Both the position numbers and the translations under genes were made by a program. From the NCBI GenBank assembly GCA_965261545.1, contig CBDHDF010000010.1, positions 768,001 to 832,000 on the forward strand: 64,000 nt of DNA, in the 5' to 3' direction. This document shows, one piece after another, positions 1 through 64,000 of the stretch. The notes below the pieces were generated by a model. It worked only from the letters and a program-made list of their open reading frames with translations, was not told the origin of the DNA and made no database searches. This stretch comes from Bdellovibrionales bacterium. GTDB taxonomy: Bacteria > Bdellovibrionota > Bdellovibrionia > Bdellovibrionales > UBA1609. The first letter of the stretch is position 1; every line of letters starts with the position of its first letter.

Positions 1-1
1 C

Positions 2-2290
2 ATTAGAGCAAACCAGGATGGAGTTAGCGCAGAAACAAGCTCATACATTGTTAATAATCTTAATCACTTTGTAACCAAATGGAGATTTTCAAGCAATTAC
101 CAATTCACTCTCCCTCTTAAATCAGGTTCATCATTAAACTATAATTTTACTGTGAATTGGGGAGATGGAACATCGAGCACAGTGACATCTTTTAATGATC
201 CCGACAAGGTACATACTTATGCAAGATCTGGAGACTATACGATTAAAATCGTAGGAACTTGTGAAGGATTTCAAAATGACTCATCTTCAAAAAGTTATCT
301 AGTTGAAGTTCCCAACCTTGGAAATATGGGATGGAAAGACCTATCGAATGCTTTTAAAGGCAACTCTTTCCTCACACATGTTGCTGGAGGAAAGACATCA
401 AGTGTGACTGATATGTCAAATATGTTTTATGACGCTCGTCAGACGAATCCAGATACAAGTGGTTGGGATACCTCTAATGTCACCAACATGGAAAATATGT
501 TTTATGACGCTCGTCAAGCCACTCCAAGTACAGGTTGGGACACCTCTAACGTCACCAATATGAAGGGTATGTTCTATCATGCCACTCAAGCTGCTCCAGA
601 TACTAGTGGATGGAATACTTCTAAGGTCACTGATATGCCATATATGTTTTATAATGCCACCCAAGCCAATCCAGATACCAGTAATTGGAATACTTCTAAT
701 GTTACAAATATGAACAACATGTTTGGACGTGCCGCTCAAGCAGATCCAGATACAAGCAATTGGGACTTTCGGAATGTCACCACCCTCAGTGAGATTTTTT
801 CGGGTTCAGGCTTATCTGTGAATAGTTATTCAGACTTTTTAGTAAATCTCGACAAAAGAATACCTACAAGTGCCAATATCAACAAAGTGATAAACGTAGG
901 CACATTGCAATACAACTTCAGTGCTGCATGGGCTCGATCCAGTTTGGTGAGTCAAAATTGGAGTATCACCGATGGAGGTTTAAGTAGAGAAGAGAGTATC
1001 AATATACCGTGGTTAACAATCTACCAACCGGCCCCTCTTTCTTTAAACCATGGAGGTATTTACAGAGTTCGAGGGACTTGCAATGCCAATGCTGGAGATG
1101 TTACGATCTCCGTTGGAGAACCTAATGTACAGAAAGATTTAGTTTGCACCGAAAATAACACATTTTCAGGAAACATCAGCGTACAATCCGTAGTTTCTCA
1201 TCCTGCGACCATCTCTGCCAGTCAGGACAGAGGCACTTCTATTATAAGTGAGTCTGTGGCTAATGAGATCAATCGCTTTGTCACAAAATGGAATATAGGT
1301 AAACCCAGTAAAACCAATCAAAAATTTACCCTCCCTTTAAAGTCATCCGCAGGATTAAAATATGACTTTACTGTGGACTGGGGAGATGGGACTACGGTAG
1401 GTACAGTGACGTCTTTTGGTGATCCCGATAAATCACATACCTATGCCACTGGTGGAAAGTATACGATTACCATTACAGGCACTATAGAAGGATTTCAAAA
1501 TAACAAAAAGACTCGCGCTAAGCTCATAGAAGTTGCTAACCTTGGAAATATGGGATGGAAAGATCTATCTTACGCCTTTGCAAAAAATATAAATCTCGTA
1601 AAGGTGAGAGGGGGAAACACATCCACCGTGGAGAATATGAGCTATATGTTTGCTGTTGCTGGTCAAGCCACTCCAGATACCAGTGGCTGGGACACTTCCC
1701 GGGTCACAAATATGAAAGCTTTGTTTAAAGGTGTCAGGCGTGCGAACCCAGATACCAGTGATTGGGATACTTCCAAGGTCACTGATATATCATATATGTT
1801 TTATAATGCCACCCAAGCCAACCCAGATACCAGTGATTGGGATACTTCCAAGGTCACTGATACATCATATATGTTTTATAGTACCACCCAAGCCAACCCA
1901 GATACCAGTGATTGGAATATTTCCAAGGTCGCTGATATGTCATATATGTTTCATCATGCTCTTCAAGCCAACCCAGATGTCAGCCAATGGGATACTTCGG
2001 AGGTCATAAATATGAAAGGAATATTTGGACGCTCCCCTAAGGCGAATCCAGATACAAGCAGTTGGGACTTTCGGAATGTTACCAAACTCAAATTTATTTT
2101 TTCAGCTTCAGGTTTATCTACTGAAAATTATTCAAAATTTTTAATAAGATTCGAAGAAAATACACCCACAGACATGAATAGCAATAAAGTAATAAATGTA
2201 GGAAAAATTCAATATAATTCCAGTGCGACATCGGCAAGAGAAAGCTTAGTGAATCATGGATGGTCCATCAAAGATGGAGGTTCAGAGTGA
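2..2290 (+). CDS. DUF285/BspA-type repeat surface protein, 5' partial (at least 2 Ig/PKD/DUF285 modules)
   Basis: Frame is open from the window start (IRANQDGVSAET...FVTKW). Has WGDG PKD-like motifs, 25-aa WDTSxVTxMxxMF repeats and a GWxIxDGG cap. Confidence 0.85.
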   Translation: MRANQDGVSAETSSYIVNNLNHFVTKWRFSSNYQFTLPLKSGSSLNYNFTVNWGDGTSSTVTSFNDPDKVHTYARSGDYTIKIVGTCEGFQNDSSSKSYLVEVPNLGNMGWKDLSNAFKGNSFLTHVAGGKTSSVTDMSNMFYDARQTNPDTSGWDTSNVTNMENMFYDARQATPSTGWDTSNVTNMKGMFYHATQAAPDTSGWNTSKVTDMPYMFYNATQANPDTSNWNTSNVTNMNNMFGRAAQADPDTSNWDFRNVTTLSEIFSGSGLSVNSYSDFLVNLDKRIPTSANINKVINVGTLQYNFSAAWARSSLVSQNWSITDGGLSREESINIPWLTIYQPAPLSLNHGGIYRVRGTCNANAGDVTISVGEPNVQKDLVCTENNTFSGNISVQSVVSHPATISASQDRGTSIISESVANEINRFVTKWNIGKPSKTNQKFTLPLKSSAGLKYDFTVDWGDGTTVGTVTSFGDPDKSHTYATGGKYTITITGTIEGFQNNKKTRAKLIEVANLGNMGWKDLSYAFAKNINLVKVRGGNTSTVENMSYMFAVAGQATPDTSGWDTSRVTNMKALFKGVRRANPDTSDWDTSKVTDISYMFYNATQANPDTSDWDTSKVTDTSYMFYSTTQANPDTSDWNISKVADMSYMFHHALQANPDVSQWDTSEVINMKGIFGRSPKANPDTSSWDFRNVTKLKFIFSASGLSTENYSKFLIRFEENTPTDMNSNKVINVGKIQYNSSATSARESLVNHGWSIKDGGSE

Positions 2291-2389
2291 ATCACGAAAA
2301 GAATAAATTTTGGAAAAACATTTTCTTCATATATAAATGGGAAAATGGAGAGAGTAAGCGTTTAATTTGTGAAATGAGGAGGTCGTAAG

Positions 2390-5300
2390 ATGAATATAAA
2401 TATGAATATGAAATTGTTATACACAATAAGATTATCTAAATCATTGCTCATTGTGCTTACTTTCTTTTTTTCTTTTTTATGCCATACCTACTCTTCTTTA
2501 GGGGTAGAAGGTTCAAATGAAGAGGTAGAAAAACCAAGCAATGAAAATTGTGATGGAGACCATAGATGTTCTGTGTGGCAAAGGTATGCAAATTTTCTAG
2601 AACAACAAGAAGAAGAAACAAATAATTTAAATTGTGAATCTGAAAATGACGATGGATCTAGCACCACAGTTTCTCCAACTGTTGCAACTCCATCTGCGAC
2701 AGTGCTGAGTATTGGCCTATTGCCCCCCATTTCTATGCTCAATGTAAAGTCCTATAATATTAGAGGAACTTGTGACTCACAATACGGAAATGTTATTGTT
2801 GTCATTGGAAATTCTTATATTCAGAAGTCTTTGACTTGCACAAGTAAAAACGAGTTTTTAGGAAACTTTAACCTAGAAGGTGGATTTTCAAATACGACCA
2901 CCATTAGAGTGTCTCAAAAAAAGGTGAACCTTAATGGGGGCGGCGCAATATCCATCGTAGTAAAAAATACAATTGTTAACACAATACATCCTTTTATAAC
3001 AAAATGGAATATTCCAAATGACAACCATCGATTCACTCTACCTCTTAAGTCAAATGAAATATTAAAATATAATTTTTTGGTGAACTGGGGAGACGGAAGT
3101 TCTGCCGAAAGAGTCACATCTTTTGATGGTCTAGATAAGGTACATACCTATAAAAAGGCTGGAAATTATACAATTAAGATTTCTGGAATTTGTGAGGGAT
3201 TTCAAAATGATGGCGTCTCAAAAAATATGTTGCTTGAGGTTGCCAATTTAGGTCAAGTTGGATGGAAGGACTTATCCAATGCTTTTAAAGGTAACTCTTC
3301 TCTCACAAAATTTCTTGGAGGAAATACATCAAAAGTCACAAATATGTCGAATATGTTTAGTAGTGCCAGCAAAGTGACCCCAAATACAAGCGGTTGGGAT
3401 ACTTCTAAAGTTACAGATATGTCGTACATGTTTTATCGTACCGGTAAAGCGACCCCAGATACAGATGGTTGGAATACTTCTAAAGTCACAAATATGTCGA
3501 ATATGTTTTCTTATACCCACAAAGCGACTTCAGATACAAGCGGATGGAATACTTCTAAGGTCACAAATATGTCGAATATGTTTTCTTATACCCACAAAGC
3601 GACTCCAGATACAAGCGGATGGAATACTTCTAAGGTCACAGATATGTCGAATATGTTTTATCATACCGCTAAAGCGACTCCAGACACAGGCAGTTGGGAT
3701 ACTTCCAGTGTTACGAATATGAAAAGTATGTTTGCCCATAGCCCCCTAGCAAATCCAGATACCAGTGGATGGAAGACTTCCAGTGTTACGAACATGGGAG
3801 GTATGTTTGCTCGTGCCTCTGAAGCGAATCCAGACACAAGTAAATGGGATACTTCTAGTGTCACAGATATGTCAAATATGTTTTATGATGCTACCAAAGC
3901 GAATCCAAACACAAGTGGCTGGAATACATCCAATGTTACGCTTATGCAGGGCTTGTTTTCTCATGCATCCCAAGCGAATCCAGATACAAGTGGTTGGGAC
4001 TTTACAGATATTACTGCACCTAGCGCGAGTTATAGTGCTCAACGCCTCCATTCTGGTATCAGTGGAATATTTCAATACTCAAGTCTTTCTATTGATAATT
4101 ATTCAAAATTTTTAATAAGATTGAATCAGAAAACACCGACAAGTCGTACAATCTCAAAAGTGATTGATGTCAGCAGATTAAAATACAATTATAGTGCTGC
4201 GACAGCTCGTCACAGCTTACAAATAAAAGGATGGACAATTCGTGATGGAGGTTTGGATAGACAATCAATGACTGGTACCAGTATCTCATTGGCTGTCAGT
4301 AACCCTTCCTCGATTTCTTCATCCAATATAGCCAATTATGTCATTAGTGGAACTTGTAATTCTTCCCTTGGAACTGTCCGTGTTGTTGTTGGACAACCAC
4401 CAGGTGTACAAAAAGATTTGCCTTGTACATCTCAGAACACATTTGCAGGAAGTTTTGATTTAAGAAATATATATTCTGCGCAGATCACCATTAACGCAAG
4501 TCAGAGCCAAGGTGGAAGCAACGTCGAAACAACTCATTCCTCGATTTTTAACGACAGCAATTACTTTATAACAAAGTGGAGATTTCCAGGCAACCATCAA
4601 TTCACTCTTCCTCTTAAAGCAGATCCATCATTGAGCTACAATTTTACTGTGGACTGGGGAGATGGAAGTAAGGGTGAGGTGACATCTTTTAATGATTCCG
4701 ATAAAGTGCATACTTATACAACAGCTGGAGACTATACAATTAAGATTGTCGGTACTTGTGAGGGATTCCAAAATAGCGTAAAAGCATCAAGAGATCATTT
4801 GCTTGAAGTGATAAACCTTGGAAATATGGGATGGAAAGATCTATCTGAAGCTTTTTTTGGGAATACTCATCTCACAACTTTTGATGGTGGAAACATATCA
4901 AATACAATAAATATCTCAAATATGTTTGCTCATTCCCCCCAAGTAACTCCAAACACAAGTCGTTGGGATACCTCCAAGGTCATCAATATGAGGTCTATGT
5001 TTGCTCATGCTTCGCAAGCGACTCCAGATACTCGTGGCTGGAGCACTTCCAAGGTCATCGATATGAGCTTTATGTTTGCCCACGCGCCGCTAGCCAACCC
5101 AGATGTAAGTCAGTGGAATACCTCTAACGTCCTCGATATGGGATATATGTTTTTTCATGCCACTCAAGCTAACCCAGACGTAAGTCGCTGGAATACATCT
5201 GGTGTCCTCAATATATCATATATGTTTAGGGGGGCCACTCAAGCCAATCCAGATGTAAGTGGTTGGGACTTTACAAATCTTGTTGATAGTAATCATCGCC

Positions 5301-8005
5301 ATGCGGTACTTACTACTATGCATGCGCAAGACAATCCTTTCTACTATCTATTTCGACGATCAGGCTTATCCGTTGAAAATTATTCGAAATTCTTAATAAA
5401 TATCAATGCAAAACCACCCACAAATATCAATATTCAGAAAGTGATTCATGTAGACACACTAAAGTACAATTATAGTGTCGTATTAGTTCGCAATGGCTTA
5501 AAGGGGAAAGGATGGGTTATCACTGATGGAGGTTTGGACAGCGAATCACCGCGTGATAATCATGTGCCATGGTTGAGGCTCGGTGATTCATTGCCCCCAC
5601 TTTCCTCATCCAATGGAGAGAGCTACACAATCCGTGGAGCTTGTAACTCAAACCTTGGAACTGTTCGTGTCATTGTTGGAGATCCTGCTATACAAAAAGA
5701 TTTACCTTGCACAGAACAAAACACGTTTTCAGGAACATTTGATTTACGAAATCAATTTTCTTCAAACATTACCATTAGGGCAAATCAGAGTGGAGTTAAC
5801 GCAGAAGCAGGCCCATCCATTGTTAACAATCTCAATCACTTTGTAACAAAATGGAGATTTCCAAGCAATTACCAATTCACTCTCCCTCTTAAATCAGGTT
5901 CATCATTAGACTATAACTTTACTGTGAATTGGGGAGATGGAGCCTCAAGCACAGTGACATCTTTTAATGATCCCGACAAGGTGCATACTTATGCAAGAGC
6001 TGGAGATTATACAATTAAGATTGTAGGAACTTATGAGGGGTTTCAAAATAACTCATCTTCAAAAAGTTATCTAGTTGAAGTTCCCAACCTTGGAAATATG
6101 GGGTGGGAGGATCTATCGAGTGCTTTTAAAGGCAACTCTTCCCTCACAAATGTTGCTGGAGGAAAGACATCAAGTGTGACCGATATGTCAAATATGTTTT
6201 ATGAAGCTGGTCAATCCACTCCAGACACAAGTAGTTGGAGCACATCTAACGTCACCAATATGTCAAATATGTTTTATGAAGCTCGTCAGGCAAACCCAGA
6301 TACAAGTGATTGGAACACCTCTAGCGTCACCAATATGTCAAATATGTTTTATGAAGCTCGTCAGGCAAACCCAAATACAAGTGGTTGGGATACCTCTAGC
6401 GTCACCAATATGTCAAATATGTTTTATGAAGCTCGTCAGGTAAACCCAGATACAAGTGATTGGAACACCTCTAGCGTCACCAATATGTCAAATATGTTTT
6501 ATGAAGCTCGTCAGGCAAACCCAGATACAAGTGATTGGAACACCTCTAGCGTCACCAATATGAGTAAAATGTTTGACCGTGCGGCTCAAGCAGATCCAGA
6601 TACAAGCAACTGGGACTTTCGGAATATCACCACTCTCACTCATATCTTTTCAGGGTCAGGTTTATCTATTGATAATTATTCAGATTTTTTAATAAGACTC
6701 AACGAAAGAATACCTACAAGCACCGATATTGAGAAAGTGATCAACGTCGGGACATTGCAATACAGGTTGAATGCTTTATTGGCCCATCACAGCCTAAGAG
6801 GGGCAAGCTGGTCCATCACTGATGGCGGTGTGGACAGTCAATCGATGAGCGGTGGTATTAATGTGCCATGGTTGAGTATCGACGCTTTATCACTGGGCCC
6901 CGTATCTTCAGTGAATGCAGCAGCCTACACGATCCATGGAACTTGTAATGCAAACCTTGGAACTGTCCGTGTTGTTGTTGGGAGATCAAACTTGCAGAAA
7001 GATCTATCTTGCACAGAAAGTAACGTATTTTCAGGAATTTTTAATTTACAAAACATGTCTTCTCCAAAAATTACTGTGAGAGCAAGTCAGGATGAAGGTC
7101 GAGCAGAAATAAATACTTCGCTTGTTAACGATCTTAATTACTTTGTGACAAAGTGGAGAATTTCAGGCAGTCGCTCCCTGACTCTCCCTCTTAAATCCGG
7201 TGCATCATTAAACTACAATTTTACTGTGGACTGGGGAGATGGAAATACAAGCGAGGTGACCTCTTTTAGTGATACCGATAAGACGCATACTTACACAACA
7301 CCCGGAGATTATACAATTAAGATCAAGGGTGTTTGTGAGGGATTCCAAAATGATTCGTCTTCAAAAAGATATTTGTTAGAGGTAAGCAACCTCGGAAATA
7401 TGGGGTGGAAAGACCTCTCTAAAGCTTTTCAGAATAACTCTGAACTCATACATGTTTTAGGAGGAAATACATCCCATGTGACCAATATGTCACATATGTT
7501 TTATGGAGCAGGCAAAGCCACTCCAGATACAAGTCGTTGGGATACTTCCAATGTCGCCAATATGTCTTTTATGTTTTCTTATGCCCTCAAAGTGGATCCA
7601 GATGTGAGTCACTGGAATACCTCCAATGTGACCAATATGAAAGGTCTATTTTATGGCACCCAAACAGCCACTCCAGATACAAGTCGTTGGAACACCTCCC
7701 GTGTCACAGATATGTCACTGGCCTTTTCCTATGCCACTCTGGCGAACCCCGATACAAGCCAATGGGATTTTACAAGCGTCACCAATATCCAGAATCTATT
7801 TTCAACATCGAGTCTATCTGTTGAAAATTACTCAAAATTTCTAATAAGCTTCGATGAAAATACACCCACAAGTACCAGTATCCAGAAAGTCATTAATGTG
7901 CATACATTGAAATACAACTCCAGTGCGGTATCGGCACGAGCCAACTTAGTAAGTCAAGGAGGGGGCTGGACCATTCATGATGGAGGAGAAGCGAGTCAGG
8001 AATGA
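2390..8005 (+). CDS. Large DUF285/BspA-type repeat surface protein, 1871 aa, four modules
   Basis: GAGGAGG RBS, N-terminal hydrophobic segment, and four copies of [Cys-containing Ig-like + PKD-like + DUF285 repeats + cap]. Confidence 0.88.
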   Translation: MNINMNMKLLYTIRLSKSLLIVLTFFFSFLCHTYSSLGVEGSNEEVEKPSNENCDGDHRCSVWQRYANFLEQQEEETNNLNCESENDDGSSTTVSPTVATPSATVLSIGLLPPISMLNVKSYNIRGTCDSQYGNVIVVIGNSYIQKSLTCTSKNEFLGNFNLEGGFSNTTTIRVSQKKVNLNGGGAISIVVKNTIVNTIHPFITKWNIPNDNHRFTLPLKSNEILKYNFLVNWGDGSSAERVTSFDGLDKVHTYKKAGNYTIKISGICEGFQNDGVSKNMLLEVANLGQVGWKDLSNAFKGNSSLTKFLGGNTSKVTNMSNMFSSASKVTPNTSGWDTSKVTDMSYMFYRTGKATPDTDGWNTSKVTNMSNMFSYTHKATSDTSGWNTSKVTNMSNMFSYTHKATPDTSGWNTSKVTDMSNMFYHTAKATPDTGSWDTSSVTNMKSMFAHSPLANPDTSGWKTSSVTNMGGMFARASEANPDTSKWDTSSVTDMSNMFYDATKANPNTSGWNTSNVTLMQGLFSHASQANPDTSGWDFTDITAPSASYSAQRLHSGISGIFQYSSLSIDNYSKFLIRLNQKTPTSRTISKVIDVSRLKYNYSAATARHSLQIKGWTIRDGGLDRQSMTGTSISLAVSNPSSISSSNIANYVISGTCNSSLGTVRVVVGQPPGVQKDLPCTSQNTFAGSFDLRNIYSAQITINASQSQGGSNVETTHSSIFNDSNYFITKWRFPGNHQFTLPLKADPSLSYNFTVDWGDGSKGEVTSFNDSDKVHTYTTAGDYTIKIVGTCEGFQNSVKASRDHLLEVINLGNMGWKDLSEAFFGNTHLTTFDGGNISNTINISNMFAHSPQVTPNTSRWDTSKVINMRSMFAHASQATPDTRGWSTSKVIDMSFMFAHAPLANPDVSQWNTSNVLDMGYMFFHATQANPDVSRWNTSGVLNISYMFRGATQANPDVSGWDFTNLVDSNHRHAVLTTMHAQDNPFYYLFRRSGLSVENYSKFLININAKPPTNINIQKVIHVDTLKYNYSVVLVRNGLKGKGWVITDGGLDSESPRDNHVPWLRLGDSLPPLSSSNGESYTIRGACNSNLGTVRVIVGDPAIQKDLPCTEQNTFSGTFDLRNQFSSNITIRANQSGVNAEAGPSIVNNLNHFVTKWRFPSNYQFTLPLKSGSSLDYNFTVNWGDGASSTVTSFNDPDKVHTYARAGDYTIKIVGTYEGFQNNSSSKSYLVEVPNLGNMGWEDLSSAFKGNSSLTNVAGGKTSSVTDMSNMFYEAGQSTPDTSSWSTSNVTNMSNMFYEARQANPDTSDWNTSSVTNMSNMFYEARQANPNTSGWDTSSVTNMSNMFYEARQVNPDTSDWNTSSVTNMSNMFYEARQANPDTSDWNTSSVTNMSKMFDRAAQADPDTSNWDFRNITTLTHIFSGSGLSIDNYSDFLIRLNERIPTSTDIEKVINVGTLQYRLNALLAHHSLRGASWSITDGGVDSQSMSGGINVPWLSIDALSLGPVSSVNAAAYTIHGTCNANLGTVRVVVGRSNLQKDLSCTESNVFSGIFNLQNMSSPKITVRASQDEGRAEINTSLVNDLNYFVTKWRISGSRSLTLPLKSGASLNYNFTVDWGDGNTSEVTSFSDTDKTHTYTTPGDYTIKIKGVCEGFQNDSSSKRYLLEVSNLGNMGWKDLSKAFQNNSELIHVLGGNTSHVTNMSHMFYGAGKATPDTSRWDTSNVANMSFMFSYALKVDPDVSHWNTSNVTNMKGLFYGTQTATPDTSRWNTSRVTDMSLAFSYATLANPDTSQWDFTSVTNIQNLFSTSSLSVENYSKFLISFDENTPTSTSIQKVINVHTLKYNSSAVSARANLVSQGGGWTIHDGGEASQE
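6250..6562 (+). repeat. Near-perfect 75-bp coding tandem repeat (4+ units)
   Basis: cgtcaccaatatg recurs at 6250, 6325, 6400, 6475 and 6550. Similar arrays lie at about 3330-3990 and 1740-1980. Confidence 0.9.
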
Positions 8006-8254
8006 AGAGAGAGGTATATCTAAGAGTCAATGCCGTTTCCTTAAGAAAAATCTCTTGAAATTATTAGATAAATCGACAAGAATAAGACTTGTTTTATTTT
8101 ACACCGGGACTGTAAAAATAATTGTGTAACTGCAATTTTTTTCTTAAATCTTAAAGCCACTTATGTGGCTCCACTCCTGGTAAAAAGCACAGTCCCATAT
8201 TATTCGTCAATGTATAATTGACATTTTTTCCTTCAAGCGATTTTGTCAGTCACA

Positions 8255-8407
8255 ATGCATTATAAGTTAATGGGGAGGTGGACATCTTCGCTGGTCTATA
8301 TAATTGGCCTCTTTAGTTACTCTGGACTTTTGATTGTATTATGGAGCCGTAATGGGATCATATCAGAACTGGAAAGAACTCAAATAAATAATTATCATCT
8401 TGGTTGA
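8255..8407 (+). CDS. Putative 50-aa single-TM peptide in the IS256 tail
   Basis: MHYKLMGRWTSSLVYIIGLFSYSGLLIVLWSRNGIISELERTQINNYHLG. Below the ORF-track cutoff; no homology evidence. Confidence 0.35.
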   Translation: MHYKLMGRWTSSLVYIIGLFSYSGLLIVLWSRNGIISELERTQINNYHLG

Positions 8408-8431
8408 AAAAAAATCAGCAATGGCTCTCTC

Positions 8432-8624
8432 AAAAAAATGGAAATTCCAATCTCATCAAAGGGTTCATGTGTTTAGGTTCCCATACTATATTACCCCCTT
8501 TTTTTTATTTTTTTTAACTTAGGATATTCGAGAAATACCAGAATTGGGATGAAATATGAAAAAAAATGGGAACCCAAATCTGCACCAAGAGGGCATGTAT
8601 TTAGGTTCCCATACTATATTACCC
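8432..8624 (-). repeat. Two ~65-nt hairpin + poly-T units (8559-8624, 8432-8496)
   Basis: Shared 31 nt (plus strand catgtRtttaggttcccatactatattaccc). On the minus strand each closes a stem starting atgggaac and ends in T7-8. Confidence 0.75.
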
Positions 8625-8631
8625 TAACCAT

Positions 8632-10048
8632 CAATGCCGTTTCCTTAAGAAAAATCTCTTGAAATTATTAGATAAATCGACAAGAATAAGACTTGTTTTA
8701 TTTTACACCCAACCCTCAACCAAGGAGTAAGTCACATGCAATCCAATATTGATCTCGAAAGCCCCCAAATGACGAGTTCGCGTCACAGATGACCATTTTA
8801 TTCTACCAAAACTTGATTCTTCCTTCAAGCCAGAGCACCTTGTCGATCCAGAAAAACAAAAAAGGAATCGAAAATTTAATCCTCAAATTTTCTTTTTTAC
8901 CATTATCTATCTTATTTCCGGAACAAATTACGAAGGCTACCAAATCGCTCTTAAGACGGTATGGACTCATTTTGGTGACCTGCTTCTCATGCCAGTCAAA
9001 AGCAGTCTCAGCAAGATACGTCAAAGTATTTCTTACCTATTTTTCAAAGATATCTTTGAATCTCTGATTACAGACTACGAACCATTGAGAAAAACGTTTC
9101 ATGGTTTTTATATCTATGCCATAGATGGCGACCAATTAGCACTTCCTCGCTCTAAAGATCTTTTAAAGGAGGGTTATTGTGGGTACCCTTGCCCAAATGA
9201 GATGGAAACTCATTTCTTACGTATGTATCTATCTCATGCTTATGACGTTTTATCGGGTGTGACAAAGAATCTTTGCTTTTCTCCCGCTCTCAACGAAATC
9301 GCCAATGCTATTCAAATGATAGGTAGTTTTGAGAGTAATAGCATAACTCTCTACGATAGGCTTTATTTATCTACAGAGATTATTAAGGCCCATGCTCAAG
9401 CCAGTAACTTCTTTATTGCGCGTTGTAAGCGAGGCTCTACTTTTATCCCCATTGTAAATTTATTTAATGGCCCAGGTTGGTATTCACGAATGGTTATTGA
9501 GGGGGTGGTCATTCATCTCTATAAGTATAAAAACCCAAAGACTGGGGAGTTCTCTGTTTTGGCCACTAATCTTCCGCATGGCTCCTTGGACAAGAAGGAT
9601 ATGGTTGCTCTTTACTCTCGTCGTTGGGAAATAGAAACGACATTTCGTGATTTTACATCGACAATGAAAATGGAGCAGTGGCACTCAACAAGCCTTAATG
9701 GAATATTGCAAGAGCTGTATTCTTATTTTTGGCTCTTCAATTATACAAAGATTCAAATGAGCATAAATGAGGATGAAGACAGTGTGAATCAGTTGGTAAA
9801 AAATGACTACAAAAAACCTAACTTTAAACTGATTCTTGATTTCATAATGGATAGCATCCCTCTTTTTGTTGCGGGGCTCTATCAGAAATTTAGGAAGCAG
9901 ATAAAGTTGCTGATGAAGATTTCAATGGAGAAGAGGAGGCACTTCAAAAGAAGCTATGAAAGGTCTATCAAAAGGGCTGGGAGTTCTTTTAAAAGAAATA
10001 GCTTAACGCAGAGGCAGAGGGGTGTGGTGGCTTAAGGAAACGGCATTG
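8632..10048 (+). mobile_element. IS4-A, complete 1417-bp copy
   Basis: Same IRs; 11-bp TSD accctaaccat at 8621-8631 and 10049-10059. Confidence 0.95.
8989..10035 (+). CDS. IS4-family transposase (frame is open from 8773)
   Basis: AIDG, YDR and YxxRWxIE motifs. Confidence 0.92.
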   Translation: MPVKSSLSKIRQSISYLFFKDIFESLITDYEPLRKTFHGFYIYAIDGDQLALPRSKDLLKEGYCGYPCPNEMETHFLRMYLSHAYDVLSGVTKNLCFSPALNEIANAIQMIGSFESNSITLYDRLYLSTEIIKAHAQASNFFIARCKRGSTFIPIVNLFNGPGWYSRMVIEGVVIHLYKYKNPKTGEFSVLATNLPHGSLDKKDMVALYSRRWEIETTFRDFTSTMKMEQWHSTSLNGILQELYSYFWLFNYTKIQMSINEDEDSVNQLVKNDYKKPNFKLILDFIMDSIPLFVAGLYQKFRKQIKLLMKISMEKRRHFKRSYERSIKRAGSSFKRNSLTQRQRGVVA

Positions 10049-10146
10049 ACCCTAACCATAGTCTCGGTATTCCAGTACTTCTGTCAACGCCTTAGAGGGG
10101 CTTTTAAGCCCCCTTATAAGGCAGGTGGTGGACCTTATTAAAAAAC

Positions 10147-11349
10147 TTAGTTGTCAAAACGGTCACCGTATTCAATGGCAAACCTGTTCATGGCTGGCTT
10201 CCAGTTGTGTAATGGTCGTGTCCATCGCTTAGAGGCCATTTTTATCGCTAAATATACAACTTTTAAAGCCGACCGATCACTGGGAAATATCTTACGATTT
10301 CTGATCGCCTTGCGGATCACGCTATTTAACGACTCTATGGCGTTTGTGGTATAAAAAATCTTTCTGATTTCATCCGGATAATCGAAAATAGTGATGAGAT
10401 TGTCCCAATTCCTACGCCAAGACTTTTCAATATTCGGATACTTTGAAGACCACTTGGTACAAAATTCCTCAAGGGCCTTTTCAGCTTCTGTCAGAGTCGT
10501 AGAGCCATAAATGGACTTGAGGTCTTGGGCGACAGCTTTCATATCCTTGGAAGGAACATAGCGAAGGGAATTGCGGACCATATGGACAATGCACAGTTGT
10601 ACTTTAGACTTGGGAAAAGCCGCTGAAATGGCTTGAGGAAAACCTGTAAGACCATCTACAGAAAATATAAATACGTCTTTCAACCCTCGATTTTGCAGCT
10701 CAGTCAAAACACTCAACCAAAACTTTGAACCCTCATTTTCAGAAATCCATAGGTCCAACAAGTCTTTCTGACCCTCCTCTGTAATACCAAGAGCTAGGTA
10801 AATCGCCTTATTAATAACTCTCTTGTCTTGATGGACCTTCACCACGATACAGTCCAAAAATACGATAGGGTAAGTGCTATCCAAGGGGCGGTTCTGCCAA
10901 GCCGTAACTTCATCAATAACAGCATCCGTCACGTTGGCTATCACTGAGTGGGATATCTCTGCACCATGGTAGAGGTCTTTGATAGCTCCTTGAATATCCC
11001 TGGTCGTCATTCCCCTCGCATAGAGGGTCAGAATACTGTCTTCAAAGCCCTCAAGACGAGTCTTGCCTTTGGGAATGACTTGGGGCTCAAAGGAGGCACT
11101 TCGGTCACGGGGGACCTGAAGCTCCACCTCGCCTTTCTCTCCCTTTATGGTCTTTCTACTGTAACCATTGCGAGTGTTGGATTTGCGGGTCTCAGACTTC
11201 TCATGCCTCTCATAACCTAGGTGATCGTCCATTTCCGCATTAAGAGCTGTCTCTAAAACAACCTTCATCAGTTGACCCGTTATGTCGGATAAATCCTTTT
11301 GGGTCTTGACGTTCTTCGCTAGTTCCTTGCCTATTGTCTTGATATCCAT
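10147..11349 (-). CDS. IS256-family transposase
   Basis: RNGY, VPRDR, YPIVFLD, QLCIVH and TTNAIES motifs. Confidence 0.95.
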   Translation of the reverse strand: MDIKTIGKELAKNVKTQKDLSDITGQLMKVVLETALNAEMDDHLGYERHEKSETRKSNTRNGYSRKTIKGEKGEVELQVPRDRSASFEPQVIPKGKTRLEGFEDSILTLYARGMTTRDIQGAIKDLYHGAEISHSVIANVTDAVIDEVTAWQNRPLDSTYPIVFLDCIVVKVHQDKRVINKAIYLALGITEEGQKDLLDLWISENEGSKFWLSVLTELQNRGLKDVFIFSVDGLTGFPQAISAAFPKSKVQLCIVHMVRNSLRYVPSKDMKAVAQDLKSIYGSTTLTEAEKALEEFCTKWSSKYPNIEKSWRRNWDNLITIFDYPDEIRKIFYTTNAIESLNSVIRKAIRNRKIFPSDRSALKVVYLAIKMASKRWTRPLHNWKPAMNRFAIEYGDRFDN

Positions 11350-11709
11350 TTTGCCTTCTCCTTTCAGGATGATAGTTCATCCTAATATGATTCGGCAGTT
11401 ACACAAAATAGTTTACAGGCTCTTTACACCCAACCCTCAACCAAGGAGTAAGTCACATGCAATCCAATATTGATCTCGAAAGCCCCCAAATGACGAGTTC
11501 GCGTCACAGATGACCATTTTATTCTACCAAAACTTGATTCTTCCTTCAAGTCAGAGCACCTTGTCGATCCAGAAAAACAAAAAAGGAATCGAAAATTTAA
11601 TCCTCAAATTTTCTTTTTTACCATTATCTATCTTATTTCCGGAACAAATTACGAAGGCTACCAAATCGCTCTTAAGACGGTATGGACTCATTTTGGTGAC
11701 CTGCTTCTC

Positions 11710-12756
11710 ATGCCAGTCAAAAGCAGTCTCAGCAAGATACGTCAAAGTATTTCTTACCTATTTTTCAAAGATATCTTTGAATCTTTGATTACAGACTACG
11801 AACCATTGAGAAAAACGTTTCATGGTTTTTATATCTATGCCATAGATGGCGACCAATTAGCACTTCCTCGCTCTAAAGATCTTTTAAAGGAGGGTTATTG
11901 TGGGTACCCTTGCCCAAATGAGATGGAAACTCATTTCTTACGTATGTATCTATCTCATGCTTATGACGTTTTATCGGGTGTGACAAAGAATCTTTGCTAT
12001 TCTCCCGCTCTGAACGAAATCGCCAATGCTATTCAAATGATAGGTAGTTTTGAGAGTAATAGCATAACTCTCTACGATAGGCTTTATTTATCTACAGAGA
12101 TTATTAAGGCCCATGCTCAAGCCAGTAACTTCTTTATTGCGCGTTGTAAGCGAGGCTCTACTTTTATCCCCATTGTAAATTTATTTAATGGCCCAGGTTG
12201 GTATTCACGAATGGTTATTGAGGGGGTGGTCATTCATCTCTATAAGTATAAAAACCCAAAGACTGGGGAGTTCTCTGTTTTGGCCACTAATCTTCCGCAT
12301 GGCTCCTTGGACAAGAAGGATATGGTTGCTCTTTACTCTCGTCGTTGGGAAATAGAAACGACATTTCGTGATTTTACATCGACAATGAAAATGGAGCAGT
12401 GGCACTCAACAAGCCTTAATGGAATATTGCAAGAGCTGTATTCTTATTTTTGGCTCTTCAATTATACAAAGATTCAAATGAGCATAAATGAGGATGAAGA
12501 CAGTGTGAATCAGTTGGTAAAAAATGACTACAAAAAACCTAACTTTAAACTGATTCTTGATTTCATAATGGATAGCATCCCTCTTTTTGTTGCGGGGCTC
12601 TATCAGAAATTTAGGAAGCAGATAAAGTTGCTGATGAAGATTTCAATGGAGAAGAGGAGGCACTTCAAAAGAAGCTATGAAAGGTCTATCAAAAGGGCTG
12701 GGAGTTCTTTTAAAAGAAATAGCTTAACGCAGAGGCAGAGGGGTGTGGTGGCTTAA
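11710..12756 (+). CDS. IS4-A transposase
   Basis: Near-identical to 8989-10035. Confidence 0.92.
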   Translation: MPVKSSLSKIRQSISYLFFKDIFESLITDYEPLRKTFHGFYIYAIDGDQLALPRSKDLLKEGYCGYPCPNEMETHFLRMYLSHAYDVLSGVTKNLCYSPALNEIANAIQMIGSFESNSITLYDRLYLSTEIIKAHAQASNFFIARCKRGSTFIPIVNLFNGPGWYSRMVIEGVVIHLYKYKNPKTGEFSVLATNLPHGSLDKKDMVALYSRRWEIETTFRDFTSTMKMEQWHSTSLNGILQELYSYFWLFNYTKIQMSINEDEDSVNQLVKNDYKKPNFKLILDFIMDSIPLFVAGLYQKFRKQIKLLMKISMEKRRHFKRSYERSIKRAGSSFKRNSLTQRQRGVVA

Positions 12757-12793
12757 GGAAACGGCATTGATCTAAGAGTCATTTCATTTTGCT

Positions 12794-14260
12794 TTATAGG
12801 CTTTGTGAGAAAACTTTAGCTTGGGGCTTTTGAGTTCGTAGCCTCATGTCTAGCCCCATACATGCATTTCGCAAAAAGGGGAGCCCCCTATTTGTGAGTT
12901 TCATAGCGCCACTTTCAATGACTACGAGTTTGTCGTCGATAAGAGGCTTTAAGAAACCCTTGAGGTCTGACTCTTGGGATTCATTGTGAAGCTTCACTTC
13001 AAACTGAGTCATAAAGGTAAGAATTTGCTCCCTTTGTTTTATATCCTCCTGGCTGAGTTGGTGCCCACGGAGGGTGGGAATCTGTCCCTTTTCTCCAACC
13101 CTTCTCTCATAAATGGGAAGAACCTTTTCATTTTGATGAAAGCATGTGGGAGATTCAGAAATAGAACTGACACCTAGGCCAAGAAGGGTGTGAGTTCTTT
13201 TGTCTGTGTAACCCATAAAGTTTCTGTGCAGCCCTTGGGTCACACAAGATTGGTATAAGGAGTCTTTTTTGAGGGCAAAGTGATCCATTCCGATTTCTGC
13301 ATATCCCGCCTCTATGAGATGGTGACGAGCCATATCGTAGAGGGCTCTTTTTGGGGCTCCTTCGGGGAGGTCTTCATCCTTAAAAAGTCTCTGAGCGGGC
13401 TTAATCCAGGGAACTTTGGCAAAACTGTAAAGGGCGATTCTTTCGGGCATCAGCTGAATGGTTTGCTCGATGGTTTTTTGAAAGCCCTTGAGATTTTGTC
13501 GAGGCAACCCGTAGATCAGATCAAAGTTCACGGAAGTATAACCTATTTGTCGTGCTGTTTCTGTTAAATTGGCTGTGGTGGAAAAGGGTTGTATACGGTT
13601 GATAAGTCTTTGAACTTCAAAATTGAAATCCTGAACACCCATACTTACTCGACGAAAGCCGATATCGTAGAGGGCTTGAAGCTGATCTCTTTGAGTGCGA
13701 CGGGGGTCGACCTCTAAGCTGGCCTCAAAGTCATGGTGGTTGATGGAGGTGGATTTCAAAATGGGCTCCACCATTCCAACAAGGTTTTGAGCCGACAAAA
13801 AAGTGGGAGTTCCGCCACCGAGATGAATTTGCTTGAGGGGCTGGTGCTTGAAGGCTTCCACTTGCTTGAGGTAGCTTTGCCACTCCTGATGGATGAGTTT
13901 TACATAGGGGATTTCGCGATCGTGATTGCGGGTGATGCTTGTGTTGCATCCGCAAAATGTGCAAAGCTGCTCACAGTAGGGAATGTGAATGTACAAGGAC
14001 CAACCGGCTTGGCTGGGGGGCAAGCCTTTTCTGAAAGAGAGATCATTTTTAGAAGAGAGGCTATTTTCAGAGGAGAGGTCATTTTCAAAGGAGAGGTCAT
14101 TTTCAGAAGAAAAGTCGCCCTTGGTGGAGAAGGCTTGATGAAGGGAATTTATCCATTGCTCTGTGGTGGGGGGGGCGGACCAATAGGGCACAGTGGGGTA
14201 GCTTGTGTATCTGGGGGCGGGAACATCGTATTTATTGAGAAGCTGGGGGTCTAAGCTCAC
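12794..14260 (-). CDS. hemN: Oxygen-independent coproporphyrinogen III oxidase
   Basis: PRYTSYP, LYIHIPYCxxxCxxC, GGGTP, IGMDHF and HRNFMGY motifs. Confidence 0.95.
   Translation of the reverse strand: MSLDPQLLNKYDVPAPRYTSYPTVPYWSAPPTTEQWINSLHQAFSTKGDFSSENDLSFENDLSSENSLSSKNDLSFRKGLPPSQAGWSLYIHIPYCEQLCTFCGCNTSITRNHDREIPYVKLIHQEWQSYLKQVEAFKHQPLKQIHLGGGTPTFLSAQNLVGMVEPILKSTSINHHDFEASLEVDPRRTQRDQLQALYDIGFRRVSMGVQDFNFEVQRLINRIQPFSTTANLTETARQIGYTSVNFDLIYGLPRQNLKGFQKTIEQTIQLMPERIALYSFAKVPWIKPAQRLFKDEDLPEGAPKRALYDMARHHLIEAGYAEIGMDHFALKKDSLYQSCVTQGLHRNFMGYTDKRTHTLLGLGVSSISESPTCFHQNEKVLPIYERRVGEKGQIPTLRGHQLSQEDIKQREQILTFMTQFEVKLHNESQESDLKGFLKPLIDDKLVVIESGAMKLTNRGLPFLRNACMGLDMRLRTQKPQAKVFSQSL
14037..14108 (-). 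repeat. 18-bp x4 in-frame repeat inside hemN
   Basis: gagaggtcattttcagaa-like units encoding SENDLS repeats. Confidence 0.85.
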
Positions 14261-15279
14261 GAGGTCAACCTCTTTCGCACATGTTCAACAATGTAGTGCA
14301 CATGCTTTTCTGGGGTTTGGGGAAGGAGGCCATGGCCCAAGCCGCAGATCCAACCCGCTCTTTCTTCAAGGGTTAAGTCTTCGATGGGCTTTAAGTAGCG
14401 ATCAAATTCCAAGCGAAAGAGCCTCTGATCACTAAAAAGTTGTGTTTGGTCAAAATTTCCCTGAATGGCTCCCCGTGGTCTTCTCTTAAGAAGTTGAGCC
14501 ATGTTCCAGCGATGATCCACTCCCACTCCCAACCAACCCCTGTGGTCCCAAAGGGACTGGAGGTGATCTGGGGTTGTTCCTTTGGAGTAGTACATGATTT
14601 TTCCTGGATGGGCCTTTGCCAATCTTTCCAGTGGGGGGAGGGCGAAGTGGCGAAACACATGGGGAGAAATCTCTCCGGCGGCGGTGTCTAGTACCATCAC
14701 GGCCTCGGCCCCACCCTCCAGTTGCAGATGGATGTTGCCAATAAGTAACTCTGTCAGTGGCTGAGAAAATTTTTCAAAAAGAGGGAGTTGGGATTTCGCT
14801 TCTTTAAGTGGGGCCTTGTGGCTTCCCTCCACGGCGTAGGAGAATAGGGTCCATGGACCTCCGACAAAGCCAATGAGGCTTTTGTGGGAGGGAAGCCGCT
14901 CCCTTGTGGCCAGCATAGCATTCTTTTGAAAGGTCATGGCTTCGAGGGCTTCTTCCATAGGCTTAAGGTCACTCAGATTTTGGTGGTTGAGTTTCCAGTG
15001 GAGTTGTGGACCGGGGTTATAGGTGAGCCCCATGCCCATGGCTTCTAGGGGGAAGAGCAGGTCACTGAAGAGAATGGAGACATCGAAGTCAAATTCGTCG
15101 ATGGGTCCAAGGGCCGTTTCTGCAGCGAGTTCGGGTTCTTTGCAGAGTTGAACAAAGGTGTATTTTTCCTTGAGTTTTTGGTAGTGGGAGTGATAGCGGC
15201 CAGCTTGGCGCATCATCCAAATAGGGGGTGTTTTTTGTGGAATCTTCCTCAGTGCATTTTGAAAGGCTTCATTGCCCAT
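14257..15279 (-). CDS. hemE: Uroporphyrinogen decarboxylase
   Basis: PIWMMRQAGRY, ILFSDLL, GFVGGPWT and GLGHG motifs. Confidence 0.95.
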   Translation of the reverse strand: MGNEAFQNALRKIPQKTPPIWMMRQAGRYHSHYQKLKEKYTFVQLCKEPELAAETALGPIDEFDFDVSILFSDLLFPLEAMGMGLTYNPGPQLHWKLNHQNLSDLKPMEEALEAMTFQKNAMLATRERLPSHKSLIGFVGGPWTLFSYAVEGSHKAPLKEAKSQLPLFEKFSQPLTELLIGNIHLQLEGGAEAVMVLDTAAGEISPHVFRHFALPPLERLAKAHPGKIMYYSKGTTPDHLQSLWDHRGWLGVGVDHRWNMAQLLKRRPRGAIQGNFDQTQLFSDQRLFRLEFDRYLKPIEDLTLEERAGWICGLGHGLLPQTPEKHVHYIVEHVRKRLTS

Positions 15280-15308
15280 GGGAATATCTCCTCATATTTC
15301 TTCTATCC

Positions 15309-16079
15309 TCATATTTCTTCTATCCTTATATTTCTTCTATCCTTGCGTAGAGTCCACCAAAAGCCCAACCCCATGGTGAGAAACAAAAGGCTCAGGGCTG
15401 TGGACAAACTAAGGCCGAAGATAAGGGGGCCTCGAAAATCATCTCGCAGGAATTCCATAAAGATTCTTCCCACAGAATGAAGAGAGAGCCAAAGAAAAAA
15501 AAGGGTTCCTGGGAACATAGGTTGCTTTTTCTTTTCTAAAAAAAGCAGCAAAAAACCTATGCCCCACTCTAAGATGCTTGCATAGATTTGAGTGGGGTGA
15601 CGGCTTTCTATCATGGTGGGAAGCGTCGTTGCCCATGGCAAGTGGGAGATCTTGCCATAACAGCAGCCACCCAAAAAACAGCCGATGCGTCCAAAGCCAT
15701 AGCCAAAAGCCACCACGGGGGCCATAAAATCAGCCCAAGGTCTCCAAGGCTCTTTGCTTATTTTGAAAATGACCCACCCAAGGAAAAATCCCCCCATGGC
15801 TCCACCGTAGAACACAAATCCCCCCTCCCAGAGCATAAAAATACGAAGGGGTTGCTCAAAATAAAAAGAAGGTTGTTCGTAGAAAACATGCATGAGGCGA
15901 CTTCCCACCAGAGAGCCCACCATAGTTCCTAGTCCAAGATTGAGAAGGATTTTTTGGGAGAAATTCTTTTTGTGGGCACGCCAAGAGGCCCAGATGATAG
16001 CCAACGAAAAGATTAAACTTATCGTTAAGACATAAGTGGAGATTTGAATAGATTCAGTAAGGATTATAGCGGGATACAC
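15309..16079 (-). CDS. lgt: Prolipoprotein diacylglyceryl transferase
   Basis: GGFVFYGG, GRIGCFLGGCCYG, HPTQIY and EFLRDD motifs; multi-TM. Confidence 0.92.
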   Translation of the reverse strand: MYPAIILTESIQISTYVLTISLIFSLAIIWASWRAHKKNFSQKILLNLGLGTMVGSLVGSRLMHVFYEQPSFYFEQPLRIFMLWEGGFVFYGGAMGGFFLGWVIFKISKEPWRPWADFMAPVVAFGYGFGRIGCFLGGCCYGKISHLPWATTLPTMIESRHPTQIYASILEWGIGFLLLFLEKKKQPMFPGTLFFLWLSLHSVGRIFMEFLRDDFRGPLIFGLSLSTALSLLFLTMGLGFWWTLRKDRRNIRIEEI

Positions 16080-16091
16080 GGGCGTTCTTGG

Positions 16092-16703
16092 TCATTGCTG
16101 GGCCTCTGTGACTGTGACCTTTCTGCTTTCTTTTGTTCCTACTCTCATTTTCGCGCCCACTCCTACTTCTACTTTGCCTTCCTCTTTTTCTTTCGCTTTC
16201 GCCTTCGCCTTCTCCTTTTCTTGCTCTTTGATATCAGCACTCATAATGATAAACAAGATGAACACTCCCACTACAATGGCGGAGTCTGCCACATTAAAAG
16301 CAGGAAAAGTATAAGCTCTCGACCAGTGAAAATCTAAGAAATCCACAACATAGCCAAAACGAAGGCGGTCAATATAGTTGCCCAAGGCTCCGCCAAATAT
16401 TCCAGAAAGGGACAAAATCTGCCAACGATCTATTTTGGAAACTCCCCTCAACATAAAAATAATGAGAACCATGGCAAGGGGGGGAACTGATAGTAAAAAG
16501 ACGGTACGAAAGGTGACATGGGCTTCCCTGAACATTCCAAAGGCAGCCCCTTCGTTACGCACATAGGTCAACTCAAAGAAGTTTTTAATGATTGTGTAGG
16601 ATTCACCTAAGTCAAATTGGGTGTGGATATATAGCTTTGTCACCTGGTCGAAAGTGATAATAAAACCTGTAACAGCGATCAAGATGAGGTATTTCTGGCT
16701 CAT
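16092..16703 (-). CDS. lspA: Lipoprotein signal peptidase II with a low-complexity C-terminal tail
   Basis: DQVTK, NEGAAFG, GALGNYIDR, VVDFL and FNVAD motifs. Confidence 0.95.
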   Translation of the reverse strand: MSQKYLILIAVTGFIITFDQVTKLYIHTQFDLGESYTIIKNFFELTYVRNEGAAFGMFREAHVTFRTVFLLSVPPLAMVLIIFMLRGVSKIDRWQILSLSGIFGGALGNYIDRLRFGYVVDFLDFHWSRAYTFPAFNVADSAIVVGVFILFIIMSADIKEQEKEKAKAKAKEKEEGKVEVGVGAKMRVGTKESRKVTVTEAQQ

Positions 16704-16750
16704 ACTCCATATTGTAACGATCTCTCTAGATGAATACTAGCCTTCTTTGC

Positions 16751-17059
16751 CTAAAAAGAGGAGCCCTTTTGGCTCTTTTGTTTTTTGTGACTAACGAGAT
16801 CTTTGAATTCTTTCCCAGGACGAAAGCGAGGAACTTTGACCTCGGGAATAATCAAGCTTTCGCCAGTTCGAGGGTGCCTGCCTGCCCGAGATTTTTTTGT
16901 CAAACGATCAAAAATACCAAAGCCGACAATTTTGATTTCTTCTCCCTTTGAAACCGATGTCTCAATAAGCTTGATGGCTGCATTGAGAAGGGCTTCAACA
17001 TCGGATTTTGTTAAGTGAGTATTTTGCGAGAGTTTGTTGATAAATTGAGATTTATTCAC
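16751..17059 (-). CDS. HU/IHF-family DNA-binding protein
   Basis: MNKSQ..., GFGIF, GRHPRTGE and PRFRPGK motifs. Confidence 0.93.
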   Translation of the reverse strand: MNKSQFINKLSQNTHLTKSDVEALLNAAIKLIETSVSKGEEIKIVGFGIFDRLTKKSRAGRHPRTGESLIIPEVKVPRFRPGKEFKDLVSHKKQKSQKGSSF

Positions 17060-17299
17060 ATTTGCCTTTCATATTCATAACTTCATTGAGCTAAAGATTT
17101 CTGGTTAAGGGAATATTCGCTTTTGGTTAAGGAAATACTAGCGGATCGCCTCTTTTATCTCAAGAGGAAACATGGACATGGTGAATCGTATGAGTTCCGA
17201 TATGATATGGATGGATAGATATGGATATAGGTATAGGTATAGGAAAGATGGTGCGACGCATCTTAAGACTCAACTTTTTATGCTTTGACCCTTTTTAGG

Positions 17300-17818
17300 C
17301 TACGCCGGTGTGCTATTTCTTATGGTGGCAATCCTATCAAGCCAAGCTCGTTCTTGCGTCAAATCAAAGCCAATAGCCTCTCCACCCTCTAGGACAGAAG
17401 AAAAAACACGCTTTAAGACTTCCACCTCAAGGGGGTGGCTTTCCATGTCCATGGCTTCTTCAATAGCCTCTAACACACTTATGAGATCTGGGGTTGTCAC
17501 CACCTTAGGCAAGCGCTTCATGTCTAAGCCCATTAAGGTACTGGGCTTAAATCCAATCAGGTTTTGGGTGAGTAGGAGTTTTCGGCCGTCCTGAAAGTTT
17601 ACTTGCAAAAAGTGCAAGCCATCTGTATCAACCCTTGAAATAATTTCTTCAATGAAGGTTGTCGTAAGAGAGAGGACCTTGCCATCGACTTTTTGTTTTA
17701 CTTTGATATCTTCCATCTGCGAGGTACTGATATTTTGCCCTTTTGAGGCTGAAACTTCCAAACCGGCAGAGGACTCTATAAAATCCGCAATTTTTGCAAA
17801 CACTACAACTCCTATCAC
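17300..17818 (-). CDS. Hypothetical protein (start uncertain)
   Basis: 172-aa ORF of globular composition in the housekeeping block. Confidence 0.7.
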   Translation of the reverse strand: MIGVVVFAKIADFIESSAGLEVSASKGQNISTSQMEDIKVKQKVDGKVLSLTTTFIEEIISRVDTDGLHFLQVNFQDGRKLLLTQNLIGFKPSTLMGLDMKRLPKVVTTPDLISVLEAIEEAMDMESHPLEVEVLKRVFSSVLEGGEAIGFDLTQERAWLDRIATIRNSTPA

Positions 17819-18056
17819 TGTCCTATATATACAATTAAGTTCACTTCTCTCAGATGTTCCCTTTGGAGCATAAAGGGAGAAAATGAGTGAGCAGTGACCT
17901 TGTTACTTTTTATGCAACTCCTTGTGTTTCCTACTCACCTCTATCGTCAATGTGAAAAAATAATTAAAGGTTAAAGGAGTTTTTTAGTTGATTGTCCTGG
18001 ACAAGTCTGGGAAGTAGTTAACTCAATGTTGAGATGTATCATGTGAGGTGTGTATC

Positions 18057-18362
18057 ATGCTTGTGTCCCGTTGGCAGGCCCCCATCCTACCTAAAAGAGA
18101 GCAAATTGTACTCATGTTGGAGGCAGAGGGTCTGAAAGCCTATGAAGAGTGCCTTCCACCTCAGCTTTTTATTCCAGACCATAGGCATCCATTTGACGAG
18201 GTGCGCATAGTTCTGTCTGGAGAACTCATCATCGATGTTTCAGGAAACAAACTCCTCCTCCGCGCAGGAGATAAGATTGTTATCCCCTCCAATACGAAGC
18301 ACTCAAAAAGTGTAGAGGGAGATATCGAGTGTGTTTGCATTTGTTCCAACACGCTTTATTGA
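18057..18362 (+). CDS. Cupin-domain protein
   Basis: HRHPFDE...GD.IVIPSNTKH; ATG follows GAGGTG. Confidence 0.88.
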   Translation: MLVSRWQAPILPKREQIVLMLEAEGLKAYEECLPPQLFIPDHRHPFDEVRIVLSGELIIDVSGNKLLLRAGDKIVIPSNTKHSKSVEGDIECVCICSNTLY

Positions 18363-18397
18363 TCAAAGAAATCACTCCAAAATACCGAAGAAGAAGC

Positions 18398-18949
18398 ATG
18401 GCAGAGAAACCCACCAATGTATCCGTCGGTGCACCTATTCATGCATTTGATACATCTCATGCATCAGGTGTATCTTTTGCATCTTTATCGTTGATTCATA
18501 TTTATTTGCAACATATGGGCCGGGAGGAAGTTGACTTGAAACTGTGGGTGGACTCCCTAGGAACTATTGCCCACTCTGAACTCTCTGGCATTGGAGGGCC
18601 ACAGTTTTTGAATATTCTTGAGAAATGGCGCCCTAAGCTGGTCGGTAAATTGTCTGAGTTGGGTGTTCCCAAGGGAAGGTGCCCTGGCTCCATGCTCATC
18701 CGTGAAGCTATTCTTAAGGCCTGTGGGAGGTGGAACTTTCCCGTGGAAAGTGAGTACCTTTGTCATTGTCGTGGCATTAAAACATCGATTGTCGATCGGG
18801 CTGTGATTACAGGGGCCCATCGCGCCGAAGAAGTTTCATCTCAAACCTCAGCTGGCACGGGGTGTGGTACCTGTTGGGAGGATATAAAGAGTGTGATTGC
18901 CTATCGCTTGGGTGGGTCAAAAGCTAAAGCTAAGACTAAAGCTTCTTAG
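18398..18949 (+). CDS. Protein with a C-terminal BFD-like [2Fe-2S] domain
   Basis: LCHCRG...AGTGCGTC; start uncertain. Confidence 0.8.
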   Translation: MAEKPTNVSVGAPIHAFDTSHASGVSFASLSLIHIYLQHMGREEVDLKLWVDSLGTIAHSELSGIGGPQFLNILEKWRPKLVGKLSELGVPKGRCPGSMLIREAILKACGRWNFPVESEYLCHCRGIKTSIVDRAVITGAHRAEEVSSQTSAGTGCGTCWEDIKSVIAYRLGGSKAKAKTKAS

Positions 18950-18968
18950 CTGGTTAGCTAGGTGAACT

Positions 18969-19991
18969 TTATCCTATCTTTGCATTGGCAAATCTATAGA
19001 GAATTTGATCTTTGAATTGGGGAACAATATCTTTGATATTTCCTTCAATAAAAGCACCCGCAGCAAACATATGGCCACCACCTTGAAAGTTCTCAGCAAT
19101 GCCAAGGACTTCAAACTTGCCCTTACTTCTCAAGCTGACCTTATGCCCATTTTTTTCTTGGCGGAAGAGAGCGGCCACCTGGACAGTGCTAATATTCATA
19201 ATCATATCAATAACATCACGGGCATCATCTGTACTGAGACCGTTGTCGCTGAGGTCCTTGGAAGTGAGGCACAGAACAGCAGCTTGTCCTTCGGCAAAAA
19301 AGTCAATTTCACCCAAAACCTTGGAAAGCAAAGTTACTTTACCCTGTGAATGTGTGGCAAATAGCTTTTGGTGTATTTCATCGGGATTTTTCTCAAAGTT
19401 TAATAGTTCGGCAGCAATAAGATGGGAAGCGGGGGAACTGCGAATGTACTTAAATACTTGTGTGTCAAAGGCAATACTCGCGTAAATGGACCGGGCAATC
19501 AAAGCATCTAGTTCCACACCTAGCTCCTTGATAAGTCCGTAGGCAATTTCACCAGTGCTGGCAGCTTGGGTATCAATGAAAGAGCCCGCAGTGGGCTTGG
19601 GCCCTTGTTTGAGGATAGGGTGGTGATCGACAAAAAGAATCTTTTGGCATTTTTTTGTGAGCTCTGTGTACAGAGGTTCCACCAATCTTTTATCGTTGGT
19701 ATCAAGTATAAGGGCTAGGTCGGTTTTTTCGATGGGCTGATGAGAGTCTTCAAAGATTTCAATGTACTTTCGAGGCTCTAGGAAAGAGTACTTGGGGGAA
19801 ATCGCATCCACACAAATAGCTCGCACAGGCTTTCCCATTTTTTTCAGGGCGTGGTAAAGGCCCAACTGGGAACCTAGACCATCGCCATCGCACTGTTTGT
19901 GGGTTGTGAGTAAGATATTTTGAGCCTCCTTGATGGAATGCGCCAAGGTTTGGAAGTCTGCTGCCTTTTTTGCACTTTGTTCATTTGCCAT
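18969..19991 (-). CDS. nrnA: DHH/DHHA1 oligoribonuclease/PAP phosphatase
   Basis: DGDGLGS, DHH, SLRS and GGGH.FAAG motifs. Confidence 0.9.
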   Translation of the reverse strand: MANEQSAKKAADFQTLAHSIKEAQNILLTTHKQCDGDGLGSQLGLYHALKKMGKPVRAICVDAISPKYSFLEPRKYIEIFEDSHQPIEKTDLALILDTNDKRLVEPLYTELTKKCQKILFVDHHPILKQGPKPTAGSFIDTQAASTGEIAYGLIKELGVELDALIARSIYASIAFDTQVFKYIRSSPASHLIAAELLNFEKNPDEIHQKLFATHSQGKVTLLSKVLGEIDFFAEGQAAVLCLTSKDLSDNGLSTDDARDVIDMIMNISTVQVAALFRQEKNGHKVSLRSKGKFEVLGIAENFQGGGHMFAAGAFIEGNIKDIVPQFKDQILYRFANAKIG

Positions 19992-20013
19992 TAAAGATCC
20001 TTTATCGATGGGC

Positions 20014-21459
20014 CTATTTCGTGCCATAGGCATCATAGAGGGGAATGTTTACAAACTGGCCTACGGAGGGGGCTTCTTGAAAGGGGGTTCTATCTAAGGA
20101 GTTGTAAGCTTTTCCATCTTTGTGAAGCTCAATGAGGCGCTCTTCGTAAAGGGCATAGCTTTGGATATGGCTTGGCCATTGAATGGACATATCTTGACAT
20201 CTTCTTCTCTGGAGGTCGTATTGACACATACTATGATTGGATTTTATCACAAAGAGCCCTCTTTCCCCCTTGGGGGATAAAGGACTTAAAAAATCAGCTT
20301 TTTGAATAATGGTGGGGCGAAACCACTGACCTCTTCTAAAATTAAACACATAAATCTTGCCTTCATTTGTTAAGCCCACCAAATACCTTTTCAGGCCCTC
20401 ATCAAGTTCTTCAAAGTCTTTGAAAGGTCTCTCAGAATGGAGATAGAGCACTTTGTAATAGGAGTAGTTATCTCTATAGAGGTTCTTCAGAGGGGAGTAG
20501 ATATCAATGGTGAGGGCTTGGTTTTTAGCTTGATTTTCACCTCTCCTTCTATTTCCATTTCCATTTCCATAAAATAAGGTGGCTCCCGCAGAGGTTCTTT
20601 TAAGCATGTATCCCTTTGGAGCCACAACGGAAGAGACTATGGATCGACCTTGATCCAACAATTGGAGTTCACCAAGTATTTCATTGCCAGGTATTTCATC
20701 ACCAAATAGATCTTCAACTTTCACCTTGGAGTTCTTGTTGGGTTTTGCTGTCAAGGTGAGAAGCCCCTCCCTTATGGACATGGGGCCTGTGTTGAAAACA
20801 AAGTTGGCTCGTGCCACGCTCATGATGCGAGCCATAGACATATAGACGGGGTGAAAATTCTGCCCTTGAAGAGCAACCCTTGCATAATACTCCATTTCGA
20901 CACCATGGGAGCCGCGACTTTCTACGGACTGATCACAGCCTTGAATACGTATATCGCTATAGGGGCCATGTTTGCATTGAACATGGCCATAGCCTTCTGT
21001 ATGGCGGGCTTCATGGAGAAGAACACCCACGCGCCCCAGAGCTGATAGGGCGCTCCATGCATCCTGCATCGTAAAATATCCTCCAATGTTATAAGCCGTG
21101 GCTATCGGGTTGTCCTGCCCACGCCTAATCCCATAAGTCATGTCCTTGAGCCAACTGTAGTATCTATCTTTATTCACAAAGCTCTTGATAAAAAGATGAT
21201 CTATTGGATTCTCAGCTTCTTCGAATTTTCCATTTTCCACGATATATAAGTCGTTAAATAGCTTCTTTGTATCCACGTGGTTATGGCAGAGTTCGAGCCC
21301 TCCAAAACTTTTTGTGTTGATATTTAAGTCTCTGATATATTTTTTTGCTTGATTTTCTGAGATACAACCAAAGTCTGAACTCCGGTAGGGCAGGCTTTGA
21401 CCAAGTGCCGTGGCACAGAAAAACATAGTGATGGATGCCGTCCATAATAAGAACCCCAT
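20014..21459 (-). CDS. Secreted hypothetical protein with an HExxH motif
   Basis: Signal-peptide-like N-terminus; LLHEARH. Confidence 0.75.
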   Translation of the reverse strand: MGFLLWTASITMFFCATALGQSLPYRSSDFGCISENQAKKYIRDLNINTKSFGGLELCHNHVDTKKLFNDLYIVENGKFEEAENPIDHLFIKSFVNKDRYYSWLKDMTYGIRRGQDNPIATAYNIGGYFTMQDAWSALSALGRVGVLLHEARHTEGYGHVQCKHGPYSDIRIQGCDQSVESRGSHGVEMEYYARVALQGQNFHPVYMSMARIMSVARANFVFNTGPMSIREGLLTLTAKPNKNSKVKVEDLFGDEIPGNEILGELQLLDQGRSIVSSVVAPKGYMLKRTSAGATLFYGNGNGNRRRGENQAKNQALTIDIYSPLKNLYRDNYSYYKVLYLHSERPFKDFEELDEGLKRYLVGLTNEGKIYVFNFRRGQWFRPTIIQKADFLSPLSPKGERGLFVIKSNHSMCQYDLQRRRCQDMSIQWPSHIQSYALYEERLIELHKDGKAYNSLDRTPFQEAPSVGQFVNIPLYDAYGTK

Positions 21460-21602
21460 AATTCCCCCTTTTTTTATCCATTTTTAGCCGCCATGCCATT
21501 TGGCATGGTGTACAAAAATTGTATATAAGAATTTTGTGCTTGGGTAGAATATTTTGGATTTTGAATAATTGGACATATCTATTCAGGGAATGTTATGGGT
21601 TT

Positions 21603-24600
21603 TTAACTTCGAGGATGCCCCCAACCTCCTCCTCCGGGGGTCTCGATAACGAAGATGTCGCCAACATCCATTTTGGTGCTATCGACACCCAGAAGGACCT
21701 CGATTTGCCCGTTGGTACGCTCGACACTGTTACGCCCGAGTGCACCACTACCGCCACCTTCAAGTCCGTAGGGCGGCACTCGCCGATGGCTGGAGATAAT
21801 CGCCACAGTCATTGGCTCTAGAAAACGAATACGACGGCGTACGCCATTGCCGCCTCGCCAGCGACCAGCACCACCACTGCCCTGCCGGATCTCAAAACTT
21901 TCTAGGCGCACCGGATAGCGCCACTCTAGAATTTCTGGATCGGTAAGACGGGTATTGGTCATATGGACATGCACAGCATCCGCCCCATCAAAACCATCAC
22001 CTGCGCCAGAGCCACCACAAATGGTCTCATAATACTGGTAGTTGGCATTGCCAAAAGTGAAATTATTGGCCGTGCCCTGGGATTCGGCCACAACATTGAG
22101 TGCACCAAACAACGCATCGACGATATATTGCGAGGTCTCGACATTACCAGCCACCACCGCCGCAGGAGCCTGCGGCCTCAAGATCGACCGCTCTCTGAGG
22201 CGAATATCTAGGGGTCGAAGCCCACCGGCGTTCAGTGGAATATCCACATCGCAGAGACAGCGAAAAACATAGAGAACAGCTGCCATGCAAACTGCCGTCG
22301 GCGCATTAAAATTGCCATCCACCTGGTCTGAAGAGTGCGAAAAATCCAGGATCACCCGTTGCGCAGCCTTATCTATGGTAATATCCACTGCAATTCGCCA
22401 ACCCTGGTCGGTCTCGATCTCAAAACGGCCCGAACGGAGGCCATCGAGCACCTGGCGCACACTCTCTTCAGCATTATCGCACACATGACGCATATAAGCT
22501 TGGACGGTCTCCAAGCCGAAATTCGCCACCATCCTGCACAATTCACCTACGCCCTTCTGGTTGGCCGCAATCTGGGCACGAAAATCAGCAAGATTCTCAA
22601 TCGGATTGCGAGCCGGATAGCGTGCGCCTTCAAGAAGCGCCAGCACCTCGTCCTCTAAAAAGCGCCCACCGCACACCACCTGGACATCATCGAACAAAAC
22701 ACCCCTTCTTCCTCAATATGGCGGCTGTCTGGTGGCATAGAACCGGGAGTGATACCGCCAATATCAGCATGATGGCCACGATTTGCAACATAGAACCAAA
22801 CCGCATTGCCATCGGGGGCAAAAACGGGCGTGATAAACGTAACATCTGGCAGATGTGTACCGCCATTATAGGGTGCATTCAGCATGAAAACATCGCCCGG
22901 TGCCATTGTCTCAGTGCGAGATCGAATCACCGACTGTACCGATTCGGACATCGACCCCAAATGGACGGGGATATGTGGAGCGTTGGCCACCAATTCGCCA
23001 TTGGAATCAAACACGGCACAAGAGAAGTCAAGCCTCTCCTTGATATTCACGGAGGAGGCCGTGGCAACAAGTGACGCCCCCATTTGTTCGGCTGTTGCCA
23101 TGAATAGGTTGTTAAAAACCTCCAGCAATACAGGATCTGCCTCGGTACGAGACGCCACCTGAGCTATAACCGGACGGACACGCTTCAACACGAGGTTGCC
23201 ACTCTCAAGCAAACGAGCTTCCCAGCCGGACTCAACCACCGTGGTCGCAGTGTCCTCAACAACAATCGCCGGCCCCATCACAGGACTTCCAGGCCTGAGA
23301 TTTCCACGAATACGTATAGGAACTTCATGCATCTGGCCTTCAGTGAACAACCGAACCTCTGTAGTCAAAACCGACTTTTCACCTCCACCCGCAATAACAG
23401 ACTCCACGGGCCAGTCTGCCCGCCCGATTAATTCCAGTGTGACCGCCTCGACCACAAGCCCCTTGGTCTTTGAAACAAAACCAAAACGCTGTCGGTGCTG
23501 GTTCTCGAAGGCCACTCGCACCTCCGCCTCTGGGCCAAAAGGCACCGTCAGTGGAGCATTGGTGCCGTCATAACGTACATGAAGTCGACGCTCCACTTCG
23601 ACCCGGTCCGGCGGCACACCTTGGGCTCCCATCTCTGACCAAGCCAGAGCCTCCAACTGCTCAAATGCCACTTCCACTTCCCCAATTTCAGCAAGCGGCA
23701 CTTCGACGGCCGTCTCACGCAATACCCTGATATCAGCAAGGCCCATACCGTAAGCGGAGAGCACACCCGCAAAGGGATGGATCAACACGGTTTCCATGCC
23801 AAGTACATCGGCAACAGCACAGGCATGCTGACCACCTGCGCCACCGAAACAATGGAGTACATAGCTCGTAACATCATATCCACGCTCAATGGAAATACGC
23901 TTGATGGCATGGGCCATGTTCTCAACAGCGATCCGCAGAAAACCCTCCGCCACGGCCTCTGCACTACGCCCATCACCAATGCGCCCGGCAAGAGAGATAA
24001 ATTTGCGGCGCACAATGTCGACATCCAGTGGCTTGTTACCCTCCGGACCGAAAATATGTGGAAAAAAACCAGGCAATAACCGGCCAAGCATGAGGTTGCA
24101 ATCCGTAACCGTCAGCGGACCGCCACGCCGGTAACAAGCAGCGCCAGGGTTGGCACCAGCACTCTCCGTCTCCGGGCCCACCCGGAAGCGTCGACCATCA
24201 TAGTGCAGAATGGAGCCACCACCAGCGGCAACAGTGTGAATGTCAAGCATTGGTGCACGCATCCGTAGGCCAGCGACCTCGGTTTCAATGGCTCGCTCAT
24301 AGCGACCAGCATAGTGGGAAACGTCCGTTGACGTGCCCCCCATGTCAAAGCCGATGATGCGATCAAAACCCGCCGACCGAGCGACCTCAACAGCCCCGAC
24401 AATACCACCTGCGGGCCCAGAAAAGATGGCGTCCTTACCCTGAAAATGATGGGCATCAACCAGACCGCCATTGGACTGCATGAATAACAATCGTGTCTCG
24501 CCGAGGGCGGCCACCATGCGTTCGACATGACGGCGAAGAATCGGTGAAAGATAAGCATCCACAACCGTGGTGTTACCACGGGAGACGAACTTCATCAGTG

Positions 24601-25053
24601 GCGAAACCTTGTAGCTCACCGACACCTGCTCGAAGCCCACATGTCGAGCTATCTTCTCAACCGCCACTTCATGTTCGTTATAGCGGTAACCGTGCATCAA
24701 ACAAATGGCGACAGCTCGAAAACCTTCCCTATGAGCACGAGCAAGGTCTGCCTCCAACTTTTCCTTGTCCAACGGCTTTACCACCTCACCCTGGGAACCC
24801 ATACGCTCATCCGCCTCAACAACAGCGTCGTAGAGTGCTTCTGGGAACCGTATATTCAAATCGAAAAGACGTGGACGATTCTGGTAGCCAATCTGAAGTT
24901 GATCGGCGAAGCCATGGGTCACCACCAACAGTGTAGACTCCCCCTTGCGTTCTAAAAGTGCATTGGTCGCAACGGTGGTGCCCATTCGCACCGCCTCGAT
25001 ATGCTCGGTCGGAATCGGATCATCCACTGCCACCCCCCCATAATACTGCGAAA
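21603..25053 (-). pseudogene. Fused hydantoinase A/B (5-oxoprolinase), truncated and frameshifted
   Basis: MGTTVATNALLERKG, DMGGTSTD, NIKERLDFS and GNVETSQ motifs. Frameshift at the A4 run 22696-22699, probable frameshift at the C7 run 25033-25039. N-terminus replaced by the recombinase element. Confidence 0.88.
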
Positions 25054-26989
25054 ACTCCCCGGACACAATAGACAACTTTTCCATTGAAATTTCCATAAAT
25101 ATATATAATCATTCACTTTATGCAATTGGTCGTAAATATGCTCGCTATCGTTGGCATCCACCTGAGGATTCTTCCCATTTAGCTTCGAACCATAGTCAAA
25201 GGAATGATAATGGCCCACCAAACAAAACATCAAAATCCATGGACAGCTCAGTTAAAAAGTGTCTATCAAAGCGACCAAGCCACACGGGTTCAACAGACAT
25301 ACGAAGTTGTTGTTCCAAAAATAAAGAAACAATTAAAGCAGAAAGTAAAACAACAGAAAATAATGGAGGTTAAAAATGGAAACATCAGTAGCTCTTTATT
25401 GTCGAGTGTCCTCAGATAAACAAGCTCAAGAGGGAACCATTGATTCACAGATTTCTAGTCTTCACGATTTCGCTAAGGAACACAGCTTTTGTGTAGAGGA
25501 GGATCTTATATTTACGGATAATGGTGTGAGTGGTGCCACCCTTGTTCGTCCTGCTTTAGACTCCCTTCGCGACAAAGCTTTTTCTGGGGAGGTTACAAAG
25601 GTACTTGTGTTATGTCCAGACAGATTAGCTCGTAAATATGCCCATCAATTGATTCTAATTGAAGAATTTCAGAGGCTAGGTGTTGAAATTATTTTTTCTA
25701 ATAGAGATATTACAAATTCACCCGAAGATCAGCTTTTGCTACAAATACAAGGAGTCATTTCAGAATATGAAAGAGAAAAAATTATGGAAAGAAGTCGAAG
25801 GGGTAAACTTCAAAAGGCTTCTAAGGGCTTTGTTAGCGTTTTATGTGGAGCTCCCTATGGTTATATATATATTCCGAAAGCAGACTCCGCTGACGCACGA
25901 TATGAGGTCCATCCAGAAGAGTCTAAAGTTGTTAAAGATGTTTTTCAAATGTATTGCCGAAACAAACTAAGTATTAGAGCAATTGCAAAGGAATTAAATA
26001 TAAGGGGGGTGCCTACTAAAAAACAACAAGGTATTTGGGAGCGTTCAACTGTTTGGTGTATGCTTAAAAACCCCGCTTATTATGGACAAGCTGCTTTTAG
26101 AAAGACTATCCAGGTAGAAAGGTTGCGTCCAACCAAGTTAGCAAGAGACAATAATTTTTATCCAAAAAATCCTAAATCAAGCTCTTCCGATCGAAATAAA
26201 AAGGATTGGATATATATTCCCGTTCCATCTATAATTTCTTCAAAAACTTTTCAAGATGCATCCAGTCAATTGGAAACTAACAAAAAACTTTCCCCTCGGA
26301 ATAATAAAAAATATGAGTATTTGTTAAGTGGTCTTTTACGATGCAAAGAGTGTGGTTATTCGATCTATGGCAAACCCGCTTCTAATTCAAGGTATAAGCG
26401 TTGTTATTATCGCTGTATGGGACAAGATGGTCATAGATGGCCAGCTAAAGGTAGAGTTTGCTCATCTCATCCCGTAAGAGTTGAAGTTTTAGATGACTTA
26501 GTTTGGGAACAAACAGTTAAATTACTTGAAAATCCTCAGGCAGTTATAGATGAGTATACAAATAGAATTCATGAGCAAAAAGGCCAACAACAATCATTGG
26601 AAAAATTAATTGCAAAAAAGGCTCAGGAGATTCGTCAAATAACACATGAAAAGGAACGTCTCTTGGATCTTTATCAAAATGGAACTCTAAATCTATCAGA
26701 AATAGAGTCACGATTAAAAAAAATAAGAGGCAAAATAAAGCAACTTGAAAATGAAAAGCAATCTTTAGAGTATGAGCAAAGGCAAGAAGGACAACAATTA
26801 CAGCTTGTAGATCAACTCCAAGAATTCCAAAAAAAAGTGAGTGCCAACTTAAAGGTATTGAGTTTTGAGCAAAAAAAGGAGATTGTAAGGCTACTGGTAA
26901 AGGAGGTTGAGCTGAACATTAAGACAAGTGAAATTGTGGTTCGACACGTTGTGCCAACATCCAAAAGTTTGCCATTGTGTCCGGGGAGT
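25054..26989 (+). mobile_element. IR-bounded large serine recombinase element
   Basis: Perfect 16-bp IR actccccggacacaat / attgtgtccggggagt, extending imperfectly to 27 bp. Confidence 0.85.
25204..25419 (+). CDS. Small ORF upstream of and overlapping the recombinase
   Basis: 71 aa, inside the element and co-oriented with the recombinase. Confidence 0.45.
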   Translation: MIMAHQTKHQNPWTAQLKSVYQSDQATRVQQTYEVVVPKIKKQLKQKVKQQKIMEVKNGNISSSLLSSVLR

Positions 26990-26998
26990 CACACATGA
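25376..26998 (+). CDS. Large serine recombinase (resolvase + recombinase + Zn ribbon + coiled coil)
   Basis: YCRVSS, DNGVSG, DRLAR, PYGY, LLSGLLRCKECG. Stop codon lies in flanking DNA. Confidence 0.93.
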   Translation: METSVALYCRVSSDKQAQEGTIDSQISSLHDFAKEHSFCVEEDLIFTDNGVSGATLVRPALDSLRDKAFSGEVTKVLVLCPDRLARKYAHQLILIEEFQRLGVEIIFSNRDITNSPEDQLLLQIQGVISEYEREKIMERSRRGKLQKASKGFVSVLCGAPYGYIYIPKADSADARYEVHPEESKVVKDVFQMYCRNKLSIRAIAKELNIRGVPTKKQQGIWERSTVWCMLKNPAYYGQAAFRKTIQVERLRPTKLARDNNFYPKNPKSSSSDRNKKDWIYIPVPSIISSKTFQDASSQLETNKKLSPRNNKKYEYLLSGLLRCKECGYSIYGKPASNSRYKRCYYRCMGQDGHRWPAKGRVCSSHPVRVEVLDDLVWEQTVKLLENPQAVIDEYTNRIHEQKGQQQSLEKLIAKKAQEIRQITHEKERLLDLYQNGTLNLSEIESRLKKIRGKIKQLENEKQSLEYEQRQEGQQLQLVDQLQEFQKKVSANLKVLSFEQKKEIVRLLVKEVELNIKTSEIVVRHVVPTSKSLPLCPGSHT

Positions 26999-27323
26999 GC
27001 CTTGAGGTGTACCCTCATCGGTCATCCTGAGCTCCCCATCAGACAAAACTCCAGCCTTCAGCATTCTCACAATATACCTTATGAATCTTTCATCCGTGAT
27101 TTTCATCTTGAGTATGGACACTAATTTCTTATGGTCGATAGAACCAAAGTAATTTTCTAAATCCAAATCAATGATATAGCCCACTTTCCCATGATAGAGA
27201 TGCTGGTAGCACTGCCTGATGGCAGTGTGACAGCCTACTCCTCGACGGAATCCAAATGAACAGTCTTGGAAAATCGGTTCATAGATGGCTTCGAGAATTT
27301 TACTGAACATACGCTGGACCATC
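26990..27323 (-). pseudogene. Group II intron RT/maturase fragment 2
   Basis: VQRMFSKILEAIYEP..SFGFR..IDLDLENYF..GTPQGS; cut by the recombinase element. Confidence 0.92.
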
Positions 27324-27465
27324 TGTTATACGATACTTTATTCTGACTAGAATTCGCCTTTATTTTTTATTTTTCTTTGACCATCCCTAGAGAATTATTA
27401 CATTCCCTTGACTAAGTCTTGTCATAACCTCCCCATGAGTTTAATACTCTGCATCAGGAGGTGTT

Positions 27466-27915
27466 ATGATTTTAGCTACTTTTGTATCAACGGATGACCT
27501 TGTAAAAGAAGGTAAGAATTACAATTGGAAGAGGCCATGTAAGTGCCAAAATCCCGGCTGTAACAGTGAGAAGCTCTGGGGCCATGGCTATGTGAAGAGA
27601 TACTTTTTTGCATGCTCTGAAGCGGTCTACCTCAAGCGCTGGCGGTGTCCTCACTGCCACAGTGTTATAACGACAAGACCCAAGTCGTTCTGGCGTCGTT
27701 TTCAAGAGACAAAGTCTCGTATTTTCGAAGCATTACGACATCGTCTGAACCCCAAGATTCCCAAGGCATGGCCCCTTTGGACAACGAGGCAAAGAGCGGG
27801 GCACTGGCTGAAAAAACTTCTTAATCACGCTAAGGCTTATAATCTGATGAAAGAAAAAGATCCACTTAGCACAGTGGCCTTTTATCAAGAGAAAAACCTG
27901 GACATTTTTGGTTAA
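27466..27915 (+). CDS. Cys-rich Zn-binding protein (DUF6431-like)
   Basis: CQNPGC..LWGHG..RWRCPHC; AGGAGG RBS. Confidence 0.75.
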   Translation: MILATFVSTDDLVKEGKNYNWKRPCKCQNPGCNSEKLWGHGYVKRYFFACSEAVYLKRWRCPHCHSVITTRPKSFWRRFQETKSRIFEALRHRLNPKIPKAWPLWTTRQRAGHWLKKLLNHAKAYNLMKEKDPLSTVAFYQEKNLDIFG

Positions 27916-28050
27916 CGAAGTTTGCCAGTGCTCCCATTTATTTTCAACCTACCGTTTCTTGTCATTAACAAAGAGTCAGGAAGTTGTGTATCTCTTATTT
28001 CAAGAAAGATTTCCAATAACGGAAATTAAATCAAAGAAAGAGAGGTCAAA

Positions 28051-29349
28051 ATGGCTGATAAGGACAAGAAAATGGAGGTTGCCACCTTTAGATTCGGAGT
28101 GATTTCTGAATTTGTTACAGGGTTGCGCCTTGAATATGGAGAAAAAGAGAGATTGCTTACGGAAAAATCTTCCAAGAGCTATCGTGTTCCCTACTCATCA
28201 TCGACTCGTGTGAGTCGTTCCACCATAAAAAAATGGATTGCAGACTACAAGGGATCGGGCAATAGATTAGAGGGGCTTATGCCATCGGATCGCAAGGATC
28301 AAGGTCAATTTAGAAGTCTTGATGAATCTCTCCAAGTGGTCATTAAAGAGATCATGAAGGCAAAGGGACATTTTACAGGCATAGCCCTTGTCAATGCTCT
28401 ACGTCAGCGCGGCTCTATTGGTACCAATGAAGAGATCAATATGAGTGTGCTTTATAGATTTTTAAAGCATCACAAATTGCAACAAAAAGAGTCCACAGAT
28501 CGTAGGTCCTTTGAAGCTTCGTCTCCCAATGAAATGTGGCAGTCAGATGTTCTTCATGGCCCCATTGTGGTTGGCAAAAAGAGAAAGAAAGTAAAATCCT
28601 ACCTCATTGCCATATTGGATGACAATTCTCGCATCATTCCCCACGGGGAGTTTTATGAGTCCGAAAGGCTTGAGAATATGAAGGATTGTCTTAAGAAAGC
28701 TGTTGAGAAGAGGGGGCTTCCTCAAAAGCTTTATATCGATAATGGGGCTTGTTTTAAGGCTATAAACTTGGAACAGGTCACAGCTTCCTTGGGTATTCAG
28801 ATTATTCACACTCCTCCTTATACTCCTCAGGGTCGGGGGAAAGTGGAGCGTTGGTTTCGATATGTACGGGAAAACTTCTTTCCTCGCTGCGATGAAAAAA
28901 CCTTGAGCCTTGAAGAACTGAATGAGGTATTTTCTGACTGGGTGGAGAGTTATCACCACAAAGTTCATGGAACCACTGGCGAAACTCCATTGGCGAAATT
29001 CCGTAAAAATATGAAGTGTGTTCGTCCCGCTCCCCCCAATCTATTGGACTATTTTCGATTTATTCAATTTCGACGAGTTAAAAAGGATCGAACTTTTCAT
29101 TTGAATGGAACCATATATGAAGCTCCCGTAGACCTGATCGATAGAAGAGTGGAACTCAAGTTCCACAGAGAGACTCCCGAAGATGTTGAAATTTTCTTTG
29201 ATGGAAGAAGCTTTGGTCAGGCCAATTTATTGGATCGGCATGTGAATTTTTACTTGGGTCGCAATGGAAAGGTGACTTCTGCCACGAAAGAGACAAAACC
29301 AAAATCAGGAGAATTATTTTCAGGAGATAAAACAGGAGGGAAGAAATGA
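28051..29349 (+). CDS. DDE transposase (rve core, Mu-type C-terminus)
   Basis: WQSD, LDDNSR, YIDNG and GKVERWF motifs. Confidence 0.9.
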   Translation: MADKDKKMEVATFRFGVISEFVTGLRLEYGEKERLLTEKSSKSYRVPYSSSTRVSRSTIKKWIADYKGSGNRLEGLMPSDRKDQGQFRSLDESLQVVIKEIMKAKGHFTGIALVNALRQRGSIGTNEEINMSVLYRFLKHHKLQQKESTDRRSFEASSPNEMWQSDVLHGPIVVGKKRKKVKSYLIAILDDNSRIIPHGEFYESERLENMKDCLKKAVEKRGLPQKLYIDNGACFKAINLEQVTASLGIQIIHTPPYTPQGRGKVERWFRYVRENFFPRCDEKTLSLEELNEVFSDWVESYHHKVHGTTGETPLAKFRKNMKCVRPAPPNLLDYFRFIQFRRVKKDRTFHLNGTIYEAPVDLIDRRVELKFHRETPEDVEIFFDGRSFGQANLLDRHVNFYLGRNGKVTSATKETKPKSGELFSGDKTGGKK

Positions 29350-30149
29350 AATACATTGAATATTTTGGAATGAAGTTCTCTCCTTTTAATGACAATCTTA
29401 AATCCAAAGACCTTATGTCTTTACCTGGAACAATGGCAGTGAAAGAGAGATTGGATTATGTTCTTTCCATTGGTGGAATTATGGTCGTCACCGGCGATGT
29501 TGGCACCGGAAAATCCACCGCCATGAGATGGAGTTTAGATCAATTCCACAAATCTGAAATTAACAGCTGTTATGTGACGGCGAACAGTGGCTCAACCAGT
29601 GAGCTATATAGACAATTGTGTTGGAGTATAAATTTAAATTTAAGAGGAAACCATAGGTCCTTCCTTCTTAAGGAATTCAAAGAAGCCATCTCAGAAATAT
29701 TAGAACAACAAAGAAATAAAATTGTGGTTATCATTGATGAGGCATCCTTATTGAGAGTCGATGTCTTTGCTGAATTGCATACGATTAACCAATTCAACTT
29801 TGATTCTGAAAAAAGATTCTCACTTATTTTGGTGGGACAGAATAACCTTCTTGATAAATTGAAGTATAGAACTTCTCTGCCCTTGGCTTCTCGTGTGATG
29901 ACCCACGCTCACCTACCAGCTCTTAATGAAGAAAATATGAGAAATTATCTAGATCATCACCTTAAAATCTCTGGAATCAAGAATAAACTCATGACAGATA
30001 ATGCTGTCACAGCCATTTGGCAGGGCTCTGGAGGCTTGCTAAGAAAAGCCAATTTGATTGCCAGAGGTTCATTGATTGCATGTATGAAAGCTTCTGAAGA
30101 ACAAATTACAGAAGAACATGTTCGCCAAGCCGCCACAGAACTTATTTAA
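29346..30149 (+). CDS. ExeA/TnsC-like AAA ATPase
   Basis: GDVGTGKS, IIDEA and LILVGQ motifs; ATGA overlap with the transposase. Confidence 0.9.
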   Translation: MKYIEYFGMKFSPFNDNLKSKDLMSLPGTMAVKERLDYVLSIGGIMVVTGDVGTGKSTAMRWSLDQFHKSEINSCYVTANSGSTSELYRQLCWSINLNLRGNHRSFLLKEFKEAISEILEQQRNKIVVIIDEASLLRVDVFAELHTINQFNFDSEKRFSLILVGQNNLLDKLKYRTSLPLASRVMTHAHLPALNEENMRNYLDHHLKISGIKNKLMTDNAVTAIWQGSGGLLRKANLIARGSLIACMKASEEQITEEHVRQAATELI

Positions 30150-30485
30150 ACTACATGGTCGGTAGTTATTCTCCCTGAGGTGTTAGGCGCCAATTAAAAT
30201 TGGCCATTTTTAGAAGCCGTCGCCAATGAAAAACGGCCAGTTGATGATGTACTGATTTAGTTATTCTTCGTTCAGAGTTTAGTCAAGTGTCTTTATTTTG
30301 CTCATCATTTAACTCGGACTATGCCACAAGATTCTGAGGAATGATTTTCTGCCCACCACTTTTGGCATGACCCCAAATGCATCCTTCAGCCCTATGGCAG
30401 AGGTAAATGGAGTATTTTTCAGGATTCCTTGGCGCAGCTAATGTCTAAAGCTCCGCGAGAGTGACGAGCAAATAGTACGGTAAAA

Positions 30486-30583
30486 GCCAGTTATCCATAA
30501 ATTTATCCATGGCGACACTGCGGCTGTGACCCCGATGTCTAGCAACGCAGTGCTGCTGTGGATAAATTTTGTGGATAACTGGC
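30486..30583. other. Conserved hairpin with DnaA-box-like ends, copy 1
   Basis: gccagttatcca...tggataactggc palindrome; homologous to 45062-45159 and 48724-48815. Confidence 0.85.
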
Positions 30584-30610
30584 GAGTTCCTTCCCCAAAA
30601 GTGGGGATCT

Positions 30611-31393
30611 CTAATGAACTTCTTTGGTTGAACTTTCCTCTTTGCTCTGTTTAGACTTGGCTTTTGCCGATTCGGTTCTCCAACTTTCTTTTCCTTCAAT
30701 GTTGAGGGTTTCACAGTTGTGAATGATTCGATCAACAGCAGCAGCGGTGGTAATAGGGTTAAGAAACACCTTATCCCATTCAGAGTATGTTAAGTTTGTA
30801 GTGATCATGAGACTTTTCCTTTCATATCGCTGAGATATGAATTGAAAGAAAAGATCTGCCCCCTCTGTGCAGGAAGCTGTATAGCCAAGTTCATCACAAG
30901 CAATAAGATCAAAACGGTCTAATTTCTTAAAAAGAGCATTCAATGAGAGTTCTTTCTTGCTTTCACGCATTGTTTCAATAAGTTCATGAGTGGTGACCCA
31001 TAAACATCGATAGCCTTGTTCACAGAGTGAACGAACTAGGGACATGGCCAAATGACTTTTCCCCATTCCAAAGCTTCCGTAAAACACAACATTACAGGCT
31101 TTTCTGACCCACTCTCCCTCTGCCATCCAATTAATTTGCTGAGCTGTCACTCCCGTTCTTTTCTGGAAGTTATAAGTTTGGAGTGATTTAAGTTGAGGAA
31201 GCTTGGCCCCCTTAAGCAATCTTTTCACTCTCTGGGAATGCTTGTCAGCAAGCTCATTTTGAACGAGTATACCTAAATACTGTTCATACGTCTTTTTTGT
31301 TTTTTCGGCAACTCTAGCCGTTGCAACATATTCATCCGCCATCGCTGGAAGTCGGAGTTTTTTAAGAGAACCTATAAGTTCTTCGTGATTCAT
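30611..31393 (-). CDS. istB: IS21 helper ATPase
   Basis: GSFGMGKS, DELGY, ITTN and DRIIH motifs. Confidence 0.93.
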   Translation of the reverse strand: MNHEELIGSLKKLRLPAMADEYVATARVAEKTKKTYEQYLGILVQNELADKHSQRVKRLLKGAKLPQLKSLQTYNFQKRTGVTAQQINWMAEGEWVRKACNVVFYGSFGMGKSHLAMSLVRSLCEQGYRCLWVTTHELIETMRESKKELSLNALFKKLDRFDLIACDELGYTASCTEGADLFFQFISQRYERKSLMITTNLTYSEWDKVFLNPITTAAAVDRIIHNCETLNIEGKESWRTESAKAKSKQSKEESSTKEVH

Positions 31394-32701
31394 TAAGAAC
31401 CTCCTATGTTTGGAACAAGACTGTCATATTGAGACAATCTAGGTTGAAGTGGTTTTTGTTGGTCATTCAAATTAATTTTGGTGGGATTTCCTAAGAGCAA
31501 ATCTTTTATGGATTTAAAGTCGAAAATCTCACGACTTTCTAATTGAAGCTCCATGGCTGTAGATAAGTCCTGCCAACTCACATGCTGAATCAAGTTGATA
31601 ACTCTTAAATATTCATGCTCGGCACGGCTTGAATCTTGTTGCTTGAGGTATTGATAAAAATTTTCAAACACATTTGTTGGAAAAAGAATGGATCGGTGAG
31701 CCCATCTTACCATGGCTTGCGGCTTACGAACTAAAGAAGGAAGGATATGTTCAAGAAGAAGACTATGCTCCCCATCAGGTTTTCTTTGATGGCGAGCGAC
31801 AATTTCTTGCTTCCCTCCTGCACGATAGATCGTGACATGATAGGGACCCTGTACGGTTTTACAGGGAGATTGGATCACCTCATCAGGTATGGAATATGTG
31901 GTTTTACCTATTCTCAAAGTCCCATAACCATTACTTTGACAAATATTCACCTTACAGAGAATATCTTCATCTCGTGGAGGCAAAGGCTTAAGAACTTTGG
32001 CCTCCTCCTCAAAGCGAGATTTGGTGGAGTCACTCTGATGCTGATCCATATAAGACTCTAAAAACTGATTCAAATGATCCCAGTCTTTAAAAACAATTCC
32101 TTTGTTTCTAACAATATTTTTTATCCGAGAACTGAAGGTTCGAATATCACGCTCCACATCTCCCTTGTCAGAGCCCTTCCCTGCGCGGCAGGGAAGAACC
32201 TTAAATCCATAGTATTGGATGGCTCGATCAAAAGATTGGGTGTAAATTCGCTGATTTCCTTTAAGAACTTTCTTCACACAGGGAGATAAATTATCAATAC
32301 GGATGTTCGCACTCATCCCACCTATCTTTTCAAAAAAAGCATGCACCCCATCGATGAAACACTCATAGACAAGAAAGGGGTAGGCACGAACCCAACAGGT
32401 GCCACTACAAGGCAATGTTCCAAAATGGAGATGAACGATCTGAACACCATCGGCAAATGGTAAAGCAACCTTCTCCTTAAAATCAAACTGAGCCTGTTCT
32501 CCAGGATCATATCTTTGGCTGAAAAAACGCTCCTTGGGGCGAGAACCAAGAATCTCACAAACTCTTCTCTGAACCGTTCTCTCACTCCCACGATAACCCT
32601 CCTCAACTAATAGCTCATATATTTCACGGGCGGTGTTACTTGGGTTCAACTTCAAAAAGTACTTCACCCGATCCCATAGGTGTTCGTGGTTTTTTATTCT
32701 T

Positions 32702-33946
32702 TCATAGCAAGACCTTTTTAGCCATATTCATTGATGTTTTTCGCCGTCGGTAGTTTGTGTCATAAATTTCATGGGAGAATATCTTGATCTTCTCTATCAA
32801 AATATTTAAATACTTTTGAGATGAGCTTAGGAGATATTTGATAAAATCAGAGGCTAATAAGACGGTAACCTTAGCAACTCTTTGAAACGATGTGGAGTCA
32901 TTTTGTTCCTTATTGAGTTTAGTTCTTCCTATCCTCAAAACAACACTTGATGTGAGGTGAGCCGCTAATGAAGCAAGAAGAAGACTCTCTATGATATTTT
33001 GATCGTTTGAGGTGATCTGATTTGCATTCAAAGAATTCTTACAAGATTTGAAAATAAGTTCACATTGCCAACGTAAACGATAAATTGGATATATGGACTC
33101 CGCTGCCACATCTAAATTCGTGCAATACCAATGATAGCGTTTTTCGGAGGAATTCCAGAAGCCTACAATTCTCAAACTTACCCATTTACCATTGGACAAG
33201 ACACTGCCTATAAATTCAACAACATCGTTTTTTTTCTTGAGTTTAATATCAGAGAACTCTTTTCCAACATAGTAATCTGGCAAACCTTCAACAACAGCAT
33301 CAATAAGAATAGAGGCATTTGACTTCACTCTAGACAAGAAAAATCCTTTAGCTTCATGAATAGATGACAATAAGCCATAGTCCCAATATCCCAAATCAAA
33401 GATGACTAATTTTCCAACGAGTTCCTTTATATCAGGAAAGCACTTCCTATCGTTAGTGGAAGACGGAGTTAATTCGAACCAAGTCATTATACCACTGAAT
33501 AAACTGAAACAAGCGTGCCATTTAATTCCTGCGTTTGTTCTTGTCCCTGGAAAATTCTCAGATGCTCCATCCCAAAGGCTTATTGTGCTTGAGTCAACAA
33601 GAAGAACGTCTGAGACTCCCAGTTGTAATAATATGGCTTTGCTCCCATGAAAAGCTCCATGAGATAGCTTTATCATGAGCATTTCAACCAGTTTACTCAG
33701 AAGCTCTTTTAATCTTTTTCTAGAGAGTCTTTCCCAGAAGCTGTGTCTTTCAATTCTTAATCCTAAATGACTTATCATAAACCTCCTAATTCCCTCTATT
33801 GAATATGTCTTAGAGTCTCCCTGGAATGACAAGACAAGAGCCACAATAAACTCAAGAGGTGGAATGGTTGCCCGAGAGTCCTTTTCAGGAATAACTTTCT
33901 TGAAACATTTTTTGATCGTTTTAAGTGTTTGAGCTTCCGTGCTCAT
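32702..33946 (-). CDS. IS4-family transposase
   Basis: VDSST, FDLGY and YRLRWQCELIFK motifs. Confidence 0.93.
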   Translation of the reverse strand: MSTEAQTLKTIKKCFKKVIPEKDSRATIPPLEFIVALVLSFQGDSKTYSIEGIRRFMISHLGLRIERHSFWERLSRKRLKELLSKLVEMLMIKLSHGAFHGSKAILLQLGVSDVLLVDSSTISLWDGASENFPGTRTNAGIKWHACFSLFSGIMTWFELTPSSTNDRKCFPDIKELVGKLVIFDLGYWDYGLLSSIHEAKGFFLSRVKSNASILIDAVVEGLPDYYVGKEFSDIKLKKKNDVVEFIGSVLSNGKWVSLRIVGFWNSSEKRYHWYCTNLDVAAESIYPIYRLRWQCELIFKSCKNSLNANQITSNDQNIIESLLLASLAAHLTSSVVLRIGRTKLNKEQNDSTSFQRVAKVTVLLASDFIKYLLSSSQKYLNILIEKIKIFSHEIYDTNYRRRKTSMNMAKKVLL

Positions 33947-34051
33947 ATTTGCCCCCTGCGTTTAAAAAATAAAAATTTCCTCCAATTAATCTTGACCTAT
34001 TAAGATACTAACGCGAGAATCATTAAGTCTGTAGATAACTCACTTGTATCT

Positions 34052-34516
34052 ATGCGGATTCATTGTATTCGACAGGAGCAAAAAATAGCAATGATTTTTG
34101 GACTTTTAATATTACTTTCTTTGGGATCCTTTATATCTCTTCTTATTTCCTTATTGGTATTTGGATTTGGTTATTTACTGGCACTCATCCTCCCATTAAC
34201 TCAGATGCAAGCATCTTCTTTGTTTTTTGCTTCACTCACACTTTTGGTTCTTACATGTATTTTTATGATGCTCATATCTCAATTTAAAAATCGTTACTTT
34301 CACCAGAATCTAGGAGATATTCTTTTTGATAATTTGGATGAGGATTTGGAAGATGAAAAGCAAAAAAAAATTGTAACTGAAGATATGTCTGCATCACAGC
34401 AGAAAAATGACCAAAGCGAAAAAATTGGAAGAAATCAATCCTGTCCATGCGGAAGTGGAAAGAAATTTAAATTCTGTTGTTCCCAAAAGTCCACAGTTCT
34501 TTCGTTACACAATTAA
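34052..34516 (+). CDS. Membrane protein with a C-terminal SEC-C motif (IS passenger)
   Basis: Two hydrophobic segments, an acidic linker, then KIGRNQSCPCGSGKKFKFCC. Confidence 0.85.
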   Translation: MRIHCIRQEQKIAMIFGLLILLSLGSFISLLISLLVFGFGYLLALILPLTQMQASSLFFASLTLLVLTCIFMMLISQFKNRYFHQNLGDILFDNLDEDLEDEKQKKIVTEDMSASQQKNDQSEKIGRNQSCPCGSGKKFKFCCSQKSTVLSLHN

Positions 34517-35756
34517 GTCTCTTAAAACACATGGCTTGTCGTGGATATCAAATGTCAATCTGCGTCCATTTCTCAAAATACCATCTATAAATATTTGTAT
34601 CTATTCAGGGGGGCATGAGTTTACAGAGAGAGATTTATATTTTCTCTGGTAAGAAGGAGCAATTTACCTCTTGAACTCTGCTACCCCCTGAACAGTTACA
34701 AATATTTATAAATCGCCCACTTCCCTCTATGTAAAAAAGGAGGCTTGAAAAGTATTTCCATTAATTCGGAATTAAAATTAGAAAAAAACCACGAACACCT
34801 ATGCACCCGATCCATATATCCATTAAGGGGATCTGGGCGAGTTCTTTTGGACCTCGCCTTGTACTTCGGTGGGGTGTTGGACTCACAGTACTTGCGCACC
34901 GTCTTACGATTGATCCCTAATTCACGAGATATTTCTGTCTTATTTTTACCACTGTGACTCAGGTCACGAATGCGGCCGAAAGTGTATTGACTAATCATAA
35001 GATCCTCCTCATTGCTAACCTTTTGAGTTGCAAGAGGGAGGGACTCTGTGAGCTTATCTATATCAGAAGAAGAGACTTCATTGTCTAGTATTTGAACACT
35101 CCCTGAAGATTGGTCACTTTTCATTGGCGACAACCTCCATATTGAAAGTGGGACATTTTAATTGGCGACGGCTTTAAGGGAAGCCTGTCTTCAGAAAGAA
35201 ATTCCATGAAAATTGAGGCAAATGTTGGAATCTTGTGGAATTTAAATACTTTAGAAAATGGGCACAGCCTAAACAGGCTTTTCTTGACTATATATTTAAC
35301 CTCATTGAAATCCAGAAACAGTCTACAAAATGACAAATATGGAACCTGAATAGGCTGTCATGGAAGGACTCTCCAACACGGAGCCCCTTTCCAGGTCGAC
35401 AAGAACCCAAAAGGAGTTCTTATCAGCTCGGAGCCTTTTTATGAGTAATATCAATTGATTATATGCGTCTCGGTTGACAATGCCAAAAATCACCATAGGT
35501 CCTCCTCTGAAAAGTGGCCACTTTTCATTGGCGACGGTGGGGCATTTTAATTGTCAGCTAACATGAGGGGCCAAATAAAGTCCCACTGGATAGGAGGCTC
35601 CTCTCAATCTCCTCTCAATGTGGAATCGAGACTAAGAATCTTTCAGTCGTACCCGAAAGCCCCCTGGGGCTGAGGGGCGAGGGCAGGAGCCCGAGACTGA
35701 AAGATCCGCAACAGGATGTTGCGTCGATTCAAGCAAGTAGCCACCACCTGTGGGAG

Positions 35757-37173
35757 CAATGCCGTTTCCTTAAGCCACCACACCCCTCTGCCTCTGCGTT
35801 AAGCTATTTCTTTTAAAAGAACTCCCAGCGCTTTTGATAGACCTTTCATAGCTTCTTTTGAAGTGCCTCCTCTTCTCCATTGAAATCTTCATCAGCAACT
35901 TTATCTGCTTCCTAAATTTCTGATAGAGCCCCGCAACAAAAAGAGGGATGCTATCCATTATGAAATCAAGAATCAGTTTAAAGTTAGGTTTTTTGTAGTC
36001 ATTTTTTACCAACTGATTCACACTGTCTTCATCCTCATTTATGCTCATTTGAATCTTTGTATAATTGAAGAGCCAAAAATAAGAATACAGCTCTTGCAAT
36101 ATTCCATTAAGGCTTGTTGAGTGCCACTGCTCCATTTTCATTGTCGATGTAAAATCACGAAATGTCGTTTCTATTTCCCAACGACGAGAGTAAAGAGCAA
36201 CCATATCCTTCTTGTCCAAGGAGCCATGCGGAAGATTAGTGGCCAAAACAGAGAACTCCCCAGTCTTTGGGTTTTTATACTTATAGAGATGAATGACCAC
36301 CCCCTCAATAACCATTCGTGAATACCAACCTGGGCCATTAAATAAATTTACAATGGGGATAAAAGTAGAGCCTCGCTTACAACGCGCAATAAAGAAGTTA
36401 CTGGCTTGAGCATGGGCCTTAATAATCTCTGTAGATAAATAAAGCCTATCGTAGAGAGTTATGCTATTACTCTCAAAACTACCTATCATTTGAATAGCAT
36501 TGGCGATTTCGTTGAGAGCGGGAGAATAGCAAAGATTCTTTGTCACACCCGATAAAACGTCATAAGCATGAGATAGATACATACGTAAGAAATGAGTTTC
36601 CATCTCATTTGGGCAAGGGTACCCACAATAACCCTCCTTTAAAAGATCTTTAGAGCGAGGAAGTGCTAATTGGTCGCCATCTATGGCATAGATATAAAAA
36701 CCATGAAACGTTTTTCTCAATGGTTCGTAGTCTGTAATCAGAGATTCAAAGATATCTTTGAAAAATAGGTAAGAAATACTTTGACGTATCTTGCTGAGAC
36801 TGCTTTTGACTGGCATGAGAAGCAGGTCACCAAAATGAGTCCATACCGTCTTAAGAGCGATTTGGTAGCCTTCGTAATTTGTTCCTGAAATAAGATAGAT
36901 AATGGTAAAAAAGAAAATTTGAGGATTAAATTTTCGATTCCTTTTTTGTTTTTCTGGATCGACAAGGTGCTCTGGCTTGAAGGAAGAATCAAGTTTTGGT
37001 AGAATAAAATGGTCATCTGTGACGCGAACTCGTCATTTGGGGGCTTTCGAGATCAATATTGGATTGCATGTGACTTACTCCTTGGTTGAGGGTTGGGTGT
37101 AAAATAAAACAAGTCTTATTCTTGTCGATTTATCTAATGATTTCAAGAGATTTTTCTTAAGGAAACGGCATTG
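35757..37173 (-). mobile_element. IS4-A, complete copy (transposase 35770-36816)
   Basis: IRs present; 11-bp TSD acctgtgggag. Confidence 0.95.
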
Positions 37174-37491
37174 ACCTGTGGGAGGATCTCCTGCTTTAAA
37201 TGCCAGGAACTAGGCTTCCAAAAATAATCCATCAAATCAGATACAGCGAAATTATCCTCCCAAGAGAACTTGGAAATCTCAAGTGCTCTTAATTTCTTGA
37301 GCCACCAGGCGGGAGAGCAAACCAAACAGAGAGAATCAGTCATCCTTTTTTCACTCACTTCACCTCGACACACCTTGCTAATCAAAATATCACTCTCAAC
37401 AACTTAAACTCAGTCAGGATAAAATCATAAAAATTGCTTCGAGGTCAAAGGAACCCATGAAAAGTCCGTCAAAATAAAGTATTGGATCACA

Positions 37492-37639
37492 CCATCTTAT
37501 CCTCTAGGTTGCTGATCCCCAGTGGCCTGAACTGGCCGTTGTCTTTGGGAATGAGCACTTCTCTGACCGGGGAGGGGCAGTAGGTCATAGTTTTCATGCG
37601 AAGAATTAGATTATCTATATTCTTGGCAAGGTCTTGCCT
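37492..37639 (-). pseudogene. Group II intron RT/maturase fragment 1
   Basis: Translates to RQDLAKNIDNLILRMKTMTYCPSPVREVLIPKDNGQFRPLGISNLEDKM and continues into fragment 2. Confidence 0.9.
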
Positions 37640-39056
37640 CAATGCCGTTTCCTTAAGAAAAATCTCTTGAAATCATTAGATAAATCGACAAGAATAAGAC
37701 TTGTTTTATTTTACACCCAACCCTCAACCAAGGAGTAAGTCACATGCAATCCAATATTGATCTCGAAAGCCCCCAAATGACGAGTTCGCGTCACAGATGA
37801 CCATTTTATTCTACCAAAACTTGATTCTTCCTTCAAGCCAGAGCACCTTGTCGATCCAGAAAAACAAAAAAGGAATCGAAAATTTAATCCTCAAATTTTC
37901 TTTTTTACCATTATCTATCTTATTTCAGGAACAAATTACGAAGGCTACCAAATCGCTCTTAAGACGGTATGGACTCATTTTGGTGACCTGCTTCTCATGC
38001 CAGTCAAAAGCAGTCTCAGCAAGATACGTCAAAGTATTTCTTACCTATTTTTCAAAGATATCTTTGAATCTCTGATTACAGACTACGAACCATTGAGAAA
38101 AACGTTTCATGGTTTTTATATCTATGCCATAGATGGCGACCAATTAGCACTTCCTCGCTCTAAAGATCTTTTAAAGGAGGGTTATTGTGGGTACCCTTGC
38201 CCAAATGAGATGGAAACTCATTTCTTACGTATGTATCTATCTCATGCTTATGACGTTTTATCGGGTGTGACAAAGAATCTTTGCTATTCTCCCGCTCTCA
38301 ACGAAATCGCCAATGCTATTCAAATGATAGGTAGTTTTGAGAGTAATAGCATAACTCTCTACGATAGGCTTTATTTATCTACAGAGATTATTAAGGCCCA
38401 TGCTCAAGCCAGTAACTTCTTTATTGCGCGTTGTAAGCGAGGCTCTACTTTTATCCCCATCGTAAATTTATTTAATGGCCCAGGTTGGTATTCACAAATG
38501 GTTATTGAGGGGGTGGTCATTCATCTCTATAAGTATAAAAACCCAAAGACTGGGGAGTTCTCTGTTTTGGCCACTAATCTTCCGCATGGCTCCTTGGACA
38601 AGAAGGATATGGTTGCTCTTTACTCTCGTCGTTGGGAAATAGAAACGACATTTCGTGATTTTACATCGACAATGAAAATGGAGCAGTGGCACTCAACAAG
38701 CCTTAATGGAATATTGCAAGAGCTGTATTCTTATTTTTGGCTCTTCAATTATACAAAGATTCAAATGAGCATAAATGAGGATGAAGACAGTGTGAATCAG
38801 TTGGTGAAAAATGACTACAAAAAACCTAACTTTAAACTGATTCTTGATTTCATAATGGATAGCATCCCTCTTTTTGTTGCGGGGCTCTATCAGAAATTTA
38901 GGAAGCAGATAAAGTTGCTGATGAAGATTTCAATGGAGAAGAGGAGGCACTTCAAAAGAAGCTATGAAAGGTCTATCAAAAGGGCTGGGAGTTCTTTTAA
39001 AAGAAATAGCTTAACGCAGAGGCAGAGGGGTGTGGTGGCTTAAGGAAACGGCATTG
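37640..39056 (+). mobile_element. IS4-A, complete copy (transposase 37997-39043), flanks do not match
   Basis: Both IRs present; left flank is the RT gene, right flank is the IS256 tail. Confidence 0.95.
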
Positions 39057-41039
39057 TACCCTAACCATAGTCTCGTATTCCAGCATTTCTCAACGCCTTA
39101 GAGCCCTCTTATAAGGGGACCTTATTTATTAAAAAACTTAGTTGTCAAAACGGTCACCGTATTCAATGGCAAACCTGTTCATGGCTGGCTTCCAGTTGTG
39201 TAATGGTCGTGTCCATCGCTTAGAGGCCATTTTTATCGCTAAATATACAACTTTTAAAGCCGACCGATCACTGGGAAATATCTTACGATTTCTGATCGCC
39301 TTGCGGATCACGCTATTTAACGACTCTATGGCGTTTGTGGTATAAAAAATCTTTCTGATTTCATCCGGATAATCGAAAATAGTGATGAGATTGTCCCAAT
39401 TCCTACGCCAAGACTTTTCAATATTCGGATACTTTGAAGACCACTTGGTACAAAATTCCTCAAGGGCCTTTTCAGCTTCTGTCAGAGTCGTAGAGCCATA
39501 AATGGACTTGAGGTCTTGGGCGACAGCTTTCATATTCTTGGAAGGAACATAGCGAAGGGAATTGCGGACCATATGGACAATGCACAGTTGCACTTTAGAC
39601 TTGGGAAAAGCCGCTGAAATGGCTTGAGGAAAACCTGTAAGACCATCTACAGAAAATATAAATACGTCTTTCAACCCTCGATTTTGCAGCTCAGTCAAAA
39701 CACTCAACCAAAACTTTGAACCCTCATTTTCAGAAATCCATAGGCCCAACAAGTCTTTCTGACCCTCCTCTGTAATACCAAGAGCTAGGTAAATCGCCTT
39801 ATTAATAACTCTCTTGTCTTGATGGACCTTCACCACGATACAGTCCAAAAATACGATAGGGTAAGTGCTATCCAAGGGGCGGTTCTGCCAAGCCGTAACT
39901 TCATCAATAACAGCATCCGTCACGTTGGCTATCACTGAGTGGGATATCTCTGCACCATGGTAGAGGTCTTTGATAGCTCCTTGAATATCCCTGGTCGTCA
40001 TTCCCCTCGCATAGAGGGTCAGAATACTGTCTTCAAAGCCCTCAAGACGAGTCTTGCCTTTGGGAATGACTTGGGGCTCAAAGGAGGCACTTCGGTCACG
40101 GGGGACCTGAAGCTCCACCTCGCCTTTCTCTCCCTTTATGGTCTTTCTACTGTAACCATTGCGAGTGTTGGATTTGAGGGTCTCAGACTTCTCATGCCTC
40201 TCATAACCTAGGTGATCGTCCATTTCCGCATTAAGAGCTGTCTCTAAAACAACCTTCATCAGTTGATCCGTTATGTCGGATAAATCCTTTTGGGTCTTGA
40301 CCTTCTTCGCTAGTTCCTTGCCTATCGAGTAGGCAGTGGGAACTTCCCCCACTGCCCCTCACAGAACCGTGCTTGAAAGTCTCCCCTCACACGGCTCCTA
40401 TGATTTTCCGTTTCATTAGGCTCCTCCTCAGCATAACCAAGTTGGCCTGACTACTTCCATAAATCATGTGACCCCTTCGCTCCATTCTCATTACAAGAAC
40501 TTCATCACTACTACGAATCACTCTGCCCCTGGTTGGTGGCATCGGTATTTAGCACTTCGGGGGTCTCCCTTATAGCGTTTCCCTTATCATCCACCAGCAG
40601 GTTCCCACGTTCCGATACGAAGCCTGTACTAGGTTCATGCCCCCTATACACCGCACGCCGTCTAGATCGGTCATCAGGCTTCCTCTAGACTTATCCCGAC
40701 GGAGACAACCTTCCTTCGGTTTTGACGCGACTGTTAATCTTTCGATGCGTCGTCGGTGGGTTTGCTTTCGCTCATCTCCCTAGTACTTACATGACCGTTT
40801 ACTACGGCCTTTTCCTTGCTCGCTCACTACAAGGGCCTTGCCTCCCATGCAGCAGCAAGGTTGTTTGCACTCAAATCCTGAAATCCGAGTGCGGAGGACC
40901 TACCTCCATCTTCACATCAGCATGTCACCTCCGTGACTTCGTGGCACACATTGTCTTGATATCCATTCTGCCTTCTCCTTTCAGGATGATAGTTCATCCT
41001 AATATGATTCGGCAGTTACACAAAATAGTTTACAGGCTC
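39057..41039 (-). mobile_element. IS256 copy 2; transposase 40966-39138 split by a group II intron; tail truncated
   Basis: Near-identical to 10147-11422 apart from the intron; IR ends at 41039. Confidence 0.93.
40324..40949 (-). ncRNA. ORF-less group II intron, 626 nt (IIB, class D-like)
   Basis: GUGUG start; DV gagccgtgtgagggGAGActttcaagcacggttc; DVI ending ctactcgat. Removal restores the IS256 sequence exactly. EBS1-like GUUGUC pairs with the exon end GACAAU. Confidence 0.93.
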
Positions 41040-42639
41040 ATTTTGTAAGGTGGGCCTCACAAAGATAAGTTAAAAAGCATAGAGTTAAATGTCCAATAAT
41101 CCTCTGGTCTGTCCAATGGAAAACAGGACGTGTTTTCAAAGTCCCTTTTAACTCACCAAAAGCATCTTCAATTTTCCACAATTCTTTGTAGTTGATAATA
41201 ATCTCATCTGCCGTCAAGTCTTTGACATTTGTAAGGACGGCAAAAAAACCATCAATTTTTTCATCTAATTCTATTTGTTCTGCATTTAATTCAGGTTTTT
41301 TATTTTTGTCGTCAGCCATCTTTACATATTTCTTATAACCTTTATTGGAAACAAAAGTACTAGACTGAACACCTTTAGAAGATAGTTTTCCTTCGATCTT
41401 TTCAAGAAGGGATTCTCTAGATTTTTTATCTCTCTCTGCTCTTTTCCTAGACCAAGTCACAATACATCTATGCCCCCCATGGTCTGTTTCGTAAACAGCA
41501 AGCTCATTCTCATATACCCAGCTAAAACGATTTAAATCATAGACCTCTTGTTTCTTTTCTTTTTTTAAAGATCCAAGCTTCATACCAACAATAAACTCGC
41601 TTTGATCCTCACTGAGTTTGTCAGTATTAGCCTTTGATAAAAGCCCCCTATCAGCCACAAAAATGAAACGGCGTACATTAAACTTTTTTCTCATTTTATC
41701 AACAATATCTGAAAGCGTCTTGCCTTCAAAAGTATTACCAGGGAAAACCTCAAAACCTAAAGGGATGCCATCCCGATTCACCAACAAACCAAAGACAACT
41801 TGGGTGCAGTCTGATCGTCTCTCTTTACTATAGCCAAATTGACGAAGTTTCCCTAAGTCTGTTCTTGTACTCTCGAAGCGTAAGGTTGTTAAATCATACA
41901 ACACAATGTCTACTTGGAAATTAAATAAATCTCGCCCCACCCAATAAAGCGAGTTCTCTATTTCATCCTTATGGGAGGCAAGTAAGTCCATAGACCGATA
42001 AATATGCTGGAGACTCAAATCACCCTTAATCATGTCTGGGTAAAAAGATTTTTGCCAATACTCAAAAACCTTTAACTTGGAACTAGGAGCAATAAATCGG
42101 CTGGCAACTAAGGTAAAAATCACCTTACATAAATCAAATTGAACTTTCTCATGAGAATCTTTTATGTCTTTGAGGGTCTTATTGATACCCAGTTGATCAA
42201 ACAACTTTTGTAAAATCAGCAAGGGACCCAAAATGAAAGTCTCTTCGATGTAAAGCTCCTTAGCCAATTGACTCACAGTGAGAAGCTCTCGGTGGCGGGA
42301 TACGGCCTGCGCCAAACTATTAATCTTATCCTCTCCTCCTTCTCCAGCCTTACCTAAGGACATGAGCATGCGTTTTTTGGATTTGCCTTTTTCTCTGTAG
42401 GACTCCACAAGGTGGTAGTAGCACTGACCTTTTGAGTTTTTAGTCGTTTGGATGTACATGAGGATATTTTCTACATATTTCTATGATATATCAATATTTA
42501 AAACGATAAAATCCTATTTTGTTTTCTACACTTTTTTTACGTCAATTTTAATTTTTCCAGCAGCTACCATTATATTTCAGTACAACCCCAATTTCTGGAA
42601 ATTTCGCATTTTAACGCAGATGCTGCTGTCAAACTCGGG
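41040..42639 (-). mobile_element. IS1634-family element, transposase 42459-41040 truncated by IS256
   Basis: YDLTT, FGYSK, VADRG and LWKIEDAF motifs; stop codon created at the junction. Confidence 0.88.
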
Positions 42640-42661
42640 ACGCATTAACGAGGAGGTGTCT

Positions 42662-44176
42662 ATGGGCAAACAAGGTAAGAAAAAAGGAGCAAGAATGATC
42701 AACAATATTAAGAAATACATAGAGCTTGGACTCAGTTCGAGACAAATAGCTCGAGCTATGGGTGTTAGTCGGAACACTGTGAAGAAGTATGTGAAGGATA
42801 GTCCCGGAGGCCCTAACAGCCGCTCAAAGGGGTCGCATGGGCCCTACCAAGCCCCATGGTCATCCAAGGTGAATTGGACAGATGTTCGCCTCAAGCAAAG
42901 CCTAGGGACTCAATTGGCTCATTACTGGGAGCGACATATTCAGTCCGAGATTGACGGTGTGAGTTATCTTTCTTTTTGGAGAGAGTTTCGTCGGAGGCAC
43001 CCAAGTATAAAACTTGATATGCACCAGACATTCACCCCTGGTGAACGGAGTGAGTTTGACTATAAGGGAAAAGACTCTTGTTTTGGCTATACAGATGCCA
43101 AGACTGGGGAGTTCATCCAATGTCGATTATTTGGGATGATACTTCCATCGAGTCAGTTTTTCTTTCCCTGCGCCACATTAACAGAGCAGCGGGAAGATGT
43201 TTTTTCCTCCATAGCTTCTGGTTTTGAGTTTTTTGGTGGTGTGACCGGAACCATTGCTTTTGATAACGCAAAGGTTCAAGTGACAAGAGCTGATACTTAT
43301 GATCCCGATATTAACTCTGAGTTTCACCTCTTGTGTGATCACTACAATGTGGCTCCTTTGGCGATGAGGCCATCTCATCCCAAAGACAAGAGTCTTATCG
43401 AAAATACCCTTGGAGTCTTTTGGCGCTGGTCTTGGCCCCAGATAAGAGAGCGACAAATGTATTCTCTAGCAGACATCAACGCTGAGTTGAAGCATTTGGC
43501 AGCTATTTTCAATGATCGTATTCAAAAAAAGTATGGGTTGAGTCGTCGACAGAAGTTTGAATCTTTTGAGAAGTCAAAATTGAATCCTCTTCCTGAAAGA
43601 CGCTATGAGAGTGGATTCTGGAAGCATGCCAAGGTTCATCCGGATTGTCACATTCAATATAACTACAATTTTTACTCTGTTCCTTATAAGCATCGCGGCA
43701 AGAAATTAGATATTCGTATTAGCCAACAATGCTTGGAGGTTTATTCAGAATTAGAGCGGGTGGCGATACATCACATCCCCCAGGGAAGTCGAGGGCGCTA
43801 TTTTACGACAAAATCTCATCTCCCTGAGTCCCACCGGGCCATTTTAGAGCAAACGCCACAAAATGTACTTAAAGAGGCATCAAGCCTTGGAGAAAGCATT
43901 CACAAAGTTGCTCAACGGCTTATCAAAGAGCCTCGCCATCCGCTTATGTATCTTCGCCGTGTTCAGGGGATACTCAATCTAAGAAAGCGTTATTCAACAG
44001 CTTCTTTGGAGCAGGCTTGCTCATTTTTTGTAGATGCAGCTTTAAGTGACATTAGGGTTCGTGGAGTTGAGAAAGTCATTTCAGCAAAAAGTCATCGAAA
44101 AGAGGAGCCAAGAGTCTGCCGTCAACCTAATGAAAACTTAAGAGGTTCAGGGCACTGGGAGAATACTTGGCACTGA
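42662..44176 (+). CDS. istA: IS21 transposase, element 2 (left end lost; right end at 45288)
   Basis: GAGGAGG RBS, HTH, PGERSEFDY, FDNAK and PKDKSLIE motifs. Confidence 0.9.
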   Translation: MGKQGKKKGARMINNIKKYIELGLSSRQIARAMGVSRNTVKKYVKDSPGGPNSRSKGSHGPYQAPWSSKVNWTDVRLKQSLGTQLAHYWERHIQSEIDGVSYLSFWREFRRRHPSIKLDMHQTFTPGERSEFDYKGKDSCFGYTDAKTGEFIQCRLFGMILPSSQFFFPCATLTEQREDVFSSIASGFEFFGGVTGTIAFDNAKVQVTRADTYDPDINSEFHLLCDHYNVAPLAMRPSHPKDKSLIENTLGVFWRWSWPQIRERQMYSLADINAELKHLAAIFNDRIQKKYGLSRRQKFESFEKSKLNPLPERRYESGFWKHAKVHPDCHIQYNYNFYSVPYKHRGKKLDIRISQQCLEVYSELERVAIHHIPQGSRGRYFTTKSHLPESHRAILEQTPQNVLKEASSLGESIHKVAQRLIKEPRHPLMYLRRVQGILNLRKRYSTASLEQACSFFVDAALSDIRVRGVEKVISAKSHRKEEPRVCRQPNENLRGSGHWENTWH

Positions 44177-44256
44177 TCCATAGCCCCGGTGGGTGGTTCT
44201 CAACCACCTAACGGGTCATTTGGACCTCCATAAGAGAGGTCGTATAGGAGAAGAAA

Positions 44257-44985
44257 ATGATTAAACAAACAGAAAATTTATTAGAGATATTAAAAATGAG
44301 GGGAGTTTTAGCAACCTTGAGCCAGAGGCTCAAAGAAGCTGAGGAGCAGGATCTTGGTTACGAAGATTTTCTAAATGTCATCTTTGAGGACGAGAAAATC
44401 CATCGTGACAATCAGAAGGTCTTAAGACTTATCAAAAGAGCAGCTTTGAAGCAAAAAGCAAGCCTTGAGGCCTTTGAAACCAAGCCCAGCCGAGGAGTCG
44501 ATCGAAGAGTTTTGAGTGATCTAGCCCTTATGAGATTTGCTCAAAGAGGTCAAAATATAATTATCTCTGGCCCAACAGGTGTTGGAAAGTCATATTTGGC
44601 TTGTGCCATAGGCAATCACGCCTGTCGCCAGGGTTTTTCCACTCAGTTCTTCAGAATGAATACTCTTGTTGAAAAATTCAACTTAGAAAGAGCCCAGGGG
44701 ACATATCTAAACTTCCTTAAAAGGCTAAAATCAATCTCTATACTTGTGTTGGATGACTTTGGTATCAAACCCCTTACCTCCAGCCAATATCAAGACCTTT
44801 ACGATGTGATTGATGAACGAGGCCCTGACCTGAGCCTCATTCTTACAACCCAACTTCCAATAAAAAATTGGAGTGAAGTCATTGGGGATCCCATCGTTTG
44901 TGAAGCTATTATGGATCGCATAACCTCTCAAGCTATCAAAATAGCCATGTCTGGAAGCTCATTTAGGCAGAGAAAGACGATTTAA
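44257..44985 (+). CDS. istB: IS21 helper ATPase
   Basis: GPTGVGKS, LDDFG and TTQLP motifs. Confidence 0.93.
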   Translation: MIKQTENLLEILKMRGVLATLSQRLKEAEEQDLGYEDFLNVIFEDEKIHRDNQKVLRLIKRAALKQKASLEAFETKPSRGVDRRVLSDLALMRFAQRGQNIIISGPTGVGKSYLACAIGNHACRQGFSTQFFRMNTLVEKFNLERAQGTYLNFLKRLKSISILVLDDFGIKPLTSSQYQDLYDVIDERGPDLSLILTTQLPIKNWSEVIGDPIVCEAIMDRITSQAIKIAMSGSSFRQRKTI

Positions 44986-45061
44986 GGAGAATCCATGCAA
45001 AAGCAGACCTTAGAAGACACCATCGGGAGACACTCCATCGGAACTATTGAATCATGTACCC

Positions 45062-45159
45062 GCCAGTTATCCACAAAATTTACCCACGGCAGCGCTGCGT
45101 TGATAGACATCGGGGTCACAGACGCAGCGTCACCATGGATAAATTTGTGGATAACTGGC
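45062..45159. other. Conserved hairpin with DnaA-box ends, copy 2
   Basis: ttatccaca at 45067 and tgtggataa at 45146. Confidence 0.85.
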
Positions 45160-45288
45160 TCGCTATTCTCTGCCATTTTGAGCCATGGGTTCAACATCCC
45201 CATCGAAAAACCCTCCATTGAAACCTCAAAAATGGGAAGGGCCGAGATTCTCAATGACAAAGTGGCCAATTTTAGTTGGCATCTAACA

Positions 45289-45512
45289 TTCTGGCAAATA
45301 AGCCTTAACCCACCGTTGGGACATCGTGACATTGAGGGTGTAAAAGTTACTGAGTCAGCAGAAAAAAGAAGGTTTAAATTGACAAAGTTTGAGCCACCGT
45401 GAAATTCAAAATTGGACCTCAAATTGACTGACTGAGGGGTGGGTCAAACTTCGTGAAATTCAGTGGGTCAAACTTCGTGAAATTCAGTGGGTCAAACTCG
45501 TGAAATTCAGCA
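45289..45512 (+). mobile_element. Right-end remnant of another IS21
   Basis: Degenerate istB end (LTHRWDIVTL..KSY), then 3 x 24-bp gtgggtcaaacttcgtgaaattca and a terminal CA. Confidence 0.7.
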
Positions 45513-46186
45513 CTCACTTCTGTGACGGCTTCTCGGTGGTTCCAAGGAAGACTCGCTAGAGCCTGTGGAGAAAGATTTTCTGCAAACCTTATAAAGGCTT
45601 TTAACTCTGACTTTACAAGACTGTGAAGGTCTGAAAATACCTCCCTCTTCTTCTCTAATACACAATTTTTGGCTAGAAAAAAATACTTTCGAGCGGCCTT
45701 GATGATGGCTTTGATATCTATGGTTATACCCGATGGTAAGTAGGTCTTCTGCTTTTCTTGAAGATACGAAAGAATTTTGTAACACTTCTGAGCCAACTTT
45801 TTCAAAAGACTGGCATCGGAGGGATAAGCCATATTGGCTTCCTGAACGGTCGAATCGACATCCAAATGAGAGGCGTCTGCAAACCCCAGGGATTGAGCCA
45901 AGCGAAGAATATAATCTCCTATTTCTTTGTGAGTCTCTTCCGTCAGTCGATTGCGAAATTTTTCTATTTTCGTATGATCGGGACAACACCATTTTTTGAG
46001 GATATTTAGACCACAAAAAAGCTGATAACTGGCCGTCTCTTTTATCCGTTGCTCCACCCCTCGATCCGTGAGTTTGAATAGAACCTGAAGCAGCAGCACG
46101 GCTAGATGAACTCTTAAAAAGAGCTTTCTTCCTAGCCACCAAAAACCCTTTGCAGTCGTGGTTTTAAGTCGGGCATGACCAGACAC
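45513..46186 (-). pseudogene. IS5/IS1182-like transposase fragment
   Basis: LTDR..E..YQLFCG..PDHT.I.KFR and VDSTVQEAN..YPSD motifs. Confidence 0.8.
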
Positions 46187-46361
46187 GACAGATAGCTCCA
46201 ATCGACGTGGTTGGCCAGTTGAATCAGAGGATCGGATTCTGTGACGATAATAGATACCTTGGCAGGGTGGACCTTGGTTTCGAGGCCTTCTGGGCATAAA
46301 CTCATAGCGATAATCCTTTATCATGAGGTGAAACATGGTAATAAGGTTAACAGGAGGCCCA

Positions 46362-46806
46362 ATGAAAAAGAAGCAAATCATTCAACCAAGAAGGAAAGAA
46401 CTTGAAAAGGCTATTAGTGATTTTTGTGACCAATATATAAACGATGAGTATAAAAACCTCTGTCACGGTGTAGTAGCAAGAATGTCTCGAAAAAGACAAG
46501 TCCCTTACATGACAGGAAGAGTAGAAATTTGGGCTGCGGGGATTATTCATGCCATTGGGAGAATTAACTTTCTTTATGATAGCAAGACGTCACCATATGT
46601 TTCCATGGATGAGTGAGATTGTTGAGCACTTCAACACATCAAAAAGGACAGTGGGGCCAAAAGCAAAAATCATCATGGATATGTGTAAAATGAACCATTT
46701 TGACCCAGAATTCTCTACTCGCTATCTTCAGGAGAGGAGCCCATTTAAAAATCTTATGCAAATTGAAAATTATATTTATCAAAAAGACCACCTTGAAGCT
46801 GAATGA
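46362..46806 (+). pseudogene. DUF6398-like protein, frameshifted
   Basis: FC..Y..LC..MSRKR..WAAGIIHAIGRINFL..FDPEFS; 4-bp tgag duplication at 46610-46617. Confidence 0.7.
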
Positions 46807-46814
46807 TGGATTTC

Positions 46815-46944
46815 TTAAGTCTATTTCGCGACAGCGACTAACTCATGTCGTTACCTCCTTGAGCCCAAGACTCGCTGCGAGGTGTGCTGAGGCACTTCCT
46901 CGTGTGGACTTTCACCACCGATGTATTTGCGCTTCGTGGCGCAC
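46815..46944 (-). ncRNA. 5' fragment of a second group II intron
   Basis: Starts gtgcgccacgaagcgc...ggtggtgaaagtccac; about 130 nt, lower boundary approximate. Confidence 0.7.
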
Positions 46945-47128
46945 AAGTAATATTATTCTTTTGTCCAAAGAATATAATCTAGATTTAAAACACCTTATTT
47001 TGGATAAAGGTTTTTATAGCCAAGAGAACATTAAAAGTTTACATAAACAGAATTTATCTTATATTATTCCTATGAGTTTTAGCTCCAAGCTACCTGAATT
47101 CATGGTTAAAAATATACACCAGGATTAT
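46945..47128 (+). pseudogene. IS1634-like transposase fragment
   Basis: LILDKGFYSQENIKSLH..YIIPMSF resembles 60966-62522. Confidence 0.75.
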
Positions 47129-48582
47129 TCTTCTTCAAAAATTTTGAAAAAATCTCATTTTCAAAGGGAAAATTCAATTTTTTCTTAGATTTTAATAAAA
47201 AATCTATTTTCATTTTCTCAAAAATGGTGTATAAAATATACACCATGACAAAGGGGGTGAAATGAGTTTTATAAGAAGAATAAAGAAAAAGAACGGTCAA
47301 GTTTATTTAGCTGAGGTTGAAAATAAGTGGATTGATGGTAAGTCTGTGCAAAAACACATTCGTTATCTTGGCAAAGAAGTCGACGGTGAAACAGTAATTT
47401 CTCTTTCATCAAAAGATCTTCAAGTTGATAGTGTAAAAATTTATGGCCCACTTCTTGTATTTCATAGTATTGCGAAGAAGATTAATCTTCCAGATATTCT
47501 AGGAGAATATTCTAATGAAATATTAAGTATGGTTTATGCTCATTGTATGGATTATAAGAGTGTTCACAAAATGCCATCATGGTATAAGCGTACAGATTTA
47601 AATCTTCTTTTAGGTTTAGACAAGCTAACAGAAAATCGTTTAGTCTCAGCCATGGATAATCTAAATGAATCTAAGATACATGAATATCAAAGAAATATCT
47701 TTAACAATGTAAAGAAGATATATAAATTAAATTCAAAAGGAATTGTTTACGATGTAACAAATACTTATTTTCATGGAAAAACATGTGGTTTTGGAGAGAA
47801 AGGAAAGAGTAAAGATGGCAAACGTCAAAATGACCTCATACAAATAGGTTTAGCAACAACTCAAAAAGAAGGCATCCCAGTTTTTCATAAAAGTTTCAAG
47901 GGAAATATTCATGACAGTAGAACCTTAATGTCTCTTTCAGATAGTTTTAGTGAGTACCGATTGAATTCAGGTTTATTTGTATATGACCGAGGCATCACCT
48001 CTGAAAAAAACCTAAATTCTATAGGTAAAATGGGCTGGAAAACACTTTGTGGATTAACAATGAGAGAAAAAGAAAAGAATGCCATTAGAAAATTGTTGAA
48101 GAAGGGGTCTATGGATCAATTTTCTAACATGGTTCAAATAAATGGAAATGTTATTTATGTCAAAGGAATTCCACACAAATTTGGATCGATTAAAGGAAAA
48201 TTAGCCATTTGTTATAATGAGACTAAGAGAATAGAGATTAAAGAATCTAGAAGAAACAAAATTGTGGAAGCTCAGAAATTAATAAATGAAAATAAAGAAA
48301 TTTTGATCGGTCTTGATAAATATTTAACTTCTACAGGAAGATTAAGAGAATTCGTACTTCAAAATGCTGAAGAATTTGATGGATACTCATGTATTTTTTG
48401 TACTAAAAATATACCTGATGAAGATATGGTAAGACTTTATTATGATAAAGATATTATAGAAAAAGCATTTCGTACTCTTAAGGGAGTATCAAAGTTAAGG
48501 CCTATTCGATTTAGATTAAAAAAACGTGTGGAGACTCACGTGTTTATATGCTATTTATCTTATCTTATACTATCAATTTTAA

Positions 48583-50303
48583 GGCTATATCCGAGTTTCT
48601 CGGAGCCTAAAGTCCAAATTCCCTAGGGAAATAGCTAAAAACTGGATGTACAGGTTATTCCTAAGATTTGTACATAAAAACACGGAGGACAGGGCTACCA
48701 AATCACTTGTGTGGAGAGCCGCCGTTATCCACAAGACTCACCCACAGCAGCGCTGCTTTATTGTGGCTCCGAGGGCCATAGCCGCAGCGTCGCCATGGAT
48801 GAGTCTGTGGATAACTGACTCATCTTGGCGGAGTTAGTATGGGGAGGTGAATTGGAAAAAGAAATGTTGATCGACAATAAAAACTATAATGTACAAAAAC
48901 GCTTGGGGAAACTTCCAACAATATCCAAATCCCCAGCACACAAGTAAATCATATTCTCAAAACCCTGTAGGTTCTTAAATCCTGAAGCCCGATTTTTTAT
49001 GATCTTTAGAAGGCGATTGATTCCCTCAGCCTTGGCATTTGTGACAGGATCTTTAATGAAGGAAAGAATATTTTCTTGGTGCTTCCTGAGCATCAAGGCA
49101 AACTTTTTCATAGAATCAATGCGTGATCTTAAGGCACGAGTGATCCAGGCATTCAGAAAATTCGCAGCATGACCTGGACTCACATAATCCCAGAAATGCT
49201 CAAAATTATCTTTAAGCAGCCATGCTCTGAATATTTTATTGTTAGATTTCTCCATGAGGTTAATTTTACGAGTTTGGGCCTTACTACGAGAGGATGAACT
49301 GTAGGCTATCAACCAGCGAGTTCCCTTAATAGCCTTTCTGTCCTTCTTGCAGGCATCTCTCCAAATTTCTTTTCTCACCTCATCCACAGCCCTGTTGAGG
49401 GATTGAATAATGTGAAATTTGTCCAAAACGAGAGTAGCATTCTTACAATGCTCCTTGATAGAGGAGATGTAGCCTTGAGCCATATCACAACAAGCCACTC
49501 TAATTTTGTCTCGCTGATATTGGCTGAGTTCCTTTGTAAAAAAGGAGTCTATTGTCTCCTTACCCTTACCTTTTCCAATCCAAACGACACAGCCTTTCTT
49601 CATGTCGTAAATCAAGGTAATAAACTTCCTTCCCTTAGCATAAGAAATTTCATCGACTCCAATGACCTCCAAACCACGAATTTTGTGACCATCTCGTTCC
49701 CTGTGGATGATTCGATGAATAAGATCAGATAAGGTGGATGTGGGTATCTTGACAAGCTCTGAAACGGCTTTTTGGGTCATCTGCTTGGTCAGGGTCAGAA
49801 TTGTTAGTTCCAGACGATAGGTGACTCGACTGAAGTGGTCGGCCCAAGGAATTCTCTCCATAATACGACCATGAGTGGGACACAGAACTTCCTTCGGAGA
49901 ATAATGGAAATAAATGGGGGTACCGCACACGACGATATCTCGCCACACTCTTTCTTCTAAGCATCTAAGTATCTTACAGCGGCGTCCACAATGAGGACAG
50001 CGGCAGCCATTCTTATGGGGTTTAACCCCTAAGTGAAGTTCTTGATTTCGATTTTTAAATTTAACCCAAGTCACTTTTAAGAATGATAATTTCAACATCT
50101 TTATAATAAACTTATTCAAGACCATGGCATCTCCTGTATTATTTTCCAATAAGTAAATTAAGAGATTAAACCATGGTTTTGTTATGGGTAAAGTAATGAG
50201 GGGGATAAATCATGGAAATTGAATTATTTTCTTGGTTTTTAATGCGGTAATTCTGCAACGTCGAAATTAGGCCCATTTTCTGTTGAGAAACTCGGATATA
50301 CCC
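48583..50303 (-). mobile_element. ISL3-family element (transposase 48884-~50125)
   Basis: IR ggctatatccgagtttctc / gagaaactcggatataccc; 8-bp TSD aattttaa; GVDE, DKFHI and TNAKAEGIN motifs. Confidence 0.95.
48724..48815. other. Conserved hairpin with DnaA-box ends, copy 3
   Basis: gttatccacaagactca...tgagtctgtggataac. Confidence 0.85.
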
Positions 50304-50471
50304 AATTTTAAAATTAAACTTAAAATCTAAAGGCATAGATATATCGTCAGAAAAAGCAATTGAAGATTTAGAGGATATGTACAATGTTTATTTTTGTGAT
50401 AATAAAAAGAAAAATAAATTTATTAGATCTGTGACTTTAAGTAAACATCAAGAAAGAATATTACGATCAGT

Positions 50472-53400
50472 CAATGCCGTTTCCTTAAGAAAAATCTCTT
50501 GAAATCATTAGATAAATCGACAAGAATAAGACTTGTTTTATTTTACACCCAACCCTCAACCAAGGAGTAAGTCACATGCAATCCAATATTGATCTCGAAA
50601 GCCCCCAAATGACGAGTTCGCGTCACAGATGACCATTTTATTCTACCAAAACTTGATTCTTCCTTCAAGCCAGAGCACCTTGTCGATCCAGAAAAACAAA
50701 AAAGGAATCGAAAATTTAATCCTCAAATTTTCTTTTTTACCATTATCTATCTTATTTCCGGAACAAATTACGAAGGCTACCAAATCGCTCTTAAGACGGT
50801 ATGGACTCATTTTGGTGACCTGCTTCTCATGCCAGTCAAAAGCAGTCTCAGCAAGATACGTCAAAGTATTTCTTACCTATTTTTCAAAGATATCTTTGAA
50901 TCTCTGATTACAGACTACGAACCATTGAGAAAAACGTTTCATGGTTTTTATATCTATGCCATAGATGGCGACCAATTAGCACTTCCTCGCTCTAAAGATC
51001 TTTTAAAGGAGGGTTATTGTGGGTACCCTTGCCCAAATGAGATGGAAACTCATTTCTTACGTATGTATCTATCTCATGCTTATGACGTTTTATCGGGTGT
51101 GACAAAGAATCTTTGCTATTCTCCCGCTCTCAACGAAATCGCCAATGCTATTCAAATGATAGGTAGTTTTGAGAGTAATAGCATAACTCTCTACGATAGG
51201 CTTTATTTATCTACAGAGATTATTAAGGCCCATGCTCAAGCCAGTAACTTCTTTATTGCGCGTTGTAAGCGAGGCTCTACTTTTATCCCCATTGTAAATT
51301 TATTTAATGGCCCAGGTTGGTATTCACGAATGGTTATTGAGGGGGTGGTCATTCATCTCTATTGTTAGGCGCCAATTAAAATTGGCCATTTTTAGAAGCC
51401 GTCGCCAATGAAAATGGAGCAGTGGCACTCAACAAGCCTTAATGGAATATTGCAAGAGCTCATAGGTGTTCGTGGTTTTTTTCTAATTTTAATTCCGAAT
51501 TAATGGAAATACTTTTCAAGCCTCCTTTTTTACATAGAGGGAAGTGGGCGATTTATAAATATTTGTAACTGTTCAGGGGGTAGCAGAGTTCAAGAGGTAA
51601 ATTGCTCCTTCTTACCAGAGAAAATATAAATCTCTCTCTGTAAACTCATGCCCCCCTGAATAGATACAAATATTTATAGATGGTATTTTGAGAAATGGAC
51701 GCAGATTGACATTTGATATCCACGACAAGCCATGTGTTTTAAGAGACTTAATTGTGTAACGAAAGAACTGTGGACTTTTGGGAACAACAGAATTTAAATT
51801 TCTTTCCACTTCCGCATGGACAGGATTGATTTCTTCCAATTTTTTCGCTTTGGTCATTTTTCTGCTGTGATGCAGACATATCTTCAGTTACAATTTTTTT
51901 TTGCTTTTCATCTTCCAAATCCTCATCCAAATTATCAAAAAGAATATCTCCTAGATTCTGGTGAAAGTAACGATTTTTAAATTGAGATATGAGCATCATA
52001 AAAATACATGTAAGAACCAAAAGTGTGAGTGAAGCAAAAAACAAAGAAGATGCTTGCATCTGAGTTAATGGGAGGATGAGTGCCAGTAAATAACCAAATC
52101 CAAATACCAATAAGGAAATAAGAAGAGATATAAAGGATCCCAAAGAAAGTAATATTAAAAGTCCAAAAATCATTGCTATTTTTTGCTCCTGTCGAATACA
52201 ATGAATCCGCATAGATACAAGTGAGTTATCTACAGACTTAATGATTCTCGCGTTAGTATCTTAATAGGTCAAGATTAATTGGAGGAAATTTTTATTTTTT
52301 AAACGCAGGGGGCAAATATGAGCACGGAAGCTCAAACACTTAAAACGATCAAAAAATGTTTCAAGAAAGTTATTCCTGAAAAGGACTCTCGGGCAACCAT
52401 TCCACCTCTTGAGTTTATTGTGGCTCTTGTCTTGTCATTCCAGGGAGACTCTAAGACATATTCAATAGAGGGAATTAGGAGGTTTATGATAAGTCATTTA
52501 GGATTAAGAATTGAAAGACACAGCTTCTGGGAAAGACTCTCTAGAAAAAGATTAAAAGAGCTTCTGAGTAAACTGGTTGAAATGCTCATGATAAAGCTAT
52601 CTCATGGAGCTTTTCATGGGAGCAAAGCCATATTATTACAACTGGGAGTCTCAGACGTTCTTCTTGTTGACTCAAGCACAATAAGCCTTTGGGATGGAGC
52701 ATCTGAGAATTTTCCAGGGACAAGAACAAACGCAGGAATTAAATGGCACGCTTGTTTCAGTTTATTCAGTGGTATAATGACTTGGTTCGAATTAACTCCG
52801 TCTTCCACTAACGATAGGAAGTGCTTTCCTGATATAAAGGAACTCGTTGGAAAATTAGTCATCTTTGATTTGGGATATTGGGACTATGGCTTATTGTCAT
52901 CTATTCATGAAGCTAAAGGATTTTTCTTGTCTAGAGTGAAGTCAAATGCCTCTATTCTTATTGATGCTGTTGTTGAAGGTTTGCCAGATTACTATGTTGG
53001 AAAAGAGTTCTCTGATATTAAACTCAAGAAAAAAAACGATGTTGTTGAATTTATAGGCAGTGTCTTGTCCAATGGTAAATGGGTAAGTTTGAGAATTGTA
53101 GGCTTCTGGAATTCCTCCGAAAAACGCTATCATTGGTATTGCACGAATTTAGATGTGGCAGCGGAGTCCATATATCCAATTTATCGTTTACGTTGGCAAT
53201 GTGAACTTATTTTCAAATCTTGTAAGAATTCTTTGAATGCAAATCAGATCACCTCAAACGATCAAAATATCATAGAGAGTCTTCTTCTTGCTTCATTAGC
53301 GGCTCACCTCACATCAAGTGTTGTTTTGAGGATAGGAAGAACTAAACTCAATAAGGAACAAAATGACTCCACATCGTTTCAAAGAGTTGCTAAGGTTACC

Positions 53401-53931
53401 GTCTTATTAGCCTCTGATTTTATCAAATATCTCCTAAGCTCATCTCAAAAGTATTTAAATATTTTGATAGAGAAGATCAAGATATTCTCCCATGAAATTT
53501 ATGACACAAACTACCGACGGCGAAAAACATCAATGAATATGGCTAAAAAGGTCTTGCTATGAAAGAATAAAAAACCACGAACACCTATGTGCAAGAGCTG
53601 TATTCTTATTTTTGGCTCTTCAATTATACAAAGATTCAAATGAGCATAAATGAGGATGAAGACAGTGTGAATCAGTTGGTAAAAAATGACTACAAAAAAC
53701 CTAACTTTAAACTGATTCTTGATTTCATAATGGATAGCATCCCTCTTTTTGTTGCGGGGCTCTATCAGAAATTTAGGAAGCAGATAAAGTTGCTGATGAA
53801 GATTTCAATGGAGAAGAGGAGGCACTTCAAAAGAAGCTATGAAAGGTCTATCAAAAGCGCTGGGAGTTCTTTTAAAAGAAATAGCTTAACGCAGAGGCAG
53901 AGGGGTGTGGTGGCTTAAGGAAACGGCATTG
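50472..53931 (+). mobile_element. IS4-A, disrupted copy
   Basis: Both IRs present; carries an IS21 end remnant (51363-51414), an internal deletion and the IS4/SEC-C insertion; no TSD. Confidence 0.92.
51461..53589 (+). mobile_element. IS4/SEC-C element, copy 2 (transposase 52318-53562 +, SEC-C gene 51748-52212 -)
   Basis: 2129 bp, both proteins identical to copy 1; 10-bp TSD tgcaagagct. Confidence 0.95.
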
Positions 53932-54213
53932 ATGCGTGGGGTGGTGTCCTTGGCTAAAAAATATCACTCTGATCTTATTGAAAAAGCAGCCATTCAGGCT
54001 GTGAGCAGAGGGGTCTTATCTCTTAGGGTCTTTAAAAGGCTTGTTGAGGAACTACAGCCCCCTGTGGATGAGAAAAAGATGGAATCCCACCTCACCCAAG
54101 ACCACGACATCATTCGAGCACCATCCGAGTATGCCATCTACTGGGATTTACATGCCAACAACGAAATCTACCACTCACCCTTACACCCTCAGCCTAGCAC
54201 CAACCTTACTTAA
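53932..54213 (+). pseudogene. istA: IstA C-terminal fragment (IS21 element 3)
   Basis: GVVSLAKKY..IEKAA..LTQDHDIIR..EY; upstream of istB once the IS4 is removed. Confidence 0.75.
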
Positions 54214-54230
54214 TCCACCCCCCCAACCCC

Positions 54231-56784
54231 CAATGGCATTCGTTTTTGCAGAAGGTTTTTCCACATTTTTCTGACTCCCTCTAACATACTGAGTTAAGGG
54301 GGCTTTTATCTTTTTTCTTTTTCCGAAAAAAAATACTTGAGTCCACCCCATCGTTGTGTCACATTATATTTGAACCATTCCCAAAGGGGAGAGACTCAAA
54401 TGGACCCACGCATAGAGACATTGCCTTCAACAACTTTTTTTGGAAGACGCTTGACGCGCAAGCAAATTGCCGACATTCAAAAGACGGTGGCGCTATTTCC
54501 TTCTTTAAGTCGCCGTGAACTGGGTTATACAGTTTGTGAACATCTTGGTTGGCTAACTCCCAAAGGTGATCATCGCATCCAATCGTGCCTTCGTATGCTT
54601 GAGACGCTAGAGGAACTTGACATTCTATCCCTGCCAGAAAAAGACATGTCAAAGCGGAGTGTCCCCTCCAAAAAAATCACTTGGACACACCGAACAGATG
54701 AAAAGCCTCTCATCAACGATAAACTAGACTCATTGACCCCACTTTCTTTGCAAATCGTAACTGATCAAGAGGCCATTAAGGAATGGAATGAAGTTGTCGA
54801 TCGGCATCATTATCTCAATTACAGACGTCCCTTTGGTCCCCACTTACGCTATTTCATCTTAGATAATTGTGGGCGAAGATTGGGTTGTCTTTTATTTGAA
54901 GCTGGCACATCCACTTTGCCTTGCCGTGATGAATGGATCGGTTGGCAAAATCGAGCTTACAAAAAGCACTTGAATTTAGTGGTGAACAATAGTCGATTTT
55001 TGATCTTTCCCTGGGTAAAGGTTCGCCATCTTGCTTCGATGGCTTTATCTATGGCAACTCGCCAACTTCCCACAGACTGGGAGTTAAAACATGCTTTCAA
55101 ACCTGTACTCATGGAGACTTTTGTCGACCTTACCAAATTTAATGCCACGAGCTATCGTGCTGCCAACTGGCTTTATTTGGGCAAAACAAATGGGAGTCGT
55201 GCCTACAAAAATGTAAAGGGAAAAACTCAAAAAGGTGTTTATGTTCAACCTCTGACAAAGAATTATCAGTCTATCTTATTGAATGGCCCCCAATGCGCTA
55301 TCAAGAAACCCGTCGGGAAACCCACCATCAAGCCACATAAGAACTTGGCTGAGCCTATGCTAGAGGACTCTTTTGTGCATCTTTGGCAAAACATCATCAA
55401 GACAGTGGTTATCATTGCAGATGAGTACGACCGAACCTGGCAAAAGCGTCAACGTGTCTTGAATACATTGTTGATTATACTTTTCATCTTCCGACTTGTT
55501 TTCTCTAAAGGAAAACAAGGTTATGATACAACTTTGATTGAACTTTGGGAGCAGTGTCGCATATTAGACATTGAACTCCCTCAACCTAAACCAGTTCGGG
55601 CATCCACTATGTGTAGTGCACGGGCTAAAGTAGATGAAAATATATTTAAAGTTTTGCATGATGAAATTCTTAAACAAGACGGTATATCCAATTCTAGTAC
55701 CTTATGGAAGGGCCATAAGGTTTTCGCAGTGGATGGATCGAAAATAAATTTACCACGTCAACTCGTAGATAATGGGTATCAGCAACCATGGGAAAAAGCA
55801 TGGTACCCTCAAGGTCTTGTCAGTTGCCTGTACCAACTACAGTCGAAGATTCCTGTGGATTTTGATCTCTTTGCCCATAACAATGAGAGAAAGGCTGCAC
55901 AAACTCATTTCAAAAAATTGTTTGAAAACGATGTTGTGGTTTATGATCGTGGCTATTATTCCTACGAAATGCTTCATGAGCATAAGGTGCGAAGTCTGCA
56001 TGCGGTGTTTAGGATAAGGAGAAATGCCAACACTGTTTTTGATGAATTTATTAATAATGATCAAAAAGACTCAGTGATCCAAGTCATTCCTAGCAAGCAA
56101 ATTCTGAAAGAACTACATAAAAAAAAGCCACAAGACGACTTCAAAGCCTACGCTTTGCGTTTGGTCAAATATAAAATTGGACAAACTACTTTTGTTCTAG
56201 GAACAACCTTAATGGATCAAAAAAAATATTCCATTGATGATCTGGCCAATCTCTATCATGGACGCTGGAGTATAGAGGAACTGTACAAAATATCCAAAGA
56301 ACTGATGACCATTGAAGAGTTTCATTCTCAAAGTGAAAGGGGAGTCAAACAAGAATTGTTTGCACACTTCACACTTATCACTCTGACAAGATTATTTTCC
56401 AACTACACGGAAGACCGTCTTAATACATCTCAATCCCATAGTAAAAAACAAACCATGCAGACAAACTTTAAAAACAATTTACTGACAATTGCAAGAAATA
56501 TTGAAGGTCTTTTTCTTCAACAAAAGGTAGTGCTTAGTAAAACCCTCAATTGCATCATTACAAATATGAAGACCTGCCGACAAAGGCTACGTCCGAATAG
56601 GCATTACGACCGAGTTTCTAGAAAACCCATCGGAGTATGGAGACCCAGTAAAGAGGTTAGGGGGGCTATGGCCAACGGATAATCACATGGATCAAAGAAA
56701 AAAACTTGGGGTTAGCCCACCCCCGAGGAGTTAGAGGTTCAAATCCTTAACCGAATGGGATCTCTCACTAAACGAATGCCATTG
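54231..56784 (+). mobile_element. IS4-family element encoding a DUF4338-transposase fusion
   Basis: IR caatggcattcgttt / aaacgaatgccattg; 10-bp TSD ccccaacccc. Confidence 0.93.
54400..56682 (+). CDS. DUF4338 (DruA-like) domain fused to an IS4 transposase
   Basis: HHYL..LRY..RDEWIGW..NNSRFLIFPWV..HLAS..ETFVD..YRAANW, then AVDGS, YDRGY and YHGRWSIEE. Confidence 0.88.
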   Translation: MDPRIETLPSTTFFGRRLTRKQIADIQKTVALFPSLSRRELGYTVCEHLGWLTPKGDHRIQSCLRMLETLEELDILSLPEKDMSKRSVPSKKITWTHRTDEKPLINDKLDSLTPLSLQIVTDQEAIKEWNEVVDRHHYLNYRRPFGPHLRYFILDNCGRRLGCLLFEAGTSTLPCRDEWIGWQNRAYKKHLNLVVNNSRFLIFPWVKVRHLASMALSMATRQLPTDWELKHAFKPVLMETFVDLTKFNATSYRAANWLYLGKTNGSRAYKNVKGKTQKGVYVQPLTKNYQSILLNGPQCAIKKPVGKPTIKPHKNLAEPMLEDSFVHLWQNIIKTVVIIADEYDRTWQKRQRVLNTLLIILFIFRLVFSKGKQGYDTTLIELWEQCRILDIELPQPKPVRASTMCSARAKVDENIFKVLHDEILKQDGISNSSTLWKGHKVFAVDGSKINLPRQLVDNGYQQPWEKAWYPQGLVSCLYQLQSKIPVDFDLFAHNNERKAAQTHFKKLFENDVVVYDRGYYSYEMLHEHKVRSLHAVFRIRRNANTVFDEFINNDQKDSVIQVIPSKQILKELHKKKPQDDFKAYALRLVKYKIGQTTFVLGTTLMDQKKYSIDDLANLYHGRWSIEELYKISKELMTIEEFHSQSERGVKQELFAHFTLITLTRLFSNYTEDRLNTSQSHSKKQTMQTNFKNNLLTIARNIEGLFLQQKVVLSKTLNCIITNMKTCRQRLRPNRHYDRVSRKPIGVWRPSKEVRGAMANG

Positions 56785-56820
56785 CCCCAACCCCTCTTCT
56801 AGAGGAAAGGAGCAATCACA

Positions 56821-57591
56821 ATGCCAATGTCACCTACAGAAATACAAGAGACTCTCAAAAGCCTTAAGCTTATAGGCATGTTTGAAACATTTGAGGCTCG
56901 AAGTTACCAACACACACAGAACCAACAAAACTTCCAAGAGACCTTCTCATTGCTCTTACAGGATGAAAAGGATTTCAAGAAAAGCAAAAAATGTGAGAGA
57001 CTCCTCAAAGCATCCAAGCTCACGGAAAAGTCCACCCTCACCGGCTTTGATTGGAATTTTAACCCAAAAATACCCAAGCCAATGATCTTGGAATTAATGA
57101 ACTTGAAGTTCATCAAGCAGGGGGAGGGAGCCTTGCTTATTGGCTCCCCTGGAACTGGAAAAAGCCACATTGCAAAAGCTATAGCCACCAAGGTCTGTTC
57201 CATATCAAATTACAAGGTTTTGTATCAGGAAGCTCACAAGCTCTTTGAAAATCTCTTTGAGGCCAGGCAGCTGGGGCGCAGAAAGAGGTTCTACACCCAA
57301 CTCATCCATGTGGACCTGTTGATCATTGATGATCTTTTTCTTAGAAAGCGCATTCCGCCAGAGGCTTGCGATGACTTCCAGGAAATCATTCTGGATCGAT
57401 ACTCAGCGAGAAAAAGCACTCTTATTACCTCCAATCGCATTATTGAGGACTGGGGAAAGTGTTTGGGCGATAATACCGTGGCCTCTGCCATCCTGGATCG
57501 CCTTCTCCACTGCAGCCAACTATTAAAATTTGAGGGAAAAAGCTACCGATTGAAGGAAGCTTCAAACCGACTTGTCAAGATAAAAAATTAA
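56821..57591 (+). CDS. istB: IS21 helper ATPase (element end at about 57677)
   Basis: GSPGTGKS, IIDD and ILDRLLH motifs; aaatggcctggttt repeats at 57625-57662. Confidence 0.92.
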   Translation: MPMSPTEIQETLKSLKLIGMFETFEARSYQHTQNQQNFQETFSLLLQDEKDFKKSKKCERLLKASKLTEKSTLTGFDWNFNPKIPKPMILELMNLKFIKQGEGALLIGSPGTGKSHIAKAIATKVCSISNYKVLYQEAHKLFENLFEARQLGRRKRFYTQLIHVDLLIIDDLFLRKRIPPEACDDFQEIILDRYSARKSTLITSNRIIEDWGKCLGDNTVASAILDRLLHCSQLLKFEGKSYRLKEASNRLVKIKN

Positions 57592-57677
57592 AGGTAGGGT
57601 GAGCCCATCTTGTCAGATCGCCCTAAATGGCCTGGTTTGCCCGCCCACAAATGGCCTGGTTTAACCCGCCCATCGGG

Positions 57678-57816
57678 GCTCACTTCACCTCGACACACCT
57701 TGCTAATCAAAATATCACTCTCAACAACTTAAACTCAGTCAGGATAAAATCATAAAAATTGCTTCGAGGTCAAAGGAACCCATGAAAAGTCCGTCAAAAT
57801 AAAGTATTGGGTCACA
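57678..57816 (+). mobile_element. Second right end of the TG...CA transposon
   Basis: Matches 37353-37491 with one visible difference. Confidence 0.92.
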
Positions 57817-58072
57817 AACGCTATAAGGGAGACCCCCGAAGTGCTAAATACCGATGCCACCAACCAGGGGCAGAGTGATTCGTAGTAGTGATGAAGTTCT
57901 TGTAATGAGAATGGAGCGAAGGGGTCACATGATTTATGGAAGTAGTCAGGCCAACTTGGTTATGCTGAGGAGGAGCCTAATGAAACGGAAAATCATAGGA
58001 GCCGTGTGAGGGGAGACTTTCAAGCACGGTTCTGTGAGGGGCAGTGGGGGAAGTTCCCACTGCCTACTCGAT
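57817..58072 (+). ncRNA. 3' part of the ORF-less group II intron, copy 2
   Basis: Identical by eye to the reverse complement of 40324-40579; followed by the IS256 3' exon (58073-58180). Confidence 0.92.
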
Positions 58073-58417
58073 AGGCAAGGAACTAGCGAAGAACGTCAAG
58101 ACCCAAAAGGATTTATCCGACATAACGGGTCAACTGATGAAGGGTGTTTTAGAGACGGCCCTTAATGCGGAAATGGACGAATACCTCTCTGTAAATGCCC
58201 TTGTTTTAGGGTTGAAGTGTATATAGCATAACCCCATAATGTTCCTTGTTTTTCTCAAAACACATGACTAACCTTGGCGCAGCCAGAACCAAGAGCTAAG
58301 TCTGAAGTCAAGTCTTAACCCCTAAGTCTATCTCTGCTGTAATCCTATCTCATAGCTCTTCAGAGGTCGGGAATTAAATTACGTTCGAATTTTTCAAACA
58401 TAATGACAAGTAAGGAA

Positions 58418-58717
58418 CTATGCAGCCACTTTAGATTTTATGCTATATGACACTCCTAAAACAAGAGCTACTTTGATAAGAAAGTCCATACTTATTTGGC
58501 TAACAACTCCTGATTCCATTCGTGCAATAGCTGGTTGTTGAGTACCAACCTTTTTGGCTAGAGCTGATTGAGATAGTTTTGCTTTAATTCTTCTTGATCT
58601 TAGATTTTCAATAAGACGTAACTTTTCTTTAACCAAAGCAATCTCAAGGCCAGAAAGACCCATATCCTTTGCAAACTCTTCTGTATCTCTATAAATAATA
58701 AGATTGTCTTTTTTCAT
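58418..58717 (-). CDS. Xre/HTH antitoxin (HigA-like)
   Basis: LSQSALAKKVGTQQPAIARMESG. Confidence 0.85.
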   Translation of the reverse strand: MKKDNLIIYRDTEEFAKDMGLSGLEIALVKEKLRLIENLRSRRIKAKLSQSALAKKVGTQQPAIARMESGVVSQISMDFLIKVALVLGVSYSIKSKVAA

Positions 58718-59034
58718 TTTTCAATGCTCCTCATGCGAGATAAAATAAGCTCCTTAGTTTTTTTATTTAACTGTTGATTTTTCTTTTTTAAACTATGCAA
58801 GACATAAATAGCCTCCCTTCGCTTTAATATATAAAAAACTCGATATGTCCCATCAGCATGGGTTAAACGTAGCTCATGTAGTCCTTTTACAATATTTGGC
58901 AATGGCCGAGAAACTGGCATTGAAAGTTTTGCTCCACTAGCCAAACGATCAAAGAGAGCAAAAATATCACTTAATACTTCCTTGGGAGCTTTTTTTAACT
59001 CTTTCCTTACTTGGGCCAGTATCACAACGTCCAT
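58714..59034 (-). CDS. RelE/HigB-family toxin
   Basis: SRPL..GLHELR..YRVFY..IYVLH..KK; toxin-first order, ATGA overlap. Confidence 0.87.
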   Translation of the reverse strand: MDVVILAQVRKELKKAPKEVLSDIFALFDRLASGAKLSMPVSRPLPNIVKGLHELRLTHADGTYRVFYILKRREAIYVLHSLKKKNQQLNKKTKELILSRMRSIEK

Positions 59035-59042
59035 GTTAAATA

Positions 59043-59066
59043 AATATATCAAATTCGTTATATATT
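59043..59066. promoter_or_regulatory. Probable TA operator palindrome
   Basis: aatatat-N10-atatatt just upstream of the toxin ATG. Confidence 0.55.
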
Positions 59067-59089
59067 CAAGTTTTTTCTAAGGAGATTGA

Positions 59090-60180
59090 CAGAAATTCCC
59101 GCCGAGCTTGAAAAAACATTGAAATTCCTCCAAATCTCAGTGTGAGAATTGCACTGCATCGAATAAGGTAAACCTCCCCGTCTTCGCCATTTAGAGGCGA
59201 ATGTCCAGACTTTAGTTTAGGGCAAATACGTTAAACTCTTTGGGGCACTTTGAGAAAAATGGCTGCTCATGATGTGTCGAAAACATCTGAGGCAGCAATA
59301 GGCTTAATCCCATAAGCCATTATGGCGAGGAGTTCCTGCCAATTTTTAAAGTATAGGGTATGGAAATACCCCCTCATATGATCCCATAGATAAGATAGTC
59401 TCCTCTCTTTTTCTACCGCCTTTTGAAACAATTTACAGGCCAAATGTTGAAGTTGGTCCACTAAAAATACCAGCATCATAATCACGGCTAAATTGTTACA
59501 CAAATTTTGCTTGCCGTGGCCAAAATTGTGCTCAAAGTTGTAACCCAAATTCTTTAACGTATTAAATGTTTCATTTTCTATCTTCCAGCGTGCTCTTCCC
59601 CCCCCTCATTATTTGCATTATGTTGTCTTCGTTGATCTCAATGTCAGTCACCCAGCTAAAGTGCTGAACCTTACCGTTTGCTTTCGTTTCTTTGTATTCA
59701 ATAAAATTCACTCGACAATCAGGATTTGAATCATTGAGTGAAACATCATTTATGAATCGAAATTCATGTGTCACTCCATTCTCTACCACGGTGAAGTGAG
59801 AAACTGTTCCTAAGCTATCTGCTCCATTTACAAACTCAAATAAAACTTTGTGGTCCCCCATCTTACAGCCTAAAATATAACTTAATTTTAATTCGTTAAG
59901 AAGAGTGATGTGAGGAGCATTGGAAGCCAATCCATCCTCAATAACAATCACTGGAAGGTGAGGGTGTTCCCTGCGAAAATCTTCAAGGAGTCGTTTGGCT
60001 GCATTACGCTCACAATCATTTTTGCTCGATCCATCTGTGTTTGAAATGGGCTCTGGAGCAATAGGTATAACCTGTTTCTTATCGGGGTGAACAATCACTC
60101 CTGCTAACATTTGATGATAGTAGGTCTTCGTCTCATCACGATGATTCTTTATACAACAATTCTCACAATGAATAGTCGAG
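59090..60180 (-). pseudogene. ISNCY-type DDE transposase, 5' truncated and frameshifted
   Basis: HCENC..YYHQML..KNDCERNAAKR..EDGL..RARWKIENETFNTLKN.GY.FEHNFGHG; extra base in the C8 run 59598-59605. Confidence 0.8.
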
Positions 60181-60234
60181 CGTATTGGGTCATAAGTAAA
60201 CGACACCAAGGAGCGGTTTGTCATTTTGCTCATC

Positions 60235-63200
60235 TTATGCCACCTCCTTGATATTTTCCTGTCGTACTAATTTGAAAAACTCTTTAAGTTTTAGTTCAAG
60301 TCCCCTCTTTAGCTCAAAGGGGTTGAGTTCAGCTTTACGCCTCCTCAGTGCTTCATCCTCCTCATGGTTTAATACCCCACTTTCAATAACTCTCTGATAG
60401 GGAGTCTTAGGGGTGCCATACTTTTTCTTGATTCTGGCTCCCACTCGTACCTTTTCCTGAAGTTTAAATGTGGGGAGAAAGAAGTTCTGGAGGGGACTCC
60501 AGTGGTTTTTATAAATGTCATTCATTAAAGGAACTAGCCTTGGATCTTCAAACCTCTCATAGCCAAACAATTCTCTGACGTGGGTGAAGTTTTTTTGCTC
60601 AATGTAGCAGTTGTCATTCTTTTTGTAGGGGCGAGAACGAGTGAACTTGATGTTAGATAATTGGGTGAATTGAAGGACAGGCTTGTTTAAGAACTCACTT
60701 CCTGAGTCTGAGTTCATGGCCAGTAGTTTAAAAGGTATAGCTTCCTGAAATCCCTAAAAGTTGTAACTAGGTTTAATGTATTGCGTTAACTTTCCTCTCT
60801 TCCTATGGAATTGGCTGCTGTCAACGGTTTGAGAGGTTTAATAGTATTAATATATTTAATATGATTCATAAGAATTTGCTGCGAAAGGTCCTCTTCGTCT
60901 CCATTGGATAGATGAGGCATAGTGGTAGCCACAGCCACCGTCACATTTGAAACAGATAAAAAACATCATTTTGTCTTGGGAAGCCCATCTATTTGGAAGG
61001 CTGAAAAAATATCCTTTTGTTTTTTAGACAGCTCTCCAAGCATCAGATCACCTGTAGCTAATTCATAAAATTTTAATCGGTCCATCATTTTGTAAATTTC
61101 TATTTTAGACATTTTTTTATATAACTTCTTATCTTTCATAACAGTATCAATATGTGAAATTAAAATTAAAGAGAGAAAATTAATAAAGATGCTTCCCCTC
61201 ATATTCATGAGAGAATGAACTCGACTTCTCCTTCCATTAATATCATGCTTGAATGAGAAAAATACTTTCTCAATGATATCTTTGTTTCGATATAAACTCA
61301 ATATATCTGTTTTCTTTAAATCATGACTATTTGTAATTAATATCATAATACCCAGCGTAGAAGATTCTTCATTAATATTTTCTTCATTTAAAGAAATCTT
61401 AAATGGAGTGCAATCAGAGATATTGAGAAACCTTTTTTTATTTCCTAAAGTTTCTTTCATATAGGAACTAGCTTGTTCTTCTGATTTCAAATCTTTCTCA
61501 AGAAAGAGTTTCATAAAATCAAGCAACTCTTTCATTAACACAGATTCCTCATAAACCCTTCTTTCTTTGTCTAAGAAAATATGAGCCGTACAATCAAATC
61601 CTCCGATTTTTATTGATTCTTTGCAATGCGAATAAATTTCCTCATTAAAAGTAAAAGAGCATGATGGAGATTTTATTTTCTCATTTAAAGCCACAGCAAG
61701 CTCTCTTGAGAGTTTTGTTCTAAAACTCATGGGTATCAAATACTTCAATTCCTTACGATGCAGTCCCTTAATATTTTCTACACTAGAAAAACCCTTATCC
61801 ATAACTAAACAATCTAAATCTAATTTATAACTTGTTATGATCTCAATAATATTCGATAAAGTTTTGACATCCGGTATACTTCCAGGATAGATTCTGTACG
61901 CTATAGGCGTATGAGTTTTATTGTCTTCAGATTTCCTACTTATCAGACCTAAGTTTATCTGTTCGAGATTCTCTCCATCTCTGTTGTAACCTTTCTCTAA
62001 AAATTCATTATTCATAGAGTAGGAAGAAAAGGATGTGATGTCAAACATTACCGTACCAGAACCCTTCACTTGACTTATCCATTCGCTAAAGAAAGATTCT
62101 ATCTTTTTTTGATCTCTCCCAAGATCACATAAGAGATTGCTTATTTTTTGTGACGACATAAAATTTTTCTTTGAAACATAAGCTTCTTGACACCACATAT
62201 CGTAAAGATAAAAGGGCTCTCTTTTGATTATTTTAAAAAAAGCTAAATGCAAATAATGTTCGTAATTATCTGGATAAATTTTAGACAATGTTTTTAGAAG
62301 ATTTAGTTGTTCGCATATTTTCTCTAAGAAAAATAAGGCTCCCACATTATAGGAGCCTATGGGAATCTTTTTTCTTTTGGTCTTAATTTGACCTGTAAAC
62401 TCATCCTTTCTTCCAAGGTAGATGCGTTTTTGCCTGGCCTGCTTTTTTTCCTTGTCCCAAAAGCTTTCAACTTTATAGACATAGGTTTTTCCCTTATTTT
62501 TTTGCTCAAAAGTGTATGACATCGTTAATATTGTAACTATGCTTTTGAAGAGATGACAATCTCTTAATCAAAGTGAAGGCCTTCTCAGACAATAATCAGG
62601 ACTTAAGCCCTACACCTAGTTACAACTTTTAGGGATTTCAGGTAGCTTGGTTAATGTTGTTGATTTGCCTTCTCACCTCCATCCCTTTCTTGGTAAACAT
62701 AGCCCGACACTCTGTCCATGTGGTGTTAATGTCGGTCACTGTAAGAGAGCTGATAAAAGGGCCTTGGGCACTCGTTCCACAGTGAGCAACCGTATCTGTT
62801 TGTATATAACCAGGCCTTGTGACCTTGGAGTCCAGTGTATTGATGGGAACCTTATTTTTCATATATTGGGCAGGACAGGTTGTGGACAATCCCTTAGAGA
62901 CCACTGAAGCCAAGCGAATTTCCTTCAGATAACGCTTCAAGGTGCTGGCACTCATTTTTTCTAACTGAAGCTTTAAGTGGGGAGGACACGACTCATAATT
63001 GGGGAGCCAATCCGGTAGAGCGGCTTTTATTCGTACAGCCGAGATTTTTTCCATTTGTTCCCACAAATATTTGATGTGGGGTCGTAACTCCTCTTGAGAA
63101 TAAGCCAGAGGCCTCCCTGACCGCTTGAGTGGCACAGAGCCATTTTGTTGAATCTCGTTTAATCTCCTTATGAGTCGCTTCCTAGAGAGGTTTGTGACCA

Positions 63201-63300
63201 GTTCCGCATGATCTAGCAACTCCCCTTTTTTAGCCTTAGAACTTTGTTGATATAAGCCTGAAATTGCAGTTAAGTAAGCATTAACAGCCGACTCCCTCAC
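60235..63300 (-). pseudogene. rve-type (ISNCY/IS481-like) transposase split by IS1634
   Basis: PGYIQTDTVAHCG joins in frame to SDSGSEF..FTRSRPYKKNDNCYIEQKN. Confidence 0.85.
60744..62642 (-). mobile_element. IS1634-family element, complete (transposase 60966-62522)
   Basis: Perfect 29-bp IR cctgaaatccctaaaagttgtaactaggt; 6-bp TSD tagctt. Confidence 0.95.
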
Positions 63301-63423
63301 TGAAGACCCCCTCGTTGATTGTTTGTTTCCAAAGATCAATCTTACTGAGAGGATCAACAGAGGGGTAGCTCGGCTGATCTGTTTTAGAAGGCGTAACAAC
63401 CGGTGTCTTATTGAGTGAGGGAG

Positions 63424-64000
63424 CAATGCCGTTTCCTTAAGAAAAATCTCTTGAAATCATTAGATAAATCGACAAGAATAAGACTTGTTTTATTTTACAC
63501 CCAACCCTCAACCAAGGAGTAAGTCACATGCAATCCAATATTGATCTCGAAAGCCCCCAAATGACGAGTTCGCGTCACAGATGACCATTTTATTCTACCA
63601 AAACTTGATTCTTCCTTCAAGCCAGAGCACCTTGTCGATCCAGAAAAACAAAAAAGGAATCGAAAATTTAATCCTCAAATTTTCTTTTTTACCATTATCT
63701 ATCTTATTTCCGGAACAAATTACGAAGGCTACCAAATCGCTCTTAAGACGGTATGGACTCATTTTGGTGACCTGCTTCTCATGCCAGTCAAAAGCAGTCT
63801 CAGCAAGATACGTCAAAGTATTTCTTACCTATTTTTCAAAGATATCTTTGAATCTCTGATTACAGACTACGAACCATTGAGAAAAACGTTTCATGGTTTT
63901 TATATCTATGCCATAGATGGCGACCAATTAGCACTTCCTCGCTCTAAAGATCTTTTAAAGGAGGGTTATTGTGGGTACCCTTGCCCAAATGAGATGGAAA
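63424..64000 (+). mobile_element. IS4-A copy running off the window
   Basis: Left IR and a matching 5' sequence. Confidence 0.93.

Follow-up and report, generated by a model that had tools for sequence, protein, structure and literature searches.

The closest described relatives of the intron reported here are RmInt1 and RmInt2 of Sinorhizobium meliloti, multicopy class D introns of subgroup IIB which target the insertion sequences ISRm2011-2 or ISRm17, recognise their sites via EBS1, EBS2 and EBS3 and encode a reverse transcriptase (RT) of their own (PMC4615759, PMC5894124, PMC3035460, PMC4238363). RmInt1 forms lariats and almost no ligated exons (PMC3035460, PMC4238363), and it has been portrayed as a barrier to the spread of the IS that hosts it (PMC5894124). 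Upon exchange of components between RmInt1 and RmInt2, which are 72% identical, most heterologous protein-RNA pairs spliced and lost mobility (PMC4615759). Selection with RmInt1 gave only Watson-Crick pairs at EBS3, and retargeted RmInt1 forms tandems in which the initial G of the intron already present serves as the partner of EBS3 (PMC4075523). In tandems of EcKTE56.groEL, a specialised IIB1 intron, the second copy lies in front of the first one, and a U-G wobble links its EBS3 to the 5'-terminal G of the copy already in place (PMC12584367). A further described system comprises the TeI3 introns of Thermosynechococcus elongatus, among which copies with the ORF deleted from domain IV (DIV), DIVa kept and good EBS/IBS pairing outnumber the ORF-bearing ones; changes in the EBS retarget families, and driver maturases, close kin derived from one intron and equipped with an endonuclease domain, act in trans (PMC2882425). 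ORF-less mobile introns, IS targeting, EBS retargeting and tandem re-insertion have each already been published separately, and the use of IS256, a further IS, as a target lies within the variation to be expected. Judged by titles and abstract openings, none of the literature matches listed describes an IS256 transposase interrupted by a group II intron.

The window, i.e. the whole stretch of 64,000 nucleotides under analysis, comprises positions 768001-832000 of contig C10 of a 4.3-Mb assembly (11 contigs, among them C2, C4, C10 and C11; 96.8% complete). On visual inspection the 16S sequence of the host resembles those of Bdellovibrionota. It harbours a 626-nt ORF-less intron within an IS256 element (Table 1), and we designate the corresponding intron family F1. 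The intron begins with GUGUGC and ends with CUCGAU, in agreement with the GUGYG and AY termini of group II introns, and is matched by the Rfam families RF01999 (88.5 bits) and RF00029 (66 bits). Its predicted fold comprises the six domains DI to DVI (z = -4.2 compared to 20 shuffles), with the AGC triad present in DV and a bulged branch A at position -7 of DVI. These matches and the fold bear out the preliminary description, which had reported a 626-nt intron with intact ends, DV and DVI. By sequence and predicted fold F1 is a group II intron whose splicing is itself a prediction. As had been proposed, the EBS1 loop pairs with the exon end GACAAU at 6/6 positions. Together with the EBS2-IBS2 pairing and a single-base EBS3-IBS3 contact this corresponds to subgroup IIB, IIC introns being devoid of EBS2 (PMC4075523). 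A placement of EBS3 within the GAUGAUAAGG motif was discarded as this motif belongs to DII. DIV is reduced to 68 nt containing a hairpin, a Shine-Dalgarno sequence (SD) and an ATG; the ORF is gone while the DIVa-like hairpin, which may bind a maturase, is retained. The SD and the ATG had been noted before, along with a few codons. These codons call for a correction: the frame MKRKIIGAV* leads across the DIV basal stem (3' strand) and terminates inside DV, so that its status as an ORF remnant is unsupported.

Table 1. Coordinates of the intron, its IS256 host and related elements. Plain positions refer to the window, those with a prefix to the named contig of the assembly.
Feature	Position	Strand	Basis
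Intron of family F1, 626 nt, class D-like group IIB without ORF	40324..40949	-	Rfam match, fold, exon junction, alignment
Domain I, basal stem CCACG/CGUGG	40609..40944	-	MFE structure; RF01999 at 40790-40907
EBS2 (GAUU), pairs with exon -12..-9	40736..40739	-	exon pairing
EBS1 (GUUGUC), pairs with exon -6..-1	40704..40709	-	exon pairing
EBS3 = U, intron position 304	40646..40646	-	alignment column vs +1 base
Domain III	40475..40521	-	predicted structure
Minimal domain IV: basal stem AUGAUUU/AAAUCAU, DIVa-like hairpin, SD 40427-40421, ATG 40416	40400..40467	-	
Domain V, 34 nt, AGC triad	40364..40397	-	Rfam match and sequence
Domain VI, A bulge at -7 (40330); GTG at 40352 in frame and paired in the predicted fold	40329..40362	-	
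IS256 exon 1, ATG at 40966, IBS1 40950-40955, IBS2 40958-40961	40950..40966	-	
IS256 exon 2, rest of transposase (NF033543)	39138..40323	-	
Host IS256, left end 41039, cut at ~39057 by IS4-family element	39057..41039	-	
IS1634 transposase, interrupted by host IS256	41040..42459	-	
Second F1 copy, 3' 257 nt, 100% identical, 5'-truncated by 15-copy repeat	57816..58072	+	
IS256 exon 2 remnant, 108 nt, other haplotype (5 differences)	58073..58180	+	
Intronless IS256 copy 1, ORF 10147-11349, 8-bp TSD GGTGTAAA, later insertion inside	8106..11422	-	
R1 copy a, 5'-truncated at IS21-type end, two frameshifts	C11:344899-346167		
R1 copy b, insertion in ribozyme, 1.93-kb serine-recombinase element in ORF, premature stop	C11:874090-870416		
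F2 copies in high-copy repeat	C2:47908-47262, C2:910162, C11:1056592, C4:188023, C10:508798, C11:695142, C11:811574		

The host element is identified as an IS256 by its Mutator-type transposase (NF033543, 427 bits), its terminal inverted repeats and a length of ~1889 bp; an 8-bp target site duplication (TSD) is found at 37 of the 45 IS256 copies of which both ends are present. No right end of the host IS256 occurs within 15 kb, and its exons are identical to those of an intronless copy at C2:97822. F1 interrupts codon 6 of the transposase in phase 2. Without splicing, the reading frame ends after 13 codons; removal of the intron in silico yields, as anticipated in the preliminary description, a 400-aa ORF which starts with MDIKTIGKEL. 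The second F1 copy of the window was likewise recognised correctly apart from its first position, formerly set at 57817: it is identical over its entire length, shares the 3' junction and is followed by an IS256 exon showing five differences over its first 108 nt. IS256 copy 1 is free of the intron, again as reported. This copy has its left flank and its TSD in common with an IS256 at C11:520478 which carries introns in tandem, the two thus constituting an empty/filled pair within a repeated host element. Elsewhere in the window (54337-56682) a 781-aa ORF fuses a Druantia DruA domain to an IS4-type DDE transposase domain.

In the assembly F1 is present in ten uninterrupted full-length copies, eight of which are 100% identical, and in further copies split or truncated by insertions. 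Besides IS256, it occupies an IS1634 transposase gene (35 junction-spanning empty alleles), an IS3, where it lies antisense (22 empty alleles), a repeat at Rpn-like genes (20 empty alleles) and also single-copy sites. EBS1 and EBS2 of the main F1 form jointly pair at 9/10 positions with four out of six independent targets and at 7/10 with the other two, compared to a background at random genome positions of 0.3% for at least nine and 9% for at least seven pairs. The contribution of EBS2 amounts to three or four of four pairs at most sites and to one of four at the IS1634 site. Two F1 variants with altered EBS fit their own exons better than the main EBS would (10/10 vs 6/10 and 9/10 vs 8/10); in one of them, at C2:291100, EBS2 reads UGUU and the exon AACA. 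The EBS3 column of the alignment is complementary to the first base of the 3' exon in all eight introns compared. In F1 this base is a U which pairs with the +1 A of IS256 and wobbles with G both at the IS1634 site and at the tandem junction, while the target at C2:239521, having C at +1, does not pair with it. Such wobble use differs from RmInt1, for which only Watson-Crick pairs were selected (PMC4075523). Two head-to-tail tandems of F1 are found (C2:405046/405672 and C11:524997/525126). They may have arisen because EBS3 = U would accept the first G of a resident F1, a pairing equivalent to that in the EcKTE56.groEL and RmInt1 tandems (PMC12584367, PMC4075523). In contrast to the specialised IIB1 groEL intron and the engineered RmInt1 tandems, however, those of F1 are natural, ORF-less, class D-like and located in IS256.

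With its many copies at distinct sites and its good EBS/IBS pairing F1 resembles the TeI3 introns, with which it also shares the ORF-less majority, the deletion of the ORF from DIV, the retained DIVa and the retargeting by EBS changes; its mobilisation in trans, however, is something we infer (PMC2882425). A second ORF-less class D-like family, F2, is present in the same assembly (~69-71% identity, EBS1 CGGUAG, EBS3 A, U at +1 of every site) and has an unusual CGUGUC 3' strand in its DV. At C2:463512-464144 the DI of F2 is joined to DII-DVI of F1 in a chimeric intron, and at C2:494623-494891 an F1 variant shortened to 269 nt by an internal deletion has an altered EBS1 and retains both ends.

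The F1 ribozyme is colinear with those of RmInt1/RmInt2-type introns (59-62% identity over DI-DIII). The nearest ribozymes belong to ltrA introns carried by plasmid NZ_CP045303.1 of Azotobacter salinestris and plasmid NZ_CP099646.1 of Paraburkholderia fungorum, identical at 66-67% over DI-DIII; unlike F1 they keep their ORF, and they are too distant to represent its parent. A plasmid of Methylomonas sp. AM2-LC (CP157007.1, locus L023:2446-3098) carries a class D-like intron without ORF that reaches 64% over the same domains, and local identity to the nearest relatives amounts to 69-71%. Although those of its nearest relatives that possess an ORF have class D RTs, F1 itself offers no RT to be placed in the class D clade, no tail motif and no domain composition devoid of an endonuclease. 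Since it has no ORF, its class derives from the RNA only, on the basis of which F1 is a class D-like IIB intron of the RmInt1 lineage. A parent intron was found neither in the assembly nor in 60 related genomes, where a single 41-nt DV match occurs (in G029), nor among plasmids, where identity over long stretches reaches at most ~70%. A DVI-specific F1 pattern has 0 matches in metagenomes, and among the matches listed for two DV patterns (at least 111 and at least 123 stretches) the best long ones are identical at ~70-76% and contain no parent. ORF-less relatives of F1 are common elsewhere: of loci with both DIII and DV, which are not independent of each other, at least 39 have less than 250 nt and at least 23 more than 1100 nt in between. 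Several Bacteroidota or metagenome loci (L070, L073-L076, L089, L150, L153) contain a number of introns with DV matches, spaced a few kb apart at most and in many cases lacking an ORF.

As F1 has no ORF, a maturase would have to be supplied in trans, as the preliminary description had suggested. A Pfam RT search of the assembly gave 30 matches which resolve into four intron RT families (R1 to R4) and two other RT types. In the RT tree R1 groups with RmInt1/RmInt2-type RTs (support 97/96) while R2-R4 fall outside, and it carries the class D tail motif LX3AX3PXLF[V/A]HW (PMC4615759) with C in place of the first L. It is the sole class D maturase of the assembly, which (at 96.8% completeness, in 11 contigs) contains no intact one, both long R1 copies being broken (Table 1). 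The R1 ribozyme is only ~57-59% identical to F1 and F2, at ~59% too dissimilar to be the parent of F1, and R3 and R4 were dismissed as parents on account of their other RT clades and different DV. The ORF-containing cognate for which the preliminary description had proposed a search was not encountered in the assembly, only a distant and broken maturase of the same class. This differs from TeI3, whose helpers are close kin (PMC2882425).

The condition of R1 was further assessed in DNA contigs of four sequencing runs (X1-X4) from one sample, from which the assembly itself may derive, so that they are not independent of it, and of a run from another sample (X5). The frameshifts of R1 copy a are present in no contig of X1-X4 and are therefore likely to be assembly errors, although contigs can drop variants. 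In X2, X3 and X4 the R1 ORF is joined across the recombinase insert, one 1215-nt contig of X3 bridging the insert site, and X4 contains a stop-free allele. X3 and X4 also show an IS21-free 5' continuation of the R1 ribozyme beyond the insertion point with a motif absent from the assembly, whereas X1 covers R1 partly and X5 the flanking repeats only. These contig pieces fit an uninterrupted R1 allele; being unphased, they could belong to two alleles, each of them broken on its own. As the helper, R1 is the best candidate, or else a parent intron which was lost or not assembled, the latter being about as likely as R1.

Taken together, F1 most probably (we estimate roughly 0.8) is a non-autonomous class D-like IIB intron that has retrohomed independently into codon 6 of several IS256 copies and into other mobile elements by means of a borrowed maturase, and that cripples its hosts. 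What is observed comprises the anatomy of the ribozyme, precise sites with empty alleles, complementarity between EBS and target, the scatter over haplotypes and the breakage of invaded copies. By analogy to class D biology, a borrowed RT/maturase would bind the retained DIVa hairpin of the F1 RNA and assist its excision as a lariat. The lariat would then reverse-splice into DNA recognised via EBS1, EBS2 and EBS3, and the same RT, acting without an endonuclease, would copy the inserted intron.

Independent homing has to be weighed against a single ancestral insertion carried along by IS256 transposition and gene conversion, with the tandems produced by recombination with circular intron DNA. 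F1 or its 5' part is present at 8 of 67 IS256 left ends, two of which share a flank and may represent one event. Each of the five long intron-bearing IS256 copies (at least 1000 nt) is separated by 0-1 nt from an intronless copy and by 2-13 nt from the other four, and no two of them have a haplotype in common, contrary to what an IStron-like unit replicated to new sites would show. On the IS256 tree, calculated from the 52 of 71 rows that reach 1000 nt (recombination ignored, the 19 rows below this length excluded), intron presence requires five changes, and a single clade of intron-bearing copies, which the preliminary description had named as contrary evidence, is rejected (p-AU 0.000345). 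Since every invaded IS256 has an intronless twin and the invaded copies do not form one clade, we consider the insertions to be independent, as had been suggested for a recent spread of the non-autonomous intron into IS256 variants. The IS256 haplotypes do look mosaic, so that conversion could also scatter the intron among IS256 copies; the F2/F1 chimera at C2:463512 demonstrates that intron copies recombine, and the lack of an intact same-class maturase in the assembly likewise speaks for passive carriage. Yet conversion within IS256 cannot account for sites outside IS256, and passive carriage explains neither the precise insertions, with flanks that match the EBS, into IS1634, into IS3 and at single-copy sites nor the co-variation of EBS and exons. 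Moreover, exon polymorphisms differ within ~20 nt on either side of F1. Along with the rejected single clade, these observations render a purely passive spread very unlikely.

The preliminary description proposed that F1 makes the output of IS256 transposase dependent on splicing, with the GTG in DVI allowing a bypass. F1 is indeed sense-oriented in IS256, its removal restores the frame, an intact ORF results in 3/8 invaded copies, and the GTG is in frame. Nevertheless, 59 of the 67 left ends are intron-free, 43 of these with an intact 400-aa ORF, and the bases of the GTG have a predicted unpaired probability of 0.00 inside the DVI stem. A regulatory role is also at odds with the different haplotypes of all five long invaded copies, with the antisense location of F1 in IS3 and its presence at non-IS256 sites, and with the scarcity of ligated exons reported for RmInt1 (PMC3035460, PMC4238363). 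We hence regard both the gating of transposase output and the bypass as very unlikely. Contiguity over the full length is preserved in only one of the eight invaded IS256 copies, compared to 44 of the 59 without intron (Fisher p = 0.0012, with the two copies that share a flank counted individually); in three further invaded copies a right end with matching TSD lies beyond later insertions, and no invaded haplotype has been amplified. The invaded copies thus appear to be dead ends, older than the latest IS256 burst, and F1 is likely to cripple the IS256 copies it enters rather than to regulate them. Such a state matches the poor exon ligation of RmInt1 and the block it imposes on its IS (PMC3035460, PMC5894124, PMC4238363). 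The same age relation bears on the source of the maturase. If an intact maturase from outside class D mobilised F1, it would be one of R2 (463 aa, two copies), R3 (435 aa, one copy) and R4 (495 aa, four copies), the only uninterrupted intron RTs of the assembly, and the F1 copies are very young in sequence. These RTs fall, however, outside the class D clade, and exchange between class D introns as similar as 72% already abolished mobility in most cases (PMC4615759). In addition, invaded IS256 copies which look older than the latest burst fit a helper that has since failed. Help across classes is accordingly very unlikely.

Returning to R1, we tentatively put forward, as a possibility on the doubtful side, that F1 and F2 lack any parent and are both driven by this distant, promiscuous maturase, whose availability would vary within the population through knockouts by IS21 and the serine-recombinase element. 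R1 would then be far more relaxed than the RmInt1 and RmInt2 proteins, and its state would set the restraint which the mini-introns exert on IS256 and other IS. Mobilisation of both families by R1 would widen the known promiscuity of maturases and provide a compact natural pair of intron and driver for studying the origin of general splicing factors. Irrespective of the helper, F1 represents a clean natural parasite of parasites, a 626-nt intron that targets the most abundant transposons, is retargeted by EBS changes and stacks in tandem, although its significance is modest.

Further observations concern the remaining RT-encoding elements. The 1.93-kb large-serine-recombinase element with terminal inverted repeats (window 25057-26986, C11:871161-873090 and others) is inserted in full length into the RT genes of R1, R3 and R4, and one of its ends precedes an R2 fragment. 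The R2 introns (C11:346168, C10:511248 and C2:263415) follow 5' exons ending in CUCGAU or CUCGGC, the motif that closes class D introns at their 3' end; one lies directly behind the 3' end of R1 and one antisense in F2. A truncated R2 variant ends at the IS256 exon 2 junction, probably as a result of insertion at the 3' end of F1. Outside R1-R4, one unassigned RT is encoded at C11:1009752-1010654, while another, at C4:59374-60435 and C4:362-961, displays a GLPIG...SQ / YMDD pattern which we take to resemble that of diversity-generating-retroelement RTs.
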